This document shows positions 1-64,000 of a stretch of 64,000 nucleotides of DNA, one piece after another. Source of the stretch: Octopus vulgaris. Its lineage: Eukaryota. The position numbers and the translations under genes were made by a program. Numbering within the stretch: the stretch's first letter is position 1; each line of letters opens with the position of its first letter. The notes below the pieces were generated by a model that was not told where the DNA came from, ran no database searches, and saw only the letters and a list, made by a program, of their open reading frames with translations. The stretch covers positions 88,350,001 to 88,414,000 of the forward strand of contig OX597817.1 in NCBI GenBank assembly GCA_951406725.2, in the 5' to 3' direction.

Positions 1-487
1 TACATGAGGAAGTCTGCAGGCAGTGAAAATGGCTTTGCTTATTTGTCCTGGTTTCTCATGTAACTTGCGGCCAATATTCCTTAAATCCCTAGCTGTCACA
101 GTCTTGGAGGTCCCACAATCGGATCGTTTCTTCCTTGGAGAAGGATCTTTCAGGAATCATCAAACCATGTTCACATGACAACTTCTCTGCAATGGCATGA
201 AGAGACGTGCCTTTAGCACTTTCCTTGATGATGACAGACTTTTCATCGTTAAGGTCTTTTCCACATCCCATTGTTCTTAGAGTGGAGAGATGCTATTAGT
301 GTGGTTCACCCAAAAACTGAAGAATCTGAAATAAAAAAGTAAGTATGTTACACAGAATAATGAAAATATAACAATGGCATTGCCCTAGTGTGCAAATCAG
401 CCAGGAAAAGTTTTATCAAAATCGATTCACTGAAAACTGAGAAATTCTAAATTTCACTCCTAAACTATTAGTGTGGTTCTGGAAGTA
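1..487 (-). mobile_element. Tc1/Tc3-like DNA transposon, 5' end (degenerate transposase N-terminus), truncated by the window edge
   Basis: ORF 89..271 MGCGKDLNDEKSVII...SLHAIAEKL resembles the Tc3-type N-terminal HTH start (MGRGKDL..EK..I). Sequence ends at a TA tract near 487. The other TIR is not in the window. Confidence 0.55.
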
Positions 488-996
488 TATGTATATATAT
501 ATATATCCACATACAAATAAACACATATATATATAGATATACATGTATGTGTAATTATATACCCATGTACACCAGCATGCTGTTTCACAAACCTGTTACA
601 TAATGTCTACTGCTACAAAACTATCTCTCCTAATAATAAATTGTTATTCTCTAACACTTATTGTACCTATGTTATAGCTATGTTTTGTTGGTAGGATTAA
701 ATTACATAATATAATTGTGATAAAATGTATGACCTCATTCTGGACATAATCTCTCTTGTGCGTGTGTGCGTGTGTATGAGAGAGAGAGAGAGAGATTTCA
801 TCTGCCAAAACAGACAGTGAAGCCCAGTGCAGTCTTCTGCCTAGCCAGCCCTTATCAAACCATCCAGCCAATGCCAGCATGGAAAAAGTTGTTAAGTGAT
901 GATGATGATATATATATATATATATATCTCTTGAGATATATATATAAACAATTGTTCTCCATACATGGGGACCTATCGAAGGGATAAGTTCTACAG

Positions 997-1030
<34 letters not shown>

Positions 1031-1034
1031 ATAT

Positions 1035-2040
1035 ATATCATGAACAGTATGGAATCTTGTACATCCACAAAATTTATTTTAAAGTTATATACAGCATATC
1101 AAAATGACCTACATGTGTTTCTGCTGCAACAACTACACACTGTTGCAAATGCAACCTTGCATTATTGTCAGTGCAGCTTCATCAGGGTCTGTCCATTTGG
1201 TCATCCTCGAAGCGAACTGATATGAAGTAAATTTCTGTTAGTTAGTGTTCTGTGAGAGGTGGGGTGTTGTTATTTACAGGTATGTGCTGCTGACCTCAGA
1301 CACACACCAGTCGCTGTCCAAAGTTAGAGATTAATATAAAATAGGTCAAGGTCTAGATTAGTGTTTTTGTAAAGTTCTTTGTTCATTTTAATGGTTGCAT
1401 GCTTTTGATTTTCAATGTAGTGTTTGTATTGAAGAGTTCATGTTTGTTCATATTCATTTTTTTAGTTGGGCAGCTCTGATTTATGTTACACATTGGGTAA
1501 GGTATTTTTTTTTTATTAAGGATAGTTATTAAATTTTTTTAATGTTTAGGTTATGCTATTTTATTTGTTACATGAAGCTCAATTGTTGCTGGAGTGTTGG
1601 CTATCTTGAATGATCCCTGTATGTCTTAAAAGGTCCTACTGTGTTTGTGTAAACTTCTTAGAGTTTGTTTGTTTCTTGTTGTAATTAACATATGTTTTGT
1701 TGTAAATATCTGGTTAAGTTCCTCTATGCATAGGTTTCATCTATTTCCCCCTACTTGATAAGGCTTAACAATCCCAATTAGTTCCCAATCAATGGAATAG
1801 CTGTTATTTTTGTCTCTAATTGACCAAATTAGTTTGCTTAGGCTTGTGTTATTTACTTTTTTTCCTATTTCTAAAAGAATTTAAACAATTGGTTAAACAA
1901 TTGGTTAGGAGAACTGGCTCCTATAAAAGTATTCCCTCCCAGGTAACTTGGCATCTATGGACCAGGTTGTTAGTTTGACATTCTGAGTCCAATAGGCATA
2001 CTTTACCTCTAGCACAGTTGCATAAAACTGTATGCCTATT
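1035..2040 (-). mobile_element. Penelope-like element 3' fragment (decayed GIY-YIG C-terminus plus ribozyme-bearing terminal repeat)
   Basis: Reverse-complement homologue of 11310-12050. Decayed coding trace (..SIDWELIGIVKPYQVGGNR..). Hammerhead motif at 1106-1189. Left end abuts a (TA/TG)n tract. Confidence 0.7.
1106..1189 (-). ncRNA. Type I minimal hammerhead ribozyme motif (PLE-associated)
   Basis: Minus strand reads GACC-CUGAUGA-A-GCUGCA..(long loop)..UGCAGC-A-GAAAC-ACAU-GUA-GGUC. Stem I is GACC/GGUC, stem II is 6 bp, both core boxes are intact and there is a GUA cleavage triplet. Confidence 0.75.
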
Positions 2041-2330
2041 TCTATTATTTATGAAGTACAGCAAATTGCCACATCTCTTGGTCCTTTATCACTTCCTCAG
2101 CTTTCTTCTCAATAGTGGGTAGCATAGTATGGTGTGTAGAAGAGATGACGGGGAAAACAGTTAGGAGATTAAATAGTGTAGGTATATAGAATAGGCAACA
2201 GGTTGAAGGGAGGGCTGCATGCACAAGCAGTCTGTTTGTACAAGAAAACAAAATATTTAAACAATGAGATAATCACAGAGAAAGAAGTCAATTTTATTTC
2301 CTTCTCGGAATTTTTAAACTAAATCTATAA

Positions 2331-2367
<37 letters not shown>

Positions 2368-2394
2368 TGTGCATGCGTGTGTATGTGTAGGTGC

Positions 2395-2790
2395 AGGCAT
2401 AGCCATGTGATAAAAAGTTTGCTTCCCAGCCACTTGGCTTTGGGTTCAGTCCTCTGTGTGGTATGTTGGGCAAGTAACTTCTATAATCCTTGATGGACCA
2501 AAGCCTTGTGAGTGGATTTGGTAGATGAAAACTGAAAGTTTCCTCTATGGTTGACTGATAATAATAAAAAAAAGTATGTGTGTGTAATGTGTATGTATAT
2601 GTGCACATGTATGTGTATGTATACATATGTTTATATGTGTTGGAAAGTGAGAATGTTACTGTCTCTTTGTCTTGACATCACATGATAATTATAAAACAAG
2701 TATCACCATCTTACAAGCAGTGTACTTCCATGAAAACATGTCTAGCCATGGAGAAATATTATCTTACTTGGAACAGATAAGGATTAGTGA
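2395..2790 (+). mobile_element. tRNA-derived SINE (degenerate copy of the window's dominant family)
   Basis: Head gcaggcatagccatgtgataaaaagtttgcttccc..gggttcagtcc and body aagccttgtgagtggatttggtagatgaaaactgaaag, shared with many copies in the window. Confidence 0.7.
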
Positions 2791-2813
2791 TATACACAAA
2801 GTGACAGTTTTAA

Positions 2814-3028
2814 CCCTTTTGTTACTGTATTTCTGTTGAGATGCTCTGTGTTTCTTTCAATTACTTTAAATATAATTAAGAATTTAGTAAAATAACTTAG
2901 TTATCATTAAGCTAAGAAACATGAATTGTGACTAAGGTTTGGTGGAAGATTTTAATTCAAAACTTATGAAAACAAAACATTTGTACTCAGAGCCAGAGCT
3001 GGTTTCAGCCGGGTTGGTAACGAAAGGG
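2814..3028. mobile_element. TTAA-specific (piggyBac-like) MITE
   Basis: TTAA|cccttttgttac ... gtaacgaaaggg|TTAA. The same family occurs in opposite orientation at 61600-61953. Confidence 0.8.
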
Positions 3029-3399
3029 TTAAGAAAGTTAGACTGATTTGTTCAGATTGGGCCACACACACATGCTTGACTTGTAATAAAACATTAAATC
3101 TCTCATATAAGCTTTTGCTGTTTAGTATGTCATTGTGGCTAATGGTGGAGCTTCGATCCTTCAATGCTTTTTGGGAAGGGACTGGTATACTACATGATTC
3201 ATAAAACATCAGTCTTTAACATTTATAGAGTAGAGGACTCCACTGACAATTCTCTAATTGAGTCCTGCACTTCCTGATGCTGGCCCCGTATACACACAAA
3301 CATATATACATAGCTAAATGCATATATGCAAACACATACTTATATATATATATACTCACAAACCCACATACACATGTATGTAAACACACATTCATTTTA

Positions 3400-4591
3400 T
3401 TGGGTCATTCCATAAATAATGCCTTTTTTTATACTTTTATTTTTCCAAATTACAATAAATAAAGTTCTTTTTAATCTAAAATTTTCTCTCCTTCATTTTC
3501 TACAATGCCCTTCCATCTATCTGGTAGACTTGCAAGGACCCTCTTTCAAAATTCATTTGTTTGTGATAAAAAATACTTCTCCATTTCTGTTCTGACCTTG
3601 TCTACAGAATTCATATTTTTCAATCCAAATGATTTTGAAGACTGCAGAATAAATGGTAATCAGATGGGGCAATAGGTGTAGCATCATTTCCCATTCAAAC
3701 TGCTCCAGCCTTTGGAGTGTCATTCTCACTGTATGTGGCTGAGCATTATTGTGATGGAAGAACACCTTTCGTCTTGAAACCAAAGATGGTAATTTTTCTT
3801 CTAGTGCTAACTTAAGCTGCTGAAGCTACTCACAGTAGATCTCCTTCGTTATCGTTTGGTTTGGGTTTAAAAGTTCAAAGTGGACTAAACCTTTCATATC
3901 CCACCAAACAGATAACATGGGGTAAAGACCTTCTTTAGCCTGAGTGCCAGTGTTTCTCCTTTCCTTACCCACTGTCTTTGGTACTTGACATTTTTATAGA
4001 GAACCCATTTCTCATTACCAGTCACTATTCAGTCCAAAAAAGGTTCATTTGTGAGACATGACAACATAGAAGAGCACATGTTCACTCTCTGCGCATGATT
4101 AGACTCGGAAAATTTGTGAGGAACACAGGTGTTAATGAATGGTTGAATGACCAAATCCAAGTTTCTCTGCTAGATCCTCAACTGTTACAATGGGATTTTG
4201 TTCCACCAGGGTTTGCAGGATGTCCTCGTCAAGTTCTACAAATCTTCCAGGACAAGACTTGTCTTCTAGGCTGTAGTTTCTGGCTTGGAATTTCTGGAAC
4301 CACCATTGACACTGGTTACACTTATTGTCTGATCTCCATATACTGCATTAATATTCCTCACACTTTTCTGGCAAAATATACTGAAAATGCTCCTTTGTCA
4401 CTTCCATTATAGATTTGAAAAAATAACTGTTAAAATTGAAAAGCAGTCTTCCAAAGTTGCACTAAGAATAAAGTCAAGGTAAAATTACTACCTGCTTTTA
4501 TAGCAAGTTCATGCAGTTGGTTTATCCTGTCCCCCTCTGACTTTTAGTTCATGTAATTGAAAAAACATGCATTATTTATGGGATGACCCAA
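3400..4591 (-). mobile_element. mariner (DD34D) transposon, degenerate, both TIRs present
   Basis: TIRs ttgggtcattccataaataatgc / gcattatttatgggatgacccaa flanked by TA. Minus-strand remnants FLD.IVTGNEKWVLYKN, FFHHNNAQPH, SDYHLFCSLQNHL. Confidence 0.88.
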
Positions 4592-4703
4592 TATATATTA
4601 AGATGTGGTGACAAAATGAATAAATAGCTTGATTATTTTAATACAGATAGTGTCTCAATTTGCATAAAAATTCAAGAACTAAAGTGAAACACATAAGATA
4701 TAC

Positions 4704-4794
4704 CTATTATTACATCATTGTTGGATGACTGTGTAAGTGGGTGAAACGTGGTTAATGATTGTGTAGATAGCTGGAATGTTGTGGTTTTATTCAT
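4704..4794 (-). CDS. Putative first coding exon of a host gene (exon 4917-4704; coding part MNKTTTFQLSTQSLTTFHPLTQSSNNDVII+G), continuing leftwards
   Basis: Strong acceptor ttctttctgttctccttttcag|4917 and donor G|gtatat at 4704/4703. ATG at 4794 has A at -3 and an upstream in-frame TGA. Unique sequence. The S/T-rich N-terminus with an NKT sequon is typical of membrane-protein ectodomains. No downstream exon was identified. Confidence 0.45.
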
Positions 4795-5282
4795 GATGTA
4801 TAACCCTCAAGCAAGCCCAGATATGTAGATCATTGGAAAATGTGATGATTCTTGTAGAATGATAAAAACACCATCAGCAATGATGAACTGTAGAATTATC
4901 CTCAATTTCAACTGATTCTGAAAAGGAGAACAGAAAGAACATCAGAATATTGACGTAATAATTGTTGTTGTTGCTGTTGTAGTAGATTTTGGTGTTAAAA
5001 ACCCTGAGATTAACCCTTAACAAGCAGAATTTGTTATAGCTGTTTAGTTCTAGATGGAGCTCAATCCAGTAGATTGATAAAGGCATTCCAACATCGATTT
5101 TTCAACTTGTTATTCAGACATTGTCATTCAAGAACTATATAATCCAATGTGCCTTCCTTAAATGTATGCATGCATATACTGGCATTTTGTTGGTCATGGA
5201 GATGAGGATTCCAGCTAATTAGATCGATGGAACAGCCTGTTCATGAAATTATTGTGCAAATGGCTGCGCACATCATAGACAC

Positions 5283-5486
5283 TCTTTACTCTTTTACTTG
5301 TTTCAGTCATTTGACTGTGGCCATGCTGGAGCACCGCCTTTTAGTCGAGCAAATCAACCCCAGGACTTATTCTTTGTAAGTCTAGTACTTATTCTATCGG
5401 TCTTTTTTGCCGAACCTCTAAGTTATAGGGATGTAAACACAACAGCATCAGTTGTCAAGCAATGTTGGGGGGACATACACAGACAC

Positions 5487-5522
<36 letters not shown>

Positions 5523-5675
5523 GACAGGCTTCTTTCAGTTTCCATCTCCCAAATCCACTCACAAGGCTTTGGTCGGCCTGAGGCCATAGTAGAAGCCACT
5601 TGGCCAAGGTGCCATGCAGTGGGACTGAACCCAGAACCATGTTGTTCGTAAGCAAGCTACTTACCACACAGCCAG
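5283..5675 (-). mobile_element. tRNA-derived SINE, near full length, with internal (TA)n
   Basis: Reverse complement of the family at 9118-9280, 9690-9900 and 10924-11300; tail ctttactcttttacttgtttcagtcatttgactgtggccatgctggagcaccgcc. Confidence 0.8.
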
Positions 5676-5892
5676 TATCCTCAATGTAGTTCTGAGGGAA
5701 ATTCAGCATGACACAGAGAGTGACAAGTTTGGCCCTTTAAATTACAGGTACTATTCATTCTTGCCAGCTGAGTGGACTGAAGCAACAGGAAATAAAGCGT
5801 CTTGCTTAAGAACACAATGCACCACCAGGAACCAAACACACAATCTTATGATCATAAGCTGAATACCTTAACCATTGAGCCACGTGCCTTCA
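5676..5892 (-). mobile_element. Second tRNA-SINE family fragment
   Basis: Reverse complement has head ggcacgtggctcaatggttaaggtattcagc; homologous to 39175-39535. Confidence 0.65.
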
Positions 5893-7412
5893 CATATATG
5901 ACATTATATATACACATATATTTTTGTATTTGGTTTGCAAACTTCATGATATGAAGTGTGTTGAAACAGATTTTGTTGTATCTCAAGAAAGCTAATAAAT
6001 AAATACACACATGCTGGTTCAACTTCAACTTCATTTATTATTACTATTATTATCATTATTATTATAATAATTATTATTATTATTATTATTATTGTTATTA
6101 GTCAATTTCTTGACATTAAATTAATTAACTAATCAGTTGTTTGATTAATTGCTTGGTCAACTGACCAATCAGCTAGGTTTGACAAAGTCCTTTTGTTGCT
6201 GTTTGTGACCTCTGAATGATGTGCCTTCTCTACTCAGGCCTGCCTGCTTCTATTATGTGTGTGTGTGTGTGTATACACACACACCACATACTGAAACAAA
6301 TACACACACACACACATATATGTAGGTATGTATGTAAGTACGTGCATGCATACGAATGTACATACATTTATTAGTTCTGCTGAAGCTGAAAAACCTTACA
6401 AACTATTATTCCGAGAGTCATGTAACTAATCATCAAACAAAAGTCAACTTTCAAAACAATACATTGGTCTTTGAAATGTTGCAGTGGGAATCAGGCGGCA
6501 AATAATCATATAAACATCTGAAGTGTATGGGACAGAATGTTGTTACATTTCAAACATTGATAGAATTTCTGCTGCAAGGAAAAATCACATAAACTGTTTA
6601 ATGTAAGTTGACAAAATCAAAATTAAAACAAGCACGAATAGTATATAAATAAATTTGTTATAGGAGAGGAGGGCAGTGAGGAAAAGGGAGCCAAAGAGAG
6701 TTTTTGTAAGGAAAGGAAGCATAAGCATGATGCTGTAGACACTATATAAGTATATGCTAATTACTTGTAGGGATACTATTTCATTATACAAGCAGAATAT
6801 ACTACAAAGTATGTTAAAAACAGTAAAAGTCAATAGTGTGTCCTATTGTGTCAGCAGTGCTATTAAATCACATGTTAAGGTTAACTCAACAAATTTTCTA
6901 TAGAAATTATAGCCAGCACTGATTTGTTACAACATTTCGTATCTGAACAATGCAATAGAAGATGGAAAAATTGGTAATGGATGCATATGTATATTTCAGG
7001 AGTTCTTCCTCCTTCTTCAGCACCACACCCAATTCATTAACCACCCTCCAACTCATTGCTTAAATAGTCACTAAATAAAGCAGTATAACATTATTGGTTA
7101 TACCAATTTTACATATTAAACACATTCCTGGCAGCTGGTACATACTTATCAATTACATGTAGAGATACCATATATAATAGAACCAAACGAAACCGAGTTT
7201 ATTAAGTGAGGTACCTTTTGAAAAGTTATCTGACATGACATATCTGCACTGAGGGATGCACCACAACCGGTTGTATAGTATCTCATCCATGAAGGACTGA
7301 TGCAAGATGGGTCAAAATGATGGTTGTAATTAATAAAGAATCTTATGAATTCCATTTTCTATTTCCTTCATTTGGTGTATATATATATATATATTTACAT
7401 AGCTATACAGAT

Positions 7413-7780
7413 CATTGTCATTATCATCATCATCATTTAAAGTATGTTTTCCATGCTGGTACCTGTTGAACAGTTTGACAGGATCTGGCAAGTTGCAGGG
7501 CTGTGCTGAGCTCCAGTGTCAGGTTTGGTATGTTCTCTATGGATGGATGCCCTTCCTAACACCAACCACCTTACTGTGTGTACTGAGTGCTTTTTTTTTT
7601 GTACCACCAGTACTAGTGAGGTCACTAAGTAAATTGTAAGTCAGAAAAGAAAAGGAAAGAGAAAAGCCCCCTGGCTAAGTGTGGAGGTAGAAGTGATTTA
7701 GAAGGGAGCAGTGCCTTTATGCCAGGTGCTGAGAGGCTAAACTATGATAGAAGAATGCGAACAGGTGTCTTGCTATAGAG
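7413..7780 (-). mobile_element. RTE-tail SINE/LINE 3' fragment with (CAT)n tail
   Basis: catcatcatttaaagtatgttttccatgctgg ... ggatggatgcccttcctaacaccaaccac matches the RTE 3' end at 17215-17390 and 50770-50917. Confidence 0.65.
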
Positions 7781-7843
7781 AACATATACATACATATATA
7801 TATATATATACACACGCACGCACGCACACACATATGCATACAG

Positions 7844-7881
<38 letters not shown>

Positions 7882-7888
7882 TAATATA

Positions 7889-9087
7889 TTCTCAGATAAA
7901 ATTGTTTCTTTTACCATTTATTTTAATTCTTATTTTCAACAATTCTAACAGTGCAGTCAATAATTTATTCTCCTTCATTGTTCATAATTTCTTGTCAACG
8001 TTCCACTAGCTTGTAAATGCCTTAATAATGGAAATTGCCAAGTCTTCACTTAAAGAATACATTGAATCATTTTTCAGCTCCATGTCACAACCTGTTGGAA
8101 AGTAACCAAAACAAGGTGATAATCTGAAGGTGCTTTATTAGGAGAATATAGTGGGTACAGTAGAACTTCCCTGGTGAGCTCTTGAATAAGCAGTTTTGAT
8201 CAAATAAGCAATGTGCAGGTGAGTACTGTTGTGTTGAAGAAGTAAGCCATGTCACCAGTTGTGTTGCTTCAGCAGGATTGCCTTGCTGAGCTGGTGCATT
8301 TGATAAATGTAAAACTCTGCACTGTCCATGTAGTTGTTTTTAAACATTTTGTAGTAGATTAGCCATGCCTAATCCCACCAAATGCAGATCAGTTTTGCAG
8401 GGATGCAGCTCTGGCTTGGCTCAATGTGTTGTTTGCTTGTCAGGACAAAGCTATTCTTTCTTCTGCTTCACATTTATGTACAGACATTGTTTTTCATTGC
8501 TGGTGACAATAAAGTAAAGAAATCTCCATTTGTATCCATGAGCAGCCTGGAGTTAAGTGAATGAACTGACAGCAACAGAGAAACATGGGAGTTTGGATCC
8601 AGATGCACTGAGCTTTTGAATGTTATCCATTGGGTGATGTTGATGGTGATAGTATCATGAGAGTATCCTATCTGCAGGGCCAATTCCATTGTGGATTAGT
8701 TTGGACCCTTGTAGATGAGCTCATTCATTCAATCCTCTTTAACAAATTGGCTGGAATGAAGAGTCTGTAACATGAAATTTCCTCTCCTTCATGTCAGAAA
8801 ATCATTTTTGTACAGTAAAAGTACCTTCTCTGTACACAGGACAAATGTCTCAAGCAGCTTAGCTGATCTGAAACCTTGACTGAAAAGCAAGATAAGCAAA
8901 TGTCAAAAATCCTCATTTTTTTTTTCTACCATTGTCATATGGTAAGATTTATTCAAATTTCAAAAGCAATAAATAAAAGTTGTACAGGAAAAATAGAGCT
9001 ATAAAAAAATCATAAAACACAGCAATAACAATATTCTTTGTGTTGATGTAAATAAAATCAGAAGCAAAAAACAAATTCATCTGATAA
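7889..9087 (-). mobile_element. mariner (DD34D) transposon, highly degenerate
   Basis: Imperfect TIRs ttctcagataaaattgttt / aaacaaattcatctgataa with TA flanks. Minus-strand remnants FIVTSNEKQC and YPLYSPNKAPSDYHL (YSPDLAPSDYHLF motif). Confidence 0.75.
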
Positions 9088-9479
9088 TACACACACACAT
9101 AGCTATATGAGGCACTGGCATGGCTGTGTGGTTAAAAACCTTACTTCCCAACTACATGGTTTCAAGTTCAGTCCCACTGCTTTGCATTGTGAGCAAATGT
9201 CTTCTACTATAGCTGTGGGCCAACCAAAGCCTTGTGAGTGGATTTAGTAGACGGAAACTGAAAGAAGCCTGTCACACACACACACACACACACACAGAGG
9301 GAACATATTGACATGTCTTCCATGCCTCACTTTACAATAGCTACAGACATTTTTCCTGCTAAATGACCATCCCAAAATATAACAATATCTCTTTCAACAC
9401 ATGATTTCACATCAGGAATCTAGCAAAACAAATACATAACTACACATATGCATGTGCGTGCACGTGTGTGCTTATTATT

Positions 9480-9659
9480 CTTATACAAGAATGTTGTTGA
9501 CAGTGACTTGGAAGTTTCAGCCAGCTAAGTCATCATTGGACGCATTGGAATTAGTTTTGCTTTTATAAAGTCTCTGTGGAGTTAAGAATCATCTATGAGC
9601 ATGTAAGTTTGGGTTGGGGCAGTAATTAGGTTTTTATGGAAAGGTGCTTTTGAAAAATT

Positions 9660-9694
<35 letters not shown>

Positions 9695-10340
9695 ATATGT
9701 TTGTGTGTCTGTGTTTGTCCCCCCCAACATCGCTTGACAACCGATGCTGGTCCGTAACTTAGCGGTTCGGCAAAAGAGACCGACAGCATACGTACTAGGC
9801 TTACAAAGAATAAGTCCTGGGGTCGATTTGCTTGACTAAAGGCGGTGCTCCAGCATGGCCACAGTCAAATGACTGAAACAAGTAAAAGAGTAAAAGAGGT
9901 TGATTAAATTCAGGATTATGTTATTGTTTAAAGTTTATTCATGCATGTAGAACTTTGTAAACAAGCCTGTTGGCGTTTCTCTTTTGTTAGGTAGACAGGC
10001 AGTGTGACAGTATTTTTGTTGAGTTTGGTATTTAATCATCCTTTTGCTTTAGCAATATACAAGTCAAAGATATATAAAGTCCAGTATTGAAGGATTTAGT
10101 AATAAGGTGTGTTAATTTTTTCCCACAAAACAATGTAGATAGGTGGTGAGTTTAGGTTGGTCCTGTTTTTATTTATTTATGGTATTTCCTGCTTACATCT
10201 GTAAGGCATGTCATGGCTTTGTTAGTATAGCAAAATATTTCTCTTGTGCTTTGATGTTCACAAAAGTGTTTGAGCAGAGATTGTATATTTATATGTTTCT
10301 CTCTTGGTGTTCATTGTTCTATAAGCAATTTTATTGGTAC
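9480..10340 (-). mobile_element. Decayed Penelope-like fragment interrupted by a SINE (9690-9900)
   Basis: Minus-strand remnants resembling a GIY-YIG C-terminus (..NEHQERN..NLCSN..) and a hammerhead-like motif near 9500-9545. Flanked by microsatellites. Confidence 0.4.
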
Positions 10341-10344
10341 TTTT

Positions 10345-10752
10345 TCTTTACTTTTTTTTTTTTACTTTTATTTGTTTCAGTCACTTTGACTATGGCCATG
10401 CTGAAGCACGACCTCAAAGGGTTTTTAGATGAAGAAATTGACCCCAAGACTTATTCTTTATAAGCCCAGTACTTATTCTATCAGTCTCTTTTGCCAAACA
10501 GCTAGCTTATTGGGGTGTAAACACACCAACATCAATTGTCAAGCGATGGTGGGGGCCAAACACAGACACAAAGATGCACATGCACGCATACATATATACG
10601 ATGAGCTTCTTTCAGTTTCCATCTACCAAATCCACTAACAAGGCTTTGGTTGGCACGAAGCTATAGTAGAAGATACTTGCTCAAGGTGTCATGCAGTGGG
10701 ACTAAATCCAGAGCCATATGAGAAGCAAACTTCTTACTAGACAGCCACACCT
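10345..10752 (-). mobile_element. tRNA-derived SINE
   Basis: Same family and orientation as 5283-5675. Confidence 0.75.
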
Positions 10753-10923
10753 GTTTTGTGGAGGTGAAGTTTGTTCTCTGTTTATAAAATTTCTTCTAAT
10801 TCTGTTTTAGATATATGCTAGGAACAAAATTATAATATAAAAAATATATATTTATATATATATATATAAATTTATACTCTACAAAACTCAACCCATCAGA
10901 TTAATGTAAACTTGTTTTTATTA

Positions 10924-11303
10924 GGCATGGCTGTGTAGTAAGAAGCTTGCTTCTCAACCACATGGTTTTGGGTTCAGTCCCACTGCATGGTGCCTTGGGC
11001 AAGTGCCTCAGGACAATCAAAGCCCTGTGTGTGGATTTGGTAGACAAAAACTGAGAGAAGCCCATTGTATATATGTGTGTGTATCTTTGTGTCTGTATTT
11101 GTCAGCCCACCACTGCTTGACAACCAGTGCTGGTGTGTTTTGCATCCTCATAACTTAGCAGTTTAGCAAAATAGACTGACAGAATAAATACCAGGCTTTA
11201 AAAAGTAAGTACTGGAGTTGACATATTCAACTAAAAATTCTTCAAAGTGATGTTCCAGCATGGCCACAATCTAATGAATGAAACAAGTAAAAAAATAAAA
11301 AAG
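10924..11303 (+). mobile_element. tRNA-derived SINE
   Basis: Head ggcatggctgtgtagtaagaagcttgcttc..gggttcagtcccactg and tail cagcatggccacaatctaatgaatgaaacaagtaaa. Inverted relative to the copy about 170 bp upstream. Confidence 0.78.
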
Positions 11304-11309
11304 ATATAT

Positions 11310-12050
11310 ACATATATAAAATGAGTTTGGAGGGGATTGGGAACTAATTAGTACTGCTAAGCCTTATAGCATAGGGGGAAATAGAAGTGGCTTCTGTGTA
11401 GAGGAGGCTTACCAACTATTTACATCAAAATACACATTAATAAATGCAAGACAAGAACAAGCAGTGAGTTGTTTACACATACACACATAGACTTCTAAAC
11501 AATATAAATGATTCTAGATAGTTAATGCCCTGCAAAATTTAAAGCCTAATATAAGTATAAATAATAGCAATTAAACAAAAATATTTAATAAAAAAATAGT
11601 TATAAACATCATCAAATCAATGAATACCCAACACAAAAAATGGATGAACCCAACCAAAAACACTTCAATACAAACACAGCATTCAGAATCAAAAATAATG
11701 CAAGCAGAACAAGGAACCTCACAAAAACAACCACCTCGGTATTGACCTATTTTAGGACCAAGCCTCAACTTTGGACAAGGACTAAGGTGAAATCAAGGTC
11801 AACAGCACATATCTATAAATAACAATACACCTGCTTCCTACAGAACAACTAACAAAATTTTACTTCAGCCAGTTGACCTTGAAGAAGACCAGATGGATGG
11901 ACCCTGATGAAACTGCACTGACAATACTGAAAAGTCGCATCTGCAACAGTGAGTAGTCGCTGCAGTGGAAACACGTATAAGACGTTGTGATATGCTGCAT
12001 ATAACTATTAAATACTTTGTGGATGTACAAGTCTCCATACTCATTATTAT
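11310..12050 (+). mobile_element. Penelope-like element 3' fragment with degenerate hammerhead
   Basis: Encodes WELISTAKPYSIGGNRSGFCVEEAYQLFTSKYTLINARQEQAVSCLHIH, paralleling the C-terminus of the 19958 ORF. CTGATGA at 11904 and GAAAC at 11968. Confidence 0.75.
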
Positions 12051-12146
12051 TATTAATACCAATATATACATATGTATGTACATATGTATATGTATTCATG
12101 TATGTGTGTGTATACATGTGTGTGTGTGTGTGTGTATGTGTATATA

Positions 12147-13696
12147 CAGTAGCGGCCATAATTTAAGGGTCAGAAAGAACAAGTGTATTGAAATAGTTAC
12201 TATAGAAGATTAACAACACGTTGAGACTAGATATTTTCCACATATTTAGATATATCTAATATCTATCTTTCGTGAAAATTTCAAGTGAATGGAATAAATA
12301 TTTCGTAAGTTATGAGGAAATAAGCAAACAATCTTCCAAATTGCAGTGACCAAAAGTTAAGTGTCACTTAGAAAAAAATGAACTACTGTTGTTTAGTAGA
12401 CTGTTAATGGGCTAACAGTTATTTCTTATGATCTTACATTATTGGGACATTCAACTGTCAACATGGCGGCTTGTGAGAGACGACCGGTGGCCTGTGATGA
12501 AGAGCAAAGTATTGTGTGCCTTAAACAAGAGGGAAAGTCAAATTTTGTGATAGCAACTACTGTAGGAAGATCAAGAGGTGTTGTGCAACAAATTGTTTTA
12601 AGTCATCAGGATCGACAGATACTAAACCCAAAACTGGTAGACCTCAGTAGGATCGTATTATGATTAGAATATCATTGAAGAATAGGTTTAAGAGTGTTGC
12701 TGAGATATCCCACAAGTTTAGCTCCACTTCCAATGTCAACATATCATGCAAAACAGGTTCTCAGAGGTTGTTCTAGGTTACTTGCTTGGGCACTAGCAAA
12801 GAAACCTCTAATCGTCAAGAAGAATCAAAGAGCCCGTCTTCATTTTGCTCACAAACATGTCATTTGGACAGGACAGTAGTCGCAGGTTCATTTTAGCAAT
12901 GAATCGAAGTTTAATGCAATTGGATCCAATGGTGAGATGTATGTTCAACGATGAAATGGCGAAAGGTTATCTCGTGTATGTGTGAAGAAGACAGTGAAAT
13001 ATGGGGAGTGATTTCTGCTGCTGGTCCTGGTCCCCTTATTTGACTACAAAGGACTGCCAATGCTGAAATCTACAAGCAGATTCTTAGACAGCATGCCCTT
13101 CCTCATCTCCGATCCTTGTCAGTTCACCCTCCTATCTTCATGCAAGACAACACTCCCTGTCACACTGTGAAGAGAGTCAAAGATTTTTTTGAATGAAGGG
13201 GTTGATCTCATGGGCTAGCCACCACAAAGTTCTGACCTCAACCTTATAGAAAACATTTGGAAGATTATTGGAGATGGGACACAAAGGAGTATTCCAAAGA
13301 ACCATGATGAACTCTGGAAATTATTGGAAAACAAATGGAACAATATTACTCCATCATTTTGCAAGAAATTAATTCAGTCCTGTAGTAACAGATGTCAAGA
13401 GGTCACTGACAGTAGAGGGATGTTCACAAAATATTAATAGCAATGGTTTCTTTTTGTTCTTGTCCCATCTTTTATTGTTTTCCTAAGTGACCCTTAACTT
13501 TTGGCCACTGCAGTTTGGAAGATTATCTGCTTATTTCCTCAAAACTTACGAAATATTTATTCCATTCAGTTGAAAGATAGATATTAAATATATCTAAATA
13601 TGTGTAAAATATCTAGTCTCAAGGTTTTGTTAATCGTCTATAATAACTATTTCAATACACTTGTTCTTACTAACCCTTAAATTATGGCCGCTACTG
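12147..13696 (+). mobile_element. Full-length Tc1 (DD34E, IR-DR type) transposon with inactivated transposase
   Basis: TA|cagtagcggccataatttaaggg ... cccttaaattatggccgctactg|TA. TIRs are about 230 bp with an inner direct repeat (cagtgaccaaaagttaag). Broken ORF from about 12463: KKPLIVKKNQRARLHFA, VHFSNESKFN, FMQDNTPCHT, PPQSSDLNLIENIW. Confidence 0.93.
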
Positions 13697-13904
13697 TATA
13701 TACACATACGTACCACACATATATATACACACACATACATGAATACATATACATATATTCCCTTGGATATCACTGCTAGTCTTCCATAAACAACCTTGCC
13801 TGGACTTGTGCTTGGGAGGGTAACTTTCTAGGTACAATCTCATGGTCTGTGTCATGACCAAAGAGGGTCTCAGAATATATACATATAGATATATGTATAT
13901 ATAT

Positions 13905-13936
<32 letters not shown>

Positions 13937-14017
13937 CATCATCATCATTTAACGTCCGCTTTCCATGCTAGCATGGGTTGGACTATATATATATATATAT
14001 AAATATATATATATATA

Positions 14018-14773
14018 AGAAAGTTGGTTAGTGAAAGCACGTCGTTGAATATATAGAAAATAGTAAAAAGTGAATGTATGTGTGTGTATATGTATGTGTG
14101 GTACGTATGTGTATATACAGTAGCGGCCATAAGTGAGGGACAGAAATTCAAGATCAAATCTAACTTTACCTGTGCCTCTGAAAACATAATTTATGTCATA
14201 AAATGCTCGGGCTGCCACCAAGACTACGTGGGTTCCACGGGACTATCACTTAGACGTAGATGCACACTGCATCGACAACAGATTGCATTCCCAGAATACA
14301 GAATGATACCTTTTAGTGAGCACATTGAGAAATGCGCAAAGCAACTACTACCACAATTTTTAATCTTTCCATTTTACCAATGTGCTATCGGATCATCAAC
14401 ACAAATTAGACTAAACAAGGAAACATTCTTCATTGAAAAGTACAAGCCCAGACTTAACCATGCCAACATACTGATACAGAGTAATTCACACCAAGGGAAA
14501 AGAAAAAAATTTTAAGCGATTATCTCCCTTACACCGGAAGAAATCACTCATTACCTCCCCTTATTTAGAACTCTTTTAAACATAAACATAACTCTATTCA
14601 ACATAAACATAACGTCGTAAGAAATTTGAAAAGCTAAACGCGAAACCGGTCTTTCTTCTAAACTATGTCATTGTAAGGAAAAAATTTTTTTTAATATTCT
14701 TCAGACATATTGACGCAAATATATATATTTTTTAAACTTTAAGCCTTCTGTAATTTTTTCACTTTTTACTATT

Positions 14774-14782
<9 letters not shown>
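14018..14782 (+). mobile_element. 5'-truncated Penelope-like element with intact GIY-YIG endonuclease domain (CxxC inside the motif, Neptune-like) and inverted 5' tail
   Basis: FKIKSNFTCASENIIYVIKCSGCHQDYVGSTGLSLRRRCTLH..SEHIEKC..RLNKETFFIEKYKPRLN (14133-14515). 14050-14074 is the reverse complement of the 3' end 14758-14782. Inserted in (TA)n. Confidence 0.9.
14619..14657 (+). ncRNA. Minimal hammerhead ribozyme motif with U3-A8 core variant
   Basis: AAGAAA-U-UUGAAAA-GC-UAAAC-GC-GAAAC-CG-GUC-UUUCUU. Stem I AAGAAA/UUUCUU, palindromic stem III ACCGGU, GUC triplet. Located in the PLE 3' UTR. Confidence 0.7.
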
Positions 14783-14812
<30 letters not shown>

Positions 14813-14892
14813 CACATATATATACACATACACATATATCATCATCATCATATATACACACATATATATATATATACGTATACATACATATA

Positions 14893-15070
14893 TCATCATC
14901 ATTGTCTAACGTCCGCTTTCCATGCTAGCATGGGTTGGACGGTTTTGACTGAGGGCTGGCAAACCAGATGGCTGTACCAGGCTTCAATCTTGATTTGGCA
15001 GAGTTTCTACAGCTGGATGACCTTCCTAACGCCAACCACTCCGAGAGTGTAGTGGGTGCTTTTTACGTGC
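14893..15070 (-). mobile_element. RTE 3' end fragment with (CAT)n tail
   Basis: catcatcattgtctaacgtccgctttccatgctagcatgggttggacgg, the same terminus as 17215 and 50917. Confidence 0.75.
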
Positions 15071-15309
15071 CATATCATAGATATAATTACTGGGTTTTAA
15101 GAAATGATCAAGAAATGTAACAATTATACAACAGGCTTCCATGCAGTTTCCACAACCAAATCCACTCACAAGGCATTTGTTTGGCGTGGGGTTATATAGA
15201 AAACCTTTGCTCAAGGTGCCACATAGGGGTTGAGACATAAACTTCTTACTATGCAGCTACGCCTGGCTGTTATAATAACAGGTGATTATAAGAAATTACT
15301 TAAAAATAA

Positions 15310-15470
15310 CAATTGCAGCGTGGAAGGTGTTTATAAGCCATTTAAGAAATACACAAAAGCCGTTCGATTCACTTCAACATTTAAGTTTAATTTGTCAAAA
15401 TATTTTTGTCACTAAAATCTGCGACCTGTTCATTGACAAAAATCCATGCTGCATCTGAGAAAGTAACAGT
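15310..15470 (-). mobile_element. Solo PLE-like terminal repeat with decayed hammerhead variant (15391-15440)
   Basis: Minus strand UUUGUCA-AUGAACA-G-GUCGC-AGAUUUUA-GUGAC-AAAAAUAUUU-UGACAAA: 7-bp stem I, stem II, palindromic AAUAUU. Differences from a functional core fall largely at CpG sites. Confidence 0.45.
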
Positions 15471-15590
15471 TAGTTCATCATATATATGTACGTATGTATG
15501 TGTGTATGTATGCATACATGTGTGTATGTATGTATGTATGCATGTACGTACATAATAATATATTTATATATATATATATACATACATATA

Positions 15591-15632
<42 letters not shown>

Positions 15633-15677
15633 TATATATATATGCATATATATATATATATATATAAGTACACATAC

Positions 15678-15724
<47 letters not shown>

Positions 15725-15733
15725 TATACATAC

Positions 15734-15764
<31 letters not shown>

Positions 15765-15765
15765 C

Positions 15766-15802
<37 letters not shown>

Positions 15803-15944
15803 CATAGATATATATATATATATTTTGTGAAATAGAAAGATGAATAATCTTGTTGCAGATTAATCAAAAGTTTAACCGATTTGTTCGGTTTGTTTTGCTC
15901 CGCCTCTTTTCTGTTTTTGTTTTTTCCAACGGATTTCCTATTTC

Positions 15945-16023
15945 TTCCTGAAGAGAAAGACACAATATGGTCTCCTTATTCAATCGGAATTTGGTAAATT
16001 GTGCCTTTCGAACACGTGTAGAA
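15945..16023 (+). ncRNA. Hammerhead-like motif in a solo PLE-type tail (about 15823-16085)
   Basis: UUC-CUGAAGA-GAAAGACACAAU..AUUGUGCCUUUC-GAAC-ACGU-GUA-GAA. Stem II pairs 11/12 and ACACGUGU is palindromic. One A is missing from GAAAC. AATAAA follows. Confidence 0.6.
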
Positions 16024-16131
16024 TGCAATAAAACGATTTCTGTTCAATCTTCGTTCAACTCCATTTCTTCAATTCACTAATAATATTATATATATATATA
16101 TGTATATATACATACATAGATATATATATAC

Positions 16132-16177
<46 letters not shown>

Positions 16178-16182
16178 CACAT

Positions 16183-16297
16183 CACGTCACGTGACCGACC
16201 AGGCTATCAGATGTTGCTACACATCGCTGGTCACAATACGCTTCGCATTGTTTTAGCCAACAAATGACGCCACCCCGCTGGCTAAGCAAGCAGGCCA
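16183..16297 (-). mobile_element. SINE 3' fragment
   Basis: Reverse complement of 49300-49410. Confidence 0.75.
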
Positions 16298-16298
16298 A

Positions 16299-16349
<51 letters not shown>

Positions 16350-16363
16350 ATATATATACATAT

Positions 16364-16394
<31 letters not shown>

Positions 16395-16526
16395 AATATA
16401 TATACATACACATATATAGATACATATATATATACACATATATATACATATATATATATATGTATCTATCTATTTGTCTATATATATATATATACATGTA
16501 CGTATCTATCTATCTATCTGTCCATC

Positions 16527-16586
<60 letters not shown>

Positions 16587-16599
16587 CTTTACATATCAA

Positions 16600-17213
16600 A
16601 ATAATCTACAAGGATATGCAGAGGTAATGCAGTAAGATCGTTTCAAGCAACTGCATTTAATTGAACAATGCAATCATCATTAGATCAGTTTAAATGCAGA
16701 GCAATCCTCAGCAGCATAAAGACATAGAATTTAATCAAATTAAAACTGATGGACACATTAGTATAATTTTATCTAAAATCTCCGAGAAGGTAAGGAGATA
16801 GACAAAGAACAAGCTGACTTCACTTCAGTATCAGGAAAAACGACTTGTTACAGATTTTGCTTGTCACTTTTTTATGGTGTCAGTTTTAATTTATAGACCA
16901 GTTAATCAAATCTGTGTATATCTAAGACGTTAGATATACAAAGATTTAATAAACCAGTCTATTAAACTGTTGCAATTGAATAATAGGTATAAATGAAGGT
17001 AAACAAAAGTTTATCCAGAATTTATAAGGTAAGGAAGAAAATGGAGAAGAGATTCAATTGACAAACATCAACAAGAGCTATATATTACTATCATAGGAAT
17101 AAATAATATACAACAAGAATTGTATTTATTTATTTATTCCTATGATTGTAATAAATAGATCTGGCTGATGTTTGTCAATTGAATCTCTTCTCCATTTTCT
17201 TCCTTGCTTTATA
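16600..17213 (-). mobile_element. Non-coding PLE-like remnant with hammerhead-like 3' end and fold-back 5' end
   Basis: Minus-strand CTGAGGA..ctgcatttaa/ttaaatgcag..GAAACGATCTTA at 16627-16717. Inverted repeat 17023-17106 / 17130-17213. Confidence 0.5.
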
Positions 17214-17214
17214 T

Positions 17215-18517
17215 ATCATCATCATCATCATCATCATCATTTAACGTCCGCTTTCCATGCTAGCATGGGTTGGACGGTTCAACTGGGGTCTGGGGAGCCC
17301 GAAAGCTGCACCAGTCCAGTCAGATCTGGCAGTGTTTCTACAGCTGGATGCCCTTCCTAACGCCAACCACTCCGAGAGTGTAGTGGGTGATTTTATGTGC
17401 CACCGACACAGGTGCCAGACGAGGCTGGCAAACGGCCACGCTCGGATGGTGTTTTTTATGTGCCACCGACACAGGTGCCAGACGAGGCTGGCAGACGGCC
17501 ACGCTCGGATGGTGTTTTTATGTGCCACCGACACAGGTGCCAGATGAGGCTGGCAAAACGGCCACGATCGGATGGTGCTTGTTACGTGCCCACAGCACGG
17601 AGGCCAGTCGATGCGGTACTGGCTACGGCCACGTTCGGATGGTTTTCTTGTGTGCCACGTGCCACCGGCACTGGTACCACCAGGATACAAATTCCATTGA
17701 TGTTCATCTATTTTGATTTGTTTTGATTTTTTTTTTTTTTTTGATTTTCACTTGCCTCAACAGGTCTTCACAAGTGTCACAAGAAGGAAGGTATGCACAG
17801 GTGGACTGACTACGTCCCAGGTAGGGGCCATGGGTTATGGCCTGACTAGTCTTGCCGGGTCTTCGGATGGTGTTTTTATGTGCCACCGACACAGGTGCTA
17901 GATGAGGCTGGCGAACGGCCACGATCGGATGGTGTTTGTCATGTGCCCACCGCACTGACTACAGCACTGATGGATTTCTTGTGTGCCACAGGCACTGGTA
18001 CCACAAGATACAAATTCCATTGATGTTCATCTATTTTGTCTATTTTGATTTGATTTGATTTGATTTTCACTTGCCTCAACCGGTCTTCACAAGTGTCACA
18101 AGAAGGAAGGTATGCACAGGTGGACTGACTAGTCTTGCCGGGTCTTCGGAAGGTGTTTTTATGTGCCACCGACACAGGTGCCAGATGAGGCTGGCGAACG
18201 GCCATGATCGGATGGTGTTTGTTACGTGCCCACAGCACGGAGGCCGGTCGATGCGGAACTGGCTACGGCCACATTCGGATGGTTCTCTTGTGTGCCACCG
18301 GCACTGGTACCACAAAGTGTGTGCCACCGGCACTGGTACCACAAAGATACAGATTCCATTGATGTTCATCTATTTTGATTTGTTTTGATTTTGATTTTCA
18401 CTTGCCTCAACAGGTCTTCACAAGTGTCACAAGAAGGAAGGTATGCACAGGTGGACTGACTACGTCCCAGGTAGGGGCCATGGGTTATGGCCTGACTAGT
18501 CTTTCCGGGTCTTCGGA
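17215..18517 (-). mobile_element. RTE LINE 3' UTR, internally triplicated, with 62-bp minisatellite units and (CAT)n tail
   Basis: Reverse complement of 49870-50917. Three tandem blocks each end at gggtcttcgga. Confidence 0.85.
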
Positions 18518-18619
18518 TATATATATATATACACATATATATATATATAAATATTTATATACACACATATATATATATATGTATATATACATATACATGT
18601 ATATATACATATATGTATA

Positions 18620-19587
18620 TATCATTATCATTGTTCGACCGTGGTCGAGACAATGGAATTTACTATGTTACGCCAGACTTCACGGTCCATCATGGCATTA
18701 CGGAGGTCCTGTGGCTGGATGCCTGTATCCCTGGAGATTACATCAGGGTAGGAGAGTGTGCGCCCTCTGGTATTGCGAGTAGATGGCTTCCAGAGGAGAA
18801 GAGTAGAAATTACCTCTTTTTCAGCTCTACAACAATGTCCAGCAAACTGGACTCTCCTACCTTTCACAAGAGATGACACAGGTGGTAGTTTCCCATATAT
18901 TTGCATTTTGGTTGGATGGCGCTTCCACGAGAGATTTTGAGCTCTCATAAGGAGGCAAGTGTAGGTTCCATCCAACCGCCTCTCAAGCTTCTTTGATAAC
19001 GTCCAGGTTTCTGAGCCATATAGTAGAATTGGTTCGACTGTGGCTTTGAATATTTCAAGTTTGAAGTCTCTACTTAGATTTGATGACCAGATCTTATGCA
19101 TGTCATTACAGGCTGACCAGGCCATACCCTTTCTAGTTAGAAAGTCTTTTCCAGATGATGATATGTATGACCCAAGATATTTATAATCAGAAACCATATT
19201 TAAAGGCGCACTGTTGAGAGTATGGATGATGCAATCACTGTTGGACAGGCACTTGTTTATGAATTCAGTTTTGGCCTCATTGAGGTAAAGACCTACACAA
19301 TTTGAGGCTTGTTCAAGAGATTGTAAAAGAGACTGGGCATTGGAGAGAGAATCACTGATAAGAGCGATGTCGTCAGCAAAGTCAGTGTCTGTCAAGTACT
19401 CAGCTGGGTGTCTGGAACTTCTTGGTTTTATTTCAAAGCCCTTGCCAGAGATGGTATCAACTGACATACGTAGCACATACAACAACAATGATGAAAAGAA
19501 ATGGGGCGAGTGTGTCTCCCTGCAGTATTCCGGCTTTGATTGAGAAAGATGATGTTTCTCCATCAGGGGTTAAGATGGTTGAAGACG
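18620..19587 (-). mobile_element. 5'-truncated RTE-clade LINE (RT C-terminal half), young, one frameshift
   Basis: TPDGETSSFSIKAGILQGDTLAPFLFIIVV, then a frameshift near 19480, then YVLR..DFADDIAL..YKYLGS..PILLYGSETWT..FAGHCCR. Short ATG/ATA-repeat tail. Inserted in (TA)n. Confidence 0.92.
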
Positions 19588-19700
19588 TATATATACATAT
19601 TATTAATAGTTAGGGAATATAAAAATTCCAAGCCAACAGGGGAAAAAATTCAATTTAGTGCACTAAATCAAAAATTCACAATATATTATATGTATATATA

Positions 19701-19906
19701 TAGAATTTAGAGACTAACTGCTATTTAGTTATTCAATCAATACTGAAACGATATTATCTATAATACCCACATTGAAAATTAAATATATTATATAATAATT
19801 ATTAATCTAAAAATCACAAAACAAATCAAACATAATGTGGGTATTATAGATAATATCTTTTCAGTATTGATTGAATAACTAAATAGCAGTTAGTCTCTAA
19901 ATTCTA
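19701..19906. repeat. 73-bp near-perfect inverted repeat with a 60-bp spacer
   Basis: 19701-19773 versus 19834-19906, one mismatch (ctgaaacgat versus ctgaaaagat). Confidence 0.92.
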
Positions 19907-19957
19907 TATATGTATATATATATACATAAATAAAGTTTAGTTAATTTTTTCAGTAGA

Positions 19958-21139
19958 ATGGGCTTAAAAATCGTTTTTGATGACGATCTGACGAAGGCCA
20001 ACTTTTTAGATATCACGCTTAATTTACACAGTGACTCTTACTTCCCATATCATAAACCGTTGACCAATCTTAAGTACATTAGCAAATTTAGTAATCATCC
20101 TGGAGCAATTACTAAGAATTTAGTTAAGAATATTTCATTTAGATTATCTAAATTATCTGCTAATGTTGATATTTTCAATAATAATGCTGAATTCTATAAC
20201 TCTGCCTTAATCAAAGCAGGTTATACAGAAAAAATTTTCTACATTGATTCTGCTCAGTCTAATTGTAAATTCAATAATGTAGATAAGATTTCTAGTCGTA
20301 AAAGAATTATTGATAACAAACATAACTTACGCACCGATACAAAGCGAATGAAGGCAGATAACCCTTATTTATTCCCCTATTACCGATCTAAAAGTAAATA
20401 TAACACCTTCAAAAGTAATTACGCTATGAATACTAGTAAAAATATTTGGTTAATAATTCCTTACAGGAGACAAATTAAATCTAATCTCCCACTGCTGTTT
20501 CGTCAAGCTATTGCTAGGAATTTTCCAAATAATTCTAGATATTACTCTATAATTAATTCACATAAGGTTAGGATAGGTTTTTCAAACACAAAAAATCTCT
20601 TGCAAATTATATCTTCTCATAATAACAAACTGTTAAATATTAATACATTTACTAATACTAACATTAATTTAGCTACTACCATCCAACCCTCTAGAAATAT
20701 TAATAACAAGGTTATTGTATCTGAAGTCAATCCCAATAGAATTAAATTTATGTCAAGTAACTCTAAGATTAAAAATTCTATATACCAGTGTATAATCAGT
20801 ACTCGTAATAAAGTACGATTTTACATTGGAAGCACATCGTTAGAGTTATCTAAGAGAATTTCTATCCATTACTCAACATTTAGGGATAGAAATAAACGGA
20901 ATAGTACCGGTCTCAGCAAACTGATTTGGAATTTAAAAGACCACAATGAACAATTTCATTTGGAATGGTTGATCCTCTCAATTTCGATACCATATGACAA
21001 AGGCAAGAAATTCTGTCTTCTCTGCAATTCTGAGCTATTTTTCATTATTTTTTCTAAAAATACTCTAGTAAACACGGTTATAGAACGAGCATACAGATGT
21101 AAGCATTGGCAAAAACATACTTTTAGTGCATATAAATAG
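19958..21139 (+). CDS. Penelope-like element ORF, 5'-truncated: RT C-terminus/thumb, linker and GIY-YIG endonuclease (element about 19925-21625)
   Basis: ANFLDITL..YFPYHKP..YISKFSNHP (PLE RT motifs); SIYQCII..FYIGST..KRISIH..STGLSKLIWNLK..FCLLCNSE..LVN..CKH (GIY-YIG with C-terminal CxxC..CxH). Open for 393 aa and flanked by (TA)n. Confidence 0.92.
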   Translation: MGLKIVFDDDLTKANFLDITLNLHSDSYFPYHKPLTNLKYISKFSNHPGAITKNLVKNISFRLSKLSANVDIFNNNAEFYNSALIKAGYTEKIFYIDSAQSNCKFNNVDKISSRKRIIDNKHNLRTDTKRMKADNPYLFPYYRSKSKYNTFKSNYAMNTSKNIWLIIPYRRQIKSNLPLLFRQAIARNFPNNSRYYSIINSHKVRIGFSNTKNLLQIISSHNNKLLNINTFTNTNINLATTIQPSRNINNKVIVSEVNPNRIKFMSSNSKIKNSIYQCIISTRNKVRFYIGSTSLELSKRISIHYSTFRDRNKRNSTGLSKLIWNLKDHNEQFHLEWLILSISIPYDKGKKFCLLCNSELFFIIFSKNTLVNTVIERAYRCKHWQKHTFSAYK

Positions 21140-21629
21140 TATCTATCATTATATATAGTTTAGACTTTAATTTCCTTTATATTTAACATTCACTATTAAT
21201 ATCCCTACTCTTTCTGTTAGCTACTTATGACGTTATATCATATAACGTTTTTTAAACAATATTAATAGCGTTCTGTCTATCGCTATACGAATCCATCATT
21301 TTTTGCTAAAATGTCGTATTGACAAGTTTCGTTTTTTCACTTTCCCGAAGAGAAGATTGCATTGTTTATACCTTTTATTCTTTTGAATAAGTATCAGTGG
21401 AATTTTTGAAACATATGTAGAAAGAAAAAATACTTGTTTAAACCTGCGTTAACTCCATTTTTTATTCCTATTATTCAAATATTCAACGTAAACACGAAGT
21501 TTCAACCTTTATAAACAAGGAGTTACAACATCTTTACTTGTGAGATTTTTGCTGCCCTGGTAACTATTCATTCATTTATCCGTGTTAATTGTTAACAAGG
21601 TAAAATACACTCATCTATTTATAATACTT

Positions 21630-21920
<291 letters not shown>

Positions 21921-21949
21921 AGACTCTTCTTTTATATTTTCTTCAATGA

Positions 21950-23450
21950 ACTGGAATACCTATGATTCGAATTTCATCAAAATTGGAGATTAAGAATTTT
22001 AATGAGAGTTCTCTCCCCCTTTACACACCCTAACGAAAATTCTTATCATGACATATTTATCCCATACTACTCATCTTTATACCCAGATTCCAAAATCCAA
22101 ATCTTTTAAAACTCATTCAAAGGTTTTTGCACCTGAAAAATGGAAATCATGGAGCTCTAAAACGTTGGAATTAAGGCCCTTATTAAGGGAATCTTAAAGT
22201 CAACCAGAGAAGTTGAATTGTTGGCAATCTTTTTTAACTTGTGTCTTATATCTATTCAAACTTCTTTGAAATTGGAAATATATGAATGTTCATCGGGTTG
22301 GTAAAAGAGAGCAAAGTTACAAGAAACCAAATGACGAAGGAGCACAATAAACAGTCAGCTACTCTACCCTAGTCGTTACTACTTCTTAAAGTAGGATTCC
22401 TCACCATACAGGTGACCAGCACAGCCATAAGATGCATTACAGATCTATAGCAATTAGAAGGGTGTGACCCATCTCAAATAAACATTAACATCTGTGTGAC
22501 GTGAGGGCTAAGGGGAAATGAAAGTGTCACTTCTGGAGTTTGCCTATGATCACTATGCCAATAGGTAACTGAACAGAATAAATTTGCAATCTATAAATCT
22601 CTTTGAATAACCAATCACTTATCTGGAAAGGCTTTGGAATCAAAGTTACCATCTGGGGACTATTTCTGACCCAGTGATAATAAAAAGACTCAAAGGAGGT
22701 CTGCAACCAAATAACTTTACTCAAAATAACAGTTGACAATTTATGCACCACTTTGCAGAAATCACAATCTAAGTATATATCAAAGCAAATTCTTACACTG
22801 TTGTACCATTGAATTACCAATAACACTCATCTTGTATGCTCAGGTGACTCTACAGCTTCCAAGACTACAACTATATTTGTCTTGCTAAGGAAAAAATGAC
22901 TAAATTGTGGGGTTAAGCTACCATTAAGGGGTCTAACTAACTCCTAAGAAGTTGAAATTTTAGGAATATTACTTCATTTGTGTCTAATATCTATGGTTAA
23001 TATTTTATCAACAGCAAAAATATATGAATTTTCATGGAGCTTATGGTCTCATTTATTCCCCCTCACTTTCAAACATATACTGCATAGAATATAATTTCCA
23101 AATTTCATAAAGATCCATTTAGTACTTTTGATCTAGTTTTGGATCATACAAAATGACTAAAATCTGGGAGTTAAGGCCCCCATTAGGGGGTCTTAGAATC
23201 CTCATGAGAAGTGGAAACTTTGGGAATACTTCTTGATGTGTGTCAATTATCTATGGTTGAAATTTCATCAACATCAGAAATTTATGAATTTTCATTGGGG
23301 GGGGGGGGGTCTGCCCCCTTTAAGCCACCTCAAATTCAAACCAAGCATACTGCATTATACCTGCCCTTATGCATTAAATCTAAGTCCCAAATATCATAAG
23401 GATTCATTCAGTAATTTTGGTCCATTTTGGTAATTTTTATATAATAGATA
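21950..23450. mobile_element. Helentron/HINE-like rolling-circle remnants with related tandem modules
   Basis: Repeated module ttaaggccc..attaaggg..gaagttgaa..atctatggtt..tttcatcaa at about 22170, 22910 and 23170. Terminus ttttatataatagat at about 23450. Confidence 0.4.
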
Positions 23451-23529
23451 TATGCACATATACATACATATATATATATACACAGAAAGCTAGATTGATA
23501 GATACAATTGAGTGGGTAAGCAAAGACAT

Positions 23530-23825
23530 GAGACACTGCCTTGAAGAATTTTTTGTTGAATGAATCGACCCCCAGTGCTTTTTTTATTTTATTTTGATAA
23601 GCCTGGTACTTATTCTATCGATCTTTTCTTGTCAAACCAGTAAGTTATGGGGGTGTAAATAAACCAACACCGGTTGTCAAGCAGTGATAAGAGAGAAACA
23701 CAGACACTTACATATATACATATATATATACAATGGATTTCTTTCAGTTTCTTTCTACCAAATCCACCCACAAGGATTTTGTTGGTCTGAGGCTATGGCA
23801 GAAGACACATGCCAAGTTACCACAC
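23530..23825 (-). mobile_element. tRNA-derived SINE fragment
   Basis: Same family as 5283-5675. Confidence 0.7.
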
Positions 23826-23839
23826 TTGTATGTATATAG

Positions 23840-23885
<46 letters not shown>

Positions 23886-24689
23886 GTATAAATATATGTA
23901 TGCATGTATATATGTGTATATATATGTGTACATATTACATATACATCTATATGTATATATATATATATATACACACACACATAATATATATATATATATG
24001 TAATGTATGTACGTATGTATGTATGTATGCATGTATGTATGCATGTATATATGTGAGATAATAGTCTCACTTTAATAGTTTCAGTATTAATAGTGAAACT
24101 ATTGCACCGAAAGTATTATCTCACATTACAATAGAGATGTTATTGTTTCACTTTCAACATGTAATACTGAAATACCGTTAGAGATAAGAGATTGCTCCAG
24201 GCTCACATTAAGCAAGAAGTTGAAAATTTTTCTGGCCCATGACACTGCATGGACCCTAAGTAAGACAAGTGTAAAATTTGAATGAAATTGGTTGGGTAGT
24301 TCTCGAGTTTTAGTGATGCACACAGACAGACATTCTCAGTTTTATATATATTGATAGACCAATTTGTTTAGAGGAAATGAGCTGATAAGAAATAACTGGT
24401 TCTCACTAACTCAGCAGCCTGGAGATGAAACTCCAGGGTACAATTTTGCAACCTGTCCTTGTTCATTCATTTAACATCAATTTTTCCATGCTAGTATCGA
24501 TTTGGATAGAGTCATTTGAAATAGAATTTTATGGCAAGATACTCTTTCAATCACTAACCTTTACCTGTTTTTCAGCACTTAATGTCAACAAGGGATGTCA
24601 ACATCAGCACCACATTGTACAAATAATAACAAGTGTGAAATATAAACAACACATGCACACATGCATATACTCGCTCCCATACAAATGCT

Positions 24690-25090
24690 AAAAGTCAACT
24701 CATGACTGGTTGAGACCGTTTCCTAAACTCAATAATGCCATGCAAATATTCTGAGTCCAAGAAGTTCCTGTGCACGAATTTGTCTTGAGTGGATAAATTG
24801 TTGCACAGCACTGACCCCACTTTTCAGAACAATCATGTATAACATCAGTGTTACAACCAAGGTTGAGACAACCAAAGACCAACTGAACTTCGGGGTCTTT
24901 TTATATGAGTTTATCTTCCTCTAGACAGAAGTCTTGCATTTGATACTAAACTGCATCTGGCAGTGGGATCCTGGTATGAGAGTTCTTGAGTTTGGAGGAG
25001 TGTGGAACCATCTCTTAGTCACTCTTGTTCTCAGGTCTACTCTGACCCAGAGTAGTAGCACCTGTTAGGGTCCCAGCTATGGGTTAGCAA
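24690..25090 (-). mobile_element. RTE-like LINE 5' region remnant
   Basis: Minus strand reads LRIFAWHY.SLG, resembling the APE start LRIATWNV.SL, downstream of an RTE-type 5' UTR. Similar remnants occur at 39550-39870 and 42900-43400. Confidence 0.4.
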
Positions 25091-25188
25091 GTATGTGAAC
25101 CACTGGGATTAAAGGACCCTAGTTCTTGTTAAAACTTCCTGCTAGGAGAAAGTAAACTTGTATACATACAAGTTTATATACATATATA

Positions 25189-25390
25189 TGAGGGGATGCT
25201 GGAAAGTAAATAAAAAAAATATAGGAGGATCAGTTATGATTTTATTCAATATATTCTCCTCTCAGATTCACACACTTATTGCAGTAGTCCTTCAGTTTTT
25301 CTTAGCCCTGTAAAAGAAGTCAGAATGTTGAACCTCCAACCAGGCCTTTCACGATACCCTTAAAGCTAGGAAATTTTCAGCAACCCCTCA
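25189..25390. mobile_element. mariner-type MITE (TA flanks)
   Basis: tatgaggggatgctggaaagt ... aattttcagcaacccctcata. Reverse-oriented sister at 29123-29315. Confidence 0.7.
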
Positions 25391-25994
25391 TATATACATA
25401 CATCCCTCTACCTCCCCAATTTCAGGCACCACTGGCAATCCCTATGTCCACACTTCAACCTTACTAAAATCCTTAGATATGTTGCCTACTTCTCTTATCC
25501 CCATTACTCCCATCTCCTGCTCCCACACACTCTTGCAACTCCCCCCACTTCTACTAGTCTTGTACTTTGAGATGCTACGTGGACACCTTATCACCTCTAT
25601 TTATCTCTTCACAGCAGTAACTGATTAATTTCTCATTCTTTCCTAAATGTTTTTAATCTCTCAGTTCAAATTAGGTCTTACAAAAACCACATGGAAAATG
25701 CCCCTCACAGAAACATCTTTCAGCAGTCATTTGATTTCTAGTCTTCCCACTACAGCAAAAGATTTCTATCTATTCTAGCACACTTAAGCCTCTCAAAACC
25801 TAGCATGAAGCTACCTCCCTCTCAGTCAAGGGATTTTCTTTGTCTTGCAAGTTATTTAGTGACCCCACTAGTGTCAGTGTCATGAAAAAAGCACCAATAC
25901 ATTGTGTAATGTGGGGTCTGTGGTGGTTGTTTGAACTAAATATAACTGGTTATTTATAATAAATATCTTTTTGTAGGTTGTATAATATATAAGA

Positions 25995-27651
25995 CTAGCA
26001 GTATCGCCCGGCGTTGCTTGGGTTTGTTTCGACCCGCTGGAATTGTAATTTTGAAAAGTAAAAATTTTGTGAACATTTTTCTGGTCGAAATACACCGAAA
26101 AGTGGCGACACAGCAGTGAAAAAATCGTAAAAAATAGGGATTTTCATAGAAAAAAGCATCTTTTTGATGTAAATAATTTTTGGTGTTAACATGGTCCGAT
26201 TTGAATTTTATGTTCTACGGAAGGAAGAGCAACCCTTCTTCTACCATACTCTCAATTTTGGTCAACTTGCACCGCAGGGTCTCGGAGGAGATAGTGTTAG
26301 TTGAAGGTTACCATTCTAGGTGCCTGAGTAACAACCTCGCGGATTTACAGATAAATGAATTAATTACTATTTTACAGAATAAAATTAAATAATTCTTGAA
26401 AATTAATTAATATTAATATTTTTTGAACAAAGTAAATAATTTTTAAAACTTAAATAATAATTTTTTTACACAAACGCGAACGGGGAAAAGGGGTGGCGAA
26501 TTCGATTTACATACCTAAATTTTTTCTTTTTCATGACATTGTAGCAAAATAGTAGTGAATTATATAAATACCAGCAGTACATTTTTTTTTCTGGGGTATT
26601 TTTTTCAACCTCGTCACATATTTGCCCCTTTCAATTTAAACAAAGTCTTAATTAAGCAATTACGGCAGCTTAGCAATGGTTTCAATACAGGCGTGACATC
26701 TGTATCTCAATTGTTCAAAACCCTTCGAATTTTTTCGCACGTGATGAAATCATAGTGAAAACTTTCAATTACGCGCGCTTAGAAGTACGCTCGCAAATTA
26801 ATACTACCAAAATTTTGAAGTTCGCGCTCCGCTTGTGTGTGTGTGTGTGTGTGCGTGCTTTAGGTGTACATAGGTATGTGTTTTTGTGTGTGTGTGTCAC
26901 TGAAGCCATACATACATATATACATACATAACCTCTCTCTCTCTTTTCTCTCTCAGTCACTCACTACAAAAAGTGAATAAAAAAAGTTCAGTTATTTCTG
27001 TCTTTCACTCTGTCTGTCTCTTTACACACACTAACAAAAGCACTTCACTTACACACCACACTTTCTGTGTCGCACAACCCATCAAACACACACACACACA
27101 CACACTCACGCACGCACACATGTACATCAATACTTTCGGAGTGAAATGTTAAAATATTGAGTTTTCTCGAAATTTTGTCTTAATTGGGGGTGAAATTGAA
27201 AGAAATATATTATGGCATGACCGAATGGAGTACTTTGAAAAATCTTAGGTAAACTCTAATTGAAGAAATTGTGTGAGGAGTAAATCGTTATGTATTTATT
27301 TGTTTCTGTTTGCTGTGTTTTTTTATTTTTTGAGTAGTGGTTTAAATACTTTCAGTTTAGTCTTCCTCAAATCACTCTGTCGCTATTTACTTTCATTTTA
27401 TTCGTTGCACACTGTGCGTGTGCGTGTGGTGTAAACCACATTAAGAAAAGCATTTGACATACACACCAGAATGTGAGTTTTCTGTAAATTTTGCTTAATT
27501 GGAGTTTAAATTTTAAAAACTGGACCTGGCATGACCCGATGCATTCTACTCTTAAAAATGCTAGGTAAATTGTAATTGAAGAAATCCTATATTGTAGATT
27601 TCTATAAGTTACAAAGGGAGGCAGATAAAATCTGCCTTTTATAATAAGAGA
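25995..27651 (-). mobile_element. Non-autonomous Helitron, complete ends
   Basis: Minus strand A|TCTCTTATTATAAAAGG ... cccaagcaacgccgggcgatactgCTAG|T: 5' TC, 3' hairpin plus CTAG, A|T target. CpG-rich. Internal duplicated module at about 27160-27270 / 27475-27590. Confidence 0.9.
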
Positions 27652-28589
27652 TCATAAATAAATAAGTAGTTTAATTTTTATGTATAATTATAAGATCTTG
27701 AGTATAAATATATAAATTATATACTTGTTTGTTTAAAGATACTTGTTAATAATATACTTTTTTTTATAAATATATTTTCATTGTATTAATGATTAAAATT
27801 AATATGAAGTATTATTTTTATTGTTAAAATTAATTACAATTGATTTGCTGTACACCATTTTAGATAATTAAGTAAATACTAGTTGAAGGAAGGGGATCTA
27901 ACCACAGAAACCATTCCAAAAGAGATATTGGAGTTTGGCACAGTCCTCCAACTCACAGAATCCTGTCAGACCATCCAACCCATGCCAGTATGTAAAGCAG
28001 ATGTTGAATAATGACAATGGATGCACTGATTCATCAGCTTTTCTGTTCTTAACTTACCTAATTTTGATAAAATTTCTTTCTAAAAATAAAAAATTAGAAT
28101 GTACCTTATTCTTCTGCCAAATTCTAAAAATCTCTAGCAGTCTCATGCAGATGACATTTTAGTTTCACTATTGTCATGTACATTGCATTAGCCAATCAGC
28201 ACTTGGAGAACATAGACTAGTAATCAGTCAGTCACCCAGTTTTGACTGGATCAACAAAATTATTTTAGTTTTAGCTTTGTCACATGTTATTTTAGTGAAT
28301 CAGAAACTAGTGATCTCTTGAGTCAGAAATCTAGTTTTGATCTCTTGGCTCATTTGCTTGACAACCAGACAAATCTCTTTCTAAGAGCAGTAACTATGGC
28401 TAACCTATCTTAATCTCACTAGTTTAGCTAGCACTTTTTGTTTTAGCTTTGACAATATAACTTTGTCCAGTAAGAAACTTGGACTCTATCTCCCCATCTC
28501 CTTTTATGACTGGTTATTGTCTGATCACAGACATTTGACTCTATTGAAAATATCTCTGGACATTTTCTATCATACATTTATCTACATTT

Positions 28590-29028
28590 ACCTTTTACTC
28601 GCTTCAATCATTGAACAGCAACTCTGAAGGGTTTTAGTCAAATGAATCAACCTCAGTACTGATTTTTTTTCTTTCATATAAGCCTGATACTTATTCTATT
28701 AAACTCTTCTGCTGAACTGCTGAGTTGTGGGGATGTAAACAGTTGTTAAGCATTGGTGGGGATCAAACACAAACATACACAAAGACATACACATCTATCT
28801 ATACATATATTATATTTATATACACACACATACATATACACCCACATGCATACATGCAACATACAACAGACTTCTTTCAATTTTCATCTACCAAATCCAC
28901 TCACAAGGCTTTCGTCAGCTCAAGGCTATAATAGAAGACATTTGCCCAAGGTGCCGAACAATGGGACTGAATCTGGAATCATGTAGTTGGGAAGGAAGCT
29001 TCTTACCACACAGCCACACCTGTACCTA
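28590..29028 (-). mobile_element. tRNA-derived SINE
   Basis: Same family as 5283-5675. Confidence 0.72.
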
Positions 29029-29122
29029 AATTGTTTAATTGACTTACCAATATGTATTTTCACAAACACATATTAACTTTGCCTTTATTGATGCAAAATA
29101 AGATTTGCTTTTTTTTTTTTTT

Positions 29123-29315
29123 ATGAGGGGGTACTTAAAAGTTCCTGGCTTTAAGGGTATCACAAAAGGCCTAGTTGGATGCTCAGACTTCTGAATTCTT
29201 TTACAGGACTTAGGAAAACAGACTGAGAGGGGAATATGCTGAAAGAAATTATAATTACCTGACCCTCCTGTATTTTCTTTTACTCAAAGCCAGGAACTTT
29301 TTAGCACTCCCTTGC
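29123..29315. mobile_element. mariner-type MITE
   Basis: tatgagggggtacttaaaagttcctggcttt ... aaagccaggaactttttagcactcccttg. Confidence 0.7.
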
Positions 29316-30101
29316 ACTACAGTTTCAATGCTTTATTTGATATCTGAAATTTGTTCTAATTTAATTTTACAAGTATTTTTAAGCCATATGTTGCATTATT
29401 CTGTGAACAAGATCAGAAAAGATTTACTTTTGTTATCTAAGAAATCAACAGAAAAAATAACAAATTTTTGTTTTTATATCTACAAATATCCTCCAAAACC
29501 TCCTAAAGGTCTAAAAAAAGTGGGGGTGGGGGGCAAAAAAACCAACCAGACTCTCTCCTCATCAATTATAATTAGGAAATTATATAATGATCATAAAGCA
29601 TATAAATATGGCAGTGTCCTAGCATGGCCACAACTCGTGAGCAGAAACTAGTACAATTCAATTCAATTCATATATGTACAAATGTGTTTCTAACCTTGGT
29701 GTATGTGTTCTGCAATTGATGAATAAATAGTTAGTTCAACCTATTTATGTCTCATTCACCTTCAGTACAATAAGAGCTCTGCAAACTAACTCAAACAAAC
29801 TGCTTATAAATCAAGTTTTGTAGATTTCATGATAAGCACATTAAGAAAACTAGGTAATAACTTTATTTTAGTTGGTTTAAAGTTATTGTGGATTTGATCA
29901 TGCCGAGGCATTGTTGATTATTAGTTGGCCTAAGATAGAGGTTAACAGATGCCCTACTTCAGGAAAAATATTGTATTGCAAACAAATATTTCAAAGACCA
30001 CATGATTTTGGAAACTATGAAATAATTCACACACACACACTTATAAATACCCAACTGTATATTCCCACTATGAATACAGAAAAAATTACTGTACAAGCTG
30101 T

Positions 30102-30405
30102 ATCATCATCATTTAATGTCCGTTTTCCATACTGGCATGAGTTGGACAGTTTGACTGAGGTCTGGAGAGCCAGCGGCTGCACCAGGCTCCAATCTGATCT
30201 GGCAATGTTTCTACAGCTGGATGCCCTTCCTAATGCCAACCACTTCAAGAGTGTAGTGGGTGCTTTTTACATGCCACTGGCACAGGAGCCAGTCAGGCAG
30301 GCCTAGCATCAATCACATTTGGATTGTGCTTTTTACGTTCCACTGGCACAGGGGCCAGTCAAGGGGTACTGGTATTGGCCGCATTCAGTTGGTGCTTTTT
30401 ACATG
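30102..30405 (-). mobile_element. RTE 3' end fragment
   Basis: (CAT)n tail and ctacagctggatgcccttcctaatgccaaccac. Confidence 0.75.
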
Positions 30406-30458
30406 CACACACACACACATATATATATATGAACATATATACATATGCATATATGCAT

Positions 30459-30495
<37 letters not shown>

Positions 30496-30499
<4 letters not shown>

Positions 30500-30915
30500 C
30501 AGCTAAGCCCAGTTTCACTCGGTCGGCTTGAATGATGTGACTGTAAAACCTGCTCTGTGTAAGCACTAGACTTGTTTGGGAATGCTTACTTTAAAAAACA
30601 ATTTTAGAATGACATTTTCTGTCAAAACGCTAAAAATAACTGACCAACAAAAAAAAAAAAACAAGATTCAACCAAATCAAAAAAATAAACCCAAATACTA
30701 AGTGAACAAAGATGAACCATCCCACTTCCATTGCACGTGCACACACACACACACACACACATTCACATACCCCCTTTTTACATACACATATATTCACAGA
30801 GTTGAAACGCTGTTTGATTTATTTTTTCAGCGTACAATTTTCATCATCCCACGACCAAGTATGACATCACCCCTTCCTTTCTCATTCATAAACACAAGAG
30901 TATTATTATAGTAGA
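30496..30915 (-). mobile_element. Short non-autonomous Helitron
   Basis: Minus strand A|TCTACTATAATAATAC ... ccgagtgaaactgggcttagctgCTAA|T (hairpin plus degenerate CTAG). Confidence 0.7.
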
Positions 30916-31161
30916 TTATCTCAGTAACCATAGGAGCTATGAAAAAAATACAAAGCCCAGCATCACCACCGGATCATTCTACACATCTGTGTAATTTTTG
31001 CAAAATTCCACCCAGCCATTTGACCGTGAATCCCAAGACAAGAAAGAATCACCCATGTCAAAATTATGTATACATATTATATTTTATATTTTTATATTTT
31101 ATCCAGTTTCTGCTCACGAGCTGTGGCCATGCTGGGGCACACATATGTATATATTCTTATG

Positions 31162-31196
<35 letters not shown>

Positions 31197-31238
31197 ATAT
31201 ATATGTACATGCATATAGATACATTTACATACATGCAC

Positions 31239-31279
<41 letters not shown>

Positions 31280-32607
31280 TATATATATATATAACACCCA
31301 CGTCAATGCATGTATATTGTGTATTTAAATGTATGTGTGTGTGTGTATGTATGTATGTACGTATGTATACGTACAAGCATGTGCGTACCTATGCCTAGAG
31401 CCGGACATAATTTCGTTCCACTTTCAGGACACGTACAGACATGCTTCGACTTGATATCACATTAATGAGTAATTTTTCAGCAGAACAATAAACAAAATGC
31501 AAGGAAAATATCATAAATCCCTAATAGTTTTACAACAATGTTTTACTTTACATTAGACATTTTACAGTTGTGAAATTAAATTATATGTGCAACAGGTGGT
31601 TATTGAATTCATTTCCATTCAACTAAAATTATAAATGGGGTTTAAAAAGTTGTAATTTTTACTTACGTCAAATATTTTGCCTTGCTATGAAGAAATACAG
31701 GATTGACAGGGAAGTAGCTTTTAATTTTTAAATACAATAAGGTAAGCTTTAAAAACCTTAAGAAGTGGAGAACTAATAAAACTACAACGCAAAAGGAATT
31801 TGGACCTACTTATCTGTTCAGTAGTTAATAGTGTGTGTGTGTGGTGTGTAAATAGATACCTATGTTCATAAAAGATTAACCTACCTGTATGTTTATGTGA
31901 AAGAAACGGATATATTTCTTGAAGTGGGTGAGAAAGTAAAACATATTAGATTTGTCTATGTGTGTTTAGCACAGTTTATAGTTTTTCAACTTCAATCCAT
32001 CCCGCCACTAAAAATTACACGCTAAAACAGTGAACACCATCGGCTCAAATTGTTTCTTTTATTAAATTTACAATAAGTATTTTAATTATTTAAAACCAGA
32101 GACTGGTGCACTGGTTATAGTTTACTTTACTGCCAAATGTATTGATGCAGAACATTAAAAACTCTGAAAACGATAGATCCTAGCATTTTTTCCGACTCAC
32201 TTCAAAAACTGAATCAAACCTGAGAAAGGACCTAACACGGCTCACCGCTTCAATGTATCTTTTGGAGACCGTCATGTGTTTGTGTTTATAGTGTGATATA
32301 TGTATTTGTTAATGTGGGAGTAATTTGTGATGTGGTGTATAGTAGTGGGTGTGCGTTTTATGTATTTGTGATGTATGTTGTTATTTAATGCGTGGTTTAG
32401 GAGCTCAGTTCTTATCTATGTATGCTTGCCTTGCTGTCAATAAATAAATATAAGGCCTAGTACACTGATTTGCCCGGGGGCATACAATATTACCCTGGTG
32501 ATGTAGCTTCGGTTTATGGTGTGACGTATGTACTATGGTATGTATTGGATATAAGTGTAATGTAGCATAATATAGTATATAAGTGTAATGTAATGTGGTG
32601 TATATAT

Positions 32608-32790
32608 TGCTTTCAAATTTTGGGGGAGGGTAAGTCGAGTAAATACTTGACTGGTAATTATATTATCGACCCCGAAAGGATAAAAGGAAAAATCAACCTC
32701 GGCGGAATTTGAACCTAGAACGTTAACACGGACGAAATGCCGCTAATTATTTTGCGAGGCGTGTTAACGATTCCGCCAGCTCGCCCCTTG
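32608..32790 (-). mobile_element. CORE-like SINE fragment
   Basis: tcgaccccgaaaggataaaagg..tcaacctcggcggaatttgaac. The family also occurs at 35205-35575, 39950-40080, 47290-47500, 62870-62980 and 63350-63540. Confidence 0.65.
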
Positions 32791-34374
32791 AACTGCTGTA
32801 TTTATTGCGTGATGTGGTGTGGTGTCTATCTTTGATGTAGGTGTTACATAAACATACACGTGTATTTGTAGTTCGAAGAACTTGTTGGATTAGCAAATTA
32901 AGATCTTTGTGGTTTGGTTACTAATAAAATAAAAGTTAAATTCTCAAAACTGAAAAACCAACTAACTGCCGTGTGTTTCTCTGAAAATGGGTAATCAACA
33001 ACTTGAGAGGAAAAAACAACAACAAAGAAATAACTATTTTATATACAAATAAAGAAAGTGTTTTTAGATCGACTAACCTTGAATTTAAGGCCAGAAATTT
33101 CAGAAGTATTTCACTAATGTGATTTTATCAAAAAAAATCCACAAGAAAGATGAAGGTATTAAAAACAAGGAAGTAATGATTGGAGTGTGTATACGTGGGT
33201 TGTTTTTCGAAAGTAAATAAACTAATATTGAATAGATTTCTTTTACAGTGGTGACGAAAATAAAGTCATGGAAAAAAGTCACAAATTTGACCAGGTATAT
33301 GTTACAGGAAACGTTATATTTAAAGAGCATACAATCTAGGTGAAAACAATTAAATAGTATTTTAAGTCACTTAAGAAGTGACAATACATAGTTAGTATTC
33401 AATGACAAAGATTTATTATAAGCCTATACATAACATGACAAAAAATTTGCTTTATTCAACATCTCCATTTAAAGAATGAAACAGCAAAACAAACATTAAA
33501 TAAGTTACTCATGAAAGTTTCCTGTGCTTTTTATTTCTGATTTTTCCCTGTGACTTTTCGTACATTAAAAAAATTATCAGGAAACAAAGTATTTACCTAA
33601 CTTTTGTAATAAATATATAATATGGCTCATTAATCATTCACGTTTTCTCTCCACGTTCACTCTGTATTATTTGAGAGATTTTAGAATTAGTTGAATATGG
33701 CTGAATGGAAATTACCTGGGGTAGAGAGTCACATATTAAAAACAACTGTGGCAGATTGTCACATACGTTACACAGAGAAGTGAAAAACAGGTTGAGATTA
33801 TCTAGGAAGTTAGAGAAAAACACTCACTAAACATTTCCGAGTTGGAAAACAATAAGTAAGGGAAGTAACTCCAATTAGTTCAGTTGATCGAAATTCATAG
33901 AAAATATGGAGAATGGGAATTGGAAGATCTGGTTTCTAAATCCAAATGGAGAAAGCAATGGATATGTTCGGTCTTATTAAACCCTCCTCTGTGAAGAATA
34001 TTCTACACAGTTGATAAGACTAAGAGTGATGTAGAGATACTGTTAAACATATCAACTATATGACTGGGGAAAATACGTTTGGGGATGTGTTCAGCATATC
34101 AAATACAAATGTAGTAGAGCCTAATACAGTAATGACAAACCTTTTTAGACCAATGTTTCAAAATATTATTTTATTTTATTTTTAATAATGCATTCATAAG
34201 AGTGTCTCTAAATAAAAACAAAATTGTATTCAAAATATGAACAGAAATATATTTTACAAAAGAAAGACAAAGAAAAAAGACAAAAGAAGGGAGAAAGAAA
34301 AGAAAGAAAAACATCAATGCTGCACCAAGTGCTTCAATTGGTCGGTTGCATACCACAAGGTTCAACAGAACCTA

Positions 34375-34572
34375 TCGAAGCAAGCTAGCACACCCACAGA
34401 GTTACCATGAGTGATGGTGAGGATAAGGTGTTGGAAAGCCAAGAACCCTCACAGGCATCACTTTAGTGAAGCAAGCTGCCAACAATGACAAGAACTTCGC
34501 TGTTAGTGGCCCAGTCCCTCCAAACATCTCAAACGCCATAGGTTGGAAGAGATAGTTCACTGTCAGATCCCG
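34375..34572 (-). mobile_element. CRE-clade (REL-endonuclease) non-LTR retrotransposon C-terminal remnant
   Basis: RDLTVNYLFQPMAFEMFGGTGPLTAKFLSLLA..EGSWL..HL..TITHGNSVGVLA matches the CRE-type terminus Y.F.P.A.ET.G..GP....FL..L....E..WL.QR.S....RGN. Confidence 0.65.
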
Positions 34573-35204
34573 ATTGCATCTACATAACTAGTTTATTTCA
34601 TATGTCTAATGATAGATATAGCAGAAATCATTGAGCAAGCTTTGATGTCAATTTTGGACATGGTCTTGTAATAACAAAATATTTTCTTTACTGAATGCAT
34701 CCTCTGCTAACTACCAAAGCCACAGAAGTTGTTAAATAGTATCTTTCTCACTCAAATAATTACAGTCATGATACCAGATCAATATCATTCTTTGCTTTTG
34801 AAGTAAGCTTTGCAATAAAATATCCTAATGGTCACAAACTTACAACTTATGCTATGGTCTGACACCAAGACTATTTTTTTCCTTCTTATCTAGCATTCCT
34901 TGTATTTCTTTTCAGTGTGAATATCTTCTCAATATCAGGAAATGATGGATAACACATTTTATAACAAGAACAATTCTTAAGTGCACTTTTTAAGCACTTG
35001 GTCTAACTTTATTTTTTCCTTCACAGCATACACTTGGGACTTTTTTAATGTGAATAACTTTCAAAATATATTGAAAGGATGAACATCATTTGGTCACACA
35101 AGAAGAACAAAATAATGAGCTCTTGATATGTTTTCTTGCAGCCCTTTTTTTCTGACATCGTGTTGAAAGTAGACAGACACTTTTTTTAATACAATATGTG
35201 AGGT

Positions 35205-35575
35205 TGTTAAGGCAGTGAGCTGGCAGAAATGTTGGCCTACCAGGCAAAGTGCTTAGTGGTATTTTGTCTGTCATTACATTCTGAGTTCAAATTCCGCTGA
35301 GGTTTGCCTTTCATTTTTTTGGGGTCGATAAATTAAGTACCAGTTGCGTACTGGGGTTGATCTAATCGACTGGCCCCTCCCCCAAAATTTCAATCCTTGT
35401 GCCTAGAGTAGAAAAGATTACGTTCTGAGTTCATATTCCGCCAAGGTCAACTTTGCCTTTCATCCTTTCGGGTCGATAAATTAAGTACCAGTTGCATACT
35501 GGGGTCAATCTAATTGACTGACCCCCCCACCAAAAAAAAAAAAAATTTCATGCCTTGAGCCTAGAGTAGAAAAGT
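35205..35575 (+). mobile_element. CORE-like SINE with internal tandem duplication
   Basis: Two copies of ttac(a/g)ttctgagttca..gataaattaagtaccagttg..gcctagagtagaaaag (35273-35417 and 35418-35575). Confidence 0.72.
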
Positions 35576-37849
35576 ATTTGTAAGGTTGTTTTTTTTTTTA
35601 TGTCAGTTTTCTCCCCTTGTATTTAATTTCATATGCCAGTTTCAATCTTTGAAAAATTTTGTAATATTCTCATTTTTTTTAAAGCTTCTCATGCACCATA
35701 GTTTTCCTAGACATTACATCTGTACATCTTCTGCTCTCATTGGACTAGTCTAAATGAATCAAATCCAGGACACTATTTTTATTTAAAGAATTAAATTGCT
35801 AAATATTTGTAAGAGTCATATTTTTTTCCTTTTATTTCTTTCTATATCATTAAAAACAAATTTTATTCTAGTCACATTCATATGTGTGTGTGTATATAAC
35901 ATGATGTATGTGTGTATAATATGGGACTGAACCTCAAACCATGTGATTGGGAAGCAAGCTTCTTACCACATAGCCATGTCTACAACTATATGTTAAGTTT
36001 ACTATTAAATCTTTGGGTCAAATCACACATCACAATGGCAGATTCCCAAAAACCTTGCAGTTTCATATTATGTTTATTCATATACATTGAAAACTCTTTG
36101 AAAAATATAAATTCACTGGACCAAGTATAATGATTTAGCTACAGAAAAATCATGCTCTATGCTTTCCAAATTTAAAAGTAATCATTTAAAGATTCAACAA
36201 GTCGTTCATGTAATTAGCTATGTCTCAGCTAATGTAAATAATTAAACCGCTGTAAACTTATTCCACTTCATTTAAAAGTTATTTAAATACTTGTTTATGC
36301 CAAGCCCTTTGGTTCCTATTTTACATGGATAGCCCCACCTAGCCACTTGATGTTTAAAAAATATTTTTACTATTAAATATTATTAGGAATTATATAGAAG
36401 AAAATTGTTATAACATTTTGTGCATTGCAGAAGTGAAACCAATATATTACAGATAAATTTTAACAAAATCTTATATGGACCCCAGTTGAGAAGCACTAAT
36501 TTAGAACTACCATATTAGAGGACCCAACAGTTGAAACTGAAACAATTTTTGACAAATCACTTTGTCTTTCATGAAACATTTTAGCTATACAGTTATGTCA
36601 TGTATGTATTTTTCTGGCATGCTTAGAGGCAAATTCCCTTACTTAAATTTCTCATGAACAGAATCTGTAAAAATATTGTGCAACTATAGTTAACTAAGTT
36701 AATAACAATATCAGAGGTTTTATCATGAAAAAATGAGAAAAGTTATAGCTATTTAAGTGTTGAACATGATTTTGTAAGTGAGGCTGGGTTAACTGGTAGC
36801 TAAAAATTTGTTCTGGCAGCATGTCATTTCCCACATAAAACCAACCACAATATTTAGTTTTAATGACTCGGTTTTATTTTCATATTGATGTTACAATGTT
36901 ACATGCCAAATGCTGATATGCTGAATGCCAGCAGTTTGTGTGTGAGAATGTGTTTGATGAGAGGAAAAATATGTAAGTCATGAGACTTAGTGAAGTAATC
37001 TTTTAGCCTAAGGTCAAAGTGGTATAATGGAATTGAAGGCTTGTGATACCTGTGGAGTATCTCCTCCCATTACAATTATTTCTGTAGTCTTAAGGAACTG
37101 GAACTAGAATAAGAAGCTTACAAGTGGAGTGCAATTCCGTAGTGGCATGACTGCTGGTTGACCAAGAAAACCTCTGCTGTCCTCTGCCAGTGCTTGCTCT
37201 CCTCTAGTTTGTATTTTATAACCATCATTTGGTACAAAACTTCACTGAATTTTTCATTACTCTTAACACCAACACAAATGCACAAGGACAATGATTGGCT
37301 AAAATGTAGGCTAAGATTGCTGTCATAACCTTCACTTGTTACTGGGCTGACGTGGTTTGAATGCTTAGTACTACTACATTAGCATTAATTTCCATAACTT
37401 TATCTCTGACAGTATTCTTGTTTACTGTTAATTCATTCATGCACTTTATAATTAATTTTTTCTTCTGAAAAAAATTTTTAAAAAACGATGCATCATTTAG
37501 TAATTTTCCATGATTAACAATAGTTTATGAAATACTAAAACTTGCACTTACTATATGCGATGGTCCTATTAAGAATTTCAATATGTTCTTTGATTGGGAA
37601 TGTTTCTCTTTTAGCTGTTGTGTCATATATTATTTGAAATCTTAAGTGTCAAAATACTAACTTTCTAATTTCTATTCATAGTTAACTTGTCACACAGTAT
37701 ATAAACAACTTTGTCCATCCTTATCAACAACATTGTATTGCATAGTCAATCAATTTCATCTCCTTCCTTTTTGTAATAATTTAATTTTTCTATGGGCAAT
37801 TGATATTATGATTTGAAGAACTGAAGGAAAAATATTAAAATCCTGCCCT

Positions 37850-38180
37850 TGTGAGATCAATGTCCATCATCTGGGATGCCACATGCTGTGACATCTTCTC
37901 CAGTGGCAATTTGGAGTGTTCAGCCTGCTGCTCACTGGGCTGAAAAAAGCAAACTGTCAAAATGTCGATCACTCTCTGACAGGTATAGGTCAGGTCTGTG
38001 GCAGTGGAGACCTCTAATGTTCTCTGCCCCCAGATCATATCCCTGCTCACTGCTATCAGGGTGGAGATGGCTATTCACAAGTGTGAGCCCCGTGAGTCAG
38101 GGTAGCTGTTGCAGTGCATCCTCCTTGCCAGCCTGCAGGCCAACGCCTTTTCCATTTTGTCTGCCGGGACCATGGAACAT
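37850..38180 (+). mobile_element. CRE-clade non-LTR retrotransposon REL-endonuclease remnant
   Basis: Across frames: SIIWDATCCDIF..AAHWAEKSKLSKCRSLSDRY..SVAVETSNVLCPR..CEPRESG.LLQCILLASLQANAFSIL. Confidence 0.7.
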
Positions 38181-39174
38181 TCTGAATTACAGGAAATTGA
38201 GAGAATGTAATAATTTTGTAGCTTACTACACAAACAATTAACTTATAATCTATTTTACAAAACAATGTAGAAAAAATAGGTCAACCTTCATACTTGTAAT
38301 ACAACTTTTAATTTATTGCTTGTAATATGAAATATAAAGTTCTTTGTCATTGGTGTTGTGCAAGAGTGCACCACCCCCTGGCAAGAATGGACTGGACCAC
38401 TACATATAAATGATAGCAGTCTGAATAAGTGAGACAGTGAGTGGGTGTGGTCTCCATTCATTGATGAAATATTTCCCAGGTTCAGCTGTTTTGGTAAACT
38501 GGAATGCTGGATCAGGCGCAGACCAAGGCTGGGAGCTTGGCAAGCAGACTGTTGACAGGCGCTCGTGCTTCTCTCCTGAATGAGCAATGTCAGTGGAAGG
38601 GGTACCACCTTGCATACTATAGAGGGCAAATGTGATGATGGCTTGGGTGAGACTCTGGGTTTTGATGAAAGTCAGCTTGCCAACCTGCATCGAAGGACTT
38701 CGATGGATTGTTGGTTCTTAAAAGATTATTGTTACGTTACATGTGGTTACTGCCATTTGTTTCGATTATATTATTACACTGTTGCAGTGTATTCGTTTAT
38801 CCACAAGGATATAACAACTGGAGATTACATAATGTTTATATTTTAAAATTCTGTGTCAAATTTAATAACTTTTTAATCCATGGTATTGCAGTCCATTTCA
38901 TGTCACCTAAAAAGACACTGTATGTCATTGGTGGCATATATCTTAGGTTCACCAGCTTTGGTCTAACATATGTGATATTACTAGTTGAAAATCCTTGATT
39001 ACTACTGATTATCAATACAATTAGTTGACAAACACTTCTTCTAAGGATTTTAAAATTAGGAAAACAAGGAGATGAATAAGATAAAGTGTATATAAATTCA
39101 CATACATATGCTTGACAGATCTACACTCACTTTGCTGTACAAATACTCTATGGTTAGACAATAGGAAGTGAAAA

Positions 39175-39535
39175 TGTATGGCTTAGTGGTTAGGGTGTTT
39201 GGCTCGTGATTATAAGGTCATGAGTTTGATTCCAAGTGCATGTTTGTCCTTGAGTAAGACACTTTATTTCATGTTGCTCCAGTTCACTCAGCTGTAAAAA
39301 TGAGTTGTACCTGTAATTCCTGTAAATGTACCTGTTGTACATTTTGTTGTACCTGTAAATGAGTTGTACCAGCCTTATCTCATTCTGTGTCACACTGAAT
39401 CTCCCTGAGAAGTATGTTAAGGGTATGCATGTCTGTGGAATGTTCAGTTACTTGTATGTTAATTTGATTAGCAGGTTATTATCCATTGATCAGATAAACT
39501 GGAACACTCGTCATTGTAACTGACAGAATGCCAAT
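39175..39535 (+). mobile_element. tRNA-derived SINE (second family)
   Basis: Head tggcttagtggttagggtgtttggctcgtgattataaggtcatgagtttgattcc; internal gagttgtacctgtaa repeats. Confidence 0.7.
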
Positions 39536-40321
39536 TCAAACATTAGGACTCTCTTGGCACAAGGTAAATATCCTCTCGTCCCTTGTAGGTTCCAGATGAG
39601 TGCTGACATATCCTATGTTTCCCAGAAGAATGGCCTTCCTCTTCCAGAAGGTTCTGAACTGCCATCAGAATATCCTTAACTTTGAATTGTCATCAATGTT
39701 TTTGTAACTTTGCTTTTTTTTAGGTAGGGATGGGTGTTGGCCCTGCACAAACCTATTTTTACTGCTGGGAAGAGGTGGTCCATATTGGCCTGGCTTATAT
39801 TAGGATTTTGTGCTCCACTGCCATAACTTTTAGGGCCTTCAGGGCAAATAAGCCATCATGCATCCTATAAACAAACCTGGTGGTTTAATCCACAGAGTAC
39901 AGCTATAGAGTGAGACTGATTGTAGTTATTTTAACTTCAGTAAGATTGGTTTCAAATTTTGGCACAAACCCAGCAATTTTGGAGGAGGGAATAAGTCAAT
40001 TACATCAACCCCAGCACTCAACTGGTACTTATTTAATCAACTCCAAAAGGATGAAAAGCAAAGTCGACCTCTACGGAAATTAACTTCAGTAAGATTAGGT
40101 GATCAACATTTTTGGACAATATAAACAATGTCAACCTTTCTGTATTGCTTTTTTTGTTTTTTGAACTTAAGTGATAATTTACAATATTTTGTTGAATTAA
40201 ACACTGAGAAATAAATAAGTAAAAAATAAATATATTGTCAAGTTTATCTAAACAAATTAACCAGATCAAAACTGGATGGCTGAAGTATATGAAGACTAGT
40301 TATACATTTCTCATATATAGC

Positions 40322-40360
<39 letters not shown>

Positions 40361-40670
40361 CTCTCTCTCCCTCCCATTTTCCCTCACCCCCCTCTCTCAT
40401 AAGCATAAATATCTACATTGTCATTTAGATCATTGCTTTTTTCCAACCCTCTATGTCATGAGCTCATTTTCTGGGGGATTCAAACAGTAATTATAAGCTA
40501 TATTTTGTCCTATGTCTCAAAGCAATGGTCTCAACCATTTTTAGCTCCTGATTTCATTCTAGACAATTTTTCAACAGACTGAGTAACCACATACACCACA
40601 AACAATAAAGTGCATAATATATAATTTAATTATTACATATATATAATACATATATTGCACATATAAACAA

Positions 40671-42446
40671 CTAACAGAAGTACCTGGCATTACCTGTGTT
40701 AAAGAGAATAATGAAATTTAAAAACGTTGCCTAGATTATGAAGGTCTCAACTGCTAGTAGCTGAGATACCAACTTTCTACATTAATAATTCTCCAACCCA
40801 TGCCAGCATGGAACAGACATTAAGTGAGATGTTAAAAGAAAGTTTTCAACTCATATATGTATATAAAGTAAATGCATGTAATTCAAAAACATATTTTGTG
40901 TAGCTTATTTCGTAACCAAAACACAGGTACAGATTATAAACAATGAATGGCTGATTGTGGTGATTCATTTGACAGAGGTAGTAGAGAGTCAATCCAATGA
41001 TAAATCTGACCGTGGATCTTGAAAGTTTGCATGAATCCTGGCTCAGTTAAGTCTCTTGTGGCTCCAAATGTCATCTGTAGTGCAACATTGTATTGTCTAA
41101 TTTTGTTTTGGAAGTGCTTGGAATCTTGGTCAGTTGATGATAACAGTTTCTTCAATGGCTCTGGAGGTTGGAGGATTGCAGGGAGTTTAACATTTCTTCC
41201 ACTGCAGCACAGTGCAGGTATCTCTCCAGGCCCTTCCTTGCTTTATACTGTATGCACTCAGTTGTCATTGCACCAATGGAAACTCTAGTATCATCTGCAT
41301 AATGAAAGCTGCTTCATAGAAGTTGCTTCTCTGAGCTATTGCAACTGCTCTTTGTTCTGCAGTAGAGATCCTATTCATTGTCAGCTGTGTAAGTGCACAG
41401 TCTGTTCGTTTCTTGGTATGCTTTCCTTTCTGCAGCTGTCTCTCTTTCCTTGGACAGAGACATTTTCTTGGCCGACCATGACATTGTAGACAAATTTGAC
41501 CCTTTCCTTCTAGGCATGGTTATATATGTATACAGAAATACAAAGGTGCAGAAGATAGTAAGCAATGAAAATAACTGAGTAACAGAAATTATATTTTTCA
41601 ATTACGACAAGCAAAAGGTAAATAAGATATTTTTGCAGAAAATAGAGAATTGTACAGGTTGAAACAAAATTTGTCAGTGAACCAAAGAGACAGTATTGAA
41701 AGAATCAGCAAACAGAAAAACACAAAACCTTTGCAAAAGTAAATAAGAAATTTTTAGGGAAATTAATGAAGTGTACGGATTTGAGTGAAATTTTTTAAGT
41801 TACTTCTGTCAGTAAGTTATGTATGAAATAATTTTCATCAGTAACTGTGAACTTCTTTCTGTCAGTAATTTGTCATGGTTGTTTGTAAATAGCAATTGAA
41901 AACTTACAGTGAAAACAATAGCATCTGAAAAATTGAAGTGAAAACAATAGAGAGTGAGTGAGATATAGAGAGAGGGGAGAGAGAGAGAGAGAGAGCTAGC
42001 TAGTTAGACAAATGAGATATAGATAGATAGATAGGATATAGACAGATAGATACAGAGAGATAGATAGATATAGAGATAGAGAGATAGAGATGTGGATAGT
42101 GAGATATAGACGTCACTGATGCTAAAAAACATGGAAGTAGATATTTTTTAAAACTTTCAAAGACTTGAATCTAATATATGAAATATTTTTTTTGATGACC
42201 AATGGATGTAAGGGAAATAATCTATTTCTGAAAGTTACTCTGCAAAGAGTTACCTCCCTTCTCCACGTAACCCAGGAACCGGTGTTTTCTTCCCCTATGC
42301 AACCCGTTACTCATTATGTGAGAAATCTTAAGAGTCTAAAACCATCCCTGGAACATAAGTAATGTATGTTCTCAGTTTGGAGAAAAGCAGTTGAAAAATA
42401 CGGTCATTATAATGACACACACACAGAACGGGATTTATATTATAGC
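40671..42446 (-). mobile_element. Internally deleted Helitron retaining the Rep/helicase N-terminal coding remnant
   Basis: MPRRKGSNLSTMS..; CCSGRNVKLPAILQPPEPLKKLL..SKHFQNKIRQYN..FKIHGQIYHWIDSLLP (Helitron Rep N-terminal motif). Degenerate 3' hairpin plus CTAG-like end near 40671; 5' end near 42446. Confidence 0.8.
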
Positions 42447-44389
42447 TAATGCAAAAGGACCCTGCAAATTGTAATAGTCAATAAAATAGAAATAAAATTT
42501 ATTCTTTCTGTGCAGCACAATATCAGATGATCCATTTGTTAGTCCAAAACCTGTAGTTTAGGGACCTCTGCCTTAAAGAATAACTACTGTTTCAATCATA
42601 ATTTTACACACACACACTTTTGTCTATCTGCAAAATGTCTCTTACTTTGGATTGTATAATATAGCCTTTCCATCAAATGAAGACAACAGAAACATGTCAA
42701 GAGAACGAGAAAAATCTATACAAAGAAGTTGGGAGATGCAAAAACATTGGCAGAACACATTATTGGTTATTGACTATTGATTTCTATACTCTGAAGATAA
42801 AATGGAAATATACTCCACAAATTGCTAAAACTCAACAAAACAGTATTTTTATATCTATTTCAGCAGAGAGAAGAAAGGATGACAACTTTCCATCTAGCAT
42901 GAATGTCTGTACTTACCAACAGTTTAGTCATCTGATAGTGTGTCATAGACTAACTGTGGGCCTTTTTTTTTTGCTTCTTTCCAGTTGGATCCCTACTTTT
43001 TTAGTGCTGTTTCAGTATTCTTCCTCCAGCTATTTTTGGGCATTCTCTATTCTGCTTCCCTTATCGGTTCCAGGTCAGGGCCAAACATGTCATATGTTTC
43101 TCTGAGGGATGGCCTTTCTCTCCCAAGAGGTTATCATCAATGTTTCTATAACTTTGCTTCCTTTTCTAGGCAGGAGTGTTGACCTTATGCAAATCCAATT
43201 TTATTGTTGGTAAGAGGAGGTCCATATTATTCTGGCTACTCTCCTTTGACCTATCCAGCATGAGAGTCCCTACAAAGAAGTTATGCTCTGCTGGCATAGC
43301 TCCCAGAATTATTGAGGAATACAAGTCACCAAACTACATCAAGGATTGGACCCTGTTGTGGAATTTCATTACCTTAGTCTTCATGTAAACTGCTTACCCT
43401 TTTACATAGCACAGGAGAGGGGAAATGAGCAATGTTTGAGTGTGAACAAAGGAAAGATGAGCCCCAAGCTTCTGAATGGTACTGATGATTGACAGGTGTA
43501 GGTGGATTTGCATTAAGCACTTATGGTCCCAAGCTATAGTGCACAAATGAAACAATGCACTGAGCTTATGGCATGACAAAAAGTCCCATCTGTGGAGTTT
43601 GTAGGCAATATGACATGAGTTTATGAAAGTAAGGGCCTAAAACATGAAGGGCTTAGGGAACCACCAATTTCCAAGACTTGCTCTAAAACAAATACTATGG
43701 CTGTGATTAAAGATTATTCAGGGTATATGTAATACAGGAACAATAAGTAACATCATCATCATCATCATCATCATCACTGTTAATGTCTAGTCTTCCATGC
43801 TTACATGGGTCAGACTGAGTTTGGCGAAGCAGATTTTCTATGGTCAGATGCCCTTCCTTTCTCCTACCTTAACCAGCTCCAAGTAAGTTAATAATTCCCC
43901 ATGGTCAGGCAAGTCTCCATAGAAGAGTAGAAACAAAGGATCTTGTTTGTATGAAGGTGACTCTCATTTACAACTATCATGTGACATCAGGACAAGGAAA
44001 CACAAATGCATACACACATATCCTCCTCATCATCATAATTTAGCATCAATGTTCCATGTTGGCATGATTTGACAGGATCCAATGTGTCCAGTGTCCATTT
44101 TGGCATGGTTTCTATGGCTGGATACCTTTTCTAATTCCAACCACTTTACAGCAAGGACTAAATTTCCATCTACCAAATTCACTCACATGGTTTTGGTTAT
44201 CCTGGGACTTTAGTAGAAGACACTTGTCCAAGGTGTCACGCTGTGGAACTGAATCAGAAACCATGTGTTTGGGAAACAAACTTCTTAACCACACAGCCAT
44301 GCCTGCACCAAAATAGAGCAGATAAATCAAAGAAATTTGTTTGTCTCAGTGAAGTTATAAGTCTCTTTGTTTCTTATTTTGTTTTGCAG

Positions 44390-44473
44390 CTAAACTGTAG
44401 CATAAAAATATTTTTTCTTGTAAAAGTGGAAGAACAATGATGAAATTGTTCCAAGAACCACAATTTTAATCAG
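44390..44473 (+). other. Candidate non-coding (5' UTR) exon of the + strand gene
   Basis: Acceptor tctttgtttcttattttgttttgcag| and donor CAG|gtaagt. Alternative donor ATG|gtgagt at 44582. Unique sequence with no long ORF. Confidence 0.4.
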
Positions 44474-44654
44474 GTAAGTTGTGGGAGAACAAAATATATG
44501 TATTTACAGATGGTAATATGTTACTGGAACCAGAAGTAACATTAATGATCTAGATAAATGTTATTAATGATGAGAGGAGATGGTGAGTAACTATTATGTA
44601 ACCTTTTAGAAATCACATTACTCTGTCAACTGTATTGCTTATTTATTCAAATTG

Positions 44655-45576
44655 CTCAAATGGATGTGTCATGTCAGTGTGCATACTCAGCAGAGTGTAA
44701 GTACCTTGAGAGAAAAGTTGGACCTAAGAAGCATCAGATGTGGTGTGCAAGAGAGACGACTGTGCTGGTATGGTCATGTGGTGAGAATGGATGAGGATAG
44801 TTGAGTGAAAAAGTGCCACACCCTGGTGGTTGAGGGAACCTGTGGAAGAGGTAGACCCAGGAAGACCTGGGATGAGGTGGTGAAGCATGGCCTTCGAACA
44901 TTTGCCTCACTGAGGCAATCACTAATGACCGAGACCTTTGGAAATATGCTGTGCTTGAGAAGACCTGGCAAGCCAAGTGAGACCATAACCTCGTGACCAA
45001 TGCCAGGGGTGTAACCAGCCCACTTATGCATACCTTTCCTTCATTGGGACACTAAACTCTGCTTGTGAAGACCTGTTGAGGCAAGTGAAATTGAAATCGA
45101 AATCAAATTCGATGACCGGCATCTGTTGCTAGTGGAGCGCTAAGAGCACCATCCGAGCGTGATCGTTGCCAGAGCAGCTAACTGGCTTCCATGCCAGTGG
45201 CACATAAAAAGCACCATTCAAGTGTGATCATTACCAGTGTTGCCTTATTGGCATTTGTACCGGTGGCACATGAAAAAATATTCGAGCGAGGCTGTTGCCA
45301 GTGCCACTGGACTGGCTCCTGTCCAGGTGACACGTAAAAAACACCATTTGAGCGTGGCTGTTGCCAGTACCACCTGACTGACTCTCGTGCTGGTGGCACA
45401 TAAAAGCACCCACTACACTTTCAGAGTGGTTAGCATTATGAAGGGCATCATGCTGTAGAAACTCTGCCGGATTAGATTGGAGCCTGGTGCAGCCATCTGT
45501 TTCACCAGTCCTCAGTCAAATTGTCCAACCCATGCTAGCATGGAAAGCGGACGTTAAATGATGATGATGATGATGA
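44655..45576 (+). mobile_element. RTE LINE 3' end (older subfamily)
   Basis: KKCHTLVVEGTCGRGRPRKTWDEVVKH; 3' UTR; aacccatgctagcatggaaagcggacgttaaa(TGA)n tail. Confidence 0.88.
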
Positions 45577-46859
45577 TTATTATTATTTCAAATTAATAAG
45601 GTATTATCTCAAAGCTTCAAGATTTTAGTGATGAGTTTGTCTATTTTTAGAATGATATTGTAGGATACATGTAAGAGGCCATATCTGGCCAGTTTCATCA
45701 TAAAATAGGTCAAATATTTGGGTCAGATATGGCCTGTTTAAATTCTAAAGGATTGAGCTAAAAAAAACAAAACATTGTAAATGCAGGATATACTATCTTT
45801 CATTCCTCACCAGACAGAATCTTTTCATGAACAATGGTTTCAAGGATATTTTTCAGTGGAGATTGGAAAACTTTGTCTTTTCTGACAGCATGATGACACA
45901 TAGCAAGGGAAATCTTGTACATCGTTCTCTTTAGTCATGATTCACATACAACTAAATCCCAAAGTTGTTAAAGAGATTAGGTGTCACAATCTCTCACATT
46001 TCTCTTATGGCAACCTTATATATATATAACATTGTCACAAAGGCTAGGAATCCTTTTTAGATGAAAGGAATTGGTTTCATCTATGGAATAACACTACTGC
46101 TTTAAATATAAAAAACTCAGCTGGTTAAAACATCGTGTTAATAATGTGAATGTCATGGGTTCAACCCCATACTGGCCAATACAGTCTGTTTCCATTTTTG
46201 TCCAGTCCATGCCAGCATGGAAAATGGACATTAAATGATGATGATGATGATGATACAAGAAAGTATCCAAAAGAAGTCCATTCAGTTGATTGATTTACTC
46301 CCCAATATTCTTTAAGTATCATTCAAATATATACTATTACCTCTCTCTGCTTCTCCTACCCCTACTTCTCTGAACTACTTACATGTAGACACTCTTCATC
46401 TTGACCCAGACATCTCCCTACCCACTGCCACCGTTACTGTGTCTCATGCTCAAGGTCTTGCACTAAACACTTTTTCCCAGCACTGCAGCCTTCTAGAATT
46501 CTTTTCCTATTTATGGTATTCCTTTAAACATTAACTGGTGTATATTGTGACTGACTATCAACTGCATCAACACCACTAATCTGGGAAGAGCCTGCAACAG
46601 TCAAGGACACGATCCCTCTTCTTCTGATTAGTTACTGGAAAAAAGTTAATGAGACAAAAAGAGTGAAGAAGAGTAAGAGGGTTGGTGATCAAGGTAAAAT
46701 ATATGTAAAAGGAAAGAAGGAAGAAAGAAAGAGAATATTGTGTTAAGAAAGCTGTTGTTATTATTGTCAGATATGATTCTATAATCAGAACAAGTGTGTT
46801 TACTATGTCTATCAATCAGTTAACATTGTCAAGAGAGAGGTTCTAATTGTTTTGCACAG

Positions 46860-46904
46860 ACTTATATTGATCTTCCTTAAGCTAAACAACACTGAAAGCT
46901 GAAG
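46860..46904 (+). other. Candidate 45-nt non-coding exon of the + strand gene
   Basis: Branch-like ttctaat, acceptor tgttttgcacag|, donor AAG|gtaatc. Stops in all three frames. Confidence 0.3.
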
Positions 46905-48014
46905 GTAATCAGTCGGATACATTGAACAAGACAAGCAAACCATAAATAACTAACTCAAACAACTTGAATCTTGACACGTAAAGTATCCAGTATTTTCTTG
47001 AGTCTTTTCATATTGACCATTATTCCATCATTCTTGTGATATTATTTTATCTTGCATTCACTGAAACTGAAAGTTCACTGCTATGGATATTTGTTTATTT
47101 ACTAAAGAAATGGGAAAGTTACAATAAGGTAAACCAAACATTATTTTATTAGCTGTGTTTTGTCTTAATGTTTATATGTCAGGTACATTATCTATATGAG
47201 GTACAAATGCAAAAATTGTAAAAAGAAACAGGATTCTATTACTGCGGCATGTTATTAACAAACATTGATAATGCATGTCTCCTACATTGCTTTCAAATTT
47301 TGGCACAAGGCCAGTAGGTTCAGGGGAGGGGTAAGTTAACTACATTAACTTCAGTGCTTAGCCAGTACTTATTTTATCAACTCCAAAAGGATGAAAAGCA
47401 AAATTGACCTTGAACTCAGAACATAAAGACAGTTGAAATAAATGCCACTAAGCATTTTGCATGGCATGCTAACCATTCTGCCAGCATGTAGCCTTAAGTG
47501 TCTTATATATCATTTGTAATGAACAAAAAATAAAAGAAGAAAAATGTTTCCCTTACAAGCATAAAGTCTGTGTGTTCATTCATTTTTCTGTTCATTTTTC
47601 AATGGTAGCATGGGTTTGATGAATATATTATTGAAGCATTACTTTATAGCTTCTCATACTTCTAATTATTCACTCTTACACACAGACATATGTAATGTAA
47701 ACACACACACGCACACACCTCTCTGAGAGGCTTTCTATAGTGTCCATCAACCAAATTCTCTCACAAGGTGTTGGTTGCCCTAGAGTTCTAGTAAAAGACA
47801 CTTACCCAGGTTGTTGCACAGGGGAACTGAACTTGATATCATATAGTTATTAAGCTAACTTCTTAATCTCACAGCCTAACCTGTATAATTATATTTATTA
47901 GGCTAATCTGTGTACTATTACCCAATGATGCAAATGTGAAACATAAATAATGACATATAACATTGTTGTAGCTATCAAATATATATATATACATGTATGT
48001 GTGTGTATGTGTGT

Positions 48015-49057
48015 GTATAACCTTTTCTATAACGTTATTCAATAAAGCCACCTTCAGCTTCAACAACTGCTTCTATATGAGATCTAAATCATCAACATGC
48101 TTGAATCGAGTAGTCCTGGTGCAATTTGGACATTACTCTGACTATGGTAGCTTTCAAAGAATCTTTGGTGTTTCAGCCATCCATTCTTGTGCGATTAGAG
48201 CCATGTGTGATAGTGTAGAGTCTTACTGAAACATATATGGCCTTCCATTGCATACACTGTCTATCCATTGCATACACTGATTCCAGGACCTCAATGTAGG
48301 CAGTAGAGTTAATTCTGAGGCCTTGTGGAAAGAAGTAAGGTGGTGTCACATGACCTTCATTTCTGACAATCCCTAAAACCATGACAGTTGCAGGAAATTT
48401 TGTATGCATAACACGTAGAACTTCAGAAGGGTATGTACATAATCATCTGTCATTTTTTCTGTTAACTTTTTGATCTTGGTTGAAGTTTTTCTCTTTTGAG
48501 AAAAACCAAATCAAATCTTCTTCTACTGGATTTTTCAGTTCATTTAAGAACCTTTTAGATTTGATGTAGTGATTTTCTTTTGCTGCTTCTGACAAATTGA
48601 CCTTTCCTCATCATATAAGACTTATATCTGATGTCTTCCCGGACAACATTTCTGACTGTTCCTTCTGACACATGGAGATCTTTTGAAATTGACCTCATGG
48701 ACCTTCTAGGATGGTAATCAATGGTCTGTTGAACTTGCTGGTTAAATTCAAATGTTCTGATGATTTCAGAGCATTTAAAATGTTTTTTTTATGTTTTGAT
48801 ACAAGTGATACGTTTCCATCTTCAGTCTCTAATGCTTTACAAACTTTGTAGATGAAAGATCTGGCAACTTGTAAAAATCAAGATATTTCTAAATCGCTAT
48901 GCTCAGCCTTTATAACCACAATAACAGCATGCCTCTTCATTTCCTGAGTAAGCTGAGGATCTTCCATTATTATATTCTGAAACAAAGATTATACAGAATG
49001 AGCAAAAAATGCAGTGTTGACCCCAAAACGTTATGTCCTCAAATACCTTATGCACCC

Positions 49058-49058
<1 letters not shown>
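48015..49058 (-). mobile_element. DD37D/maT-like transposon remnant
   Basis: HTKFPATVMVLGIVRNEGHVTPPYFFPQGLRINSTAYIEVL; WFFSKEKNFNQD; terminal (c)agggtgc near 49058. Confidence 0.8.
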
Positions 49059-49100
<42 letters not shown>

Positions 49101-49104
<4 letters not shown>

Positions 49105-49415
49105 GAGGTGCAATGGCCCAGTAGTTAGGGCAGCGGACTCGTGGTTATAAGATCGCGGTTTTGATTCCCAGACCACGCATTGTGAGTGTTTATTGAGCGA
49201 AAACACCTACAAATCTCCACGAGGCTCTGGCAGGGGATGGTGGCGATCCCTGCTGTACTCCTTCGCCACAACTTTCTCTCACTCTTTCTGCTGTTTGCCT
49301 GTTCGTTTAGCCAGCGGGGTGGCGTCATTTGAAGGCTAAAGTAATGCGAAGTGCATTGTGACCAGGGATGTGTAGCAACATCTGATAGCCTGGTCGGTCA
49401 CGGTGATCACGGTGA
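49101..49415 (+). mobile_element. tRNA-derived SINE (third family), well preserved
   Basis: A/B-box-like head ggaggtgcaatggcccagtagttagggcagcggac..ggttttgattccc; tail ggtcacggtgatcacggtga. Between (TA)n tracts. Confidence 0.78.
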
Positions 49416-49435
49416 TATATATATATATATATACA

Positions 49436-49469
<34 letters not shown>

Positions 49470-49471
49470 CA

Positions 49472-49505
<34 letters not shown>

Positions 49506-49540
49506 CATACATATATATAAATATATATATATATGTATAT

Positions 49541-50914
49541 CGCAAGAAATGAAGCCAGTATGCTCCGATGGATGTGTAATGTCAGTGTTCATAATCGTCA
49601 GAGTGTAAGTACCTTGAGAGAAAAGTTGAACCTAAGAAGCGTCAGTTGTGGTGTGCAAGAGAGACGGCTGCGCTGGTATGGACATATGACGAGAATGGCT
49701 GAAGATAGTTGTGTGCAAAAGTGCTACACCCTAGCAGTTGAGGGAACCTGTGGAAGAGGTAGACCCAGGAAAACCTGGGACGAAGTGGTGAAGCACGACC
49801 TACGAACTTTAGGTCTCACCAAGGAAATGACTAGAGACCGAGACCTATGGAAGTATGCTGTGCGTGAGAAGACCCGGCAAGACTAGTCAGGCCATAACCT
49901 GTGGCCCCTACCTGGGACGTAGTCAGTCCACCTGTGCATACCTTCCTTCTTGTGACACTTGTGAAGACCTGTTGAGGCAAGTGAAAATCAATAAAAAAAA
50001 ATCAAACAAAATCAAAATAGATGAACATCAATGGAATTGGTATCTTTGTGGTACCAGTGCCGGTGGCACACAAGATAACCATCCGAACGTTGCCGTAGCC
50101 AGTACCGCACCTGACTGGCCTCCATGCTGTGGGCACGTAACAATCACCATCTAATCATGGCCGATCGCCAGCCTAATCTGGCTCCTGTGTCGGTGGCACA
50201 TAAAAACACCATCCGAGCGTGGTCGTCTGCTAGCCTTGTCTGGCACATGTGTCGGTGGCACATAAAAACACCATCCGAGCGTGGCCGTTGGCCAGCCTCG
50301 TCTGGCACCTGTGTCGGTGGAACATAAAAACACCATCCGAGCGTGGCCGTTGGCCAGCCTCGTCTGGCACCTGTGTCGGTGGCACATAAAAACACCATCC
50401 GAGCGTGGCCGTTGGCCAGCCTCGTCTGGCACCTGTGTCAGTGGCACATAAAAAACACCATCCGAGCGTGGTCGTCTGCTAGCCTTGTCTGGCACCTGTG
50501 TCGGTGGCACATAAAAACACCATCCAAGCGTGGCCGTTCGCCAGCCTCGTCTGGCACCTGTGTCGGTGGCACATAAAAACACCATCCGAGCGTGGTCGTC
50601 TGCTAGCCTTGTCTGGCACCTGTGTCGGTGGCACATAAAAACACCATCCGAGCGTGGCCGTTCGCCAGCTTCGTCTGGCACCTGTGTCGGTGGCACATAA
50701 AAACACAACCCGAGCGTGGCCGTTTGCCAGCCTTGTCTGGCACCTGTGTCGGTGGCACATAAAATCACCCACTACATATAGGAAGGGCATCCAGCTGTAG
50801 AAACACTGCCAGATCTGACTGGCCTGGTGCATATCCCCAGACCCCAGTTGAACCGTCCAACCCATGCTAGCATGGAAAGCGGACGTTAAATGATGATGAT
50901 GATGATGATGATGA

Positions 50915-50917
<3 letters not shown>
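49541..50917 (+). mobile_element. 5'-truncated RTE LINE: ORF C-terminus, 3' UTR with 62-bp minisatellite, (TGA)n tail
   Basis: [52 protein letters not shown]. Confidence 0.93.
50150..50768 (+). repeat. About 10 tandem copies of a 62-63 bp GC-rich unit inside the RTE 3' UTR
   Basis: Unit ccatccgagcgtggccgttggccagcctcgtctggcacctgtgtcggtggcacataaaaaca; two variants are interspersed. Confidence 0.93.
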
Positions 50918-50988
<71 letters not shown>

Positions 50989-50992
50989 TTGT

Positions 50993-51039
<47 letters not shown>

Positions 51040-51040
51040 C

Positions 51041-51071
<31 letters not shown>

Positions 51072-51141
51072 TGTATGTATGTATGTATATATGTATTTAT
51101 CTATCTATCTGTCTGTCAGTCTGTCTGTCTAATCTATCTAC

Positions 51142-51395
51142 TTTATTATTAAAGCTGCAAAACATCACAAAAATATCACAAAAAAAAAATCTGATGCTCA
51201 GAGTTTCACATTCCTGTTTGTTGGACAGTTTTGATATCTGACAAACAGGTATGTGAAATTCTGAATAGCAGTTTTTGGGATATTTTTGTGATGTTTCTGC
51301 AACTTTAATAATAAATCAAATAACTCTACCTCTGGTATTTGAGTACTATTTTTCCCACCTTGTTTCAAATTTGCACATTTGTGTGCTTACTCAGG
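51142..51395. mobile_element. Inverted pair of PLE-type terminal repeats, each arm with a decayed hammerhead
   Basis: Arms 51142-51224 and 51238-51315 are reverse complements. The + arm reads CTGACAA-aca-ggta-tgt-GAAAT-tctga-ATA-gcagtttt. The - arm reads aaaactgt-CCAACAA-aca-ggaa-tgt-GAAAC-tctga-GCA. Confidence 0.65.
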
Positions 51396-51650
<255 letters not shown>

Positions 51651-52223
51651 ATGAATATATGTGTGCAAGAGAGATGTCTGTGCTGGTATGGTATGGGATG
51701 CATATAGATGAAGACAGCTGCATAAAGAAATGTTGATCTCTAACCGTGGAGGGAACCTGCAGAAGAGGTAGACCCAGGAAGACACGGGATGAATTGGTGA
51801 GGGTTGTTTATCAGTTTTGACCAGTCAACCTTCTCACTGGTCGAAAGTGATATACAGTCCTCAGTTAAACATTCATTAATGCTATATCACCTGAAGAAGT
51901 GAATCCATGAAGATGATCGACCTGATGCCAATGGATACTATGGACTACACTGGAATCATTCCAGGAATACAGACTGTGATCTTAAGAGACATGTGATTTG
52001 TGAAAATGCACACAGTGACACATTGAAATATTTATAAATTCCGTCAAAGGATTATTCTTATTATTACTATATTTATCCTACATTATATCAGTACAACTCA
52101 GTGCAACCCCAAAAATCTGGTTCACCACTTAGCATCATTAGACTGTAGCCAGCATAATGGAACAAGAGTTTTATTGGCATATTCAAAACATTTCCTGGAA
52201 ACAAATTTAAAAGATATATAGTT

Positions 52224-52224
52224 A

Positions 52225-52314
<90 letters not shown>

Positions 52315-52317
52315 CAA

Positions 52318-52348
<31 letters not shown>

Positions 52349-52360
52349 CACACACACACA
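52224..52360. repeat. (CA)n microsatellite
   Basis: Directly visible. Confidence 0.95.
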
Positions 52361-52614
52361 TGGTTGACTTTCATACACAACAGGTGAGGTTTCAGAAATG
52401 TCTTGATGAACAACCTGCACGGATGATTTTTCTATAATGATCAAATGAATTTGTTGTGCATTAGCTCACTCCCTCCATGAAATCAATTTTGCCTATACAG
52501 TTGCATGATATGCCACATGTTAGATGCCACGGTTATTGCAGAGCAATGGTAAATAAAGTGTTTGGCTCAAGAACACATCACATACATATACAAGAGTAAG
52601 TTAGAAATTATATG

Positions 52615-53190
52615 TACTCTTGTTTCTGTAGCTTATTAAAACAAAAGCAAGGGTTGAAGAATTACATAATTTTTCAACATAGCCACCTTGCTTTACAGTG
52701 CACTTCTTCCAGTGGTCCACAAGCTTGCTTATTCCATCAGCCATTTATGCACAACTTCCTGTGTGTCTTCGTCCATAGCAAATTGATGACCTTGGAAAAG
52801 AGGCTAGAATGGTCCAAAGTAATGATAGTTGGAATGGGTGAGATTTGAACTGTATGCAAAGAATTCCAGGAACTTGAGACCCAATTTTTCAATGGTTTCA
52901 ACAATGTGGGCATTAGTTGTGTGTGAATTTTTGTACAGCAATAACACTTTCTTTGACAATAAACCTCAGTGGTTTCAGTTTGCTGACCAGCATTTCACTG
53001 TAGCCTACACTGGTTACTTTATACCCTTTTTTTGCAGAAGGTTGAGCCTTGAATTTCTGTTTTGTTTGCGTTTCCAGGTGTTTCCACTCCATACACTGCA
53101 TTTTGGATTCTGGCTCGAAGTGATGGATCCAGGCCTCATCTCCTGTGACTATTCTCTCCAAAAAAGGACTTGTGGTTGTTGAACCTAATC
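52615..53190 (-). mobile_element. mariner (DD34D) transposase fragment
   Basis: PFLERIVTGDEAWIHHFEPESKMQCMEWKH..KFKAQPSAKK; HPFQLSLLWTILASFP (degenerate YSPDLAP.D region). Confidence 0.8.
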
Positions 53191-53287
53191 TCAAAGGGGC
53201 CTTAACCTTCCTTTATCCTCCCTTTACCCTTCCTTCACCTCTGTCTTATAAATGTTGGGTATTAAGCTCAATTCTTCATATCTTCAT

Positions 53288-55170
53288 TTTCTACAGATTG
53301 AGCAGGGCCATCTACCTGAAGGGATTTGTAGTTTGTCTGCCTTCCTATTTATTAAGACTTTGGTTTTAGCTGGGTTGACTCTAAGGCCCTTTGATTCTAA
53401 TCCTTGCTTCCACATCTGAAACTTTTCCTTTAGTTCTGATAGTGACTCAGCAATTAGAGCAAGGTCATCAGCATAGAGGAGCTCCCAGGGGCATCCTGTC
53501 TTAGGTTCCTCTGTTATTACTTGGAGGATCATGATGAATAAGAGGGGGATGAGGACTGATTGTTGGTGGACCCCTATCCCTACTCAAAATTCTTCACTGT
53601 ACTCATCACCAACCTTCACGTTACTGACAGCATCCCTGTGCATGGCTTGCACAGCTCTCACTAACCATTCATCTATCCCTAGTTTCCTCATTGACCACCA
53701 GATAAGGGATCGGGGGACCCTGTCAAAGGCTTTCTCCATGTCAACAAAAAGCCAGATACAGAGGTTTATCTTTGGCTATGTATTTTTCTTGCAGCTGCCT
53801 TACCAGAAATATAGCATCAGTGGTGTTTTTTCCCTGGCACAAACCCCAACTGCATCTCATCTAAACTAACTATTTCCCTAATTAGTTGGGCTATGACCAT
53901 CTCCATGACCTTCATTACCTGATCCAACAACTTGATACCTCTGTAATTATTTGTATCTAAAGTGTCACCTTTACCTTTGTAGCAGTTGACTATGGTGCTG
54001 CTACACCAGTCATTGGGTATGATTCCTTCATGTATCACCTGGTAAACTATACAGGTGACTAGGCTATAGCTGACACCGCCAGATATTTTGAGCATCTCGG
54101 TGGTGATTCCTGATAGGCCAGGAGTTTTCCCTGTCATCATATCTTTAATTGCTTTATCTACCAAGGTACTGTCAATTCGGATAGCTGGTTCCTCTGTTGG
54201 GTCGACATTCGGCAGACTTTCTTTCTCCCATTCAGTCTCCTTATTGAGCAACCTTTCATAGTGGTGTCTCCAAACCTCTCTCTTTGCAGCCTCATTTAAT
54301 GCAAGTGAACCATCATCTATGCGGAGACATTTCTCTCCTACATCACAATTCTCTCTCACACACTGTCTTGCAACACAAAATACCTCAAGTCTTTGGTCCT
54401 CACAGCAGAGCACATTGGCAAATTTTTTCTTATCTGCTTCCCCTCTGGCTAAATAAACCTGTATCCTAGCTTCCCTTCTGGCAGTCTGATGCAATTCCTT
54501 GCTACCACCATTCTTCCAGTCCTTCCAAGCCTGTTTCTTTTCTCTAATAGCCCTGTCTACAACATTGTTCCACCACCACGTTACCTTGGGTCGAGAGGGG
54601 ACTTTGCACCTCAGCAGGTTGTCCCATAGAAACCTCTAGTTGTCTTCTACATCATGTGATGCTATATCCCCTTCTATTTCGTCAAAGGCTTCGAGTAATA
54701 CATCTCTAAATCTCTGTCCATTCGCTGGATCTTTAAGCTTCCAGACCTTTCTCCTCCATGCTGGTTGTCTTCTGGGCATCCCTTTAGCCCTGATCCTGAA
54801 GTCGCTAACTACTAGTTGTGTTGTGGGGTACATTCTTTGCCTGGGAAGGTTTTGGCATTTATAAGCAGCCATCTTTCCCTTTTTCTGGTGAGGATGTAGT
54901 CAATTTGGCTAGTGTGTCTGCCAGAATGGTAGGTGACTAGGTGACTGGCAGGTTTCCTGAAGTTAGCATTGAAAACCATAAGATCATTTGCATTGCAGGA
55001 TTCCAGTAGCCTAGTTCCCCCCTCATTGCAGGAACCAAAACCATAGCCTCCATGTACGCCATGGAAGCCCCCTGCATGTTGTCCAACACGTCCATTGAAG
55101 TCACCAGCCACAAAGAGAAGGTCCCTGTCATTTGTCAACGAGGTAGTCTGCAAGAGAGTGTCATAAAGTC
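53288..55170 (-). mobile_element. RTE LINE internal fragment (APE endonuclease to RT), frameshifted
   Basis: LFVAGDFNGRVG..SQIDYIL; YKGKGD..NNYRGIKLL; MQLGFVPG; DMEKAFDRVP; PWELLYADDLAL..GLRVNPAKTKVL. Confidence 0.92.
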
Positions 55171-55171
55171 G

Positions 55172-56182
55172 AACGAAAATAAGGGATTTGCAGCATATTA
55201 GGAAGTTAGCGTTCTTGATTTCACGCAAAAAAAAAATCAGATTTTTATTTTTTTTCTGTAGTGAAAATCATATGGGTGAAACGATCAATGGGGGTGGGGG
55301 TAAAATTTCTGAGGCTTCAACCTCACCCAACCCCGTTTTTCGGACCCCCCAAAATGGTTTTGTTGCACATTAGGAGGTCACAAGAATTCATTCAACAAAA
55401 AGAAAAAAATTTCCAAAGATTCCAGGAGGGGGGGGGGGTCCCCCCTTGCCCTACCCCTAACCAAAATAAGGGATTTGCAGCATATTAGGGGGTCAGGGTA
55501 CTTGATTCCATGCAAAAAATCCAAGTTTTTTCTTTTTTCTTAGTGAAAATCGTGCAGGTGTTAATCTAAAAATTTACTCTTTGTTTTTCTTTCTCACCAT
55601 TGCTAGACAGGTGACTTAACTCATATTAGCAAACTTACAGATTTCACCAATGTGGAAATTGGTAAAAGTTATGGTTGAAAATCGATTTTTATCACTATCC
55701 ACATGTACTTCAGGGAAAATAAGTTGACAAAAACACAGCCATGATCGTGACCAATGTCCTAAAATTGAAGCAACATTTGTGAACGTGCATAAATTACATT
55801 TACGCACGCACACACACACACACATACAGCCTACCTTTTACAGATAAATAGATAAATAAGTGATTTGAAATAAATGTATTTTAATTTTTGTGTGAGAAAG
55901 TATATATAATCTGATTATAAAATATAGTGTCTTCCAAAAACATCCTAAATTTGAAGACTGCATCTCATGTTTAAGAAAAAAAACATTTTACATTTATGGT
56001 TGAAAATCGATTTTTCCGCTATCCGCAGGTGCCTCAGGAAAGATAAGTTGACAAAACCTAGCTAGGGTTGTGACGAATGTCCTCCTAAAATTGGAGCGAC
56101 ATGTGTGCTAATTTGTAAACGTGCATAAATTATATTCACGTACACACACCCACACACATCCTGCCTTTTATATATACAGATA
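55172..56182 (+). mobile_element. Helentron/HINE-like remnants with tandemly duplicated modules
   Basis: Duplicated blocks 55177-55280 / 55464-55560 and 55669-55850 / 55994-56182, the latter ending in ccttttatatatacagat. Confidence 0.45.
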
Positions 56183-56407
56183 AAGACACACACACACACA
56201 TATATATATACACACACACAATGTAGTTTTGCAGCGTAATATGACAAAGTTTGCTTTAATGCAGTTGTTTAGGTTAAATGTTAAAACACAAACAATTAAT
56301 ATATAGAAAATTTCAAGTAAGTCTGATATCTTTATGTATTTCAGTTAAAAGAAAAGTACTTCCCAGAGTTGAAATTGCAGTAAAAGACTTGTAGGAACTT
56401 TAAGAAA

Positions 56408-56500
56408 ATGCCAAAAAAGAAGAAGAAACGGGAGAAAGTGGATGATGGGTTAACACTAGCCCAGAGAATAGAGTTGAAGAAAAAACAGAAAGAAGAAAAT
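56408..56500 (+). CDS. Uncharacterised host gene, coding exon 1: MPKKKKKREKVDDGLTLAQRIELKKKQKEEN
   Basis: Upstream acceptor tttatgtatttcag|56345; aaaATG; 93 nt; donor |gtaaat at 56501 (phase 0). Confidence 0.75.
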
Positions 56501-56698
56501 GTAAATAACAGTTTTTGAATATTTTTTCATTTTATTTTTGGTGTATTTAAAAAATATCATTTACAACAAATATAATTGTTTGGATTTTATGTGCACACTG
56601 TTGCAGCTTGTGCTTATAATAGTCAAAGCCTATTCAACATCATTCTAGGGTCTGAAGAATATATTTATTGAATATATTTATTTTTATTACTTTATTAG

Positions 56699-56943
56699 CC
56701 TCCAGTTAAAGAGGAAGCTAAGCCAGAGGTTGCTAGCACCAGTGCTGCAGAGGGAAAAGAGGAAAAGGATGATGGCAACAAATCTCAACCAATAAATGAT
56801 GACAGTCCAGCTAAAGAAGACCAAACAAATAAGCAAGAAGAAGAGAAAATGCCACAACAAAACCTAGAAGCAAACAGAAACAGATCTGTTGATGCAAGTC
56901 ACTTACAGATGTACCAAGAACAAGTTCAGAACCCATTTTGCAA
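56699..56943 (+). CDS. Uncharacterised host gene, coding exon 2: PPVKEEAKPEVASTSAAEGKEEK..QVQNPFC
   Basis: Acceptor tttttattactttattag|; 245 nt open; donor AA|gtatgt (phase 2). Confidence 0.8.
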
Positions 56944-57435
56944 GTATGTATCATTCAGATTAATCAATATTTTATGAATTACATTGGGATTCCTTAATAT
57001 AATACCTATTATTATTACTAGGAATCCCAATTATTAAGGACAAGAGATGCATTTTTTTTATTACATTTCAAAAAACTTGCTCAGAAACTATGAAAATGTT
57101 TTATGCAATAAAATGTGTGTATGTGTAGTGTATGTGTGTGTGCATGCATGTGTGTGTGAATGTTTGTGCATGTGCATGTGTATGCATGTAGCTAATCCTC
57201 CAAGAAAACCGGTAAAAAATGGCAAAGATGGCAAGCAAGAGTTGGTGCTGGAAAGCATGCTTGTTGTTGCATCTTTGAGATTTTCTTCAAATTTTCTCTT
57301 TTTTTTTTATTTCTAAAATGTTGGTTCTGATGGTAATAGAGCTATGCCAGTTGGTATGGTTCTGGGCTTTAGTTTTCCACAATTTTGTCTCAATTTTAAG
57401 ATCTTGCCTTCAGTAAAAAAAAAAAAAAGAACATA

Positions 57436-58304
57436 CAGGGTGCAATGGGTAAATTTTTCCATTTTATATTTTCAATTTTTGTGCATGCACAGTGTTTGCT
57501 TTTGATTTTGTCGACTACACAGTATGATAGGGTCAGATGGGCACTGTCTGTGAGAAAAACAGCACCATGATACAATTCGATCTGCCAGAAATTTGGAAAT
57601 GACATACTGTACTGCTTGGCATTCACACTGGAAGCTCCATTACAAACATTTCAAAGTATTTAGGTATCAATCAGAGGACAGTGCAATCTGAGGAAATGTA
57701 CTGAGAATGATAAAAATCAAACATCCAGTCAACATCATGGTGTTTAGAGTGATCACTACTGATGACAATGTTATGCCTCCATTGATCTTTCCACTCAGCC
57801 TCAGACTCAATACAGAATCCTACATCAAGTGCCTGGAGGAGGTAGTGCTGCCCTGGGTCAAGAAGGTGCCTGCTGGAAGACTTCATGTCTGGCAACAGGA
57901 CTCTGCACCATGCCACACAAGTAGGAGAACTCAGTCATGGCTATCAGACAATTTCTGCAACCACATAACCCCTAACATCTGGCTACCCTAACTCCCCAGA
58001 CTATAACCCCACAGTTGAGTGAGAGACCAACAAAACTCCTTGTAACACCAAAGATTAACTGAAGGCAAGGATTACAGCAGCATTCACCAACTTAAACAAG
58101 GGGACCTCCAAGAAGAGTTGCAAGAGATTCTGAAGTCGTCTGGAGGCCATGGTTGAAACCAATGACAATTTTATTGAATTAATTTACTCTTCAATATTTC
58201 AAGACATATTTATGTAATTTTGGTAAATATATCTGTTAAAATGAGATGTCAGTGTTATTTTCATTTTCGCATAATTTAGGCGACAATTTATTCACCACAC
58301 CCTG
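57436..58304 (+). mobile_element. DD37D/maT-like transposon, internally deleted, intronic
   Basis: TA|cagggtgc ... acaccctg|TA. KHPVNIMVFRVITTDDNVMPP..WQQDSAPCHTSRRTQSWL..PNIWLP. Confidence 0.85.
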
Positions 58305-58321
58305 TAAATATATATATATGA

Positions 58322-58485
58322 TAGATCGTTAGCCACTGCACACATTTTTTTCTCTCCTTGTTTTTTCTGTAGAAGAGTGTAGGCTCGAAACGTAAAAGAC
58401 TTTTTCTATTCCTGAGCATTATACTAATACATCTGTTTGTTTTGTATACCACCTGTCTTCGTCTTTTGTTGTTTCCATAAACTCT

Positions 58486-58490
<5 letters not shown>
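58322..58490 (+). mobile_element. Solo PLE-type tail with hammerhead-like motif (58360-58400)
   Basis: guuuuuu-CUGUAGAA-GAGU-GUAG-GCUC-GAAAC-GUA-aaagac. Inserted in (TA)n. Confidence 0.5.
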
Positions 58491-58532
<42 letters not shown>

Positions 58533-59787
58533 GTAGTCTTTTCCTGATGGCTAATTCACTGAAGAGAGTTTTATGAACAAATCATTCTTCCTTTATTCTA
58601 ATCACATGATCTAATTGTTGTGTCTACTATTGTTTGATGTTTAAGACACTACAGAGCTTTTGTAGTTATAAATGTGTGTACACACAAACATCTCGCCCAC
58701 TTTTCTAAATGTGAGTGGAATGTAAGTCCTGAAGAATAAAACCTGCTCTTCATCTTCTCTCATACATGAAGTTCTCTTCTCCATGCATAAACCCTCCATC
58801 CTATTGGGGTTTGTTGTCTTGTGAGTGGCATGGCAACCTCACTAGTGCTGGCATCATAAAAAAGCACCCAGTGCATGCTGTAAAGTTTCTGGCATTAGGA
58901 AGTATATCCAGCCAAAGAAATCGTGCCAAAGCAGACACTGGAGCCTGATGCAGCCCTTGGACTCATCAGATCCTGTTAAACCAGAGAGAGAATAGAAAAA
59001 GCTTTCGTGGCTAACGGTCAATCTTGGTGGCTATATATACAAGTGTGGTTAAGAAGGTTGCTTTGCAGCCACATTTTGCAGGTTCTGTCTCACTGGATGG
59101 CATCTTGGGCAAGTGTTTTTGATATAGTCCCAGGCTGACCTAAGCCTTGTGTGAGTGGATTTAGTAGACACACATATGTATGTGCGAGTGTGTATGGCTG
59201 TGTCTCCTTGTCTTGACATTGTTTGATTATTGTAGATGAATATCCATCATTTTCGATATTCTGCAAAACATATGGGGAAATCAGTGGCATAGCTAATAGG
59301 GGAGGAAGGGGAGTGACCCTCCCACGACCACTATGAGCACATTTTACAAAATTGGCACTGTTTCAACAATTATTTAAACTCTTTAGTTACCTATATCAGT
59401 AGTAAGTTTCACACATAATAATGTTGTCAATGAAACATGAAATTAATGAATGAAGAATACAATTACATATATTATAACTTATGAAATACTTCATATAATA
59501 TAAGAGAAAGGAGTTAAAAATTGTTTGGTATGTGTCACAATATTTTTTTTTTTATGAGCTCACTACCCCTAACTTTAGCACCTGGTTATACCTTTGGATA
59601 CAATGTAATGTTAGTGAACAGTGCTTGAAGCAATGTTGAAAGAATTATGTATTACTTCTTATATTGATTTATTGAAGAGCTAAACAAAAATGAACAAATT
59701 AGATGTTAATACAATTTACAAGCATTTTTTGAAAGCATAGATTTTGTTTCAAATAAAATGTATCAGATTTCCAATGTTTCCCAACAG

Positions 59788-59863
59788 GCAAAAATCTATA
59801 AGAAATGAAGACCAGAAAAATGTCTATTTTGATATTCCCCAAAAATCAAGCAACAAGAAATCT
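59788..59863 (+). CDS. Uncharacterised host gene, coding exon 3: (K)QKSIRNEDQKNVYFDIPQKSSNKKS
   Basis: Acceptor tttccaatgtttcccaacag|G, with an in-frame alternative acceptor tatcag|59767 that adds FPMFPNR. Completes the phase-2 codon; donor TCT|gtaagt (phase 0). Confidence 0.78.
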
Positions 59864-59894
59864 GTAAGTATTTGTATATATATATATATATATT

Positions 59895-60270
59895 GTTACC
59901 TGTTTAAGTCATTAGACTGCAGCCATGCTAGGGAACCACCTGGAAGAAATTTTAGTTGAATGAATTGACCCTAGTGCTTAAGTTTTTAAGCCTGGTACTT
60001 ATTCTAACAATCTCTTTTTTGAATAGCTAAGTTACGAGGCTGTAAACAGACCAAAACTGGTTGCCAAGTGGTAATGATGTGAGTCAAATACAGACACACA
60101 TATTTATGTATATACACACACCACAGATTTTTTTCATTTTCTGTCTATCAAATCCTTGACTCAAGGCTATAGTAGAAGACACTTGCCCAAGGTACATGTC
60201 ACAGAGTGGGACTGAACCTGGAACCATGTGGTTGAGAAGCAAACTTCTTACCACACAGCCATGTCTGCGC
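59895..60270 (-). mobile_element. tRNA-derived SINE (intronic)
   Basis: Same family as 5283-5675. Confidence 0.72.
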
Positions 60271-61599
60271 CTTTAAAAAGTTTTCCAAATTGAATGGAAG
60301 ATTGTTAGGTAAAATACTTTGTACTTTGTAGAAGGATGGTGGCTAGATAGAGGTATTAGTGATTGCATTCAGGCAAGTTTGATTTGTGATGTTGGAGAAT
60401 TCATAGAGACAGTGGAGTCTGGTTAAAACTAACGGTTGCTTATAATCATCACGATTGGTTAAAGGACTTTATCACTGACTATTAGGCCCAATGGATATAC
60501 TTGAGACATTGCTGCATTATTGTTTTTTCCATTTGGTGTGCATATTAAGATTTGTTGATCATCTAGTGTCTTAATAGGTGACTACAGACATTCGTGTCAA
60601 GAGATATTGATATAAGAGTTGAGAAATAATGGATTCGAACAGTTGTACTTGGTCAGGTACTCCCCAAAATTTAACATTAACAATTATCTTTCCAAGTCAT
60701 AGGCCATATAATAACCAAAATTCTAACAACACAGTATGTTTAGTGCCAGAGTAACCTAATTATTACCTGTAGTTTCAAGTTGATTCTTAATACATCTTTA
60801 CTCACCAGTGAAAATTAAAAACTTCTCAAACATAAAAATTTTAAGATATCATTTCCTTGTAAGAATTTAAATTTGATAAAAAGAAAATTGATATGTCTGA
60901 AAGGCTGAAGTATACAGGTTACAAAATTAATATGAAAGCACAGTGTTTAAAAGACTAAAATGTAAATGCTAGTAATTGTTGTATACTTAACTAAGAGTTA
61001 ATTATTAATCAAACAAAGATTGTTTGTGCATTTATAAAATGTGCACACTGGATCAATGTCACTTGAAATTAATACCACTCAAATTTCACTGTTACTGAAT
61101 ATAAGAAAGAGATATTGAGTTCCATATTGCTCGATGTAAATTCAGGGGAAGTATTGAAGTCATTTTTTTTCATTTAGCACATCTAGTAAAGGTCAACCTT
61201 TCATTCAGTAATACACATTAAAAAATGACTTCTACTCATTTTAACTAATAAACTGTGTACATCTTACACATTTAATACATCTATCTTTCTTCCACTCTAC
61301 ATTCTTTACTAATGATGTGTTTCATTCCCTACAATTTTTATTAAACACATACCCAATTCTTCCAGACACCCCACACTTAATATCTCCATTATTCACAACT
61401 GAAATCATTCAGTTCCTTCTACACAATCTTGTCCAGGCTTGTGCCTGAAGAAGGCATATCAATGGTCCAATAAAAATGAGGGATGCCTCAGTAAATAAAA
61501 GAGGTAGTATGTATAACATTGAGAAGTAGCAAGTTTTCAAATATTCCATAAATGTTCCCTTGTGATCTTGCATAACAACACTGCTATCAGGTCATTTAA

Positions 61600-61953
61600 C
61601 CCTTTGATACCAACCCACAGAAACCGCCTCTGGCTGGGTAGTAAATGTTTTGTTTTCAAAAGTTCTGAATTAAAATCTTCCACCAAACCTTAGTCATAAT
61701 TTATGTTCCTAACACTAGCTTAACCCTTTGAGTCCCGACCTCTTAAATCTTATTTTATCATATACCTGGCACTCCACCAGTGCTACAGTATAGAGAAGTG
61801 CTATGGTATAGATAAAAATAAACCATCCACCAGTAAATCAGTGTTACAGGCTTAAAGGGTTAATGATAACTAAGTTATTTTACAAAATTATTTGTTATAT
61901 TTAAAATTAAAAGGAACATAGAGCATCTCAACAGAAATATGGTAACAAAAAGG
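61600..61953. mobile_element. TTAA MITE with a second TTAA MITE (61724-61859) nested inside
   Basis: Outer element is the reverse complement of 2814-3028. Inner element is TTAA|ccctttgagtc..ggcttaaaggg|TTAA, at a TTAA that is single in the 2.8-kb copy. Confidence 0.85.
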
Positions 61954-62499
61954 TTAAAAACACTAAGATTCCAACTAACTCTGAAAATAGCTAAACAAAA
62001 AAGGTTCAAGAGAAAATTAACAGACTCTTTTATTACAAATGATAATCATTGGTGGCAAAAAAGGGGGCTAAGAAAAACTGAATGAAGTTAGTTTGGCTGT
62101 CCTCTCAGATGTTTTGATGGTTTCACATGAGCATGACATCCATCAAGGTCCCCCATGCATGTTCTTAATTAAACATTTGCCATCCACTGTCCTGAAGCTA
62201 GTTGTTCACAAAGGTTAAATGTTTTCTTCCCCTGTTGATTCTTCCTTCAACTAACTGCCATAAGACAATTGGCAACAAGGGTCTTCTGGGTACCTGATGC
62301 AGTGACCAACAATTCACATCCTTCTCTGCTGAATCTTCTCAGTTACTTTGGGTAGATCTTGATAAAGATACTCATTGGTCAAATGAGCTCTCCATGTAAT
62401 ATTCAGAGTCATTCTTAACATTCTTGTGTGACATTGTGTACTATAAGTCTTACAATATACTAAAGTGTTATAGTAATAATCAGTGTTATTATTTTGCAG

Positions 62500-62790
62500 G
62501 ACTTTTCATATGGTTATCTACCACAAACTATTTGTCTACCAGAACAGACTTACACGGCTAGAAGAGCTTACCAAGTATTTTGTCAATATCATACATATAT
62601 TGATTCAATAAGTCAGTTTGTGGAGAATAACCTTAAAAATATAATTGTTATGAACTCACAAAGATACAGTGAAGACAACCAATGTCTTATAGAACAAGGA
62701 GAAGATTTCAATAAACTCCGATCACTTCAAACATATTTGCTAAGTGAATCAATGCAAATGGAAATGGATAGATTTCTGGCTGACCTCTGA
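62500..62790 (+). CDS. Uncharacterised host gene, terminal coding exon: DFSYGYLPQTICLPEQ..MEMDRFLADL*
   Basis: Acceptor gttattattttgcag|G (phase 0); 96 codons plus TGA; unique sequence. Confidence 0.8.
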   Translation, partial: DFSYGYLPQTICLPEQTYTARRAYQVFCQYHTYIDSISQFVENNLKNIIVMNSQRYSEDNQCLIEQGEDFNKLRSLQTYLLSESMQMEMDRFLADL

Positions 62791-62869
62791 CAGAATGTAA
62801 CTTTGACACTGAAATATATAACTATGACCACTATATTTTTAGAAAATTTAAAAAGAACATAGATGCAGT

Positions 62870-63540
62870 GAGCTGGCGGCATTTCGCATCTTTACATTCG
62901 GAGTTCAAAATCCACTGAGGTTGGCTTTGCCTTTCATCCTTTTGGGGTCAATAAAATAAATACCAGTTGAGTACTGGTTTTAGTCAGACAAATGGACCCT
63001 AGTACTTATTCGATCAGTCTCTTTTAGAGAACTGCTAATGAGGTTGTAAACAACCAACATCAGTTATTAAGTGGTGGTGGGGCAAACACAAATACAAAGA
63101 CACACACATATACATCTTTCCTTCTATATAGACATATATGTTTGTATACAATGGGCTTCTTTCAGTTTCCATCTACAAATCCACTCACAAAACTTTGATC
63201 AGCCTAGGACTATAGCAGAAGACACTTTCCCAAGGTGCAATACAGTGAGACTGAACCAGGAACCACAGTTAGGAAGCAAGCTTCTTAGCACATGATCATG
63301 CCTGTGCCTCAGATCAATTTGATCCAGATGCAATATTGATTTAAAATTTAGGGACAAGGTCAGTATTTTCAAGGGAGGGTGAAAGTCAATTAGATTGACC
63401 CCAGTGCTCAACTGGTACTTATTTTATCGATCCTAAAAGGATAAAAGGCACAGTCAATCTTGGCAGAATTTGAACTCAGAATTTGAAATGCTACTAAGCA
63501 TTTTTCCCAGCATGCGAATGATTCTGCCAGCTTACCCCCT
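62870..63540. mobile_element. Cluster of SINE fragments (CORE-like +, tRNA-SINE -, CORE-like -)
   Basis: Homology to copies at 32608, 35205 and 5283. Confidence 0.65.
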
Positions 63541-64000
63541 TAGAAACATCTGCAATATTAAACAAACTAGTGTGTAATTATTAGTCTGTGATAACAATGC
63601 TTTCTGGTAATTATCAATTTCCCCCAACATTATTGATATTCACAAGCAGTGATCTCAAATAATTAACACTAATGTGTGTGTGTGTGTGTGAGTCTATTAT
63701 TTTAACATGACACTCCCATATTGGTATCGGACTATTTGGAACATGAAATGAAGTAGAAGGAATAGGTTGGTGGTTTCCTAGACATCCCTTTGGTTACATC
63801 TTTGCAACTGGCTCAGAAGATAGACTCAGTAAATGGCAACCTGAAAATACATTACAGGGTCCTTTTGTATGCATGCAAGCTAAGTTCCACTGGTTAAAAG
63901 TGATTCAAGGCAATGAAAATGTAGATAAGAGAAAATAAGACAAGGACGTATCAAATAATAACAAATAAGAATTTATTTGAAGAAATTTCAATATTTTAAA

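What the first reader, a model, noticed from the sequence alone, without database searches (positions are those of the whole stretch)
14018..14132. Penelope insertion carries an inverted 59-bp copy of nearby host DNA (Tc1 end plus flank)
Seen: the order is inverted PLE tail (14018-14074, with 14050-14074 the reverse complement of 14758-14782), then 14074-14132 (reverse complement of 13682-13740, 58/59 identical, including the Tc1 terminus cagtagcggccataa), then the GIY-YIG coding region fused in frame. Established: PLE insertions often have an inverted 5' pLTR with an extra tail. Inference: template switching during integration copied local chromosomal DNA from about 350-400 bp away. This also dates the PLE as younger than the Tc1 and creates an extra partial Tc1 end.
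Basis: partly seen in the sequence, partly recalled or inferred. Interest (0 to 1): 0.7.

Follow-up and report, generated by a model that had tools for sequence, protein, structure and literature searches.

The report
Host DNA patch in Penelope junction
A young Penelope-like retrotransposon copy has a 59-base inverted copy of neighbouring chromosome DNA at its internal junction, likely written by template-hopping end repair during insertion, a kind of scar already described for LINE-1 and R2 elements.

Summary
14074-14132 is the reverse complement of 13682-13740 (58/59: 44 nt of flank plus the outer 15 nt of a Tc1 inverted repeat). It sits between a short inverted Penelope-like (PLE) 3' end (14018-14074) and a 5'-truncated GIY-YIG body (14135-14782). 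A 96%-identical family protein has unrelated residues at this place, so the patch is not family sequence. Best reading: the element primed two cDNAs on opposite strands of a (TA)n target. While the two cDNA ends were being joined head to head, one end hopped to chromosome DNA 277-335 bp away, copied it and returned. The steps and the enzyme are inferred. Independent divergence data support the PLE being younger than the Tc1. The in-frame fusion is unremarkable (150 of 660 random local patches do it), and the 15-bp Tc1 end is likely inert. Templated junction inserts are known for L1 and R2, and host capture is known for PLEs. Reads and family DNA could not be checked. Interest 0.3.

The parts
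12147..13696 (+). Decayed Tc1-type DNA transposon, TA on both sides, TIRs of about 230 bp
   Evidence: TIR alignment 206 matches, 22 mismatches, one 11-nt indel; broken transposase pieces hit HTH_Tnp_Tc3_2 and DDE_3 below the curated cut-offs
13682..13740 (-). Donor of the patch: outer 15 nt of the right Tc1 TIR (13682-13696) plus 44 nt of microsatellite flank (13697-13740)
   Evidence: 58/59 to 14074-14132; flank part 43/44, next best elsewhere 31/44
13984..14017 (.). Left (TA)n target tract
   Evidence: sequence; no target-site duplication can be defined inside (TA)n
14018..14049 (-). About 32-nt extension ('tail') present only at the inverted end; PLE origin inferred from position and length
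   Evidence: no second copy in the window beyond a 14-nt match, E 0.028; 30-40-nt tails at one end are typical (PMC8557442, PMC3846280, passages)
14050..14074 (-). Inverted copy of the PLE 3' end (short second cDNA, inferred)
   Evidence: 25/25 to 14758-14782
14068..14073 (+). Hexamer AAGTGA at the inner end of the inverted arm
14074..14132 (+). Locally templated inverted patch; 1-nt microhomology on the left (14074), 2-nt overlap with the hexamer on the right (14131-14132)
   Evidence: family proteins have a Cys-motif linker here instead
14131..14136 (+). Second AAGTGA spanning the patch/body joint; it accounts for bases 14133-14134 and overlaps the body by 2 nt
   Evidence: chance P=0.007 overall, 0.057 given the two real ends
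14135..14515 (+). 5'-truncated PLE ORF: GIY-YIG endonuclease domain, no stop or frameshift, CCHH and catalytic motifs kept
   Evidence: Pfam GIY-YIG E 0.003, below cut-off; 96% to P0001; 5 of 117 residues differ, and the window reads on past P0001's last residue; motifs
14626..14651 (+). Minimal hammerhead-like motif in the 3' region (core variant T3/A8, 2-bp stem II, palindromic loop 3, 6-bp stem I)
   Evidence: own descriptor, written after seeing the motif: the only hit in the window, also finds L001 1852-1882, 2 of 20000 shuffles; not found by Rfam; fold z-score about +1, not stable
14516..14782 (+). PLE 3' region ending in a T-rich run fused to the right (TA)n tract
   Evidence: two distant relatives (L001, L002) also show a T-rich run into TATATA after their ORF

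Best explanation
The 59-nt segment is an inverted copy of chromosome DNA 277-335 bp upstream of the insertion, likely written while two Penelope cDNA ends were being joined during integration. Shown: the anatomy, the donor, the 1-2-nt microhomologies, the flanking hexamer and the absence of the patch from the family protein. Inferred step 1: the PLE protein nicked both strands of a (TA)n tract and primed reverse transcription from each; the right arm gave about 650 nt lacking the tail, and the left arm gave about 57 nt including it. Inferred step 2: the two 3' ends met head to head through the 2-nt GA overlap, and synthesis aborted after about 4 nt, leaving AAGTGA twice. Inferred step 3: the end re-primed with 2 nt on the right Tc1 end, copied about 57 nt toward the target, let go, and joined the short cDNA through 1 nt. 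I favour polymerase-theta-type end joining as the writer, with the PLE reverse transcriptase a close second. The same junctions also result if the other strand is extended (fold-back of the short cDNA onto resected flank), so polarity is open. The product is a dead 5'-truncated copy with no expected function.
For: Patch 58/59 to a unique local donor. P0001 (96%) and 120 of 121 relatives with an EN hit carry a CX2-5CxxC linker where the patch sits. The patch lies exactly at the inversion joint. Joints have 1, 2 and 2 nt of overlap, as in POLQ repair, where single-base priming and repeated primer-template switching give templated inserts (PMC5068794, passages), and as in 'trans' SD-MMEJ (PMC5728401, passages). 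The flanking hexamer has P=0.007 in a simulation. A purified PLE protein cleaves and extends both strands, and the tail is the stretch between two RT start sites (PMC11167929, parts 1-2 of 4 read). Patch age matches PLE age. L1 and R2 make templated junction inserts.
Against: It is a single locus with no reads, no family DNA and no empty allele. The hexamer is only P=0.057 once both real ends are fixed, and the test was devised after seeing it. Two untemplated bases, or other local copies (13485-13490; 14246-14251 on the minus strand; 7-nt matches), explain 14133-14134 as well. The donor distance is far above the usual one: about 85% of POLQ inserts prime within 10 bp, and L1 templates lie within 15 bp. 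The tail's PLE origin is inferred. The age test of the patch has a wide interval (0.04-9%) and cannot separate 'during' from 'soon after' integration.
Confidence: 0.68

Rival explanations
1. The PLE first integrated with a plain inverted joint (arm joined to body through GA). A later staggered break at that joint was repaired by copying the nearby Tc1 end, duplicating 6 bp like a target-site duplication.
For: Removing 14074-14130 and one hexamer leaves a clean joint with a 2-nt overlap; a flanking direct repeat is the classic mark of a secondary insertion. Ages cannot separate the two events.
Against: An unrelated later break would have to hit within a few bases of the joint in a roughly 765-bp element, about 1% by position (inference). 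No nuclease or fragile structure is evident there.
Confidence: 0.13
The inverted arm is then a self-primed copy, not a second target-primed cDNA.
For: Self-priming was proposed for PLE head-to-head repeats (PMC3846280, passages). R2 cDNAs snap back on themselves or, less often, on nearby rDNA before joining (PMC11371274, passages). A 7-nt source for the filler exists in the body at 14246-14252.
Against: The forward copy lacks the 32-nt tail, so its integrated cDNA cannot have templated the whole arm. A return to the same 6 nt out of about 650 is expected only if a free end lay there. The joint carries no palindrome of the kind that motivated the self-priming model.
Confidence: 0.1
3. Assembly or library artefact: a chimeric read or amplification chimera inverted a nearby stretch.
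For: Short inverted chimeras with small microhomology from nearby DNA occur in amplified libraries (recalled, not tested). PLE inverted structures trouble assemblies (PMC8557442, passage). No reads were available.
Against: It needs two switches 59 nt apart, landing exactly on the biological joint. Patch and donor differ at one base, which a same-molecule copy would not normally do. The window has no gaps (0 N).
Confidence: 0.05
4. The patch is not local: it came with the element, or from another Tc1 copy whose ends include this microsatellite.
For: The two flanks of this Tc1 are themselves inverted copies of each other (33/33 nt), so 'flank' might be part of a larger repeated unit. Other genomic Tc1 copies could not be seen.
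Against: Family proteins have different sequence at this place. The Tc1 ends are the usual TA|CAG. The patch carries bases private to the right flank and absent from the left.
Confidence: 0.04

Closest known systems
Canonical EN+ Penelope-like elements of Neptune/Nematis type with an inverted 5'-truncated copy and a 30-40-nt tail (PMC8557442, passages; PMC3846280, section 6 and passages)
   Same: C-terminal GIY-YIG with CCHH residues, CX2-5CxxC linker in the family, hammerhead-like motif in the 3' region, head-to-head inverted 3' end with a tail at one side only, (TA)n target.
   Different: The inverted arm is very short (about 57 nt against about 180-210 nt in the rotifer examples), and a host-templated patch separates arm and body instead of a direct overlap or palindrome.
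Host-DNA capture by Adineta vaga Penelope families: Pen1 spacers, N-rich inserts (PMC3846280, section 6 and passages)
   Same: A PLE carries non-PLE host sequence, and template jumps were proposed as the cause.
   Different: Those inserts are 0.9-1.5 kb, lie inside the unit or ORF, and no local donor was named in the passages read. Here the patch is 59 nt, inverted, at the inversion joint, with its donor 0.3 kb away.
L1 templated insertions and twin priming with switching (bioRxiv 10.1101/2024.08.27.596794, section 4 read; PMC11702581, passages)
   Same: Two opposite-strand primers, joint resolved by microhomology, genomic template under 250 bp copied into the insertion (22 cases among about 3,600 L1 insertions).
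   Different: A different element and nuclease; no poly(A) or definable TSD; the inverted piece overlaps the element's 3' end and is not an upstream part; the donor is 277-335 bp away against within 15 bp.
R2/PRINT snap-back 5' junctions (PMC11371274, passages)
   Same: The cDNA 3' end primes extra DNA-templated synthesis on cDNA or on nearby genomic DNA before joining.
   Different: Site-specific engineered insertions with a single cDNA; here a natural germline copy with two inferred cDNAs.
Polymerase-theta-mediated end joining / SD-MMEJ templated inserts (PMC5068794, PMC5728401, passages; PMC4912351, listing only)
   Same: 1-2-nt priming, abort-and-reprime cycles, flank-derived inserts that create direct or inverted repeats.
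   Different: Typical inserts are about 10 bp and templated within 10-30 bp of the break; this one is 59 nt from about 300 bp away, and the enzyme is untested.

Membership tests
EN+ Penelope-like element (C-terminal GIY-YIG) | GIY-YIG endonuclease with CCHH motif at the ORF's C-terminus | tested here: met
   Pfam E 0.003, below the curated cut-off; CxxC, two His, R, E and N motifs present; 96% to P0001
EN+ Penelope-like element (C-terminal GIY-YIG) | RT upstream of EN in one ORF | tested here: inconclusive
   Absent from this truncated copy; present in relatives P0003 (73%) and P0004 (59%)
EN+ Penelope-like element (C-terminal GIY-YIG) | Hammerhead motif in the pLTR/3' region | tested here: inconclusive
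   Motif at 14626-14651 by own post hoc descriptor, 2 of 20000 shuffles; Rfam found none; that a U3-A8 core is tolerated is recalled and was not confirmed by a term search of PMC3088659
EN+ Penelope-like element (C-terminal GIY-YIG) | Inverted 5'-truncated copy at the 5' end, with a 30-40-nt tail at one end | tested here: met
   25/25 inverted arm plus about 32 extra nt; that the extra bases are family sequence is inferred
EN+ Penelope-like element (C-terminal GIY-YIG) | RT groups with PLE clades in a tree | not tested
   No named reference PLE sequences were returned by the searches
Neptune/Nematis type | CX2-5CxxC motif upstream of a C-terminal GIY-YIG | tested here: met
   Met in the family (P0001, and 120 of 121 relatives with an EN hit); lost from this copy by truncation. 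Neptune versus Nematis was not separated
Naiad/Chlamys | N-terminal EN, C-terminal RT, no canonical hammerhead | tested here: not met
   Relatives have RT first and EN last
Tc1/mariner (donor element) | TIRs, TA duplication, HTH and DDE transposase | tested here: met
   (Pfam hits on broken pieces, all below cut-off)
Polymerase-theta templated insertion | Insert copied from flanking DNA, with 1-2-nt microhomology at its ends | tested here: met
Polymerase-theta templated insertion | Template within about 10-30 bp of the break | tested here: not met
   277-335 bp for the main patch; only the 6-nt repeat fits this range
Polymerase-theta templated insertion | Genetic dependence on POLQ | not testable with these tools
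   Needs a cell assay
L1-type twin priming with templated insertion | Two cDNAs primed on opposite target strands and joined by microhomology | tested here: inconclusive
   Anatomy fits; a single-strand snap-back is not excluded
L1-type twin priming with templated insertion | L1 element, poly(A), 12-18-bp TSD, template within 15 bp | tested here: not met
   The element is a PLE in (TA)n; donor 277-335 bp away. It works like this class but is not a member

The most novel reading that the evidence does not exclude
This junction is a fossil of the unsolved step of Penelope integration. The doubled hexamer marks a free 3' end of the short inverted cDNA, showing that head-to-head inverted pLTRs come from two target-primed cDNAs joined by theta-type, template-hopping end repair, not from self-priming. 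If such patches recur across the family's copies, PLE integration routinely copies neighbouring host DNA, and the patches give a genome-wide read-out to test the two models.
Probability: 0.35. Interest if true: 0.55.

Novelty: new member of a known kind. Interest (0 to 1): 0.3.

Why it matters
How PLEs form inverted repeats and finish integration is still open (PMC11167929 calls the late steps unvalidated; PMC8557442 lists the inverted structures as unexplained). A junction whose every base can be assigned to a template constrains those steps and suggests a cheap survey: classify all inversion joints of one family by microhomology, palindrome, filler and donor distance. Alone, this is one dead copy with a scar of a type known from L1 and R2, with no evident function.

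Tried and rejected
Second family copy in the window: none by tblastn or blastn. Family DNA from public collections: the one genome-contig scan gave 2 loci from 21 pattern hits, both distant relatives (42-47%) on short contigs without an inverted 5' joint, so the survey of other junctions was not possible. No eukaryotic genome collection or reads were on hand, and the viral and metagenome contig collections stayed unchecked. Names for relatives: none for P0001-P0005; the few named hits are labelled as symbiont-bin proteins, probably host contamination (inference). Rfam: 27 weak hits, none reaching a gathering score and none a hammerhead. My first hammerhead script read only one parse per site and missed L001; the corrected one is the one cited, and it does not pick the by-eye motif in L002. 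Tail stem-loop: none, z -0.33, so the AC-rich stem-loop reported for the anole element is not seen in the 57 nt folded. Functional chimeric ORF (ATG at 14078, 145 aa): rejected as unremarkable, 150 of 660 simulated patches give an in-frame ATG, and there is no expression evidence. Composite transposon from the extra Tc1 end: rejected; it is 15 bp, no partner end was found to the right and the parent transposase is broken. Large target-site duplication made of the two short-repeat ends at 13935-13983 and 14892-14940: rejected; the left one matches 17227-17275 49/49 but its neighbour only 40/49 or similar. Papers that added nothing on the point: PMC13580325, PMC13526784, PMC3088659 (passages only).

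Full report
Setting. The window is AT-rich, microsatellite-laden eukaryotic DNA with no N. It resembles cephalopod DNA, but that is a recalled impression and was not tested. Around the finding lie a decayed Tc1 element (12147-13696), short 3' ends of a common retro-repeat, and a truncated Penelope-like element (PLE).

Observation. 14074-14132 is the reverse complement of 13682-13740 at 58/59, with the mismatch at 14092. The donor comprises the outer 15 nt of the right Tc1 TIR and 44 nt of flank. The best other match in the window is 37/59. Of 697 comparable microsatellite-like 59-mers, none had an inverted match of 50/59 or more within 1 kb; the maximum was 49. In the whole-window self-comparison it is one of only 2 inverted pairs at 93% or more among 188 hits. 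14050-14074 matches 14758-14782 inverted at 25/25. The 32 nt outside it (14018-14049) have no second copy in the window.

The element. 14135-14512 encodes a GIY-YIG domain (Pfam E 0.003, below cut-off) with its CCHH and catalytic motifs. A search among longer proteins returned 4 hits from 44 candidates, one of them 96% identical (P0001). P0003 and P0004 add an upstream RT. In P0001, and in 120 of 121 relatives with an EN hit (123 proteins examined), the residues before the joint are a CX2-5CxxC linker. PMC8557442 (passages) gives that motif for Neptune and Nematis, and also Naiad, endonucleases; the C-terminal EN excludes Naiad. The patch peptide has no counterpart in the 123 proteins (best local score 26). 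A minimal hammerhead-like motif lies at 14626-14651 (post hoc descriptor, 2 of 20000 shuffles, not found by Rfam). Two distant relatives show the same order of ORF, T-rich run and TATATA, each with a hammerhead-like core between (L001 by the descriptor, L002 by eye only).

The joints. Family homology starts at 14135. The donor would continue with TT and the family codon is lysine, so 14133-14134 need another source. The hexamer AAGTGA ends the inverted arm (14068-14073) and recurs across the patch/body joint (14131-14136). The overlaps are 1 nt (arm/patch), 2 nt (patch/hexamer) and 2 nt (hexamer/body). A flanking repeat of 6 nt or more arose in 0.7% of 200,000 simulated junctions, but in 5.7% when both real ends were fixed and only the two filler bases varied. 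The hexamer also occurs at 13485 and, on the other strand, at 14246 and 14759. It is therefore suggestive, not decisive.

Mechanism. A purified Poseidon protein cleaves and extends both target strands, and the PLE tail is the stretch between two RT start sites (PMC11167929, parts 1-2 of 4 read). That predicts what is seen: a forward copy without tail at one (TA)n end, and an inverted copy with tail at the other. I infer two cDNAs whose 3' ends had to be joined. A first 2-nt pairing was extended about 4 nt and lost. The end re-primed on the Tc1 terminus 335 bp from the target, copied toward it, and closed on the short cDNA through 1 nt. Both contacts with the short cDNA fall within its last few bases, as expected if a free end lay there. 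Single-base priming and repeated switching are hallmarks of POLQ repair (PMC5068794, passages) and of trans SD-MMEJ (PMC5728401, passages). Against POLQ, the donor is ten times farther away than usual. The mirror-image route (short cDNA folding back on resected flank, then returning to PLE RNA) gives the same sequence and would implicate the RT. Enzyme and polarity are not determined.

Ages. The Tc1 TIRs differ at 22 of 228 aligned bases. The PLE differs from P0001 by 6 changes over about 280 nonsynonymous sites, 2.1%, counting the lost stop (P=0.0003 against the TIRs). The patch differs from its donor at 1 of 59 (P=0.057 against the TIRs; P=1.0 against the PLE; with the arm 1/85, P=0.007). 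So the PLE and the patch are both young and the Tc1 is older, whatever the mechanism. Caveat: the PLE figure comes from a protein comparison.

Side claims. The frame 14057-14515 is open and has an ATG at 14078 (145 aa), but 150 of 660 simulated local patches give the same. The extra Tc1 end is 15 bp of about 230 with no partner, and the parent transposase is in pieces. Both are likely inert.

Comparison and novelty. Inverted truncated copies with a one-sided tail are the usual PLE anatomy (PMC8557442; PMC3846280 section 6). Host-DNA capture and template jumps were already proposed for rotifer PLEs. Locally templated inserts are described for L1 (22 cases; under 250 bp; within 15 bp; bioRxiv 10.1101/2024.08.27.596794 section 4; also PMC11702581 passages) and for R2 snap-back joints (PMC11371274 passages). 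Searches listed no paper whose title or abstract start reports a locally templated inverted patch at a PLE inversion joint. The library lacks most subscription papers, and I opened no supplementary files (those of PMC11167929 and PMC8557442 may hold such junctions), so this is weak evidence of absence. McIntyre et al. 2025 on R2 repair pathways was seen only as a reference title. PMC4209133 (passages) was used for the minimal hammerhead layout, and PMC13282606 (passages) only shows that young PLE and Tc1 families exist in one octopus genome.

Verdict. It is a new instance of a known class of integration scar. Reads, family DNA and other junctions stayed unchecked. Interest 0.3; 0.55 if a family-wide survey shows such joints to be the rule.

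Noticed in passing
window 12082-12146 and 13697-13756: The flanks outside the Tc1 are inverted copies of each other: 33/33 nt exact (8 G/C) plus 12 nt next to the TIRs, closer than the TIRs themselves. None of 10 other microsatellite tracts (492 centres) gave a comparable palindrome. It suggests an earlier template switch or conversion between the Tc1 ends, or insertion into the centre of a palindrome.
   Followed up: partly
window 14626-14651: Hammerhead-like motif with T and A at core positions 3 and 8 instead of C and G, which would keep that pair (recalled; not confirmed in the paper searched). Activity unknown.
   Followed up: partly
window 13935-13983: Very short (49 nt) 3' end of a retro-repeat with an (ATG)n tail, cut off just after a palindrome and directly beside the PLE's left (TA)n target. 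8 copies of the core occur in the window. Whether the PLE insertion truncated it is unknown.
   Followed up: partly
window 14489-14515: The ORF runs 9 codons past the end of P0001; the codon at P0001's end position reads TCA.
   Followed up: partly
window 18628-19569 (minus) and 54812-55267 (minus): LINE remnants: an RT fragment (RVT_1, E 3e-6) and an endonuclease fragment (Exo_endo_phos_2, E 0.002).
   Followed up: no
window 19934-21139: A 401-codon stop-free frame with no Pfam match in a GC-poor stretch; probably repeat-derived.
   Followed up: no
L001 (FXLX01000113.1) and L002 (JBCCLN010000340.1): PLE ORFs on 2-4-kb contigs filed in bacterial genome bins; likely animal DNA contaminating those bins (inference).
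   Followed up: no
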